From contig OZ176052.1 in the NCBI GenBank assembly GCA_964247055.1, positions 11,160,001 to 11,224,000 of the forward strand: 64,000 bases of DNA. The letters are read 5' to 3'. Both the position numbers and the translations under genes were made by a program. Positions 1-64,000 of this stretch are shown here, in pieces. The first letter of the stretch is position 1. Each line of letters starts with the position of its first letter. Source of the stretch: Paragordius varius (taxonomy: Eukaryota > Animalia > Nematomorpha). The notes beneath the pieces are model-generated. The model worked only from the letters and a program-made list of their open reading frames with translations, searched no databases and was not told the DNA's origin.

Positions 1-54
1 TAATTTATATAAGTTTATGTGATATATTTTAATTTTATTATGCATATATGGTAG

Positions 55-141
55 TGTGGAGAAAAGGGACATTTTGCTAATCGATGTCCACAACTCAATG
101 ACGAATTCCATAATTCCAATCGAAGACACGAAATATCCTAA
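55..141 (+). CDS. CPSF4: Terminal exon of a CCHC zinc-knuckle protein, most likely CPSF4/CPSF30 (rest of gene upstream of window)
   Basis: AG acceptor at 53-54, then TGT GGA GAA AAG GGA CAT TTT GCT AAT CGA TGT CCA = CGEKGHFANRCPQLNDEFHNSNRRHEIS*. This closely matches the CPSF4 C-terminal knuckle (CYK|CGEKGHYANRC) as I recall it. Only half the knuckle is in this exon. Confidence 0.55.
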   Translation, partial: CGEKGHFANRCPQLNDEFHNSNRRHEIS

Positions 142-619
142 TATTATAACGCTTTACATAATAATAATCAAAAATATTACAATGGATGTCCTAAATATAA
201 CTATTATTCTTATTCGCCGGGTTGCATAAAAAAACTGATGCATATAAGTATAAAATTATGTTGATATACAAACATAATAAACAAATTGATGTAAAGGAAC
301 ATTATAAACTTATAACACTAATGCAGTTTTTCTGCGTCGCGATTTAAAAAAAATATTTATTAAATTTATCTCTTTATGGATCCTAGTTATAATTTTTTTA
401 ATCGATAGTTTTGTACGATTTTACATCTTTCTGTATAGTACACATTGCTTTAAAATTTTTTTCTAAAAAAAGTATTAATGTAAGTTCCTTATATTAAAGA
501 AATGTTAGGACATTGAAAATGTACGAAAAACAAAATGAAAGAATTCTTAAGTGGTGGCAAAAACGATATTGATGTCTTTTTGTTTATATGGGTAAATACT
601 AGCTGTAGTGAAGTATTTT

Positions 620-1570
620 TTGGTAAAAAAAACTTTTGAAGGATTAATTTTTTATTTTATTTAGCATATTGTCCATTGGCTAGGTAATTCGCCATACCAG
701 AAAAATTCATTGTCTTTTTTGACAAACCACTTAAGCCATTTTCTCTTCTTTATTAAACCGCTGCTCTGCGAGGATATGCACCATGATGCAAAGTGGTACT
801 AATCAGATCTCGCAAGTCAGGAGAGAACCGCAGATGTGGGAAAATCTTCATCGTAGCGATTTTATAGTTTCTTTGTTTTGCTGTATGAGACGGAGCATTG
901 CCATCTAGTAAAATATATTGCTGTCTTCTGGCCTTTTCCGGTCTTTCAATTAATGCATTGTTTGATTAGACCGTTGTGTATTAACGGTTTCATTATCCTC
1001 AAAGTTGATAAGAGATAACTCAGATCCATCAAACTTAGAATGTGGTATTGTTGCCGAGCGATTTAGCATTTTAAAAACCAGTTTAGCAAGGTGAAAGCCA
1101 CCATTTTTCACTTTCAATTTGCAAAATAAGCCACTTCTCATCACCCATTACAATGCTATGCATAACCTCGTTACGTTTTAGAGGAATTCGAAAGTCACTT
1201 TAAAATTTTCGGTTTGAACTTCATTCTAATTAGTGACACCATTTACCGAGCTTATTGATCCTTTCCATTACTCGTCTACTGATTTTCTGATTTAATGCTT
1301 CTCCAATTACACAAGTTTGAGTTGGCAATAAATCTGGCATCTTATTGTCTTTCGCGGCTGTGAGGCTAACCAGAGAACCCTCTCTCCTTCATATTGAAAT
1401 TACAACTTTTAAATTTCACACAGTCAATGAATCAAGTTCACCCTATGTATCTACTAGCAAACGACTACTTTCAACAGCCTTTTTCTTCTGTTAAGAAAAG
1501 CAATGCGTGTTGTAAAGGTTCTTTTTCAGGCACAATTATGATTACTAAATGATAAAAATGAGACGCTAGT
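620..1570 (-). mobile_element. Degenerate Mos1-like mariner transposase relic
   Basis: Minus-strand fragments in Mos1 order: VPEKEPLQHALLF, KKAVESSRLLVDT, HSIVMGDEKWL (first catalytic D motif), ETVNTQR, LLDGNAPSHTAK, PHLRFSPDL (YSPDL-like), WFVKKDNEFFWYG. Many stops and frameshifts; TIRs not recognised. Confidence 0.85.
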
Positions 1571-2040
1571 TTTTGGCCTCAACTTAGTGTGTTTGTCATT
1601 TAATGTCTGAACAAAATGGCGTCTGTGTCAAATTAATCGACTACGTACTTTTCCCAGATGTGTTCATAGTAAAACCGGTTACTTATGATTACACTTGGTA
1701 TATTAAGATTACTTATGCATATCTGTAAGTTATGAGAGAGGATTTTTGTATGGAAAAAATCTTTTTGATCTTTTGGCTTTTGTATTTCATGTTTGCGTTA
1801 AATGTGCTTTAAAATAAGAAAATTGCAATCATTATTATATGCATATCTAAAATGTTTCAGTTACGCCTGCCCACTGTGTTTTTTGAGAAAGAAGCTTTCA
1901 ATTTCTTTAATTTTCACAATTGTTTAAAAAATCTTTGAATCAATCATAGAGTTAAATTACCCTTTATATACGGCTGTCAAAAATAACTATTGTTTTGCAG
2001 ATTTTCTTGAAATCCCTAATTATATTAATTACGATTTTAA

Positions 2041-2546
2041 CACTTCGATTCAAATTGGGGTATCTAAATAACTCAGACTAAATTTGAGTTAGGATTTTTA
2101 AAAAACTACTGAAGGAAACGGTCAATGCTTCTATCCTAATAAAAATTATTTAAATATGCCAAAATTTCTAAATAAAATTTTGTTTTGAAAAAAAAGTTCC
2201 ATGTCAAACTGCTTCGACGCCATTTTTATTTTACAAAATTTTTGCAAAATATCGTCTTCATTTGATTTTAAGGGTAAAATTAAAGCTAATTTTTTATTTA
2301 AATTACATTTAACATTGATAGTAGAAAAAGCTGTTTATTTTATATTATTTTTCAATTTTACCAGTGCACATATGTCACGTTGACCAAATTTTTACCTTTC
2401 GGTTTTGGCTTAAAATAAGTAATATCAAGTATTTTTGAATAAATTTTTTTATATATTTCGGTTTCCATATTTTTTAAACAGGCCTGGGGTATTTAACTAC
2501 CCCAATTTGAATCGAATGACTAAAATGAATGTGTTGTATCCAAGTG
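2041..2546 (+). mobile_element. TTAA-flanked MITE (piggyBac-like), copy A
   Basis: TTAA at 2037-2040 and 2547-2550. Ends are CACTT...AAGTG with an internal inverted repeat (CGATTCAAATTGGGG). Homologous to 18863-19380 and 19675-20242. Confidence 0.8.
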
Positions 2547-2649
2547 TTAATCAATTAAATTTTTTTAGTGCTTGGATGTAAATTGTAAGGTTTAGTTAAA
2601 ATACTTCTTATAAAAATGGGTACAAAATTCCCCAAGATTTAAATTTCGA

Positions 2650-3050
2650 TTTCTATATATTTATAAAAATGGAAAAAACTGGTCCGGAAAACCGGTAGAC
2701 CCATTCGAATCCAAATGTCGAAAAATTGTAATCATTAATGAATGCCCCGACAATAGATTGGCCCTTTTTTTGAATTAGGCCCCAGTTCGGGTCCACCCCG
2801 TTTTAAAATATTGTTTTTTTCGAAAACAGGTCCACAAAAATTGTGTCTTTGAGACAATCCGGAAAACGTGTTGGACTATTCGATTTCAAATATAATTTTT
2901 TTATTTTTTTCGATTGCGCCGAACTTAGTCGGCTCGCTTTTTAACTTAGCCCCACTTTTACCCGCTACCCCCGTAAAATGCCTTTTTTTTATAAAAAAAA
3001 ACAACAAAAATAATTTTATTTTTCGCCCAATATATGAGACCGTAAAATTT
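2650..3050. repeat. Dispersed repeat block
   Basis: Reverse complement matches 51290-51650 (e.g. AATGCCCCGACAATAG, AATTAGGCCCC, GATTGCGCCGAAC). A more diverged relative appears near 29100-29560. Confidence 0.75.
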
Positions 3051-4520
3051 CAATAAGGATTTCAGGTATTTTCTGTTTAAATGCAAAAATTTTAGTTGTG
3101 CGTTTTTTTATATTGGCTGCTGGGTAAACAGATACCCGCTAAAAACTCTCCCGTCATATCGAAATAGTTTTTTGGCTAAATTTCAGAAAACCTATCAGGC
3201 CATATGAATACTATACTTAAATATTAACCGTAACAAGGTAAAATTTAAGTCGAGCGTTTTTTTTAAACCGTTAATTAGGCTCTTTTACGCCCCCAAAAAT
3301 GCGCTATAATTGAACTATTATTTAGTTTTGAAGCCATTCTTCTAAAAACTATTAGGAACATATGGAATAAATAATGATTCCAGGTATTCCGCTATAAAGA
3401 CAAATTTTTTTATCAAACGTCTTTTTTATATTGGCCTCTGGGTAGGGGACTACCCGCTACAACTGCGCCACCATATCGATACAGCATGACTTTGGAGTTA
3501 GAAAACATATCAGGCCATACGAGTTGAATATGGGCTTGAATATTACCCGTAAAAAGGCAAAAATTTAAGTAGAACGGTTTAATTAAATTACCCCTTATTT
3601 AGGCCCTTCGCGCCCTAAAAAATGCGCCACCAAAGAATGACTTTTTGGTTAAGCAATTTTTTGAAAATGCCACGAGCATATGGAAGCAATCATGATTCCA
3701 ATTATTACCCGAATCGAGGCAAAAATTTTGATCGAGCGTTTTTTGCCCCTGGTTAGGGGGCGACCCGCCTAAAACTGCGTCACCATATCGATACAGCATG
3801 CCTTTTGAGCCAAATTTCATAAAACCTATGAGACTATGTGAGTTTCAATAATGGCCTAAAGTATTTACCCCTAAAAAAACAAATATTTTAGTATAGGGGG
3901 TTATTTTAATGGGTTGCTAAGTAAAATTAACGCCCTGAGAAATGCGCTAAAACAATTTTTTAGTTTTGAAGCAATATTTTCAAGACCTTATAGAAACATA
4001 TGGCATCCATGATAATTCCAGATATTCCTTCCCTATATAAAGGGAAAAATTTTGCTTAACGCTTTTTTATACCTGGCCCTGGGTAAGGCACCCGCCAAAA
4101 ACTGCGCCAATATATAGAAATTGCGTTGTTTTGGATAGCTAATTTTCACAAAATTTATGTAGCCATATGAGCCCATTAAAAGCTTGAAATATAACCCGTA
4201 ACTAGGTAAAAATTAAGGTCAGGGTTTTTTTATTAGCCGTTAGTTTGGAACCTTTATGCCCTAAAAATACGCCATAATATAATGATTATTTAGTGTTGAG
4301 GTATTTTTTCGAATAACCCATGAGGCGGTATCAAAGATGATTCCAAATATTTGCTTTATAAAGGCAAAGAATTTAACTCAGCGCTTTTTCCATATAGATC
4401 TATGGGTAGGGGTCTACCGGTTTAAAACTGAGACGCCATACAAAAAGCTAACAAAAAACCTAAGAAGCCATACGAGTTCATTATTTAAATATTACCCATA
4501 AAAAGGTAAAAATAGTTTTG
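3050..4520. repeat. Diverged tandem array, ~320-bp unit, about 5 copies
   Basis: The anchor (C)TGGGTA...ACCCGC.AAAACTGCG.CA.CATATCGATACAGCATG recurs near 3120, 3438, 3749, 4079 and 4402 (spacing 311-330 nt). An inverted fragment occurs at 51880-51960. Confidence 0.8.
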
Positions 4521-5469
4521 AAAATTCTATGAAGCACCGTTTAGAAAATTCTATGAGATCATAACTATTAAATAATGTTTCAAAATAATTTTTAAAAATG
4601 GATAACATTTTTTTTATCCCTATTTTTAATTATCAGATTCGCAGGCTCCAATCCAATTGTGTGTAAGCCATATATAGCTACTTCATAAGGACAAATTATA
4701 CTCATTAAAGGGATCAACTGCATCACACGTTATGCATCAATATATATATAGGATTTTACAAATGTGTGTAAGTCAAACTAAGGACAAAATTATATATGTC
4801 TTTTTTATTATTTATATACTAGATGTCAAAAATAATGCTTTTTTGCACGTTTCACCCAATAATATCGCTTATGTTTTTTTATACTAAGATCACTGCTGAA
4901 TAAATATTTTTTTAACATTGTTTAAATTTGGCGTGCTTGGGGCTTATATACCCTTAAACCCACTCAACAATATGTTTTTGAGGCTATACGCTAGTACTAT
5001 ATAACGAGGACCACGGATGGAGACAATTCCTTATACAATTAAAATGTAGTTATTTTAATTTAAATAATTGAATATTTTTGCCACATCATTCATAAAAGCG
5101 ATTTGCAGCTGTTACAACACCTATCGATAGTACAGGTGTTAAAAAGTAGAGTTTTAACTGTTTATAAATGGAATTTGTAAAATTAATTTACAAAATTATA
5201 TTTATTGAAAATAAATAATATAATACAATCAAAACATTAATTAATCATACATTTTTTGGCACAAAGAATAATTGTTATTTAAATTAATAATTTTTCTTTT
5301 TTTGAGATATGGGTAGTATCTGATATATGTGTGTTTTGGAAGCACTGTTTAAAATACTTAATTGCATATATTAATTGTGTATACTTAATCGACCCCAACA
5401 ATTTTTCTAAGAAACCTCATAATACTATAATTTAGCCTCTAAGTTCGATTAAAAACATATTAAATAATA

Positions 5470-8099
5470 TCAATTATTTTTCAGCATTGGAATGGTTTCT
5501 GTACTCCCGCCTACATCATCAAGGCGATATATGTATGATGGAGTGTGTGTTATATATTCATCGCTGAGACCTACATTGCTATCAGTATCGCTACTTATCT
5601 CTGGAACTGATAATTTTTTTGAACCTATTAATAAAGAAGGCGGTTTTAGTGATGCATCATTTTTATCTTTTGTTTGGTGATTGGCTCCTTTTTCATTTAC
5701 TTTTGTGTCTGGTAATGATAATGCTTGTGAGCCATTTAGTTTATCGTTTGAGATTTTGTCATTTTGATCAATATCTTCTACATTCGATGAATCTAATAAA
5801 ATATGCATGTTTAGTACCGGCTTTTGATAACAGGATAACATTTTTTAAGGTTATGAGTAATATAGTTAACTAATCATTGCGACAATTTTAAAAATAATTG
5901 CATAAAAAACCTATGTAATCTAATATTATAACATTTGTGCAAGTTGATTATATTGATTCGGTAATTAATCTAGCTTAGGTATGAAACAACAAACATACTT
6001 TTGTTATATATAATAAATTAATACCTTGATCACTGGTAACGGATATCCGATCGGCATTTGAATTGTTGGCATTATTTTCGCCATAAAAAACGGGTTCGTA
6101 CAAAAAGGAGGCCTTATGAAAGTCAATAGCCCCAAAAAAGCGAATCATAAGGATAATTGTATTGCTCATCCAGAAAAGCGATGTTACCCAACAAGATGCC
6201 TAATTTACGTATGACAATTTTTATATTAATTGTTTATGCAACAAGAAATGAATACTTAGAAACAAAAGCGGTAATTAATATAGAAACCGTTTAAAAATTA
6301 TTCTAACTGATAAATTGACAACATATTGGATAATAACTCACAAATTAAAAAAGTTATGTGGTCCAAAAATTTAAATTAAAATAAATTTTAAATGTGCCTC
6401 TCTCCCTGTGCCTTATTTCCTCGTTATAAAATGGCACAAACAGAATCAAAAACGCAATAAAAATCTACCATAAATTTGTAATATAAATCCAATCATCATG
6501 TTAAGGTTACAAAATATATTACCTCTGCGATTCCCAAGAAATTATAAAAAGCTCCTGTTCGTTTTGCATTCATGATATGTTTTTGGTTATTGACCCAAAT
6601 ATAATTACGCGTTTCTTCACACCTAAACATACAAATATACATTTTCAAAAATTCATACAAATTATAAATCATTATGTATAAAAATTGTGATATAATATAA
6701 AAGTAGGCAAATACTAAAAAATCCTTATATTAACACTACTTGTGTCTTCTTAGAGTCTCTCCATCTCTTTATGCCAAAAATCAATAAGTCTGTCAATGTG
6801 ACACATTAATATTAATTAAAATAAACTAAAATCCATACTATACAGTATATACGATAAAGACATAAATGTAAAAATAAGGAGATAAAAAAGATAAACCTTA
6901 GGGGACCCTCAGTATCTATTCCATTGCACCAAAGACTGACGCCTTTTGTAATAATCCAAGTGGAAACGACTGTAAGTAGGCACATTATAAAACTTAAAAC
7001 TAGCGCTGGTAACACCAAACGTGAGGGATGTTCAAGCCTAGAGAATAAGCAAATAGATAAGTATATATATTTATGTACTTAAAATTAATGCTAATACAAA
7101 TTATCAAAAAGTATTAAAATTTAATCATAGGAAAACAAATATTTACATGGAATATTGCTGTTTCCCAACTTGGCACAGTGAGAAAAACATGCAACACAGG
7201 AAGGCAGAAAATAAGGAAGCCACACCCGTGTAAAGGCAATAATCGCAAATGCAAATAGGACCCCAGGAGGAATATATATAATCAATGGAAGCAATCTGAA
7301 CCAAATTATTTTCCTGGTATGTGACTGGTGGCGAATAGTAGTCTGTAATATTTATGGGGTAAAAATCGGTTTGACTAATATTATTATTACTCTGAGATGC
7401 ATTGTTTGTTAAATTTAAATTGACACTAGTCACATTTGGCTCATTGTGGACATAGTATGAGGCAGTTGGACCAAAAAAATTTCCATCAATCTTAAGTCTT
7501 TTCCGATCTTTAAAACTGGTGTAATTCTTTGATTTCAACACCGACAGGGGAATTCTTTTATAAAACTGTGATGTATCAAATGATGAAATAGCTGAATTAT
7601 TCAAGTCATAATTCGAATGTTTGTACAAAGGATTAGGCCCGCCGAAAATACTATGAAACTCTAAGATATCTTCATCAGATATGTTGTACACTTCGTGTTC
7701 AGGTACTGCGCCATGCACCGTATATTTGAGGGTGGAAAATAAGATACAAAATCCATTAAAATCATTCTGTGCAGCGCCCAGAGATACGACCCACACCATT
7801 GAACCAATGATTGAAGTGAAATACAGTAAAACAGGTAACGTTCTCCAGATTTTGGGTAATTCCTTTGGCTGTAAATCATAATCGGCAAAAACGGTAGCTC
7901 TTTGATTGGCCGTTTGATTGATCCAATCCTTGTAAAAATCCAAATCTTTCGTCAAATCCGCCGTGAATTTCGTGGCATCGCTGATCGCGATTGGAGCAAA
8001 TGAAGAATCAGGCTTAGTGCTGGCGTTAGATGGAGTTGAAGAGGGTATAAATGATTCAATAGTGTTTATGCTGTAATTACTATTCTTTTCTTTGTCCAT
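5470..8099 (-). CDS. TMEM179: TMEM179-family membrane protein, 5 exons, with long N-terminal, loop and C-terminal extensions
   Basis: Family motifs in order: QNDFNGFCILFS, WGPICICDYCLYTGVASL..FFSLC, ITKGVSLWCNGI, CEETRN..GAFYNFLGIAE, ASCWVTSLFWMSNTIILMIRFFG. GT-AG junctions join ORFs 7143-8099, 6812-7018, an exon near 6530-6626, 5975-6200 and 5470-5790 in frame. Confidence 0.8.
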
Positions 8100-8924
8100 T
8101 ATGTCGCGTGTGTCATTTACTACTGTGTATTAATTGTTTCGACGAAGAATAAATATATATGGTTATTATGTAAAATTGGTTTGTTGAAGTTAATGTATTC
8201 AAATTTGATGTTAAACAAAAAGCGTGTAAATGTTTTTACGCTAAAGTTTAACTATAAGGCAAAACAAGGTAGGTGCGCGCGTACAAAAAACTATATGTAA
8301 ACGGAAGAAAGATAACAAAAATCATAATAATAAATTTTGACAATATTGCTTAAAGCAGAAAAAAACGGTAGAAAAACATTGTTTAATATGCTAAGTTTTT
8401 TTAATATTATTATTATAACATAAAAATTAATATTGCAAAATATATATCATCAATGATATATAATATATAATTATTTTCGTTATAAACTACGCTAAATTTA
8501 CGTGTGTTATGACGCACCAAACCTCTTTAACTATGAAAATTAATAATACATATATAACTTTGTATAAGTATTTGAATAAATGTTAAATAATGATATCTTC
8601 TCTAAATATTTTATCATATTTATATAATATGAATGGAATTAGCGTTTGCTTTTCAATCACAACTTTTTTCATACAAAATTGTTAATATTATTCATTTATA
8701 TATATTGAAAACACATAAAAACCAATAAATATTATAAATTTTAGCGGAATAGAATCAAAGTATTGATCGATAAAAGTTATTGTAATATTTATTTATTGTT
8801 TTTTACAAAAAGTTTACAACAATCTAAAAGTATTAATGATAAAATTTAATTTTTACAATTAATCAAAGATCCAAAACCATTTATATCCAATAGTTATTTG
8901 AAAATAGCATTAGCGTATTTTTTA

Positions 8925-11900
8925 TCATACAGAAAATTCTTTTGTAAAAAAATAACCAAACATCATTCTTTGTGACAAAAATTGTAAATATAAAAAATCC
9001 ATTAGCATAATGAATAGGCTAAAATTATTAGCACAAAGTTGTAAATTACCTTGAATAAGAATGCACATTAATACCATCCTAAATACATTTTTATTCCGAT
9101 TATACATAGCACTTACTTGCCTCTTGCAAATTACCTAATAATAAAGGGAAAAAACTAATTCTGTTTTTAACACTTTGTTTTTCAAGCCATAAATATTCAA
9201 GAGGCTGGCTGAAACAAGGTCATATCTATTCCAAAACTAAAAAAAGGAATGGAAGAGAGATAAATCATCTCAAACATATTTTAAAGCATTCAAACAAGGT
9301 ATAATTAGTAGAATGACAGTTACACCATACCAAAATGTTTAAATCAGGAGAATTAAGTCATACTTTTACTGAAATTATAAGCTGAGATGGCATACCTTAA
9401 AATATATTTCATAAGCATAGATGCAATTTCAAAATACCTTTTAGGCTTTACCGCAGCATCAACAATGGTCTTTTTTAAATATTACTTAAAATATTATATT
9501 TTATCCAATACTCTTTCACTTCCGATAACAGAATACAAAATATTTATAAAAATATATAAATCACACACCTATTAGGAAATATTAAGGGATAGATTTATTT
9601 ATTGTGGGCAAATAACTTTGTTGTATTACATCAATAAATATGGATATAATTTTTATTAGTTTGGATACCACATTAATTTCTTCCAATGTTGCTGGTACAT
9701 TTAAAATTTGATCTAATTCGAGGGCCTTTGTTTCGGTCCGTAAAAGATCTCGAACTGATTCTAAACAATCTTTGACATTCAATGTCTCTTCTCTGTAACC
9801 CGCTATATTTAAAAGATAATATAGTTTTTTTTCAAATATATCATAAAAAAAGTTTTTAAATTAAGAATATGAGCAATGTGATAAAGAGGTGGTCTTAGAT
9901 CAGGGGTGTCCAACATGCAGTCCTTCAAAAATATTCCTACAGCTCGCGAAAAATTTCTATTTTCCTTAACAAATTTATTGAATAAATCTTATCGAAATTT
10001 GGCAATGAACTAGAAAACAATGTTGATATAAATAGTAGGTTTACACTCTTGTGTTTAAAATCTAATGAAATATTTGTTGATGTCCATATATTTTGCCACT
10101 GCGGTCCGCCATATTATTGTATCCGAAAATGCGGCCCGCGAAGCCATTTATATTGGAAACTTCTGTCTTAAATACATAAAAAATAAAGAACATTAACTAA
10201 GGATATTTGAAAACGCTCACATTCAAATGCACTTCCTAACAGTTTAAGTTCGATTCATAAAACAAATTGACAAACCTGTAATATTAATGGGTGATGTAGG
10301 GTCCAGTCGTTTAAGAGCAATTACAGTTTCTTTAAGCAAAGGGAGAAATGAGTAAACAATGGATGATTTGTAATATTGCACATATTTAATGTGTTTTCCT
10401 AACCCAAAAATAAATTAATATTTATGGTAATGTTAAATACAATTTATACTTTATGGCTCAAAAAGTTTAATACTTGAGCTAATTTTTAATAAAAATTATA
10501 TTAGCTAAATCGAAACCTCGATATGAAGATACAGGCAGGTTCAATAAGTCACTAATAAGGGATAAACGTATTGTTTCATTCATGAAGGCGTACAGAAAGT
10601 TTTGAGGTTCGGAAAAAATGATAGAATCCAGGTATAAATCCTTTGCCTATATATGAAATTAAAATATTTTTTAAACAATGCTTTAATATTTAAGGACCTT
10701 TTTAAATAATTATATCAATCTCATTCCTATTAAAAATAAATTACTTTATCGAAGTGACGTGTGGCCAATGAAATTGCGATTTGGTTAATCCCTTTTGCAA
10801 TATCTTTGTAATGTGGTAAAATTTTAATAGGTTCCTTAAAAATAAAATATTGATAAAAGACCATAAATATTATTTCAAATTATAGCATTGTGTAACAAAA
10901 AACGGAAATAATTTGATATATAAAAATTTAAAAGATTTTATTATATCTTGATTTTATGTTTTACCTTTTTGTGTGATGTAGGAGAATTGTAATCATTAGA
11001 GTTTGTATTTTGTAATTCTTGCTTTGCATATTTCATATATATCATGCCTAGCAATCTTTCAGCGAATGGATAAATGTTTTTGGTAATATGTGGATTTTTA
11101 TGTGCAGTCGAAGTTTGTAAATAAGAAAAAGCTATTTTGTGGAATCCCTGTATTTCTTTAATTTTATCCATACTCATAAAGTTGTCAATCTGTTTATCTA
11201 ACATTTAAAATATGTCAAATTAATTATCAGTTTGGGATATATTAAACATTATGTATTCTTACACTGTAATGCGTGTTATTAAAAGTTTAATTAGTCAACC
11301 GATTATATCCAATATTAGTTATTTAATATAAAATTTTTAAGATTTTATTTAAGTCAAGTATGGAAAATGCTGGCAAAAGTGTTTGCAAACGTTCATAGTG
11401 TATAATTAAATGTGACTTATATATCCAACCTAAAAACTTCATCTTATAACGTTAAATATAGGTTTAAATGAAAAGTATTAATAAATTTAAATTCCAAAGT
11501 AGTAAATATCTTAATGGCATCGAATAGTACAGAAAAAGTGATTTAATATTGTGGCGTACTTTTTACAATTCACGTGATGTAATGGCCCTTAAATACCCCT
11601 CGACAAAATGTTTCTAAATTTGATTTATCCAAAATTTAGTAGGGGTCAATGGTTCAAACAAAACAAACAAAAAATAATTTCAAAAAATTTGAATACAGGG
11701 AAAAAATCAAAACATAAATATCTTATATTTCGTTTGTTTAAAGATTAAAATAGAATTAATCACCTTTGGGTATTTGGAGAATAAGGTTACAAAAGTCTAA
11801 TCTACGCATGTGGAGCTTTGATTCTGCTATTTGTACGAATTCGTTATGCTGTTTAATTTCATCTAAAAAAAATAAAAAGTGAACATATAAAATTACCAAA

Positions 11901-14900
11901 AAGGTTTTATGAGATAAAAAGATAAATAAATATCAGTTTGAAAACTATTTGTCGGATCATCTAACAACATGTGTTATAGTATCTGGCATAATGTCATCAT
12001 CATTTATCAATAATTTTCTAGGAATAGTATTATATCAATGTCGTGTTTATTAATAACCTAACATTGAATACTTTTAATTCTTATGTATACATATTTGCAA
12101 TGGAATATATTTTTATTCCTAACATATTGTTTAAATAACAGCATATTACCATTAATTCCTTAAATAATTGGCCATCTATTTAATTTAAAAATGAATAATA
12201 CTCATACCCTTTGAAACGTCAGTGGATGATTTGTCACTTTTGACCAAACTTTCAAAACAATTCAAACTTTTTTCATAACATGATATGGACTAATTAGAAA
12301 ATAAAAATTATTAAATTATAATCATAGGGTATTAGCAAAAAAACTTTTTAAGACAAAAGAGGAAAAACAAAGGTGTTATAGATATTTATTAAAAAGAAAG
12401 TCGTATATATAAATAAATTATTAGCAACTTAATTGGGTAAAAAGAAAGCTAAAGAATATAATGACGCGCAAAAAAATTTTAGGTTTAATTTCTGGTTCCG
12501 ACTCCAGTTTTCAGGTTTTTGCCAAAAAAAATTTGGTTAGATTATAGTCGAATTTAATTTCGTTATAATTATTAAATATAGTATTATTGATATAAATAAT
12601 CAAAAATTATTAAAAGATAGCAGCATAATATTATTCTATTGTAATCTTCTTGATCAAAATAATTATACTCAACGTATCATTATAACAATATTAAAAAAAT
12701 AAGGTTTAAAATGTCCTTGAAATTGAAAAACAAACATTTTATAAACCGCGGTTTTAGTTCGAAAAACGGTTTTAAAACGCTTTAGGAATGTTTTAGAGTA
12801 CATTTTAGTTGTAATAAAATAACTTAATTAAATGTTTTTTTAAATAACCTTAGAAAATCGTATTTTTAGGTACATTTGTCGAAGGTTAGATGCCGACTTC
12901 TCAATACAAATCTGAAAAAATTGGGCTCTACAATGAAGGAAAATAAGTTCAGCTAAATTGAGGAATGTTAATCCGGCATTTAGAGAATCTTCAACATCTT
13001 CATAGGCTTGAGTAATTTTTTCGTATAAATTTTCACAATAAACAGTTAACTCTTCAAATTTATCTACAAATGTGTAAAAAATAATAATTGTAATAAACAT
13101 GTAAATATTGTACCCAAAAAATGACATTAGCTTGAACTTTAAACTTTTTCCCAATAAATGATGGGTTCTTCAATATTCAACATAAAGCAAAATTTAATAC
13201 CAAATTGTGATTGTATGCCATCATGAATAGTTCTATCTTTTTGGTTTTGATGATACATCTCATTGAGTTTAAGGTAACAAGGTACATATTTGGTTTTGTA
13301 AACTAAGGTTATTTCATTACAAGCATTTGCATATTTCCTTAGCAAACGGATGCACAGACCCTTCCTATCCAATTCCTCTTCTGCAATTTTCCAAACCTTG
13401 TGATATAAAGTTTGACAATGCGTCAAAATTTTTAGGCGATCACTAAAAATGAAAAAAAAATGATATAACAACACGTAGGTTTTTATTAAAACTGTAGATA
13501 TATTTCCAAAAAACTTTTACATATATTAAATTTATATCAAATTACAACAAAATTAATATTTTTACGCTTAAATTCAATCAAAATTAAATATAAACAAATT
13601 ACTCTATTTCCATGTTTGCATCCAGTTTTTTATGATTATGACGGTAAAAATCTAAACGTATAACATATCGTATAAATAAACTTTTTTTCATAAGGATAAT
13701 ATTAAAATTATTAATATACCATACCTATATATTGAGACATATTTTCCACAGGACTGCTGTTCTTAAACATCTCATTGGTAACATTGAATACTTTACAGTA
13801 ATATCGTTGAAAATCGCTAGAGAACTTTTTGCATAACCCCGTTTTAGCCAATATTTTATGTAAAATTTTGATTTCAATATTAGTTTTGTGGCATGTACTT
13901 TTACAGCCCATTTCTTTATTTTGCTCGACGTTATCTTTTATATTTGGCTTTCCCCTATTTTCATTAGTTTTCAAATTATGCGTGATAGAGAGGATATAAT
14001 AGTCGGCTAAAGCTTCAAAACTATTGAATACAACGTTAATTGGATCGATCGATAGGGAAAATATATCATTCTTAAGGCTTAAACAATGAGTTGAAATGGC
14101 AACAAATGGTTCTAAATAGTTTAAAATAAAAATAATTTATTCGGAAAATTAAATTTTGGCTAATAAATCAATATAGTAGTAAATATAATGTATACCAATC
14201 AAGCCAATGACTTTATTGAAGATTTGTTCAGCCTCATTAAACAAAAAATGTTTCAAACAAAATTGAATAAGAGCCCCATGTATAAATAAGCTTTTATCAA
14301 GCAATTCGAAAGATGTATTCAGTAAATGTTTATCTAAAGAGATTGTTTCTGACAATAAGTTTGGTGTGATTAGAGTTATCATCTATAAATAATATTTTTC
14401 AAATCAATCATAACAAAAAATCAAGAGAGTTGAAGGAATGTTAAAAAAACTTACATCTTCAACGCAATTCATAACTTCCAACAAATCATACATGGTTAGG
14501 AGAGGGGAATTCTTTTCCGTTTTTGTGTGCTGTTTATTTGATTTTTTACCCAATTTTTTGCTCAGCGTTTGATGTTTATTGACGTGAGGTTTCGTTAAAT
14601 CCTGGTAATTTACTGAAGTCATTAATTGATGCATTCTCATATTCTGATTAATACTATAATAGTTTTGTAAGGAAGTTTCATTTATTTTATTAATTGTGTT
14701 TGTGGGCATTATTAATTCAATACAAGCTGCAAGTTTGAAGGAATCAATTTGTTCAGGTAAAATTGTTTCAATCAGAATTGAACAACTCATAGATAGTAAA
14801 TAACGATATTGCAACATAGTTGAATCATCTTGATCTAAAAAACATATGGCCAATATTATAATTTATGCTTTAAAAAATAATTTTTTAAAATATAACACAT

Positions 14901-17900
14901 TCAAACCTAAATTTATGAATCAAAATCAGTATCTCTATCAATTTTGTCATAAATACAGCAATTCAAATCATATACGTATGAAGATGTGCGTTTTTAATTA
15001 GATTGTTATTTAAATGTTATATTTAATTGTGAATATTACTGGAATATTTAATATGGGTATAATAAGGAACAGTATAATTTCTTTCATTAATGGAGCATTT
15101 TAATCGTAAACCCGATTTTTGGATATATAAAGACGGTATAACATATTTTAACGAGTAATGAAATTTCAATAGCTATAAAAATACCTGAAAAGTTATTGAT
15201 AGGATCACTAAACTTTTGTGCAAACTGCGTTTGATATTGTGCAATGCGTCCTGCCGTATCAGCCGTAATGTGTTGGCCAATCCAATCCTTGCCAAATATG
15301 GTTGGTAATGAAGATTTTACAATATTTCGGCATTGTTGAAGTAACATTTTACATGTTTCGGGTGAAGGCGCCAAAGTAAGAGGTGTATTATTTTTACACT
15401 TATGGTGTGATTGTCTATCCAATATATTGCCATCTTCTTGAAGTTGTTTTCGAATGTTTTCAGCTACTTTGAAAAGTAAAATAGCCACTGGTAAGGCATA
15501 GGGATTCGTTACTGTTTGATAATGCGCCACCTGCTGTTCCAAAGCATTCTGGCGAGCAGCTCGTTTCAGAGCTAGTGTGTTTTGATTAAAGGTAGTAAGT
15601 AAACTGGTTAAATCATATAATTTGACAATATCATCATCGGGTTCTTTGTACAACCAATATGTATGTCCTTGCCTAGTACACTTATTCCGTATGAATGACA
15701 ATAAATTCCTAGCCAAAGTTTTAATCAATTCGGGGTCAAATTTTGTGGTGTTTGATGAGGCTTTAGTGCCATTGACAGATTCTTTTCCATCATTTGCAAA
15801 TTTGGATGTATTGTTCAAAGAACGAGGGGAATCGTCAACGAAATCCAGAAGGGGAATTTCGGATGTTTTAAGCATTTCATAACTAGATATAATATTCATA
15901 TCCAATATATGCCTATATATTTAAAGTGAACTAAACAATACAAGTATATTCATATTTTTTCTTTAAGGTGCTAAAACATCCCAAAATGTTTGTGAAAACA
16001 AGTGTTAACAATATATTTATGATTCATTACCGTTGTATTAAACCATCCAAATGATAACACATAACTAGTTCTGGTACATTACACATCAAATTATCAAGCC
16101 AATAATCCAATCCAGTCAGGACATTTATGCCAGAGTCTTTGGCATCTTTAAGCCGTAAACTAATTGCTGGATACTTACCACACCCAAAGATGGGGAGATC
16201 GGATTTGATTAACATGGTTATATCCTCGAAATTCCATACATAATCCCGCGGTAAATCCCAAAACAATTGGTCAGAAACGCTACCTGGCATATGCATAGGA
16301 GTGGTAGGATCAAAATATTTTGGTGAACCTAACTTTTGACTCAGTTTAATAGCCGTATGAGACGATTCAAACTTGATAGGAGGACAGGGGAAATCGTCTT
16401 TAGCAGAAGTTATTGACCCGGAAGTATTATTTATTGAGAGATTTTGCAAACTTTCAAATGTTTCATTTTCGTTTGTACCTTTTGAGCTTACAATTATGTC
16501 ATTTTTTCCCGTTTGTTCATCCTTCCATGGTAAAGGCAAAGGGTCAAAAGTCCTTAAAAACTTTTTTTCAGGTTGCGTTAGAAATTTGTGACCTAAAGTT
16601 ATTGTGAAAATTATTTATTCTATTACGTTAACCAACAGAGCATTAATTTTCCAAAGATTACTGTACAATTTTTTTTTGCTTTGTAATAATGGTAGTATAA
16701 ATAAAAAATTCTCTGTCCCAATAAAGGGTAGTGCAGTTTAATTATACCCTAAAAATTGTTTTTTAAGATTTTTATATATAGATTCAGAGGTTAGATAAAA
16801 CTTAAAAATATTTGTAATTCCATTATCAGTCTTTGGTAATTTAATACGCAGGAAAATATTGCAAATATAAATGATTATATACCCATAGAGAGATCGTCAA
16901 AATCCTTTGAAAGTATTTCTTTAAATAAACGTCGACTAGAGAAGGGCATATGTGAGAATTGTTGAGTAAAATGCATTGTTTCAATGAACTTGGCTAATGA
17001 ATCCTGATTTTCCCAAAAACAAAAATCCTGCGACAAATCAATACATTCCTTCCAACTCAATGATTTCAAATGGCCGTTTTTGTTTAAATAACTATGATAA
17101 TTACGATTTAATTTTACTTGAGATAAAGATATTTAACTAACAACATTCTATATTCATGATCCATTTCTTTATACTGATTGATTTGGAATATATCAAGCTG
17201 TTATATATATATATATATATATGTAAATTTTGGGACCAATTTGCGTTTAAGGAGATTCAAAGTTTTCTACAGTGTAAATAATAGGCTCTCAATCCAAAAA
17301 ATGAGAGTGAAACGCTATATAAGAAATATCAAAAAACAAAATTCACTACACTAGCAAAATTTTTAGATGTTAAAATATGTTATCAAATTCAAGACTATAT
17401 TAAACAAAGGGATTCCGATCGCTTTAAATATAAAATTATAAGTATATTAAAAATTATGAACCGTTATTTTAAATTAAAAGACTCTATAAGCCCAAATAGA
17501 GTGTAAAGTTTAAAATACATGGGATTAATTAGAAAACATTGTAGTTTTGGAATTTAGAAGCCTGCCCTCAAAACTTTAAGTTCCTCTAAACTTATAATAG
17601 TGCCAAATTTAGTTCGATAAAATTCCAATACTTTTGAAAAAAAACCCAACAGCCTACATTTTCGAAAAAACGTGGAAGTCAAGGTGTTAATATAAAAAAT
17701 AAACCAAAAAACACATTTTCAGTAGTCGGCTTTTTATTACGTTACATTTTTGGAATGAAATTGGTTGAAAATTGCAAATAAATAGAATCTAGAGATAAAA
17801 CAATATGCTTGTGTTACAATTAGCTTAAAGGGTCTTCAAAATCAGACTTAAAATACAAAATATTTTGCCAAGAGTTCTTGAGATTAATTTTTTAGACAAT

Positions 17901-19521
17901 TTTATAAGATAGGTTTCTATTTTTATGATAATATATTAGATATTGAAATACAATAAATTACAATTTCTAATGGGAGAATAATATATACTTTAAATATATA
18001 AATAAGTTTTATAAAGTAATAATTGATTGATATATTATAAACCTGCATATTTCCTTTTATATACGTTAATTTACGAAAAATGCCAATACAAAAAACAAAG
18101 GCATATAAAGACATTTTTTAGTTATAACCATTTAATGTTTTTAAAAAATTTATTCTTCGCATTATATGTCGAAGCTAATTGGATTACAAGCATTATTTAG
18201 ACAAATTTTTGGGGTTGTATGTTTTCTTTAAAAAGTTAACGCATTTAAAAGTAACCCACTGATCATAATTTTTTCAAATTTACTTTTTGTATAAAGATAT
18301 GAGCGCCTTTTTTCAATTTAAAGAAGTAAGTTTACCTATACAAAACCGACAACATAATAAATAAATATTTATATATTTATATTAAAACCTCATTGTGACT
18401 TTCGCTAATAAATTGTATCAAGAAATTTTGAAAGGCAAGCCAAGTAAATACCTTGAGATTATATTTAGAATACTTCTGAATATTTTTCGTCACATTGTAA
18501 TTTTACAAATTTTTTAATGAAATCTAAGTTAGTAGTTTCCGAGCAGAAAAAATCTTCTAATAAAAGGGTGTCATCAATATTATGAATAATAACACTCAAT
18601 TCCTTGTTGGAGTAAGGCATTGTTAACATTTTTTTAATCATCGCCGAATCACCAATTATATCAATATTGCACATGTCCTTTATGGCATTATAAGCCATTT
18701 TCAAGCTAACATATAATAAAAAGTTACCTTAAAAAGTTATCTGCATTGTTTCTAAAATTATATACTAATTCTTCCGAATTCTCTTGAAATGCCAAAGCAT
18801 CAGCAAGAATGTTGCGTTGTGGGGAGATCATTTCAAAATCCGATTTAAATACACCTGATTAACACTCGGATACAACACATTCATTTTAGTACTTCGATAC
18901 AAATTGAGGTATTTAAATACCCAGGCCTGTTGAAAATTAAATTCTTAAAAAATATGAAAGGAATTAAAACTATGGCATTTTGAACTTATATAACATTAAT
19001 GAACCGAAATATATAAAAAATTTATTAAAAATACTTGATATTACTTATTTAGAACTAAAACCGTAAGGTAGGAATTTAGTCAACGTGACATGTGTGCAAT
19101 AATAAAATTGAAAAATAATACAAAATAATTCGCTTTTTCTATTTCTATCAATGTTAGAATAATTTAAATAAAAATTTTATAATAAAATTAAATGAAATAA
19201 ATTTTTTGAAATAAAAATGGCGTCGAAGTAGTCTGACATATTTTTTTCAAAACAAAATTATTTTTAGATATTTTAGCATATTTATATATTTTTTATTAGG
19301 ATAGAAGCATATATTTAAAATGTGACCGTTTCCTTCAGTAGTTTTTTGAAAATCCTAACTCTCCAATTATAATCAAAGTTTTAAATAATCATTTTTTACA
19401 CCAAAATTTATTTTCAAGGATGATAAAAATTTTTTTTAAAAATGCTAATAAAAAGTGTAAATAATTTATTTTGGAAAGTTTTAAATATCACACTACCAGA
19501 AAATCGTTGATATTTATTCAT
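8925..19521 (-). CDS. EDRF1: Erythroid differentiation-related factor 1 homologue, multi-exon (3' end approximate)
   Basis: Motifs: DIIGDSAMIKKMLTMPYS..IHNIDDTLLL; WNFEDITMLIKSDLPIFGCGKYPAISLRL; INVLTGLDYWLDNLMCNVPELVMCYH; CTRQGHTYWLYK..DIVKLYDLTSL; RKYANACNEI; EDVEDSLNAGL. Putative exon 1 is ATG 19521 (MNKYQRFS G|). Assignment of exons below ~11200 rests on weaker similarity. Confidence 0.85.
9901..10165. mobile_element. hAT-type MITE in an EDRF1 intron
   Basis: Ends CAGGGGTGTCCAA / TTGGAAACTTCTG, GCGGCCCGCG subterminal motif, and near-identical 8-bp flanks TCTTAGAT / TCTTAAAT. Confidence 0.75.
18863..19380 (-). mobile_element. TTAA-flanked MITE, copy B, filling putative EDRF1 intron 1
   Basis: Reverse complement of the 2041-2546 family. 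TTAA at 18859-18862 and 19381-19384; one end is degenerate. Confidence 0.75.
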
Positions 19522-19674
19522 TTTATTATTCAGCCGTGTTTTGGATCTATGCCGATTTTGGACAGTAATAATTGAAAAAATGCCACAAATAAATTCTTAT
19601 TAAATATAGGAGAACAATATTTGATAATTAATTTATCTTTACAATATTTATTTTAATGTAAAATCCACAATTAA

Positions 19675-20242
19675 CACTTCGATTTAAATTGGGGTATCGA
19701 TACCCCCTAAAATTAAATTAAATTTAAAAAACTACTGAAGGAAACGGTCCCAATATAAATTGTTTCTATCCTGATAAATATTATATAAATATGCCAAAAT
19801 ATCTTGATAAAATTTGGTTATGAAAAAAAAAGTTCCACCTCAAACTACTTCGACGCCATTTTTATTTTACAAAAATTTTGCAAAATATCGTCTTCATTTA
19901 ATTTTAAGGGTAAAACTAAAGCTTAGTTTTTATATAAATTACATCTAACATTGATAGAAATAGAAAAAGCGGTTTATTTTGTATTTTTAATTTTACAATT
20001 TGACACATGTCACGTTGACTAAATTTTTACCTTTCAGTTTTAGCTCAAAATAAGTAATATCAAGTATTTTTGAATAAAATATTTTATATATTTCGGTTTA
20101 TTAATATTATATAAGTGCAAAATTTTGCCTTGGTTTCGATTGCTTTCATACTTTTTAAACTATTTGATTTTAAACAGGCCTGAGGTATCCAAATAACCCA
20201 ACTTGAATCGAATGACTAAAATGAGTGTATTGTATCCAAGTG
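19675..20242 (+). mobile_element. TTAA-flanked MITE, copy C
   Basis: TTAA at 19671-19674 and 20243-20246. Same ends and body as copy A (AACTACTGAAGGAAACGGTC, CTTCGACGCCATTTTT, ACAGGCCTG). Confidence 0.8.
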
Positions 20243-20518
20243 TTAAACTAGCCCAATCCGAAATTCAACTCATTTTTGTGTATAAGCTATTTAATGAAAT
20301 TTATATTTTATAATGATCTATAGTATCTTTATATTGCGTCACATAAATTTTAATCAGCCTTAAAGATTTATATTGTTTGTTGACTCAAGATATGACAACG
20401 CAAGAAGGTATTTTTATCCATAAAATATAGCGAGGATTTAATAACATATGAAAGATAATATTAGGTGAAATTCATGTGATAAATTTTAGGATTGCAAAAT
20501 AATTTTATTTTTTAATGA

Positions 20519-23500
20519 ATGCCTTCGAATCAATCATCTTTTATTTGGAAACTATTTTCATTCGCAAGATTTACAACATTTTTTTCTTGCTTTTTAATTT
20601 TATTTTTCATTATTATGATAGTAGTATCATTATTCACTTATGCCCTATTTTATCTTATCTACATGCCCCAAAACAAGTTAACATATTACATTCATTGGCA
20701 ATTTGGGTAGGTATTCAACAATAAATTTTCAAATTTATTTAGGGCTAGCGAACTGCTTACTGTCGATTATTTTTATATTGAAATGGGTTTATTTATTTAA
20801 TATATAGCCTCTTTAGCTCAGTGGCAGAGCACTGGTCTTGTAAACCAGGGGTCGGGAGTTCAATCCTCTCAGGAGGCAAAAAATTTTTGTGAACGCTCTT
20901 TTTATTTTTTTGAATCATTTTAGCTTACATTTCAATCTTATATTTATAATATAAAGAGTTGACCCAAACGGTAAAATGTCGTTTCCAACCGCAAACATTG
21001 ATTTGTCCATGCCAAATAATTTTTGGGCTAAAGTAACTCCTTATTAAAATTTTTTTTAGCAATTAACGCCTCACCAAGACTATCGTGTTACACTGGATTT
21101 AAAGTTGCCAGATTCACATGCCAACAGAAATTTAGGTAATTTTTTTTAATGAACATAACAATTTATCTAAAATATATTTGGAATTTTCAGATTAAATTAT
21201 ATATAACACAACTTTGATCATTTATTTGCAATAACATCCTTTTAATAAAAAAACGGATATATATTTCTATTTAAATTATCACAGGAAATTCAAAATGTTT
21301 TTTTTCAAATATTTTATAATTATTACAGGCATGTTTATGTGCAATATTCAGATGCTCAACAAACAGGGTGATATTTTACAGTTTTCGCAACGTCAAGTAT
21401 TTTTTGAAAGCTATATTCTTTTAAAAATTATTTTTTAAACAACTTCAATACCATCATTTTTTAGGCTATTTTGCGTTATCGGTCAAACCTTATCAGATTG
21501 GTTCGTACATTTATTTTAACCCCGTTGTTTTTATCTTCGCTTCTTGAGGAAACTCAAGCCATAACTATAGATCTCCTTCAAAATTTTGTGGATAAAAAGG
21601 TATTTTTTGCTTTAAACATATACCGCTATAAAATAATTTTTTCATATTATATAATAAATATAGCAATTATCTTTGTTATATCGAAAACATTGATAAGCTT
21701 ATTAATTATTAAGATAAATAAATGTTATTAGTATATAAAGTATTAAATTATGATGTGCATAAATGTATAATTTTGCAAGGTTGCATCTTTTACATTGCGC
21801 CTATTACTATAAATAATACACTTTTTTTATAGTATAATCGAGCTACACATGCAATGTTGCAAATAGAAAATCGCGGGATTGAAATTTATTCATCCAGTCT
21901 AAATTTCAAAGCTCAATATCATGGAATAAAGTAAGAATTAATTATATTTTATGACAAAATAATTGAAACCATTAGATATATTAACAGCGGTGTCAAAAAT
22001 AAAATTTATCGGATTTGAATTATTAAAATTTCCATTTTCAAAAAAGTCATATAATATTTTTTTGCAGATTATATGAAAACTTTCTGTTAATTTAAGAAAA
22101 CTTAAAAAACTATTTTAATAAACAATGGAACCGGACCGGACAAAAAATTTTCGGCAAAACTGAAATTGGCAAAAACTGACAACATCAACCAAAAAGTGGT
22201 GTTATTTCTGATTTTTTTGCATATAATTTTTACATTATTAATACTTTATTAAATTTGATAATAAGTTTTATTATTATTTATTAATTTTACACTAATATTT
22301 GATCAATTAAGTATTGTTTTATAAAGGATAAATTCAGTGGCTTAAATGAATATTTTTAAAGATATTAATAGTGCATGATAATCAACATGTGATAAGCGTT
22401 GTTAAAAAGTTTATCATGAAGAGGTATATATTGAAGGCGTTATATGACCCTTTATTGCAATATATATTGAGTTAAATTATTTTAAAAAAGTATATATTGG
22501 TGTTTATATTTGTAAAAAATTTAAAAATATGTTGTCTTTATTTTTTCTTTGTTCTCTAAAAAATTTCAATGGTATTAATCCACTTTTTCTATATAAATAG
22601 GTATTTTGTACATGAATGGCCCATTTTAACTGCCTTCTACTGTGTCCTCATTAATAGCGCTTGTATTACAGGGATAATTGCAATATTTTACCTAAAATAT
22701 ATGCTCTTTACCACCATCCCCAAACAAATTAAGAACGAATCTGCGCCTTTAACTCTAAAAAAAGATAATACAAATGAGTTTAACAATTATTATAGTAAGT
22801 CGTCTAACATGGTCAAAACCAATAGTTTTATTCCTTCCTTAACGTATCATAATGAAAATAATGATATAACAGGCATACAATGTTGTGATTGTTGTACAGG
22901 AGAATGTTACAATTCCCTTAATTATCCTACAAAAGTTCCTTTTTGTACTTGTTGCTGCAAATGTAATACTGCCCTAGTATCTCAGGAAAATCATGATTTT
23001 AATGACAATCAGTATTTATCGATGTTGCCTCAATCAGGTTATTTTAGTCAATTCATATATATATTGTGTTTAAATCAATTTATATAATTCAATATCGTTT
23101 GAGCGGGAATGTAATGTTATTCGTAACAAAAATTAACATATAATTATTTAGGACACTTTTTAATTCAAAAAGCAACACTTTTTTTAAGATTAATACTTTC
23201 AAAGTTTGATCCTAACATGCTTAAATGTTTTTATGGAATAGACGTTAAATTTCAAGCTTTTATATAATTTAAATTTAAAAAATCTTATTCGCTGGATAAA
23301 ATATATAGCCCTGATTTTGAATATAATAGCATATTAAATTCCGAGATATCTATTCATTTCAGTACATTACTGAAAATTATAGATAACGGACATACATAAT
23401 TTTTATTGATTTTAATTTAATCTTTAATTTTATACTACAATTATTATCAATTGATATTCCAATTTTTTAAACTTAGTTTGTTTTACATTACCTTTAAATT

Positions 23501-24422
23501 TTTTCAATAAAGTTTCAACATTAATTCCAAATATAATAAAGAATATTCTCCTTTATTAGTTTTAAATAGGTTGTAGAGAACACAATAAAATTAATATAGT
23601 ATGGAAATAATTTAAAAATAGAAAATTTATATAATCCATATTATAACGTAATAAACATCTTTTAAACTTTATTAAAATATTAATGTATTTATAATTGATT
23701 TTTACCTTTTATTCTCATTATAAAATATGTTTTATTTCACATGGGTATTAGATAAACCAATTATAACTCAGAATAAAAACGGCACCGCGAGATTATCTGT
23801 TACCTGGGCACATCCAATAATTACAAAACAATCATCTAAAACCCCTATTATAAAATCAGAAAATACTGAGGAGGCATACTTAAAGAAATTAGATGAATTT
23901 GATCGCATTCTAGCCAAATTTCATCCCAATAAAGCACATGTGATAAGCACAAGACAAACCCCTCCTTTGACAAAATTAAAACCAATTATTCACACTCATC
24001 AACATTATCATAATGGCGTTCAGCACAAACATGCGGTTCATCCTCTTTTAGTGGAGGATAAACCCAAAGTAGGGTTGATTGGATACAAAACTCTGGATGA
24101 ATACCTGAGAAAAATGTATGAAGAGGTTAGAAATCATCAAATTAAACAACGAAAAATGCCCTCCGCTGTTTTTGGTCAAACCAATTCCCTGGATAGATTG
24201 GCTACTAAGCTAAAATATTTGGATAATATGAATCAACAACTTGAACTCGTACGTAATAAAAGGGAACGAAACGTTGAGACGCAATCCTTGATAAAAAGTT
24301 CGACAATGGATATGACTCCATCAAAATCAAATTCGTGTTCCAATTTGTTCGATTTTAATTTGTACGATGAAACGACTGACACATTCGATGATGTTAAATT
24401 GAAATTTGATTTTAGTATATAA
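20519..24422 (+). CDS. BSCL2: Seipin, about 8 exons; attachment of the last exon (23750-24422) is inferred
   Basis: SLFTYALFYLIYMP..IHWQFG|VDPNGKMSFPTANIDL; YRVTLDLKLPDSHANRNLG|MF; ILRYRSNLIRLVRTF..EETQAITIDL; IEIYSSSLNFKAQYHGIK|YFVHEWPILTAF. These match the seipin domain in order, with in-frame GT-AG junctions. Confidence 0.88.
20807..20878 (+). tRNA. tRNA-Thr: tRNA-Thr (anticodon TGT), intronless
   Basis: Cloverleaf: acceptor GCCTCTT/AGGAGGC, D arm GCTC/GAGC, anticodon arm CTGGT-CT TGT AA-ACCAG, T arm GGGAG-TTCAATC-CTCTC. A T-run follows shortly downstream. Confidence 0.95.
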
Positions 24423-25173
24423 AGACACGCTTTTTTTGCCTTCAGTATTACGCAGTGTAAAGGTAAAATGTTTTAAACAATTACCCAGTATTTGTTTTTA
24501 TATGTTATATTTGCTAAATATGTTATGATAGCTTTTAGTCACAATCAGTGTACAAATGAAAAGTATTTTATTTAATAAAAACAAATTTTAAGTATTTGAT
24601 CTTAATTGATTATTATTTAATTATAACCACAAAGGAGTAAAAACAATTGTAATAAATACGTAAAAAGCAACCATTTATTGTTATGCAATATTGTTCTTAA
24701 ATTTGGTCTTTTTAACAAGTTAAATGCGGAACGATTGTATGAAGAGCGAATATTGTTTCCACATTAAGACGACGTTTGTTATGCACATTTGTCGTTTATA
24801 GTGTTATCACCATTGATATAAACTTTGTTGTCCTGATTTCTAGCTACTCCTAAACCTGGACGCCTGAGACTATATCAAATATCGCTTTTGTTGAATACGT
24901 TTAATCCATTTTCTCATGTGTCTTTACTAGTTATTATTGAATAGCCTCCAACCTTTAAATGTGTGCTGTAAATACTTTGTAGCACATCTATCGTTTCATT
25001 TTGAGAATTGGCAAAACCTAAAAACAAAGGAAAATACTTAAAATAGTATAACACTGTGATATAATTTTCCCGTAACTTAACTAATACGTTTTTTAATGAA
25101 TACAAAAATTCAATCGAACACGGTAGTTTTAATCTAAAAAGCTTAAGTTTTCTTATCAAAAGTGAGTTATATC

Positions 25174-25770
25174 TAGGGTTGTCACGACCAGGTCAATGAC
25201 TATTTTTTTTTGACCATGGTCATTAAAAAAACAGATTGCTGATTTTTTGGAAAAGAGGTAGTGAGATTAATTGTTTTTTGATATATTTTTTAAAAAATAT
25301 AAATTAATGCTTATTTAACAATATAAAATTGTTAACACGCATCCTTATAACATTATCATTTAAGCATATCCAGTCATTTCGAAAAACAAAACAATCAAGC
25401 ACTTTGCAAAATATTCAATTATTCCATATATGTGAACCAATAAAATGCAAAAACATTTTATAATTGAATATTTCAATGATGAAAGAACGTGTAGAACAAA
25501 CTAAATAAAATTTTATTTGTAATATACAGTATAAAGCTATGTATTTGAAGATAGGCCACAAACATGTGGCAAAATATATTTGAAAACAAAATTCTTGAAA
25601 ATTTGATTGAAAAATTTGTAATAAATATTAAAAAATGTATAATACAAACTTTTAACAAAAAACATGACATTATTGGTGAAACGCAAGTGTCGTTCGAACA
25701 TTATTTTCAATCCAATAGCATGGTCAATTTTCTATCCTTATTGTTGGAATTGAGCAGGAAATAAAGTTTC
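25174..25770 (+). mobile_element. Decayed hAT-type MITE, inverted relative to the 29803-30507 copy
   Basis: Starts TAGGGTTGTC with GACC(A/T)GGTCA subterminal repeats. The body matches the reverse complement of 29890-30440. The right end is not recognisable. Confidence 0.7.
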
Positions 25771-26798
25771 AAAGTTATACTAACATATAAATGTCATTAC
25801 CTCTTTTGCAAAAAGGACTTAACTTATACCCCATTATTTTAATATGAATTACCGATATTTTATCGCATAGTTTATTAGTACTATTTAGAATGACATAATT
25901 AATTTATTTGTAGTTCCCGATTGTTTTCGTAGTGTTTCTAGCTTTTACCTATAACGCGTGTAATTTTATTAGCTCTTCTCATATAAAACCATTACTTCAA
26001 ACTTTACCGTTCTCTGTCAGTTCTTTTTTCAATAATAAATATTAAATTATTGTAATGTAACCATTTTTGGAACTTTGTGAAAAGGTATACTCTCACCTTA
26101 AGTTTATAAATTAAAAAATGAGACCTTATTCGAAAATCGGAGAAGTGTATGATGCTAAAGCTCTTCATTTTGATAAGCTAATTTTATGAACGAGCGGAAA
26201 TATATTTTATGCGTTTTGTAAGTTATTTCACAGCAACATCAATGGAGACAGATAATAAATCGACATGAGATATTATATAAATTCACATATTCTTTTATAC
26301 CTTTAAAGTTGTTTTTATAAACAGCGACCATAGTTCAAAATTAGAGAAATAATTATTATATTTTTCCTTTTTCTAACGTATAATTTTATGGCCGAAATAT
26401 AAAATTTTTTTAGTTTACAATATTGATAGGTTTAAAATATTTTTATGAAAATTGATTTTTCGCTCATAATTAACCGTCTCAATACAATTTTAACTTTATG
26501 CAGTGGATACCGCTCTCCGATTTCATCAATTATATTGGGAATGTTTTTATTAAAAAACATACAAATTAAACCGACTAACCCAATGCAAATCACGCGCATC
26601 AAATTACTGATGATTCGGAATATAATTGGAAGTTTACAAACTCCAAACATACCAATCAAGTAAACAACAGAAAAAAATAGTAGCTTATGTATTAAAACTA
26701 AATGTCTTGGTTATATAGGATAAACCAACATCGCTTATTTTCTAACAAATTACAAAATTTATAAAGAAAAATAAATACCGATATAATATGAAGTCCAT

Positions 26799-27137
26799 TT
26801 AACGGTAAATATGGATTAATTTAATGGAATAATATGCAACCAGAAAAATAAAGCTTCCTAAAAATGAGCATAATGGCCATTCCTAAAATAAATATATAAG
26901 TCTACATGCCAAAATAAATTCCAATCAAGTAAAGCCAAAAATGATCCACACCATGCCCCAATAAGAATGATAAGCGCAAAATAAGAGTTTGTATTTCTAG
27001 ATAGCAATGATGAATATATTAATGCAAAGGAAAGCGTTTTTAAGGAGCTAAAGATTATAAGTTGTCTACCATGCGTTTGCTCCAAACAAAACTGGCAATA
27101 TGTAATAAACTACGTTAGTGCAAAACCAATTTAACAT
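26799..27137 (-). CDS. PIGF: GPI ethanolamine-phosphate transferase subunit PIG-F (N-terminus uncertain; frame open to 27230)
   Basis: YILPVLFGA|..SLKTLSFALIYSS..LIGAWCGSFLALLDWNLFWH|EWPLCSFLG matches PIGF (GAW..PLDW..WQ.WP). It requires introns 27048-27069 (22 nt) and 26883-26905 (23 nt). Confidence 0.8.
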
Positions 27138-27178
27138 CTGTTTAATTTTGCAACACACGGTCAGTTCCCGATATTGAA

Positions 27179-27378
27179 ATGGTATAAGTTTTATAAATTT
27201 AGGCTTCCCATAAAACATTTCGGTTAAAAACTAAATTGGCCAAAAAAATGAAGCAAAATAGGCCTGTGCCTCAATGGATTAGAATGTGTACAGGGAATAA
27301 AATAAGGTATTATTTTTTTAATTTTTTAGATATAATACCAAACGCCGAAATTGGAAGAAAACAAAATTAGGATTTTAA
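27179..27378 (+). CDS. RPL39: 60S ribosomal protein L39 (51 aa), 3 exons
   Basis: ATG 27179-27181, intron 27182-27202 (21 nt), exon 27203-27306, intron 27307-27329 (23 nt), exon 27330-27378. Product: [51 protein letters not shown]. Confidence 0.97.
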
Positions 27379-27639
27379 GCTGAATAAATTATTGTTTACA
27401 TGAATATATGGATATTATATTTATTTGGATCTATTTATTCGTCCACCTTGTAATAATTCTCAAAGATTTTCGTAAAATTGTAATTAATTATACATTTTCA
27501 TGTAACATGTTATACGTTTCTTAAACTATATGGTAATCATTTAATTTGCAATTAAAAATGATTTTTATCTTTTTTTTGCTTTTGTTGTTTTAAAAAACTA
27601 TTATAAAGAAGTAAATATATTTGGATGAAGCCTATAAAA

Positions 27640-28763
27640 CATTGGTATTCAAACCGCAAAACCCGGGCCGCAGGCCCTAAATCGATTTTTATTCACCTGA
27701 GTAAATGACTTAATTTTTTGATCTACCTTTTTCAAGTAAAAATATCTGCAGCAAAAGCCATTCGGTATTATATGTTTGTCCCCTGAAAGAGAAAAATATT
27801 TTATTTGGTTCTTTAAAAAATTTTGATGACTGCCACTGCTAGAAAAAATATTTTTTTTATCATTAAAATCACTTAGTTTAGGGGTTAGTTTTTAGGTCCT
27901 GAGCTGTGTTATATTAACCACACTGATATTTGGCAAAATTAAAAAATATACATATGGCCAGCTTATTTACAATTTCGTAGGATGATATAAAAATTATTTG
28001 GAGTTATTTTAACAAGATAACATATTATTTGAATTCTTTAATTTTTACAGTTTTCTATAACTCTTTAAATTAGATAGCACTTTATCCACCGTCTTTTTAA
28101 ATATCGAAAATTTGCTCAAAAACCAAAAGATGTTAAATGTTATTGCCCTCGGTCCAAAGTCAGTGAGTATAAAAAAAATCAGATAATGTTTATCGGGAAA
28201 TGTATCATTGGCATATGGATATATCCAATATTAAGCCACTTAAGCATTTCGGTTTTGATTGGGCGAATATCATTGAAGAATTCGTTTAAAAATGATTCTA
28301 ATATGGAGGCTCATGGAGAATTATAGAGAGGAGAGATATGTTGAGTTTTTGCAAGATGTGCCAAATAAATGTAAAAATATAAAAAATGTGCTCAAGTTAT
28401 TTTAACTGTTTTTCCCTAAACATACATCTGTGAGACGGAATATTTAAAAATGAATTATGTCAAGAATACATACAAAAATCGCTTAACCGATGATCATATG
28501 GATGACGTATTAAAATTGGCCTGTTTTGAGGCGGAACCAAATTTATCAAAAATTATTGGTTAATATCAAAATAAATGTTATCAAAATATTTTAATTTTTT
28601 TTAACTAAATGATGCTAAAAGAGTTTTTAGCTAATCATTGTGCTGATTTAGAATAACCATGTTCATATGTGCCAAATAGCTATTTTGCCATTATCAGGTT
28701 CATTGTCCACGAAAATAAAATATATTTTATTTGGCCGGCCAAATATTTTGGTTAGTACCACTG
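27640..28763 (+). mobile_element. Internally deleted hAT element (SPIN/GTF2IRD2-like C-terminus)
   Basis: Ends CATTGGTATTCAAAC / GTTAGTACCACTG with flanks CTATAAAA / ATATAAAT. Remnant YICETEYLKMNYVKNTYKNRLTDDHMDDVLKLA near 28425-28520 resembles the hAT dimerisation region. Confidence 0.75.
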
Positions 28764-29802
28764 ATATAAATGATACAAATAAAAATAATATTTAGAAAAA
28801 TGTTTTTATTAAAGACAAATGGGCAATTTTAACGTGCTTTATAAGATACATATAAAATTGCTGTGTTTATATGGAGAATGGTTTTTCTATTGGTATAGTT
28901 TAACATACTCCTTTACCTCATTCTTCTATAATATAGCTATATTATCTCATTAAAAAAATTGTCATATATATATATAACCTCACCAATTCAAAAGCTCGAA
29001 ACTCGTTTTCATCTCAAACCTATATAATTTTACTAAGTTAGTGGTGGTTATTAGTAATTGAACCCAAGCGTCAATTAAAAAATGTAGGTGGACCGCAGAA
29101 AGATATTATAAATGGCAAGAATTGTTCAAATGGGTCTAGACCTTTTCCGCAAAAATTTTCGGACACGAATGCATTTCTAAAAAATTCATTTACACGATAA
29201 GGTTAAACACAGGGTCTAATGCACAATTCTTATATAATCGCCATTTATATAACAATTTATAGGTCATTGTCGAATAATTGGCACACGTTTTCCGGAGATA
29301 ATTGTTTCAAAGACTGTATTTATAAGATGGGTCTTAAATAGGCCCTAATTCAAAAAGAATTTACCAATATGAGAGAAATGCCCAGGACTAATACTGAATC
29401 CATAAACTTCCATTGGTTTAATTTATTTGGTCTTCCTGCAAAAATACAATCTAAAATGGAGGGAGCTGAGAGGGGCTAATTAAAAAATACTCGAATATGA
29501 TCGACGTATTTATCAAAAAATATCCATTGATTGTGGGGCCGTTTCCCGGAAAATAGCTTTATATCCTAATTATTAGGGATCTATATTATAAAACACCTAA
29601 TTTTACATCTGTGCATAGTGGCTATTTTTTATGAATAAATCCATCATTGAATTTGATTTGGCTTACGAATTTTCTGGAAAAAAAATATATTACATTTAAA
29701 ACAAGTTAGCAAGACAAATTAGCTAGTGAAAAGGGCACTAATTTACTTCAGAATAAGGTTATATATCAAAAGGATTTTTACGCTCCCGATATCATGTGGG
29801 AC

Positions 29803-30507
29803 TAGGATTGTGCATTTTACCGCTTTTTCAAAAAAGTCCGGTTAGACCAAGTCAGACCATAGTCATGACCATTTTTTACTTGGGTAAATATCATGCGAAA
29901 TTGGATATTAAAAATATTGTTCGGACAAAACTTGTGTTTCACTAATAATGTCATGTTTTTTCTTAAAAGTTTGTATTATACATTTTTTTTATATTTATTA
30001 TTTACAAAAATTTTCAATCAAATTTAATCAAGATTGTTTGCAAATAAATTTTGCCACAAATTTGTGTCCTTCTGAATCTTCAAATACATAGCTTTTACTG
30101 GATATTTCAAATAAAATTTTACTTAGTTTTTACACTTACTTTCATCATTGAAACATCCAATTATAAGGTGTTTTTTCAATTTATTCGTTCACATATATGG
30201 AATAATTGTATATTTTGCAAAGTGCTTAATTGTTTTGTTTTTCGAAATAACTGGATATGCTTAAATGCTAATGTTATAAGGTTGCATGTTTAACAATTTT
30301 TATAATATTGTTAAATGAGCATATTTAATTGTATTATATTTAAAATTTTTATTAAATAACAATAAAATCTTATCTCTCTTCCAAAAAAATCTAGCAATTT
30401 TTCAAAAAACAGCGGTTTTAAATGACCATGGTCAAAAAATAAATGGCCACTGACCTGGTCATGACCCGGTCAATTGACCGGGTAGTGGCTTGGTCAGCAC
30501 AACACTA
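29803..30507. mobile_element. Complete 705-bp hAT-type MITE
   Basis: Perfect 8-bp TSD TGTGGGAC (29795-29802 and 30508-30515). TIRs TAGGATTGTGC / GCACAACACTA, with GACC.GGTC subterminal repeats. Confidence 0.88.
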
Positions 30508-30650
30508 TGTGGGACACTTCAAGTTTTTGCAACTGGCAATTCGTGTCAGCTTTGCGATCAATTTATATATAAATGCTAAGGGTATAAACTCAACAGTTTA
30601 TAAGTCAATTAGGTATTAATTTTTTTTAAAAATTATCAAATTGTATATCA

Positions 30651-33600
30651 TCATTCACAGGTTTTAAAAAATTTGCACGTGTTTTCATATATCTGATTAG
30701 CCATGACATCAATAGTCATCTCTGCGGGCAATGTTCCATTTTTTCGCTTAATAGCGTATATAACTTCAATAACTTGAATTAATGTGCAAGGCTCATTACG
30801 GCCTTTAACCAATATTATTTTTTCATCCACATCTCCAGTTTTCGTACTGGGGAGAATATCATTGTTTGTCCCCAGATTGAGATGGTATTTTTCCTTTTTT
30901 ATCGATGCAAACTTAGTTTTAACATACGGAAAACTGGCATGTGAAGGTTTTATTTCGCACCACGGCGCATCTAAGATAAAAAAATTGAGGACAATGCATA
31001 GCTAATACATTTATCATTACATATTAGTAGCCCAATAATTATTAAATTTGCAAATTTTTTAAATGAATGCTAAAAATCGTTGGGTAATAATTTATCATCA
31101 AGTAACTTTCAAAAATATGCTTTGTTTCAATCGAAAGTCGGTAAAGTCTAGCATAACATTTTAAGCTCAATCACGTTAGATAACATAAAAAACTTGCACT
31201 TAAATTCTGATATTTTTTAATTTGAATTACAAGATAGATGGTAAAAAAGATCTTTCCAAATTAATGAAAGAATGAAATTGTTTACATAATTGAAACACGA
31301 GTTAAATATAGAATCAGGCTAAAATCTAGCTACAAACAAAAGTCAAATTTTTTGTGAGATGCATAAAAAATAGAAAACATTTGTACCAAGCTAAAATATT
31401 ACACCTGTTTCAATCATTAATCTATCAAGTGGTATGTTGGAAACAGTCTTTAAATTTTCTTCCGTTTTTAGCGAACAACCATTGATTCCGATAAAAAGTT
31501 TTGGAGAAAATGCTAACAACTCTACAGACTCCTCCAATGTTCCAGTAAATGAATGGACCTATTTAACATTGAAATTTACGAGATTAAACAAATGTTATAT
31601 CAAAAAGATAGGGAGGATAAGCCGTAAAATATGCGCTTTTTTGTCCGAAAAAATTAATGAGTTTTTAATAATTTCTTAGCCTAATTATTTAATTAAAAAT
31701 AAAAAATTTTTATGTAAACTTATAAACTTAATCACCATAACTACAATTAGTGGGTTAAAAAATAAATAAAACTCGGTTTTACCCGGCGGTCAATTTACGC
31801 AGAAAATGTTAATATATAAACGTTATAATTTTATCATTTGTATTAAGTAGTGTTATTATTTAACTATCACAAATTAATTTAAAATATTCTAATCTAATCT
31901 TTTATGACTATTTATAATAAAAACAATCGCAATCTCGGTCGAATGCAGTCATAACCAACAATCCTGATCTTAATCATAATTTTTTATAAAAAAATATCTA
32001 AATATTTAGTTATAATTTTATTACGTATATTTTTAATTTTAACATATGACAAAGACTAGAAGTAGTCAAAAATTCATTTTTTATATTTATTTACAACTGA
32101 ATATGCCTAATCCAAAATATTAATTATAAGGTATAAAGTGCTAAATTTCTTACAACGCCCCGATAGTTATCAATAACATCTTTGTTTTGCTTTAAAATTT
32201 CCACAAAATCTTGGTGAGAATTTCTGCAATGCAAAAATGATGGAAGTCCATACCTGCGTGCCAAATCCATTTGTAATTTAAAATATCTAATATAAAATTT
32301 CTTTTAAACACCTCTTTGTTTGATTTAGTCATATATTCAAATGAACTATTAATAAATTAAAACAGAATAATAATTAAATAATTATATAATCAGTAAAAAC
32401 TTTTACTGGACCATTAAAGTAATTGAACGAAATACAAATAAATATATATGACTATCAGATATCCTGCATTTAATTAAATAAAAATCCATTTTAACACATA
32501 TTCTTATGTTTGCGATAACCAAAGTCTTCATAAGAATATAACTATAAAATAGATAGTTCAAAACGGGCCAAGCACAACTAAATAATATAGACGTATACAT
32601 TTATTTAATATATATTTTATTTCGGATTTTAGCTTAAAACCGGGGTTTCGAGCCGGAACCACATGGAACCGAAATTCCGTTTCCTGGAACCGATTCCTTT
32701 GGGTTGAAACCAACTGGTTCCAATTCAAGTTCCGAAATTTCGGGAAGTATCCCGGTTTATTTTCAAATTCTTAGTAACCAGTTTGGTTACGGTTCCACAT
32801 GTAAAAACAGAGATTTTCACATGGTTTTATTTTTAACATATAAAATTTATTGTTAAATTATTATTAATATTGATCGTATGATAACATTTTTTTTAGTTTA
32901 CCATCAAAATCGAGTGACCTACATAATTTTAAAAAAGTTTAAATATTATTTATAAAAATAATGATTTAATTGCAATTTTTTCTCATTTGTCATTTTTTTT
33001 CAATATCTTACCTTCAACACTTGAAGAGAACCACAGACATTATAATTTACGTAGATTTTTTGATCTACATTTATCTCATTAATTAATGAAACTGGTAAAA
33101 AAATCATAAACTATAAATAACGGAAAATAATGAGCCATGCCATGTATCAGTGGTATACAAACCGCGTCCCACGGACCGCATGAGCCCCTGAAGATTTTTT
33201 TTGCCCATGGAAAATATTAAAATTATCATGTAGGATTACATTAGCGGTACATATTATGGCTTATAACTAAAAAGAAACTTCTCTAAGCTTTTTATATCTT
33301 AAGAACTGAGAGTCTTACCCTCAAATTGCTTGGTACAATCATTTAATATTAATTTAAGATTTCCTCAATAGATGCGAAGATAATCCTTACGCATTGAATA
33401 TTTGCCTATTATGTTGTTTTATATAACAAACTTTTTTGTAAAATAATCATTTAATGAAAAATCAGGAACCAATATGAAACGGTTCCAGAACTGTTAAATT
33501 TAGCTATCCGATTCCGGTTTGGTCAAAACGACCCTGGATTCCGTTCTGCCTTATTTGAACCGCTTCGACACCCTGCAAAAAGGCTTTTTAAAAAATAAAG

Positions 33601-34506
33601 TATGACGGCATTTTCAAAATCAATTCGATTTTCTCTTTTAGGTGTTTTATGCTCCTTAAATGTTTGAAATTTTGTTAAATTTTTTTGTTTCATGGAATAA
33701 CATTTTTGCAAAAACAGAAGCATTATATTGCAATGATATATTAACAGAATAAAAGTTATTAAACAATTAGTTATGATAAAAAATAAATGATTAGAAAAAA
33801 ATATATAGAACTTTTTCTAGATTTTAGAAAATTCAAATTATTTAATTCACATATATATATAAAAAGAAATATAGTAGATAGCTAATATTGATATACCGGT
33901 ATTAATATTTAAATATAATTATTAAGAAAAAGCTGCTAGCCGAAAAAAATTCATTACTAAAGTTTATTTTTAATATTTTTTTTTATCAACCACAACATTT
34001 TATAAACGAAAAAATACTCAATCTGAGTTTCCTTTGGACAAAAATGTAAACGATCATAATCTTTATCTTAATTTTCTGTAAACCTAATCCATATTCACCG
34101 ATAGCTTTGACATATTCCAAATTTTCGTGAATTATGTTTGATAACTTGTTAAAATAATTATATCCGTCATCCTGAGATTGGTCGAATTCCAAACAGCGTG
34201 TTGGGTGACAGCCAGCAGTAGTGAAAATAAAATTTTGGTATTTTTTGGATAAAAGAATATTATTATTTATATCTTCAATATTTCCACTGGTTGAAATAAT
34301 CTATGTTCTAAATGATGCATACCTTATCAACATTACATTTTTGGGCTTTTTTTAAAACTAAATCTATGTCTGACTCATGTAACTTTTTTTCATGATAATA
34401 TCCATTGTACATATTATCTAAAATATATACTATAATCACCAGAAAGATTCGCTCCAATATCTAAAATTAACAAAAATTTACCATAAAATTTAAAAATTTG
34501 TGCCAT
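30651..34506 (-). CDS. TATDN1: TatD-family DNase TATDN1, 8 exons
   Basis: MAQIFKFY|DIGANLS|DNMY..; AGCHPTRC; KAIGEYGL|[13 protein letters not shown]; [10 protein letters not shown]; GV|VHSFTG; [10 protein letters not shown]; LMIET|DAPWC; KGRNEPC. Four introns of 21-23 nt and three of about 0.4-1.7 kb. Confidence 0.95.
32640..33530. mobile_element. Nest of MITE-like fragments in TATDN1 intron 5
   Basis: GGAACC/GGTTCC-rich ends at 32640-32800 and 33460-33530. A hAT-like end CAGTGGTATACAAACCGC at 33148 resembles the end at 27640. Boundaries unclear. Confidence 0.45.
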
Positions 34507-35705
34507 GCGGTAGAGTGTGTTCTGCTTAAAAAGATTTTTCGCATGTACCATTATGAAAAATAACAGTGTGCAACATAAATAGGTATTTTCGTCTTACCAT
34601 TTACAAAACGATTGACGATGAGGCAAATACATAAAAACGGGTTTTAACACATACTTTAACATTTCATGACCTTTTCATTTTTTGTTAGATGTGACTATTT
34701 GGGTAGTTTTATATCCAGCTCAATATTGTACATAAACTATTATTTAGAAGATTTTCTTAATTATTTAATAAATAAAAATATTTTATTTTTAGAGTTTTGT
34801 AACTTTTAGAGTTTAATACCCATATTATAGCTGCAATAATTAATGGGATAATTTATATCACAGAGCGATTTAAAATTTTAATAGCTTAAAAAGTCTTTAA
34901 TGTAATAAGTTGATTTTAAATTTGCCATTTAACTCTTTGGGCGCATTATTATACAAACAATTTTTTTAAAAGTAAAAAATCTTCATCTCAAACTTTTTCG
35001 CCGCCATTATTTATTTTATTTTCAAATCGCCAATGCAACAAGCAAATAAATGTAAAATGGTTAGAAAATGAAAACAAAATTCAGGCTACATACCAACAAA
35101 CACTTGATGAATTATAATATTAGCTTTTTATTTCAATCGGATTTCGGAGCTGTCCCATTGTAGTCATATAACTAAAACATAAACTTTTTTATTTTATACA
35201 TGAGAACAAATATTTAATAACTAAATTTTAAATAAAAAGCTTTCAAAAAAGTTTAATTGGGCGCTTGGATATAAAACCCCCCAATATGTCAACTAAGAAA
35301 AAAAGTAAAAAGGTTATGTGGTATTCAAAAGTTAATTTAATATAGCGGTATTAATCCCTTTAAGAAAAAATCTAGGTTTGACGAATATATTTGAGTTTTA
35401 TAAAAAATAATATACTTTTTATAATTTACCCTAAGCCCTAGAAAGCATAGGTTCAGAATTACCCACTAATAAAAAGCTATTAAATATTTATATTTTGAGT
35501 TAGAAATAAAGTAATAAAGAGCACAACTCTTATGATCGCAATAATTATTTTATGTTTATAAATACATTTCATAAATTATCCGTAATTTTAAATGTTTATC
35601 AAAATTTAATTTATTCTACAAAAATTATATAAAAGTTATTGCCTATAATTTTTAATAAAACAATAGTCCAACTGAATTAGTGAATGGCAAAAGAGAATAT
35701 GTTGC

Positions 35706-38700
35706 ATGGTTTTTGAAAATATTTTAACTGTGACAATAATTAAAAATCCGGTGTATGGATTTGGAATAGCTATAAGTGAGAAAGAGAAAGTTAATACAGG
35801 CGACCTATATCGTATATTTATATCCGATGTAGTTCGTGAAGGTCCATCATGGAACAAATTAAAGTTTATTTTATTGATATGATTTAGGTTAAACGATTGC
35901 ATAATTGCCGTTAATAATGTATCCCTAGAACATTTTTCCTACGAAGAAGCTTTAAATTTGCTTCAATTGTCTGGAAACATTGTCACTCTAGTATTTTTTA
36001 TATAATTTGCAGATAGTAAATCGGAAAGAAGTTATTACTGACACGAGAAGTGTAGTTTTGAACAAACATTTAATAAAATCCCTGAATATATCATTTAAAC
36101 AGTGTTGGATTATCGATTCAATTGACGATGCAATTGATTCAGTTATTCAATTACGGAAGGGTGATTGTATTTACAAAGTTTAGTTCCATTATTTTATAAA
36201 TAGATTAACAATTCATCCACTGAAAATTTAACCGTGTCCGAATGTACTAATATCATAAATAATTCAAACGATCCTATAACGCTTTACATATGCAATCCTT
36301 TTGCCAAAGAACAATTTTTCCCGTCAAATAATTTCTCCACATTAATATCAAATTATAACAATAATAATTTATCAAATATAAGTTTCCCATTTACAGTGTC
36401 TTTACCCTTAATGCCCTTAATTATGCATTATAATACCTGCTCACTTGGCCTTCATTTAAAGGGCGGAAATAAAAGTGGACTTTTCATCGCCAATATTGAA
36501 CCGGGGAGTTTGGCACAAAATTTTGTAATTTCGTTTTCATATATTTGTTCATTTTTGTTTTCAACGAGTTTGTACGAATAATTAATAATAATTTATTCAG
36601 AAATTAATTAAGCTAAAGTACTCTTCATCTATTTTTGCGTGTGTTGTAAGTTTGCAGAGAAAGATTCGCATTTTTATGACCTATTTCCATATATACGCAT
36701 TTGAGTGGTTTTCCTTAGGTATGTAAAATAATTACATTAGAATACACTGTACTTTATAGTTTACTTACATAATGGCAAGAGATGTAATTACTTTTATCTA
36801 TAAGATTTATTTTTGCCTGGCAAATTATTATATTTTTTTTAGTAATAGCATAATATTTTAGCTATATTTCATGTGAGTAGTAATTTTAATTCTTAGTTAT
36901 GAATTATTAATTATAAATTTTTTCGTTATAATCTCACCAAATTTTGATCCTTTTTATATTTTTTATTTAACTTAAAGGTAATTATAAGGTTTATAGGGAA
37001 ATTATTTATGATACCGGCTTAAATGATTTTTTAATATTTTAGATAAAAAAATTGTTTGGATTGTTTAAAAAAAATAATCATTTTATAACCCATACCTCTT
37101 TACCCATAATTTTAAATATTAATAACTAATAAACATTTATATTTAGACTGCCCTGAAAGTCGGACTCAAAATTGTTGCCCTTAACCAAGAATCTATGATT
37201 GGTGTAACGAAAGAGTATATATTATATCGTATGATTGATTATATCGGACAATGTTATCAATCTAAATGTTACAATACTTCAGGAGTTGAATATAATAATA
37301 AGCCCTATTCAGTACATGTGCCATATAATTCTGTTAATAACACAAATACAGTATCCAATATTTGCAATGCATATAATCTTCAAAATTCTACTGCCACTTT
37401 TAACAAAGATTATATAAACCTAACTTTAATGGAATGTCCTCAAGAATTTGCATATGCACTCCAAACTGAACAGGGTGACGAATTTTATGTCAGGTATTAT
37501 TTAGATTGTTTAAAAATAATTTATATTTCAATAGTAAATAGGATTGAAACTTTGTTGGCCCCACCATTTGCAAAAAACGGTTTCTGATTAATAAGTTTTG
37601 GTTTAAATTATTTTGATAAAATAAAATCTTCTGGTTGCACTTTTTTGACCAATTGTTATAATTATATATGAATCAAATATATGAACACCACGACTTTAAA
37701 ATTCATTTTTTGTAAAAAATATACTTATGAATAACTTAGATATTATAAATAAGATTTTTTTGGATTTTTTATCCAAATCTGTTTTATGAATCATCGGTAA
37801 AACGATTTATATTTCATGTTATCATAGATGCAATTACGACTTTGAAGCCTTGGAACATTGGTTATTAATGGATAATAATTGCAATATTTCTAATCACTGT
37901 GATATAATACCTTCTCCGTATTGCCTTTTCCCTTACACTAATAGTCTTACGTCACCTTCACATATAAGCCATTTTATGCATAAAAACTCGTCTTTTAACA
38001 AAAATGAAAAGATTAGTAAAGGCAACAATAATTGGTCACAAAATTTTTCATTACCATTTCCATTACTGCGTGTCAAAACAGGGGATATTTTATGCATTTC
38101 GGACACTGTATACGCCGGACAAATTGGTCTTTGGTATGCTACGAAAGTATGGCCTCCTGTCCTTAATAATGTGCCCATAGTCATGAATTATAGGTAAATT
38201 TGAACATTTTTTGTATTCATAAGTTTTCTAGATAATATTATTATCCCTTACTAAATGTTATTGGTTGGTGAATAATCGCATTTGTTTTTAGAATAGGATA
38301 AAATCAATATAATGCTTAATTCGTTAATATGGATTATTATAGTTTACTCTTCTTAAAGAATAGAGATATTATTGTTTAAATTTGACTTCTTATATTTGTG
38401 GAAAATTTTGAGCCATAATAATCCATAATCAATCAAATTGTGTATTTTTTAATACTTTTATTCTTATAATGATATGTAAAGTAAGGAATGTAAGAAATCA
38501 CAAAATTTGGCTTATGATATTGATATTAAGCCAGAGTTCCGCATCATGTCATCAAGGTGGAGAAACTATCCTTAAAACTATTTTATTCACATTAATCTTT
38601 AGTATGCATATAGTTCATTTATATATATAATTTAGATGCTTGTCATCACAAAAACCGCATGTTGCTAATGGTTTAAATCAAGAAAATAAAAATTTAAGTG

Positions 38701-41700
38701 TCACAGAAAAAGATCATAGCAAATGTGGTTGTGATATAAAATTCAATGATAACTCTCAAATTGGACCAAAACTGACTTCTGGTATTTTACTAAATTCCCA
38801 CATACTGTTTAATGCCACTTCCCAATTAACGGTTAAAGACTTAAATCCTGAAAAATACAATGTGAACGGTTTGAAAAAGGAATCATTTTATAACAGTTTG
38901 AGTCGAAAAACATCGACACCCTCCAACAATAAAAAGCCAGCATCGCTTTACACCTTGAAAGAATATGAAAAAGATAATGGTGATATGTATTTAGGCAATA
39001 ATACAACCTTTATTCAAAACACAGACTCATCAAATAAAAGCCGTAATTCCAAACAGAAGGTCAACAATATGGTCAAAAGATCTCAGAGTTTGGGACGATT
39101 TAAGGATAAACCTATATTTGGTATAGTCAGCATTTATGAAGAATATTGTTTTTAAATAAATTTTTTGGCAAATTAAATGGTTTTTATGATCTAATATTAA
39201 TTTTAAATATCAATTTGATGACCGATTACAGTTTAATTATAAAATTTTCCATCCGCACCCTTGATCGGGGAAATTAATACCGATTCGATTAAAAAACATT
39301 CTTTTTATATTGAGTTTTTCATAATTGTATTTTGCGTTTTGGACGACCTTGAATAATTTACGAAAATATGTAATAATTAATATAATTTTACAGATCTCTT
39401 GAAAAGGGATTCTGATCATGACATTCTGCAATTATCAATGATACGGTCATCTAATGGTCCAGGTTTTTATACACCTGTAGTATATGAGCAATCTCCAATA
39501 TTACGTCCAATCATCTTTTTGGGTAATGATAACATCATTCAAAATGTACCCAAAATATTGGTAGAACGCCTACCCCAAAAATATGTTTTATCATCTTTTG
39601 ATACAAGCCCACATCACAATTTAGATTCAGACCACTATTATTATCAAACTAAACAACATAGAGTTATGTCAATACCAACAGATAAATATAAATCAACGCA
39701 ACAAAATGTTGCTAATATTGATCAACTAAACTCAAGCGAGTCTTTAAAATGCGTAGAAAAATGGAAAAATGAGTATGATTATCACCCCATAGTAATTGAA
39801 TGTATAACCACTAAAACTAATCCTTCACCGAACAATGTAATAAATGCTGATTTAAAAAATGACAGCACTTCCCATATTTCCCAATCATCATCACAGTCTA
39901 TTACTTTAGACAGACATAATTCCCTTAAGAACGACAATATTTCGGATCCAGATTGTAAAAGTAATACAAACAGCGGTAGTATGTCCACCAGTAGTTTATT
40001 TACCCAAAATTTGGATAAAATAAATACAACACTCAAGAATACACTTAACATTGGAACCATGTATCGAAGAAAAAATACTAACTCTGCAAGCAAAAAAGTG
40101 TCCGACTCTACGATTACTAAACGACCATTACTTAGAAATGTTTTCTTTTCCAATGAAACACCAACCCTCACAAGCAATAACGCCCCAAAATCTAATAATC
40201 CTAATCAGTTTTCCAAATCGTTTGATTGGTTACAACTATTAACAGGTTTATTTCAATAAAATGTAAACGAACAAAAAATTTTAAATATTTATAAAATATA
40301 ATAATTCTTTATATCAAATTTTTGTGCCCTATATCTTTGAGCTCTTTATATCACCGTTTTTAACGAATTATCAAATTTAGTTTGATAAGGTCTGGGATAT
40401 ATATTGTTAGAATTTTTTATTTGATTATATTGGATTTCGCAGAAATGGCCATCATTCTTGATAATTGGATTATTTTTAACGAATCCTTTAACATTATTTT
40501 GTAAATTAAAATTTTTCGTATAAAGCGTAAGGGATATAATCCAAATTAGTAGGACTGTTAATGCAAGCCTTATTTTTAAAAATTTAATTTATGCTAGTTT
40601 TGATCATTATTTACTAAATCTATGAAATATATGTTAAAGTAATTTCATTACTTTTATTTTTTACCACAGGTATTTTCCACATTCGAAATGAATGCGATTG
40701 GGTTCATCAATTGGATATGTTTGTGGATCATTTGCAATCACGTCCCATTTGGATGTCCGCTCAAAATAAAAATTGGTTTATGGAAGATTTATATAAGAAA
40801 CAATTAAAGTTTGTCTTTTTTTCATGTTATTTTTCTTCAAACCAATCAAAGGAATATATGGATTTAGGAGTAAAATTGTATTTGTATTACACGGCTCTTT
40901 GCTAGGCAAAATTTTTTTCCCCATTCATATAAGCGTTTTAAATTTCGAAATTCATTAATTTATTTAAATATCTCCTAAAATTAATACAACAATGTTTTTA
41001 AATATAATATTTTATGATGATATAGCGAAAATTAATGTATTCTTCTAGCTTTTATTAAAAGTCAAAATTTTTGTTTTTTCAACCATATATGCATATATAG
41101 AAAATTTTATTTTAGCGTCCAACTTGCAAATCAAACGCCTATCACTTTCTCTTCAAATATCAATGCAAAAAACCAAATCGATTTGAACGTGTCAAAAGAA
41201 ATTAAGGACATAGGCTCACCCAAAACATTGAATCAATCATCCCCTGATAATATAATAAAGATTTCAATAAATGATAAGAATAATTTAGACATGCCTGATA
41301 AGTTAATGGTAAATTTGGATTTTATTATGGTTTTTGAAATATATCTAACTACTAAATGTCTATTTTTAACAAGATGTTCAACTGTAAAATCGTATTCTAT
41401 TTACCATCACATTTAATTTTTCCCATAAATACTATATATATAGGAAAACCAAACTTTGAAAAGGGTTCACAAAATATACAGCAATAACTCATCCTTAACA
41501 AACTCCACCATAATATGTGATTCTAATTTATTATCAAAAACTTTTACTCAAAAGGAATCCCCTTTGCACTCAGAGATTAGATCTTCTATCGCCTCATATA
41601 AATTTGATAGTTCGTTAGTGTCTCAACCATTATCAAATTGCTACGCTTTGGAAAAGCATGGTTATACTTTTAAACTTAACTAAGGTTAAGGTTAATAAAA

Positions 41701-43081
41701 TGTTTATTAATTTTACGTGTAAATAGTGGATTCACTTATGGAAATGCTAGTAATTATAATAATTTGATATGATTATTGCAATAGACTTTTTATCTTTTTT
41801 ATTATTAGATTTAATAAACCATACAATAGAAGCAACGGAATCAGTTATGAAAAATCGAATAATATCAGATGAGTATGTGTTACATATAATATAAATTTTA
41901 CATTTTATAATTTTTAATTATTTGTAAACCTAGTGAAATGATTATATACAGTATTGTATTTTAACTTTTTTAAATTTTTATTTGGTATAGTTTTGTAATT
42001 ATTTTTCTTTTTTGGAGATTTTTATTCAAAAATTTATTTGTTACATCTATCATAATCCAGGTATTATATGGCTCAATTTATTTGTTAAGATTTTTATGAA
42101 CAAGCACTGTTGGTTTTATTGTTTCATTTGTTTTTGGCATAATACAGGAAAACCATATACATTTAATAAAATGTTAATTAAGAATGTTATTTATTAATAT
42201 AAAATTGTGATGGATTCGTAATACTATCGAGCATAAAACTCAAATAATAAAAAAATATATCAAAAAGTTAAATATATATATTTATAAAAGAAGGAAATTC
42301 GATTAGTATATTAAGACAAAAAATATTCTTCAAACTTGAAAAAAAGAATTGTATTATCAAATATCAGGGCAAACATTTTATGGTTAGCTATTAGTTAAAA
42401 ATAACTTTTATTCATTTTTTCATTTGTAGAAAAGAAAATCACCCGGGTCTAGTAGACAATACCGTGGGTGTAGCAATAACTAAATCAAAGCACCGACGGG
42501 TACCACCCCCCTTACCACCTAAACCCAAAAGAATTTCATCTCTGCTCTCCACTAATTTGTATGCCAATTCGCCCTTAACCGCATCATCAAGTGTTATTCT
42601 AGCTGAAAATTTGAATTCCCCTAGAAATATTTCAAATTATACAACAACAACCTCTTTACCAAATACACCCATGAAAACATGTATTACTCAATCACCACTT
42701 AAAGTAAAATCGGAAAAGAATTACAATGGATTATTAACGAACGGATTGGTTGAAAAGTGCAATGGAATTGAAAATCATTTTGCTGAAAATATTGAGAAAA
42801 ATATTGAAAGAAAGAGTCTATCCGGATCTATTAGACAACCCAAGCTTGGTATATCGGCCTTACATTGTGATTCCATTTTCACAAACACCACCAACAATGG
42901 CAATAAATGTTTAGAAAAAAATGTTGGTATTAATATACAGAAGATAATTAGTAATGGACATATAGTATATAATAATAAAGATAATTTAGCATTTCCTGTA
43001 TTTCACGATGAAAAATGTTTTGGTCCAAAACTGCATAAAACAAATATAAAAACGTCACCCCTTAAAAATGTATGCCAATAG
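35706..43081 (+). CDS. TJP1: ZO-1/TJP1-type MAGUK scaffold (PDZ1-PDZ2-PDZ3-SH3-GUK plus low-complexity tail); 3' end uncertain
   Basis: PDZ1 VTIIKNPVYGFGIAIS..ISDVVREGP..NDCIIAVNNVS; PDZ2 GDCIYK|INNSSTENL; PDZ3 LGLHLKGGNKSGLFIANIEPGS; SH3 GDEFYVR..GDILCISDTVYAGQIGLWYA; GUK LRPIIFLG and LQSRPIWMS; PPPLPPKP in the tail. Confidence 0.85.
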
Positions 43082-43659
43082 TTGGCCATTACATCAAAAC
43101 GATTACGCGTTTTACTTACCTACATTTTTGAATTTTCATATATGTTCAAAGAATCTCATTTTATATAATATAAAAACTTTATTATTATTATTATGAGAAT
43201 ATTAAATTAGTTAAAGTTGGAGATCAATAAATATTTTATATTCAATATAATTTTATAAGATTTTGGCCTTATTTATTTGACTAATTTTGTTATATACATA
43301 GTCTTTAACGCATAAATTAAATTATATGATCAATTTTAAGCGAAAAAATATTTACAACTGGGTATTTCAAACTGAGTTTTACAAAAAATAATGCCTAAAA
43401 ACTGAGTCCATAATGATCATGCGATTTGTTATATCTTAAAATGCATCAAAAAAATAAAAATATTGGGATTAATCATTTTTACATATATATTACTGATAAA
43501 AATAAATCGAAATTTAGTTAAATAATTTTATTTTAATTTTTTTAAAAAAAGGGTTGTGAATCGATCTGAGGTCATGTATTTTCCCCACAATTGAGGTCAA
43601 TAATAGGGGTTCTACTGTATATCATTGGAAAGGTATAAACTAATAATATATGTTAAATA

Positions 43660-43936
43660 CAGTAAAAATTGAAATTATCAAAACGTAAAAAATAAAGGCA
43701 AATATTTTTTCTAAAGACAACCAACCGTGCTTTTTAAATCTTGAATTTAAATTTAACTCATTGTTTTTTAGTTCCAAAGTATAAAATAGAGATCTATATT
43801 CGTAACATAATCATTCTATTTTTTATGCTTGTTATTAGGTATTTTACTAGGATTATTTTAGGTTCGAAAAACTATGGTTGTGACAAAAATATTTATTATA
43901 TTTTTACGTTTTGTCCGTATAATTCAATTTTTACTG
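43660..43936. mobile_element. 277-bp Tc1/pogo-type MITE
   Basis: TA at both flanks. TIR CAGTAAAAATTGAA(A)TTAT with a subterminal AAAACGTAAAAA matching at both ends. Confidence 0.75.
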
Positions 43937-44050
43937 TATTTAGTTTGGGTTGTAAGATAAAAGTTATATTTAATTGTAACTTATGCATGAATATATTATA
44001 CTTTAAATTTTTTTCTTGGTTTGACTCTTGATTTGTGCCCAATGTAAATA

Positions 44051-44600
44051 CAGGGGCGTACCGAGGGGGGGGGGGGGGGAGGGGGGGGGCGGGGGGGCAG
44101 GGGGTGCATCATGCCCCGGGCACCGTTATTTAGGGGCGCCTAAATGATTTTTTAAAAGTAAATTTTATTGCAAAATTTCAAATGAGATTTTTCAGCAATT
44201 TAGGTAATAAACCCTAAAATATATACTCTATTATTCACTTAATTAGAACCAAACCAAAATATAATTTTTATCAAAAATCTGGGAAATTATGTTCCTAAAA
44301 CTCCGTTACAATTCTTAACCTTTATTATTTCATACGGCGAAGATGTGTTTCTCAATCTAAGGGTTGCACTTCAAATACTTTTAACTATTTCAACGTCTGT
44401 CGCTAGTTGTGAAAGGTTATTCAGCATATTGAAATTAAATTTAACATGTAGGGGATCGACGATGGGTCAAGATCAATGACTTAACATTGTTGAGTGTGGA
44501 AAAAGAAAAATTTAATATGATAGATTTTAATAATATAATTGATAATTTTGCAATATCAAAAGCCAGAAAAATTTTTACATAATAGATTTTCTCTTTATGG
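44051..44600 (+). mobile_element. hAT remnant: G-rich left end plus dimerisation-domain fragment
   Basis: CAGGGGCGTACC end followed by long G runs and GGGGCGCC. NLRVALQILLTISTSVASCERLFSILKL..STMGQ at ~44350-44470 is the hAT C-terminal motif. Confidence 0.75.
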
Positions 44601-45248
44601 CCTTTTTTTCCAAGTGATTAAATCTTCATATAATTAATATTTTATTAAATAAAATGCATTATAATTCTGTCAAAATTGTATTGTAAGATTCGCCTAGATT
44701 TACAATTATTTTTTAAATCATATTGTTCGCCATTATTATAAGATCAATTCAATACATTGCAACAAAAACATTATTTTTATATATAATTTCCATATTATAG
44801 AATTTATAATATTTATGTATTGAAAAATGAATAAATTTAATATCATATAAATATATTTGAGCAAATATTCAAATTAACAAATTGTTGTGCATTTAAGATA
44901 AAAATGACTAACATACATATTTGTAAAAAAATATTTTTATACCACATCTAATTAAATTATTATCTATAATTTATCCCGAATTATAGTAATAAAAAAGCTA
45001 TTTTTTTAAATAAAACGAATATATGATCCCATAATAAATTAAAGCTAAATGTTGCATAACAATGTCAATGCTTTCAACGCCAAAATACCCAATAACCATT
45101 TAATTATAAAAATTGAATTGATATATTGTATCAATATATTAGTTTTAAGATTTTTGTAATTTACATATCATTTTATGTAAGGGTCTTAGTTTACTCATGA
45201 CAATATTAAAAATTACTCATATACAGATCTATTTATTTTATATATATT

Positions 45249-45677
45249 TCATAAAGAAACTAAATCTTTCCAAGGATCTTCAAGCATTTTTTTATTAAAA
45301 TAAATTTTATTTTTATAGTCAATGAACTCATCATCGTTTTGGGTATTGGCGTTTGTTTTTATTCTTTTATTTTGAATATTTTCTTGGTTGAATATCACAT
45401 TGTGAGTGGAGTGATTATTAAAATTTATTGGTCTTGGTAATCGATTTGTAAAATGTTGTGTAGGAATAGTATTGTGTGAAGGGACGCGGTAATGTGCATG
45501 TAATGGGAGCGAATTAGGATGCCTAAACATATCATGATGGGGATTAATAACATTATGAGGTAAAAAATGGTTATTCATATTGGGCCCTGAAGCTTGATTA
45601 TTCATAAAGTAAGGAATATGCCGAATATTTTGAGATCGTGGATTATAAGACGGTTGATAAAAATTTGACATATCCAT
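45249..45677 (-). CDS. MPLKIP: MPLKIP/TTDN1-like protein (142 aa, single exon)
   Basis: Pro/Asn/His-rich low-complexity body ending in YFNKKMLEDPWKDL, which matches the family's C-terminal signature (Y.K.SMLEDPW..L) as I recall it. Confidence 0.7.
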   Translation of the reverse strand: MDMSNFYQPSYNPRSQNIRHIPYFMNNQASGPNMNNHFLPHNVINPHHDMFRHPNSLPLHAHYRVPSHNTIPTQHFTNRLPRPINFNNHSTHNVIFNQENIQNKRIKTNANTQNDDEFIDYKNKIYFNKKMLEDPWKDLVSL

Positions 45678-45934
45678 ATGGTTTAATTTTTATTACATTC
45701 ATATACATCTGATATTAAAATTACTAAAAAAATTATATTATAGTATATGTATGTGTAAAGCATTTATAGTTACAGTAATATTGAACATCAAAATTTAAAA
45801 ATGAACATATATTATAAGTTCTAGTCCAAATTAAACTGAATCCTAAAGTTTTGGCTAATTCATATTTGATTTGACATTTTTTAATATAATTTGTGAATTC
45901 TGTCAATTACTCTTTCACAAATAATTAAAAATTT

Positions 45935-47460
45935 TATCTGACCACATTTTTGTAATAGATTTATTTTAAGAAAGCTAAATTCTTCATTAATCACTATAAT
46001 ACACCATAAACTACGCTCCGAAAGCCGAATTTGCTCTTCTAAAACGAGCTAGTTCTTTTAAAATAAATAGTTACGGGATTTCGCGATATAAGCTAAATTT
46101 CATCAAAAAAATATTTTAGGAAATATGAATACTTTTTACAAATATTTAATATTTAGCAAAATTTTGTTCAAGTATACTTCATCCATTATTTAGCGATGAA
46201 AACAATAACGTTATTAGATATCTATATAATTTAATGGTGCTGAACATTTCGCTTACCTCAAAATTTCGATTATAATATTCGCTATTTTCAAATGTATATC
46301 AAATAAAAATTGTGTTGTTATATATCAATTACCAAAATTTGAAAGTAAATGAACCTTAAAATAATACTCTCAAGCAATAAAAATTTTCAGCATCATCAAA
46401 TTACATAGAAAACATATTTTTATAATATCTAAATTTATACCGTTTTATCATCCCTAAAAATAATAGGTATTTGCTAAAAATTGAATTTTTATAAAAGTCA
46501 TTTTTTAAAAATATTTTTTTATTTCAAAATTTAGCATATAATTAAAAATTTTATTATGAATTGGCATTTTTGCGTTAATTTTAAAAGAAGTAGTCCGTTT
46601 TAAAAGAGCACAAAAATTTGTTACTTCGCAAATATTTCAATATTATAAAATATAGGTTTGCTTTTTATCAGTAGTTTATGATATATTTTAGTGATATTTT
46701 TTGGAATAAAGCACTTAGCTTCTTTAAAAAAAATAAAATAAAAAATTGTGGTCAAATTCCATTTATAGCACATAAATAACATTCAATAACTCGTAAGGGC
46801 CAAAACCAAAAGTAACATTATAATCCTGATACATATTCCTATCAGAATATATAATTATAGAGTGCAAAAAATCGGGGGTCATGAATCTTGATAAAATAAA
46901 TATATTAGATAGAATGTATCAGATTCATCGTGGTGCTTTTGGTTTTGACCCTACGAGTGATGTAAGAAAGTTATTTTCACTTTTGTGCTAAGTGCTTTAT
47001 ATCAGAAAATGGCAAAATTTGACCACATTTTTGTAATAAATTTTTTTGATTAAAGCTAAATGCATTCCAAAATCAAAATATATTATAAATTACCTTTGAA
47101 AACTAAAACAATATTTTAATAATTTTTAAATTTGGCAAAAGTCCCAAATTTTTTCGCTCTTCTAAAATGGGCTAGTTCCTTAAAATATACCGAAAAAAGC
47201 CGTAATAGCATGATATATATGCTAAATTTTGATATCGACTATTAATTTTTAAAAATGCATACTTTAAACAAAAATTTATTTTAACAAAATTTTGTTATAA
47301 CCTAATTGAAACGGTATAAAGACGCTTTAGATATTATAAAATCAGTTTTCTACATAGCCTGATTATGCTAAACATTTCTATCTAAAAGTGTTATAAAAGG
47401 ACTTAGATTAATATTCTGTAGCGATAAAAATGTTCAGCATCATCAAATTATATAGAAACA
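45935..47460. repeat. Direct plus inverted repeat cluster (foldback-like)
   Basis: 45935-46420 is repeated directly at 47020-47460 (TGACCACATTTTTGTAATA, GCTCTTCTAAAA, CAGCATCATCAAATT). 46390-46843 is the reverse complement of 46908-47400, with a ~64-nt loop. Confidence 0.75.
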
Positions 47461-47514
47461 AAGAATATATTTAAAAGCGTTTTTATATCGTTTCCATTAT
47501 GCCTCAAAATAGTA

Positions 47515-48260
47515 TGCATGGTAGACCACAAAAGAAAACAATGAAGTGCAAGGGTTATTGCATGTTCAAACTCAACAGCAATTGACAGAAGCATTACATG
47601 TATCACACTATGACAGGGGAAGATTAAAAAACTCCGTAAATGGGGCACAGATATTGAAATGAACTTCAAATTGAAAATCGTAAAGCAATTAGTAAAACCC
47701 TGCTTTAAAGTCACAGAAAATCATTACATCGAATTGTGACGAGTGATGAGTAGCTTTATTTTGTAAATCCAAAATAGAATCTTAAATCTTGCTAAGCCGG
47801 TCTAAAACCAAAGCTGGGATCTGTTTCTGTTGGGACTAGAGCGGTTTTGTGTATGTTTCAAGGCGGAAACTGTTAATATACAACGCTATCGCCAAAGATT
47901 ATTTTAAACCATGCATTCATTGAAAAACAATCGGAATGAGACAAAAGTGATAATTATACATGACCATGCTCCGTTAAACATAGCAAAATCATTGAAGGAC
48001 AACTTTAAATCGCTTCGATGGGAAATATCTACGCATCCGCCGAACTCTTCGGACCTGGCGCCATCTGGTTGACATATCTTCGCGTCTATGGGAGACACTA
48101 ATTTTCAGGACATCGGGAAATAATTTGGCAAATGGTTTGTCTTATAAGACACTCTTTTTCTGGCATTGCGCTCATATATTATCTGAGAGATGGGCGATTG
48201 TGTAGAATCCGATAAAAAGGTTTTTATCAAATAAATAAATGGTTCCTTTACTAAAAAACC
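47515..48260 (+). mobile_element. Second degenerate Mos1-like mariner relic
   Basis: EVQGLLHVQTQQQLTEALHVS, LHRIVTSDE, VIIIHDHAP, LRWEISTHPPNSSDLAPSG. Same family as 620-1570; stops and frameshifts present. Confidence 0.85.
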
Positions 48261-48783
48261 AGTAAAAATTTATCACTAGACCTGATGGTATATGAAAGGT
48301 AATGAGGATAATGGTGACAAAGTTCGCCCGTCTCATTTTAAATATACACATGTTTAACATTTAAATAAATCTATCCTGTTTCTAACAAACGATTTTTTCA
48401 TATCAATATCCCTGTAAAAATAGACTAAATGACAGCAGGCTGTTACATTTAAAATAAACCAAGAGTTAATTAAAATGCGATGATCACAAAAATGTTAATT
48501 ACTGCCTTTTATTATGATAGTTCCATGATTAGAAGAAAACCTAAACTTAAAAACTATGTGGATTATTTTAATTGGAAAAATGAGTGAGGCTTTCCATTTT
48601 TACTTCTGGTTAAAAAACATTTATAAATATATTTACCAAAAATACATGTTTTTATAATTAGGTTACAGTTTTAGAATGGTCAAACATCTTAATTAAACTT
48701 ACATAAATAAAAATATAAAAAATAAAATATGAGTTTTTTATATTTATTTAATTTTTATTACATATTGATTGATAATTAATAAA

Positions 48784-49462
48784 TTATGGAAATGTCTTCC
48801 ATATCATAGGACCCATATTCATATATTCGAATCTCCTCGCACCATTTTTCATCGGACTTTTAGTTTTTAAACTGGACACAAAAGTTGAATTGCATACTTT
48901 ATCCATCTTTAGCTGATGACAAATCTTGATGGGATCTACATATTGATCAATTAAAAATACTTATAATTGATTATTAACATAGAATAGCTTTAAATAATAA
49001 ATTACCTTTTGTATCGCTGGGCCATAATTCGCCGGATTCATTCAAGGAAAAGAAAAAAGTAAATTTCTTTTTGGGAGATATTTTTTGAATCGGTGATAAA
49101 TTTTCGACAGCATTCGTATTGTCTAACACACTCTCTACAGAGGATTCGGATTTTTTTGAGTTTTGCGACCAAGACATATTCACATTGAGACTATCAATAG
49201 CTGAAATTTCGACATCAGTGTTTAGGTTCAAATATAGATTGGAATCTAATAAATAAATGAATAAGTAGTAATACATAATTCATTTTAGTTTAAAAAGTAT
49301 AACAATATGAATACCAGATATTGAAAGGTGTTGATTACTTTCAGACTCTGGTTTAAAACAAGAGAATCTTGAGAAAAGTGAAATAAACCAATGATAATTG
49401 CGTTTTCCACACTCAACATTTTTTGTGTGATATTTTCTTTTCCCAAACAATTTCATAGTCAA
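48784..49462 (-). CDS. Orphan 179-aa protein, array copy 1 (3 exons)
   Basis: Exons 49462-49315 (148 nt), 49245-49006 (240 nt) and 48935-48784 (152 nt), joined by 69- and 70-nt GT-AG introns. ATG to TAA without interruption. Confidence 0.72.
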
Positions 49463-51076
49463 AAGACGAATTTTTAGTTAAATATATAGTTAGTTTTGAT
49501 AGTTGTAAATGTTAAAGAATTTTAAATGATTAACCAAAATGATTGTTGTATGATATTGGTTGTTCTATTTTATATTATATAGTTTTGACATAAAAAAATA
49601 CTCTTTAAAATTTTTTATTATTAATTGAGATTTCTTTTTATGTTAATCATAATATGTAGTTTATCATTCATAGTTACAGAATAGAGTCAATCTTGGATAA
49701 GAGGCGTTTTGACAGTGCTAATTTTATTAATTATTAAATTTAAGTTAGTTATTATGCATCCGTTTTCAAAAATTTGGTTCTTATGTAAAAAGGAAACGGT
49801 TTTGATTCGATTTTTCCGAAATGTTGACAACACAAAAAAGCCGAGTTATATTTTTAAATTGTTAAATCTCTTTTTATGCGGGAAAGATTTTGTAAAAAAG
49901 TTTCATAAATAGTCATAATTCTAAATTCAAATATTTTGTCTTGTATATTTAGCAAGCATAAAAATGGAAAATAAACTTATTATGTGTTAAAAATATTTGG
50001 GGTAAAAAGTATACCTATTATACTATACGGTAAAAGGCGCACGGGTTCAATGCTTATACCTCTCTGATTTCATTGCTAAATATAACAAAAACACCTTATG
50101 AAAATTATAAATATTATCCCATTTTAAAATAGGAGAAGGACCATTTTTAAAAAACGCACAAAAAACTGTGTATCCCTCGCTATAAAGACTCAAATTGTTT
50201 ATAAAAGATATGGTCGTAATCAGCATCCTAACCTCTCACTTAGAATTTCTAATTATTTTTCTATTATATAACCAATTTTCATGTTTAGGGTTCCTTTAAA
50301 TAATAATTGTTTAAAGTCAATTTAATTCTCCCAAAAGAATTAGGTTGTGGTTATTTTTGAGAAATTAAAAATTTATCAATTTTTTAATTAGATATTGTTC
50401 AATCGGATAGGTATCTATTTAAGTTTAAGATTACTGTTTATTAAACTTATTATGACGGGGTTAGGGTTATACTCCAATGTATTTTGGAACAGGTTTGCTA
50501 TACAGTCCACTTTAATTAGAAAAATCTTGAATTGATCTAATTTGATAACTGTTTTGAAGCCGTTTCTTAAACTAAAATCAATTTAAATAATTTACGGTGT
50601 CAGGTTTTACATTAAAAATAGGGGGGAAGAGTTGTAACCGATAAGATACAACTATTTAATAAAGAACACGTGTTAATTCTCAGAATTTTAAGAAACAGTG
50701 ATGATTGCTAAAATGATTTGTCAAGCGTTTTGTGAGTAAACCAACAACTTTATGAATCCGTTGGTTTTATATTGCACAGACCAAAATTTATATACTATTT
50801 TACAAAAAATTTGTCGTGTAATGAATTATTTATTATTAATAATTGGTTAGTTTATCTCTTTGTTTAAAAATATAATGGTTGCTAAATACTACGTTTGCTT
50901 AATTTAAATTTAGTAATCATTAATATTTTCTCAATATAATTATTTGTGGACTTTTTAATTGAGCAATCAAACTGGTAAATATAACATATTCCATTTCCAT
51001 TGCACAAAAATAAATTCCTGGAATTCTTACATAAAATTATAGTTAGTTAGATCCCCAACAAATATTATAATTTCTA

Positions 51077-51960
51077 CTAGCGTGAATCTCGTGCTACTAA
51101 GCAGCCCGAGGAAGTCCTTCGGACTTCTGGGGGGAGGGGGAGCTTTTTGAAAAAAGGGACAATAAAATGATCCACATATGTGGATTATTTCGAAACATTA
51201 TTTAATAGCTATGATCTCATAGGAATTTCAAAACGGGGCATTCATACTAATATATTTTTTACTTGGGCGAAAAATAGATTCAAAAAATTATTTCTGTCGA
51301 CTTTTTTTTTTTAAAAAATGGCATTTTACGGGCGGGTAAAGAGAGGGCCTAAATTAAAAAAGCGAGACGACTATGTTCGGCGCAATCGAAAATAACTAAA
51401 TCATATTTGAAATTGAATGATCCAACACGTTCTGATTGGCTCAAAGACACGATTTTTGTGGACTTGTTTTCAAAAAAAACCCGTTTTTACACAGGGTGGG
51501 CCCGAAACGGGGCCTAATTCAAAAAAAAGGCGAAGCTATTGTCGGGGCATTCATTAATGATTATATTTTTTCGACATTTGAATTTGAATGCGTCTACAGG
51601 TTTACCGGAAACAGATCACAAAGTCAGCATTTTCCATTTTTATAAATATATAGATAACCATAAATAATGTTTTATTTTCCAAATATTTTTTAATATCCTA
51701 TACATATGATAGATAAATAAATAATAAAACAACAAACTAATACGATTTTATGATTAAAATGAATAAAGTCTGATTGATCATTTGTGTGTCTCGTTTGAAT
51801 ATTGAGATAGACAATTTTATTTGAAATGAGCATAATATATTTTTGATTTTATAAGCAATTTTGTTATGCGGCACGAAGTTTAAAAAGGATTTACATAGTC
51901 TCATAAGTTTGAAATTTGGCTCCAAAGACATGCTGTATCGATATGATGGGGCACTGTCTT
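51077..51960 (-). mobile_element. Helitron-like 3' end fragment inserted in the array
   Basis: On the minus strand it ends in CTAG (51077-51080) at a host A|T site (empty site TTTCTA|TTCCGC in other units), with no TSD. Hairpin GAAGTCC-TTC-GGACTTC at 51111-51127. The body matches 2650-3050 and the 320-bp unit. Confidence 0.55.
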
Positions 51961-52219
51961 TTAATATAATAGTTCCATGATGAGAAAACTTTAACTTAAA
52001 AACTATGTGGATTATTTTGATTGGAAAAATGAGTGTGGCTTTTATTTGTGGTTGAAAAACAGTTATAAATATATTTACCAAAAATACAAGTTTTTATAAT
52101 TTGGTTTAAGTTTTAGAATGGTCAAACTTCTTATTTTTAAAATTTACATAAATAAAAAAAATAAAAAATGAGTTTTTTATATTTATTTTAATTTTTATTA
52201 CATATTGATAATTAATAAA

Positions 52220-52908
52220 TTATGGAAATGTCTTCCATATCATAGGACCCTTATTCATATATTCGAATCTCCTCGCACCATTTTTCATCGGACTTTTAGT
52301 TTTTAAACTGGACACAAAAGTTGAATTGCATACTTTATCCAGCTTTTGCTTATGACAAAACTTGATGGAATTTACATATTGATCTGATCAATTTAAAAAA
52401 TACTTGTAATTGATTATTAACATAGAATAGCTTTATATAATAAATTACCTTTTGTATCGCTGGGCCATAATTCGCCGGATTCATTCAAGGAAAAGAAAAA
52501 AGTAAATTCCTTTTTGGGAGATATTTTTTGAATCGGTGATAAATTTTCGACAGCATTCGTATTGTCTACCACACTCTCTACAGAGGATTCGGATTTTTTT
52601 AAATTTTGCGACCAAGACATATTCACACTGAGACTATCAATGGCTGAATTTTCGACAGTAGTTTTTAGGTTCAAATGTAGATTGGAATCTAATAAATAAA
52701 TTAATAAGTAGTAATACATAATTCATTTTAGTTTAAAAAGTATAATAACAATATGAATACTAGATATTGAAAGGTGTAGATTGCTTTCAGACTCTGATTT
52801 AAAACAAGAGAATCTTGAGAAAAGTGAAATAAACCAATGATAATTGCGTTTTCCACACTCAACATTTTTTGTGTGATCTTTCCTTTTCCCAAACATTTTC
52901 ATGGTCAA
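52220..52908 (-). CDS. Orphan protein, array copy 2 (183 aa via a shifted acceptor)
   Basis: Exons 52908-52761 (148 nt), 52688-52449 (240 nt) and 52383-52220 (164 nt). The ancestral acceptor AG is now AA; a new CAG 12 nt upstream keeps the frame. Confidence 0.62.
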
Positions 52909-53869
52909 AAGACGAGTTTTAGTTTTAGAATATAGTTAGTTTTGATAGTTGTAAATGTTTAAAAATTTTAAATGATTAACCAAAATGATTGTTGTATAAT
53001 ATTGGTTGTTCTATTTTTTATTATATAAATGGTATTTGACATAAAAATACACTTTATGTTTTTGTTATTAACTCTTTTGTTAATCATACTATGTAGTTTA
53101 TCATTCATGTTAAAGATTGTTAGTGTCAATCTTGGATAAGAGGCGTTTTGGCAGTGCTAATTTTATTAATTATAAGTTAGTTATTATGCTTCTGTTTTCA
53201 AAAATTTGGTTCTTATGTAAGGAAGTTTTGATTCGGTTTTTCCGAAATGTTGACAACACAAAAAGCCGAGTTATGTTTTTGAATTAATTAAATCTCTTTT
53301 TCTGCGGTAAAGATATTGTGAAAAAGTTTTCAAATATTTTGTCATGTGTATTTAGCTAGAATAAAAATGGAAAATAAACTTTTTTTGTGTGCATTTGGGG
53401 TAAAAACTATACCTATTATACTATACGGTAAAAGGCGCACGGGTTCAATGCTTATATCTCTCTGATTACAATGCTAAATATAACAAAAACACCATAAAAA
53501 TTATAGATATCCCATTTAAAAATAGAAGAAGGACCATTTTTAAAAAATGCACAAAAAACTGTGTATCCCTCGCTATAATGACTCAAATTGTAGGAAAAGA
53601 CATGGCTCGTAATCCGCATCCTAACCTTTTTCTTAGAATTTCTAATTAAATTATTTTTGTATTATAAAACCAATTTTAATGTTTAGTCCTAATTTTTAAA
53701 TAATTATTGTTTAAAATCAAATTATTTTTCCAAAAGAACTAGTTTGTGGTTATTTTTTAGTTAAAGGTTTATCAGTTTTTTAATTAGATATTGTTCAATC
53801 GAATAGGTAGCATCATTTAAATTTAAAATTACTGTTTATTGGACTTATTAAAGGGGTTAGGGTTATACT

Positions 53870-56800
53870 TAAGGTGACCAGACGTCCCGCTTTTGGCGGG
53901 ACAGTCCCGCTTTTTCACATTTTGTCCCGCGTCCCGCTGCGTTTTTAAAATGTCCCGCTTTTTCACGATTATATAAAAAAAAATTTTTTTAATTCAAATT
54001 TTATCCGTTTAAATTTTTAAATATCTTTAAAATCTATTCAATTTTAAATTAAATTTTTTTATTTTAAATTAAAAATATTTATTTTTTTCGAATTTATATC
54101 ATATGATTATACACTTTGCTTCCTACTACTACTGCATTATCAAAAAGCCAAGTTAATACCACAAATCTCTAGATTAAAAGACAAATTAATGCCACAAATC
54201 GGTAGCTAACACGTTTATTTCAGAAAATTAAGGTGATATAATATTTACTGTGTTATCATTTTAGTTTTATTACTTGCTAACATATCAAAAAGCCAAATTA
54301 ATATAATATAATATTTATTATACTAATAGTAGTTTATAATATGAGCACAAAAAGAGGTTGTAAATTGATGAATTAATGATAGATTTTCCTTTTATCAAAA
54401 AACGAAGAATGAATCATCTGTTAAATGTCTTATATGCGAGGGGGAATTCACCCTAGCACATGGCGGCAAGCATGATATTACAAAGCATATGGAAACACAG
54501 AAACATAAAAAATGTTTAGATATGGCGGCATCATCTTACAAAATGAGCGATTTTTTTCGAAAACCGCTTTTGGAGAGGAAGAGAAGAATTTTTCACGCCG
54601 TTAATCACAATCATCCCTTTAGATCTATGGACTGTACCTCACAGGCTATTCGCACGTTATTCCATAAAAAATTTACATGTGCCCGTACAAAGGCTGAAGC
54701 CATTGTGTGCAATGTCCTTTCGCCACATGCATTTTCTGAAATACAAAAAGATTTGCTGAAAATTAATTTCTTATCCCTATACTCTGATGCATCAAATCAC
54801 CATGAAACAAAATTATTTCCCACTTTAATAAGATATTTTGATTCAGAAACCGGAGTAAAAATTAAAATTTTACATTTAATATTTACTTCAATAATGCATA
54901 TTCTAGAAAAAAATAATTTAAAAGACAAAATTATCGCATATTGCGCTGACAACACCAATACGAACTTTGGTGGAAAAGCAAGGAGGGGAACAAAAAATAT
55001 TTTTCATAAATTAACACATAATCTTAATCAAAACATAATTGGCGTTGGGTGTGCAGCGCATATAAAACATAACGCTATTCAAACAGCTGCTGATTTGTTA
55101 CCCTTAGATGTGAAAAATGGATTTGTTAAAATATATACCTATTTATATATATAAACGGTACGTTTTGAAACGCTTAAAGAATTATGTGAAAATGCAGAAG
55201 TTCAATATCAAAAAATGCTTGGATATTGTATGACTCGTTGGTTAGCTTTTATGCCAGCTATCAAAAGAATTTTAAAAATGTATGATCCTTTAAAATCATT
55301 TTTTATAACAGGACAAATGTCCTACAACTTTAAAAAAAGTTTTTTGAAAGTGATTCTTCAAAAATATGGTTAGAATTCTTACATAATCAAGCTTCTCTCT
55401 TTCAAAATGTTATTAAATTTATAGAAGGTGACAAAATTTCGGCAATCGAAGTAGCCAATGAAGTTAGTAACCTAATTCCAATGTCAAGAACGGTTAGAAA
55501 ATAATTTTACACCATTAACCATCGGCAATATAATAAATAATTTAGAAAAACAAGGCTTAATAAATCGCCAAGATATCCTGTACCATATAAAAATGTTTTA
55601 TACAAACTGTAAAAATTATTTGGAAGACTGGACGACGCAATTCAATGAAATTGATCATTTTCATTGGATAACATTAAAATCAGAATTAATTGGTGCGATG
55701 TTCAAAAATCATTTGATTATTTCTGTTCCCAAAAATTTAGTTAAAAGATATATTAATAATGAACTTAAATTATGGACAAAAAATATACAGTAGAAAAGAA
55801 ATGGTTGAAAATATTTCATCATTTTGAAGCCAACCTATATTACATACAATAATATTTTAAAAATTGTGGAATTCGCACTATCTTTACCTGGAACCAACTT
55901 TGCTACTGAGCGCGTTTTTTCCACAGTAAATCACGTGTGGACATCGGAAAAATCAAATTTAAATGTTGAAACTTTAAAGGCCGTTTTATCTGTCAAATAT
56001 AATTTGACAAATTCTTGTGAAGACTTCTACAATATTTAAGAAATGATGACAATCTGCTAAAAATTCACTCAAACAACAAAAAATATACCAATACCAAAGA
56101 ATAAAATATTTTCTTATATAAACATTTTATGTTAAAAAATAAACAAAATTAATCAAAATATTGTATAAGTCTTCATAGTTTGTCAAATTATATTTGAACA
56201 CATAAAATGGCTTTTATTCAACATTTAAATTTGATTCCGTGTTACTTAATTTACTGTGGAAAAGCGCGTTCAATAGCAGTGGTTCAGGTAAAGATAATGC
56301 GAATTCTACAGTTAAAATATTATTGTATGGAACATAATGTGTTTAAATGATTATTTTAACCATTTCTATCCTACGTATTTTTTTCTGCTATCCATAATAT
56401 AAGTTTTCATTCAATATATTTATTTAATAATGAGACTTCATAAAAAAGTGTCATTGTGCACCGTCTTGTCTTCCAAATAATCGTTTCTGTTTGTATAAAA
56501 CATTTTTATATTCTGGCTATTCATTGAGCCTTGTTTTTCTGGATGCTTTATAATATTGCGATTAGGTAATGGTTTAAAATCATTTTCTAACCTTTTTTGA
56601 CTTGGAATTTTGACCTTTGTCCTGTGATAAAAAATAGGATTCTAGGGAATCACATTTTTATAAATATTTCAATCACCGGCAAAAGAGCTAACAAACAGTT
56701 CTACAATATCCAAGCATGTTAACATCTATATTTTCCACATCCAGGGGTAACAAATCAGTAGCTGGAATAGCGTTGTGTATCTGCCAATAATGTTTTGATT

Positions 56801-57114
56801 AAGATTATTCGCGAAATTGTTAAAAAAAATTTGTGCCGCTTCTTGCATCACCCAGCGCACTTTGAGATGATTTCGTCTTTAATATTTTTTTCTAGAATAT
56901 TACAATCACTTCACCCTTTGTTCGTGCACATGTAAATTTATTGAATAAGGTACAAACAACCTGTAAGGTACAAATTTTTTTATATCTATAATGTATTTGT
57001 GTTTAATGCAAAATTTTTTATACATTTTTTGTATAAAAAATTTTGTTTGTACCCCCAATGACCCCCCTTCTCAGATTTGTCCCGCTTTTTCCTTCGAAAA
57101 ATCTGGTCACCTTA
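53870..57114 (+). mobile_element. 3245-bp hAT element with perfect TSD
   Basis: TIRs TAAGGTGACCAGA / TCTGGTCACCTTA with GTCCCGC subterminal repeats. TSD GTTATACT at 53862-53869 and 57115-57122. The empty site is visible in other array units (~50468, ~61487). Confidence 0.95.
54341..56040 (+). pseudogene. Frameshifted hAT transposase
   Basis: N-terminal C/H finger (CLICEGEF..HGGKHDITKH), SDAS and CADNTNTNFG acidic motifs, GCAAHIKHN (CxxH), TRWL, and LPGTNFATERVFS (catalytic E region). Split across several frames. Confidence 0.9.
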
Positions 57115-57953
57115 GTTATACTCCACTATATTTTGGAACATGACTGCTATACAGTCCACATAACATATTAAAGAATCTTGAACTGATCTAATTTGGATGA
57201 CCGTTTAAATGCCGTTTCTTAAACTAAAATCTATTTTAAAAAAATTACGCTGTCAGATTTTACATTGAAAATAGGGGGGAAGAGTTGTAACTGCTAAGAT
57301 AAAACATATGTTTATAAAGAACAGGTGTTAATTCTCAGAATTTTATGAAACGGTGATGATTGCTAAAAATATTTGCAAAGCGTTTTGTGAGCTAACCAGC
57401 AATTCCAGGCAATAAAAATAAAAACGTATGAATCCCTTGGTTTTAAATTGCACCACCAAAATTTTTATACTATTTTACAAAAAATTTGTCTGTAATCAAT
57501 TACTTATTATTTATTAGTTTATCTCTTTGTTTAAAAATCTAATGGTTGCTAATTACTACGTGTGCTTAATCTTTAATTTTTATATAATTATTTGTGGACT
57601 TTTTAATTTAGCAATCAAACTGGTAAATATAACATATTCCGTTGCACAAAATAAATCTGAAAATAAAATTATAGTTAGTTAGTTCCCCAACAAATATTAT
57701 ATTTTCTATTCCGCAATATTATATATAGTTCTTTCATTACACTACACACATTTGAAAAAATCTATAAAATGACAAAATAATAATAAAAACATATATTACA
57801 AATGTCATATTGTTTGTTTTTAAAAAGGGAAATATCTACGCATAAACTGAACTCTACGGACCTCGTGCCATGGTTAACATATCTTCGCGTCTATGGGACA
57901 CAGTAATTTTGATGACATCGGGAAATAATTTGACAAATGGTTTGTCTCATAAG

Positions 57954-59258
57954 TAGGGTTGTGCCCATTAGTTAATGACCTAGGGTCATTACCTAGGTCA
58001 TGATTTTTTATTTTTTTTAATTTTTTATTTTTTTTAGAATTTTTAGGAAAACAAAACCTTATATTATTTATATACGTATTATTTCGTTTTAAATATCATA
58101 TGATACACATCTTTTCTTTACTTCCTAAATCATTATGAAATCAGCCTTGTGGAAATTTTTCGATCAAATAATTCCAGTTACAAGCAAGAAATGCAATTAC
58201 ACTATATATATTTAAATAAAAACCGAATGAAGAAACATCTAAAAGAAGTTCATGAAATAAATTATATGACAGAAGGTGATGGTCGAAAAGCAAGCTAATA
58301 AGCTTAGTGTTAAAAATTTCTGTTTTCAAGAGAAATTAGCCAGAAACATTTAACAAAATTTATTTAAAAATCATCAAAACATAGTTGAAAATAAACATTT
58401 TCGGAGTATTCATAGTTTAAACCTAATTATGCTATTCCAAATAGAAAACAGATTTCCAATAAATTACTAGATTCATGTAATGAAGAAATAAAAATAGAAT
58501 TGGAATATGTAAAAATAATATTTCATTAATCGTGGATACCTTTACCAATATTCGTAGGGAGCAAATAATTAAAATTATTGGCCAAAGATCCTAAAAATCA
58601 TTTTTATTAACTATTGACACACCTTATCATAGTAAGATTGCCGAATATATCCATAACATAATGGAACCAATTATAAAAGATATTGGAAATGAAAAAAATT
58701 ATTGCCATTGTGACCTTTAATGCAGCGACACGAAGGCTCTGAAAATTTGATTAATAAAGAATATCCTAAAATAATATGGCATGTATGCTAATGTCATATA
58801 ATAAATAATTCGATCAAAGAATATATTAAACCTAATAAGATTACTGAAATTTTAAATGTAGCGAGTATGATTATATATTAAATCTAATAAATCGTATAAA
58901 AAATTTCAAAGTATAAAAAAACTTTGAACCATCCTAAGTTAACGTAAAGTTTATGGACAGTGACTCGTTTTTACACATAAAAAATTAGAGCATAAATAAG
59001 TTTCAATAAATCCATATTTTCTCGTTAGTTTTAGCTTTCTGTTGAAACTTTCTATAAGTCTTTATGTATGATTCCAGGAAAGATCGTTAATTGTGGAAAT
59101 ATAAATTATCAGGATTGGTGAAAGCATAATTTTAAAAAATATATACTTTATGTAAAAACCTTTTTTATGTGATTTAATCAAATATTTATGTATGTAGTTA
59201 TACATTATTGGCAATAACATATGGTATGACCTAGGTCGAACCGTCCGACCTAGGCCTA
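57954..59258 (+). mobile_element. 1305-bp internally deleted hAT element (DUF659-like transposase remnant)
   Basis: Perfect TSD CTCATAAG at 57946-57953 and 59259-59266. TAGG termini with GACCTAGG subterminal repeats. Remnants SLIVDTFTNIRREQII, IIAIVTFNAA, EYPKIIWHVC*CHIIN. Confidence 0.88.
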
Positions 59259-59809
59259 CTCATAAGACACTCTTTTTCTGGCATTACGCTCATAACCTGA
59301 GAGATGGGCGAAATGTGTAGAATCCGATAAAAATATTTTCAATAAAATAAATAAATAGTTCCATTACTAAAAAAACAGTAAAAACTTATCACTAAATCTG
59401 TAACATTTAAATAAAATTATCCTGTTTTCAATAGACGATTTTTTCATATCAATATCCCTTTAAAAATGGACTAAATGACAGCAGGCTGTTACATTTAAAA
59501 TAAACCAAGAGTCAATTAAAATGCGATGATCACAAAAATGTAGGTTACTGCCTTTTATTATAATAGTTCCATGCTTAGAAGAAAACATAAACTGAAAAAA
59601 TTGGAAAAATGAGTGAGGCTTTTCGTTTTTATTTCTGGTTAAAAAAATTATAAATATATTTACCAAAAATACAAGTTTTTGTAATTAGGTTAAAGTTTTA
59701 GAATGGTCAAACTTCTTAATTTTAAAACTTACATAAATAAAAATATAAAAAATATAACATGAGTTTTTTATATTTATTTAATTTTTATTACATATTGATA
59801 ATTATTAAA

Positions 59810-60492
59810 TTATTCAAATGTCTTACATATCATAGGACCCATATTCATATATTCGAATCTCCTCGCACCATATTTCATCGGACCTTTAGTTTTTAAACTT
59901 GTCACAAAAGTTGAATTGCATACTTTATCCATCTTTTTCTGATGACAAAACTTGATGGGAGCTATATATTGATCAATTTATCAATATTTATAATTGATTA
60001 TAAACACAGAATAGCTTTATATAATAAATTACCTTTTGTATCGCTGGGCCATAATTCGCCGGATTCATTCAAGGAAAAGAAAAAAGTAAATTCCTTTTTG
60101 GGAGATATTTTTTGAATCGGTGATAAATTTTCGACAGCATTTGTATTGTCTACCACACTCTCTACAGAGGATTCGGATTTTTTTGAATTTTGCGACCAAG
60201 ACATATTCACACTGAGACCATCAATGGCTGAATTTTCGACAGTAGTGTTTAGGTTCAAATGATGATTGGAATCTAATAAATAAATGAATAAGTAGTAATA
60301 CATAATTCATTTTAGTTTAAAAAGTATAATAACAATTTGAATACTAGATATTGAAAGGTGTTGATTGCTTTCAGACTCTGGTTTAAAACAAGAGAATCTT
60401 GAGAAAAGTGAAATAAACCAATGATAATTGCGTTTTCCACATTCAACATTTTTTGTGTGATATTTCCTTTTCCCAAACATTTTCATAATCAA
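59810..60492 (-). CDS. Orphan 179-aa protein, array copy 3
   Basis: Exons 60492-60345 (148 nt), 60272-60033 (240 nt) and 59961-59810 (152 nt). All splice sites are GT-AG and there are no stops. Confidence 0.72.
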
Positions 60493-62941
60493 AAGACGAG
60501 TTTTAATTTAGAATATAGTTAGTTTTGATAGTTGTAAATGTTAAAGAATTTTAAATGATTAACCAAAATGATTGTTGTATGATATTGGTTGTTCTATTTT
60601 TTATCATATAGTTTTGACATAAAAATACTCTTTAAATTTTTTTATTATTAATTGAGATTTCTTTTTAAGTTATGTAGTTTATCATTCATAGTTACAGATT
60701 GTTAGAGTCAATCTTGGATAAGAGGCGTTTTGGCAATGCTTATTTTATTAATAAAATGAATTTTAGTTAGATATGAGTATCAATCCATTTTTTATATAAT
60801 CAATATATATTTTAAGTATGAACATGATCGCTTACGTTTTCAAAAACTTGGTTCCCATGTAAAAAAGAAACCGTTTTGATTTGGTTTTTCCGAAATGTTG
60901 CCAAAACACAAAGCCGAGTTATATTTTTAAACTAAAGTTAAATCTCTTTTTATGCGGTAAAGATATTGTGAAAAAGTTTTTTGTCACGTATATTTAGCTA
61001 GCATAAAAATGGAAAAAAACTTATTTTGTGTGAAAAAGTATACCCAGCATACTATACGGTAAGGCGCACGGGTTCAATGCTTATACCTCTCTGATTTCAA
61101 TGCTAAATATTACAAAAACACCTTATAAAAATTATAAATATCCCATTTTAAAATAGAAGAACCTTTTTTAAAAACGCACAAAAACGGTTTGGTACTGTAG
61201 ATCGCTCGTTATAATGACTCGAAGTAGGGAAAAACATGGCTCGTGATCCGCATAACCTCTTACTTAGAATTTCCAATTAAATTATTTTTGTATTTAATGT
61301 TTAGGGTTGCTATTTTTAAATTATAATTGTTTAAAGACAATTTCTTTCTCCCAAAAGAACTAGTTTGTGAGGATGTTTAAGAAGTAAAAAATTTATCAAT
61401 TTTTTAATTAGTTTTTGTTCAATAAAATAGGTAGCATTATATGAGTCAAAATTATTGCTTATTGGACTTATTATAAAGGGGTTAGGGTCATACTCCACTG
61501 TATTTTGGAACTGCTATACAGGCCACTTTACATAGAAAAATCTTGAACTGATCTAATTTTAATAACCGTTTTGAAGCCGTTTCTTAAACTAAAATCCATT
61601 TTAAAAAATACGGTGTCAGATATTACATTGAGAATACGGGGGAAATAATTAAGAGTTGTAACCGATAAGACACAACATATGTTTATAAAGAACAGGTGTT
61701 GATTCTCAGAATTTTAAGAAACAATGATGATTGCTAAAATGAGTTGTAAAGCGTTTTGTTAGTAAACCAGCAACTTTAGAATCCGTTGGTTTTAAATTGT
61801 ACAGGCCAAAATTCAATTCTATTTTACAAAAAATTTGTCGTGTAATCAATTACTTATTAATAATTAGCTTATCTCTTTGTTTAAAAATATAATGGTTGCT
61901 AATTACTACGTTTGCTTTATCTAGATTTAGTTAATCTTTGATTTTTTCAATATAATTATATGTGGACTTTTTAATTGAGTAAACTGGTAAATATAACATA
62001 TTCCGTTGCACAAAAATAACCTGGAATTCTTACATAAAATTATAGTTAGTTAGTTCCCCAACAAATATTATATTTTCTATTCCGCAATATTATATATATT
62101 CATTTCTTTCATCAAAAATTTATAAAATGACAAAATAATAATAAAAACATATATTACAAATGTCATATTGTTTGTTTTTAAGAAGGGAAATATCTACGCA
62201 TCCGCTAAACTCTTCGGACCAGGCGCCATCTGGTTAACATATCTTCGCGTATATGGCAGACACTAATTTTGATGGCATCGGGAAATAGCTTGACAAATGG
62301 TTTGTCTTATAGGACACTCTTTTTCTGACACTGCGCTCATATATTACCTGAGAGATGGGCGAAATGTGCAGAATCCGATAGAAATATTTTAAATAAAATA
62401 TATAAATGGTTTCATTACTGAAAAACAGTTAATACTTATCACTAAACCTGATGGTATATGAAAGGCAATGAGGATAATGGTAAGTTCGCCCACCTCATTT
62501 TTAATATACACATGTTTAACATTTAAATTAATCTATCCTGTTTCCAATAAACGATTTTTTCATATCAACCTCCCTTCAAAAATAGACTAAATGACAGCAG
62601 GCTTTTATATTTAAAAGAAACCAAGAGTTAATTAAAATGCAATGATCACAAAAATGTTGGTTACTGCCTTTTATTATAATAAAGTTCCATGATTAGAAGA
62701 AAACTTTAACTTAAAAACTATGTGGATAATTTTGATTGGAAAAATGAGTGAAGCATTTATTTCTGGTTAAAAAACATTTTTTAATATATCTACCAAACAA
62801 TACAAAGTTTTTGATTTAATAAGGTTAAAGTTTTAGAATGGTCAAACTTCTTAATTTTAAAACTTACATAAATAAAAATATATAATAAAACATGAGTTTT
62901 TTATATTTATTTATTTTTATTACATATTGATAATTATTAAA

Positions 62942-63618
62942 TTATGGAAATGTCTTCCATATCATAGGACCCATATTCATATATTCGAATCTCCTCGCAC
63001 CATTTTTCATCGGACTTTTAGTTTTTAAACTGGACACAAAAGTTGAATTGCATACTTTATCCATCTTTTGCAGACGACAAAACTTGATGGGATCTATATA
63101 TTGATCTATTTAAAAATACTTGTAATTGATTATTAACACAGAATCTCTTTATATAAATTACCTTTTGTCTCACTGGGCCATAATTCGCCGGATTCATTCA
63201 AGGAAAAGAAAAAAGTAAATTCCTTTTTGGGAGATATTTTTTGAATCGGTGATAAATTTTCGACAGCATTCGTATTGTCTACCACACTCTCTACAGAGGA
63301 TTGGGATTTTTTTGAATTTTGCGACCAAGACATATTCACACTGAGACTATCAATGGCTGAATTTTCGACAGAAGTGTTTAGGTTCAAATGTAGATTGGAA
63401 TCTAATAAATAAATGAATAAGTAGTAATACAAAATTCATTTTAGTTTGAAAAGTATAATAATATGAATACTAGATATTGAAAGTAGTTGATTGCTTTCAG
63501 ACTCTGGTTTAAAACAAGAGAATCTTGAGAAAAGCGAAATAAACCAATGATAATTGCGTTTTCCACACTCAACGTTTTTTGTGTGATATTTCCTTTTCCC
63601 AAACATTTTCATAGTCAA
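62942..63618 (-). CDS. Orphan 179-aa protein, array copy 4
   Basis: Exons 63618-63471 (148 nt), 63401-63162 (240 nt) and 63093-62942 (152 nt). All splice sites are GT-AG and there are no stops. Confidence 0.72.
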
Positions 63619-64000
63619 AAGACGATGTTTTAGTTTTAGAATATAGTTAGTTTTAATAGTTGTAAATGTTTAAGAATTTTAAATGATTAACCAAAATGAT
63701 TGTTGTATGATATTGGTTGTTCTATTTTATATTATATAGGTTTGACATAAAAATACTTTTTAAAATTTTATTATTAATTTAGATTTCTTTTTAAGTTCAT
63801 AATATGTAGTTTATCATTCTTAGTTAAGGATTGTTAGAGTTAATATTGGATAAGAGGCGTTTTTAGTACTTTTTTATTAATTTAATAATTAAAGTTAGAT
63901 ATAAATATCAATCCATTTTTATATAATCTATATATATTAGTATGAACAAGATCGCTTCCGGTTTAAAAAATTGGTTCCCATGAAAAGGAAACCGTTTTGA

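Follow-up and report, generated by a model that had tools for sequence, protein, structure and literature searches.

A tandemly amplified, probable three-exon orphan gene of Paragordius varius with a reading frame maintained by selection

The 64,000-nt stretch of DNA analyzed here (the window) holds copies 1–4 of an array of 11 head-to-tail copies on contig C3, with a unit of about 3.1 kb and a total length of 52.5 kb. The repeated three-exon sequence is very probably a real protein-coding gene under selection. The family consists of the 11 tandem copies and one dispersed, diverged paralogue on contig C6, and genome profile searches revealed no third member. The array is an ordinary birth-and-death tandem array of one orphan gene without a second component, so the "undescribed system" proposed in the preliminary description was an overstatement. 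The coordinates are collected in Table 1.

Table 1. Features of the array inside the window (window positions; exon assignments are predicted).
Feature	Position	Strand	Remarks
Array, part inside window	48017..64000	-	Units of ~3.1 kb; runs on past the window to C3:11260564 (11 units)
Mariner-like transposase remnant, part	48017..48258	+	Old; cut by the left edge of the array, co-amplified at unit starts
Copy 1 exon 3	48784..48935	-	152 nt to TAA; C-terminal motif common to the C6 paralogue
Copy 1 exon 2	49006..49245	-	240 nt, phase 1-1 (symmetric); acidic linker rich in Ser/Asn; without C6 counterpart
Copy 1 exon 1	49315..49456	-	142 nt counted from the ATG, donor in phase 1; encodes the basic N-terminus with amphipathic helix and Cys
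Conserved upstream block	49530..49571	-	No variation among the 11 copies in 38 of 42 columns
18-bp core of upstream block	49554-49571	-	Exact in 10 copies and the C6 paralogue
Transposon fragment	51077..51961	.	Unit 1 spacer, at a deletion of unit sequence
Copy 2	52220..52902	-	Exons 52902-52761, 52688-52449, 52383-52220; an in-frame CAG 12 nt upstream replaces the lost usual acceptor
hAT-like element	53870..57114	+	Terminal inverted repeats, 8-bp target duplication; upstream of copy 2
Further mariner remnant pieces	57827-57953 plus 59259-59374; 62182-62426		Co-amplified at unit starts
DNA-transposon insertion	57954..59258	.	8-bp target duplication; splits the unit 3 mariner fragment
Copy 3	59810..60486	-	Exons 60486-60345, 60272-60033, 59961-59810
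Copy 4	62942..63612	-	Exons 63612-63471, 63401-63162, 63093-62942; copies 4 and 7 have the same exon 3

Each of the four copies in the window, all on the minus strand, contained an open three-exon frame with predicted GT-AG introns of 68–77 nt. Copy 1 starts with the ATG at 49456, which gives exons of 142, 240 and 152 nt and a product of 177 aa. A first exon of 148 nt and a product of 179 aa had been described earlier, with a first "Met" that is in fact a TTG codon; the remaining exon lengths (240 and 152 nt, and 164 nt in copy 2) stood. The Met encoded by this ATG is also the first residue of the C6 paralogue. In copy 2, the AG of the intron-2 acceptor was lost and a 6-bp duplication supplied the in-frame CAG upstream of it, hence the longer third exon. 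Other intron-2 acceptors were rejected because the last frame is fixed by the C6 paralogue. Across the 11 copies, all 22 GT donors, 21 of the 22 AG acceptors, every ATG and every TAA were kept.

The C6 paralogue was detected genome-wide with an E value of 3.6e-5. Within 1 kb it retains, in order, the start, the N-terminal block, the last frame, the stop and the upstream 18-mer. At the protein level, both ends were conserved and the middle was not: the first 36 residues and the C-terminal motif are kept, and the residues common to both loci include bulky hydrophobics and one Cys. The conservation of both ends together with the 18-bp element supports the start, last frame and stop assigned to the array copies. 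Differences between C3 and C6 in the conserved blocks were distributed evenly over the codon positions (9/10/11) and carried no codon-level signal.

The claim of four intact copies holds for the window, whereas in the whole array eight of the 11 copies keep the open frame and the broken ones (copies 5, 6 and 8) all lie beyond the window, with their frames disrupted in exon 2. Codon 75 of copy 5 is a stop, and intron 1 of this copy holds a 1.1-kb transposon; the frame of copy 6 was lost by a 1-nt deletion at codon 110, and copy 8 has a premature stop at codon 62.

The variation among the copies indicated that the reading frame of the family is maintained by selection. Only one indel was found in 534 exon sites, whereas the spacer rate predicts 56 and that of the co-amplified mariner fragment about 28. 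Two nonsense variants were observed versus about 14 expected at spacer rates. Neutral simulations left 0.1–2.2 open copies, and the observed number of eight was reached in none of 2000 runs. Exon variants comprised 88 non-synonymous and 30 synonymous changes, and pairwise pN/pS was about 0.6. Exon 1, with an omega of about 0.34 (P = 0.006), showed a synonymous excess and is under purifying selection. No such excess was seen in exons 2–3 (omega 1.14 in exon 2 and 1.09 in exon 3; 0.80 overall), whose lower divergence could result partly from gene conversion. The data thus bear out the indel-poor exons, the many amino-acid-changing substitutions and the selected, tandemly amplified family of the preliminary description. 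Its suggestion of possible diversification was not upheld, as omega is low in exon 1 and, at about 1.1, not taken as above 1 in exons 2–3, and conversion is present.

No homologue outside the family was found in searches made exon by exon; the exhaustive one took the least conserved exon, exon 2, as its query, and the word-index ones were bounded by length limits. Exon 2 gave no match among 5.8 billion proteins; against 1.84 billion representatives it matched one bacterial repeat protein (E = 5.6e-4), which was rejected as compositional. The N-terminal alignment and the C6 exon 1 used as queries found no outside match either, and metagenome contigs contained no homologue. Searches of the exons against PHROGs, PDB and Atlas were blank or returned spurious matches only. 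No exon matched a Pfam profile, transposase-like ones included, in line with the lack of a recognized domain noted earlier. An exon-2 match in the same genome, at C1:7101130 (E = 0.22), was dropped as it sits within an unrelated frame of 1295 aa. Judged from these exon-level searches, to which the earlier claim of lineage specificity is limited, the family looks lineage-restricted; the phylum is undersampled and the "orphan" status may merely reflect missing neighbours.

The conserved upstream block may be a promoter or 5'-UTR element. A genome-wide regulon for its motif was not found at the stringency used, and the other hits were at the control level, mostly representing one unrelated dispersed repeat or coding coincidence.

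Spacers differed by 10–14% between units, and assembly duplication was therefore ruled out as the source of the copies. The units meet at the same point in the six junctions compared, their tree is star-like, and the duplication endpoints are non-homologous with a microhomology of only 2 bp. From the sequence, a 3.1-kb segment was duplicated once between such points and then expanded in a burst, most simply via unequal crossing-over. Since then transposons have inserted into the array, conversion has acted over its exons and three copies have been lost. Conversion tracts reach 603 bp, and exon 3 is identical in copies 4 and 7 and in copies 8 and 9. The remnant at the unit starts is presumably mariner, an identity based on the frame at 47911-48072 and not on a database match.

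The product has a pI of 9.3, with basic clusters at both ends and an acidic middle. The absence of a signal peptide was confirmed, as the maximum 19-residue hydropathy was 0.52, and hydropathy revealed no membrane-spanning helix. Residues 1–36 include nine basic and one acidic residue. AlphaFold2 placed a helix at residues 11–29 of exon 1, best at 21–30 (pLDDT 72), and the hydrophobic moment of the predicted helix segment was high in both paralogues (0.53 and 0.61–0.69). The structure models were of low confidence (mean pLDDT 61 and 53), and that of exon 3 was without secondary structure.

The reading preferred here, though at somewhat less than an even chance, is that the product is a small cytosolic adaptor or tether in which a disordered linker connects a basic, amphipathic, Cys-bearing N-terminus on a membrane with a binding motif at the C-terminus. 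Such a 20-kDa basic protein would have three parts. Residues 1–36 (a polybasic stretch, an amphipathic Trp-Phe-Ile-Ser helix and the conserved Ser-Cys-x-Lys-Pro) may bind the membrane surface, and S-acylation of the Cys perhaps secures the attachment. The middle, acidic and rich in Ser/Asn, would be a disordered spacer under weak constraint, and the last 11 residues (Asn-x-Gly-Pro-Met-hydrophobic-Trp-basic-Ser/Thr-x-Pro) a short binding motif. The tether could recruit a partner to the membrane; the common upstream element would determine the tissue or stage, and the array would raise the dose of the tether. Dosage amplification via the array is plausible, with three of the 11 copies decayed. 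Several ESCRT-III N-termini are short, hydrophobic-basic and of the Met-x-Leu-Phe-Gly-Lys-Arg type, and the array product begins in the same manner. Among known amphipathic N-terminal membrane anchors is the ANCHR helix found in ESCRT-III proteins (PMC11275535). Unlike these proteins, the array product contains no Snf7 domain or any Pfam match and its remainder is predicted to be disordered; at most it may work like an ESCRT-III anchor, not as a member.

The polybasic N-terminus fits a nuclear localization signal equally well. A real gene for a small basic nuclear or nucleic-acid-binding protein, e.g. one associated with germline or sperm chromatin, is nevertheless unlikely. The N-terminal Lys/Arg cluster would then serve as a signal for import or for binding, and the two Ser-Pro-x-Lys sites (104 and 154) would be targets of cell-cycle phosphorylation; the pI and the basic ends agree with this, and tandem amplification with a common upstream element is typical of germline genes. 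However, the middle of the product is acidic, the Ser-Pro-x-Lys sites are missing from the C6 stretches translated, and the conserved bulky hydrophobics and Cys are needless in a plain basic protein. A membrane-anchored phosphotyrosine adaptor would use Tyr-Met-Asn-Met at 165–168, which we take to be a docking site for the PI3-kinase p85 and Grb2-type SH2 domains, as in CD28. This motif is exact in copy 1, kept in 10 of the 11 copies, adjoins the conserved C-terminal motif and is joined by the disordered linker to the putative membrane anchor. Its conservation among copies says little because exon 3 is homogenized by conversion; in addition, the C6 paralogue has no Tyr at that place and the motif was picked out by inspecting many possible ones, which leaves such an adaptor very improbable. 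The same low probability is given to the derivation of exon 1 from the duplicated 5' part of the gene for ribosomal protein eL37, with an RNA-binding role kept. eL37 chains were the top PDB matches of exon 1 (E = 0.22–0.5), and the genome's own eL37, encoded 1.0 Mb from the array on C3, matches exon 1 at 15 positions within a span of 33 residues, equally long in both (shuffle P of ~1e-5 as a single comparison). The resemblance is weak, N-terminal and not significant at the proteome scale: scaling to 10,000 proteins gave an E of 0.09, and among only 95,000 residues a chance frame reached a score of 49 versus 52. The DNA similarity score equalled the shuffled mean, the four-Cys zinc ribbon is lacking (two of the four ligand Cys are missing), and the Pfam profile PF01907 matched only the true eL37 gene at C3:12283008, not the array. 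The central matches are absent from the C6 paralogue (score 22), and matched residues are changed in the intact copies 9 and 11. The birth of the family from this 5' part, with loss of the zinc ribbon, gain of new exons, eleven-fold amplification and a stage- or germline-specific role, is equally far from probable; if true, an orphan gene could here be traced to its origin in a core ribosomal protein.

It is also very doubtful that the locus is no functional protein gene now, being either a decaying or non-coding tandem repeat with an exon-like part kept uniform by conversion or a transcribed non-coding unit. The omega of about 1 in exons 2–3, the three broken copies, the long conversion tracts and, weakly, three possible RNA runs under the same species label with next to none of the locus's words would agree with it. 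However, conversion spreads lesions just as readily as it repairs them, and the indel depletion ends sharply at the exon borders, with spacer-like rates in the introns. The synonymous excess in exon 1 and an unlinked paralogue that retains start, frame and stop also argue for a coding sequence. That the 3.1-kb unit is a mobile element (Helitron-like or other) carrying an open frame is extremely unlikely, and the absence of dispersed copies goes far to refute it: the gene with its upstream spacer matched only the C3 array locus in the genome. The genome is rich in DNA transposons, a mariner fragment begins each unit and the minus-strand end starts with TC, but terminal repeats, a target duplication and a CTRR-type end are all missing from the array edges, an older mariner remnant is cut at the left edge, and no transposase-like match was obtained.

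As a class this array is ordinary: many animal genomes contain tandem arrays of orphan genes. Like other birth-and-death orphan families, it combines head-to-tail copies of one small gene and a dispersed older paralogue with some dead copies, conversion tracts and a common upstream element. The Drosophila Sdic and Stellate arrays are types of such tandem arrays and not homologues; the present array has no sequence relationship to them and gave no sign of conflict or positive selection. Palindromes in mitochondrial coding sequence indicate Nematomorpha, the horsehair worms. This parasitic phylum has been little studied, and a selected, amplified gene without outside relatives is a fair candidate for lineage-specific horsehair-worm biology. 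Comparison with the C6 paralogue reduces the parts that matter to one upstream element of 18 bp and two short motifs in the protein, so that the family can be tested at low cost.

The window contained a 690-bp segment in four copies on the minus strand, each within a unit of about 3.1 kb, and the preliminary description of three-exon genes was in this respect largely right. An assembly-wide search revealed 11 copies, every one on contig C3 (11,208,017-11,260,564). Both introns of copy 1 were GT-AG and in phase 1 and the product had 177 aa; the 179 aa and the 148-nt first exon described earlier counted a TTG as the start. In copy 2, the second acceptor was gone and a 6-bp duplication provided an in-frame CAG 12 nt upstream, through which exon 3 would be 164 nt long. 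An extra AG was located at the same offset upstream of the usual intron-2 acceptor in copy 4. The frame was open in copies 1-4, 7, 9, 10 and 11, so the intactness ascribed to all copies applied to those of the window, and copies 5 (a stop in place of codon 75, and intron 1 interrupted by a 1.1-kb insertion), 6 (1-nt deletion at codon 110) and 8 (stop at codon 62) were broken. All three coding lesions lay in exon 2, which makes up 45% of the frame (chance about 0.09), only a hint of clustering.

Coordinates of features in the array and elsewhere in the assembly (G000; C3, contig with the array; L031, L051 and L066, locally numbered stretches)
Feature	Location	Coordinates	Strand	Length
Copy 1 exon 1	window	49456-49315	minus	142 nt
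Copy 1 exon 2	window	49245-49006	minus	240 nt
Copy 1 exon 3	window	48935-48784	minus	152 nt
Copy 4 extra AG and usual acceptor	window	63094-63107
hAT-like element	window	53870-57114
Related hAT-like remnant	array coordinates	~71942-73078
Copy 5 intron 1 insertion	G000:C3	11229038-11230156		1,119 bp
hAT-like miniature element, unit 9	G000:C3	11252006-11252642
hAT-like miniature element, unit 10	G000:C3	11256226-11256876
Broken LINE-type copy, unit 4	G000:C3	11224429-11226588
LINE-type element near C6 paralogue	L031	1203-3578	minus
eL37 gene	L051, G000:C3	~12.283 Mb
eL37 micro-intron	L051	1637-1658		22 nt
eL37 micro-intron	L051	1744-1766		23 nt
142-aa frame	window	45249-45677	minus
EDRF1-like gene	window	12840-16539	minus
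nad1 palindrome	L066, contig C44	53-314
cox2 palindrome	L066, contig C44	3351-3428
atp6 palindrome	L066, contig C44	4064-4257
72-bp tandem repeat	L066	773-1472

The exon 1 query detected one further locus, a diverged paralogue on contig C6 (45% identity over residues 1-40, E 3.6e-5). Its first eight residues were the same as in copy 1, the Trp-Phe-Ile-Ser and Ser-Cys-x-Lys-Pro pattern was kept and its end, 780 bp downstream, read Asn-x-Gly-Pro-Met-Leu-Trp-Arg-Ser-Thr-Pro-stop, which corresponds to the exon 3 terminus. Ten array copies and C6 carried an identical 18-bp element, 97 nt before the ATG in the array and 128 nt before it in C6; when the pattern was reversed as a control, it had two genome matches at one mismatch. 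No sequence similar to exon 2 was present in C6 and profile searches revealed no third family member. The likeliest candidates for the last C6 acceptor are in phase 1, as in the array, and the simplest exon models would give a product of about 150-170 aa. Differences between C3 and C6 in the conserved blocks were even across codon positions. The C6 match supports the predicted start, last frame and stop independently of the array. The array gene is very probably real, and its splicing is suggested by the sequence.

In searches conducted exon by exon, no credible homologue was obtained with exon-level queries against a 5.8-billion protein set, Pfam, PHROGs, PDB, Atlas and metagenomes, or with exon 2, the least conserved exon, in an exhaustive search of representative proteins; full-length relatives were beyond the detection of the first two word-index searches. 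The recurrent lead was a similarity of residues 4-36 to ribosomal protein eL37, with the genome's own eL37 gene, 1.0 Mb away, as the best match. However, a derivation from eL37 is improbable, as the match was not significant (E 0.09 at proteome scale) and had no DNA-level support, two eL37 zinc ligands were absent from the array protein and the resemblance was missing in the C6 paralogue. The eL37 gene itself is a clean micro-intron case, with two very short GT-AG introns whose removal joins the flanking frames as continuous eL37 sequence.

The alignment of 11 whole units revealed one indel event in 534 exon sites versus 270 in 2575 non-exon sites, a strong depletion relative to the 56 events expected, or about 28 when the co-amplified mariner fragment alone was used as the neutral rate. 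Introns had indel rates like the spacer, indicating that the depletion tracked exon borders. Simulated neutral decay left on average 0.1-0.5 open copies (2.2 with rates reduced to half and a quarter), and the eight observed were reached in none of 2000 neutral runs, in a simulation that took no account of conversion among copies. Against a null set by the spacer mutation spectrum, omega was about 0.34 for exon 1 (P = 0.006), 1.14 for exon 2 and 1.09 for exon 3. Synonymous and non-synonymous change in exons 2 and 3 each amounted to about half of the spacer rate, for which conversion is a likely cause among others. Copies 8 and 9 had a 603-bp identical tract in common, and exon 3 was identical in copies 4 and 7, yet their upstream spacers were 13% apart. 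Taken together, these results indicate that the frame was maintained and the N-terminus constrained; that the array is a non-functional repeat has very little probability. The exon omegas of the 11 copies gave no sign of positive selection, and the diversification previously considered possible was not shown.

Unit junctions were all at one point in the six printed. The left array edge truncated an old mariner-like remnant, the right one consisted of unique sequence and only 2 bp were common to both. The whole-unit tree was star-like, with upstream spacers 10-14% apart. In the simplest account, a single non-homologous duplication would have been expanded by unequal crossing-over in a burst; circle reinsertion is conceivable as another route. 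The 3.1-kb unit as a mobile element was rejected as extremely improbable, since the gene and spacer were found nowhere else in the genome.

About a dozen transposon insertions postdated array formation, none of them in exons, which alone was not significant (P ~0.1). The hAT-like element of the window had an 8-bp target duplication, and part of its interior was repeated within it in inverted and diverged form; a related remnant was also detected. The copy 5 insertion resembled a Chapaev3-type element; its ends read CAC...GTG, and it was flanked by a duplicated TAA (3 bp) some 10 nt before the acceptor. One hAT-like miniature element occupied the identical site in units 9 and 10, so this insertion preceded a re-duplication or conversion of part of the array. 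Downstream of the C6 paralogue, at a distance of about 5 kb, there was a LINE-type reverse-transcriptase element (RVT_1) with a 791-aa open frame, and unit 4 contained a broken one (RVT_1).

The closest gene-like frame left of the array was a single-exon one with a weak C-terminal MPLKIP match (PF15502, E 5e-4, below cut-off), and the window also contained a multi-exon EDRF1-like gene (PF23788). On the mitochondrial contig, the nad1, cox2 and atp6 frames contained near-perfect palindromes, whose arms measured 131, 39 and 97 nt, and a tandem repeat made up of hairpins lay a short way upstream of cox1. Nematomorpha have mitochondrial coding palindromes at exceptional scale, some of which, in nad1 and atp6, are shared (PMC6649704), and those found here support this affiliation.

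Four unlabelled sequencing runs contained 27-51% of the locus words, compatible with DNA or RNA, and no run containing the locus was on record as RNA. Three runs that are possibly RNA and large enough to be useful contained almost no locus words, although this does not prove that the locus is silent. The array protein (pI 9.3) had conserved ends and a variable middle, and no signal peptide or membrane-spanning segment was detected in it. Residues 1-36 included nine basic versus one acidic, and residues 37-105 were acidic and Ser/Thr/Asn-rich. A helix at 11-29 and an exon 3 part without stable structure were predicted with low confidence. Tentatively, the N-terminal part would be a peripheral membrane anchor, the middle a disordered spacer and the C-terminal motif a binding site for a partner, making the protein a small tether or adaptor. 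That it is a basic protein of the nucleus or one that binds nucleic acids is rather unlikely, and a phosphotyrosine adaptor acting through the Tyr-Met-Asn-Met motif, which the C6 paralogue does not have, would be surprising.

Rather than the undescribed system proposed initially, the array is a tandem orphan family of a known kind, with birth-and-death evolution and conversion. Under the tentative tether or adaptor reading, the array would raise the dose of the protein, and the upstream element would determine in which stage or tissue.
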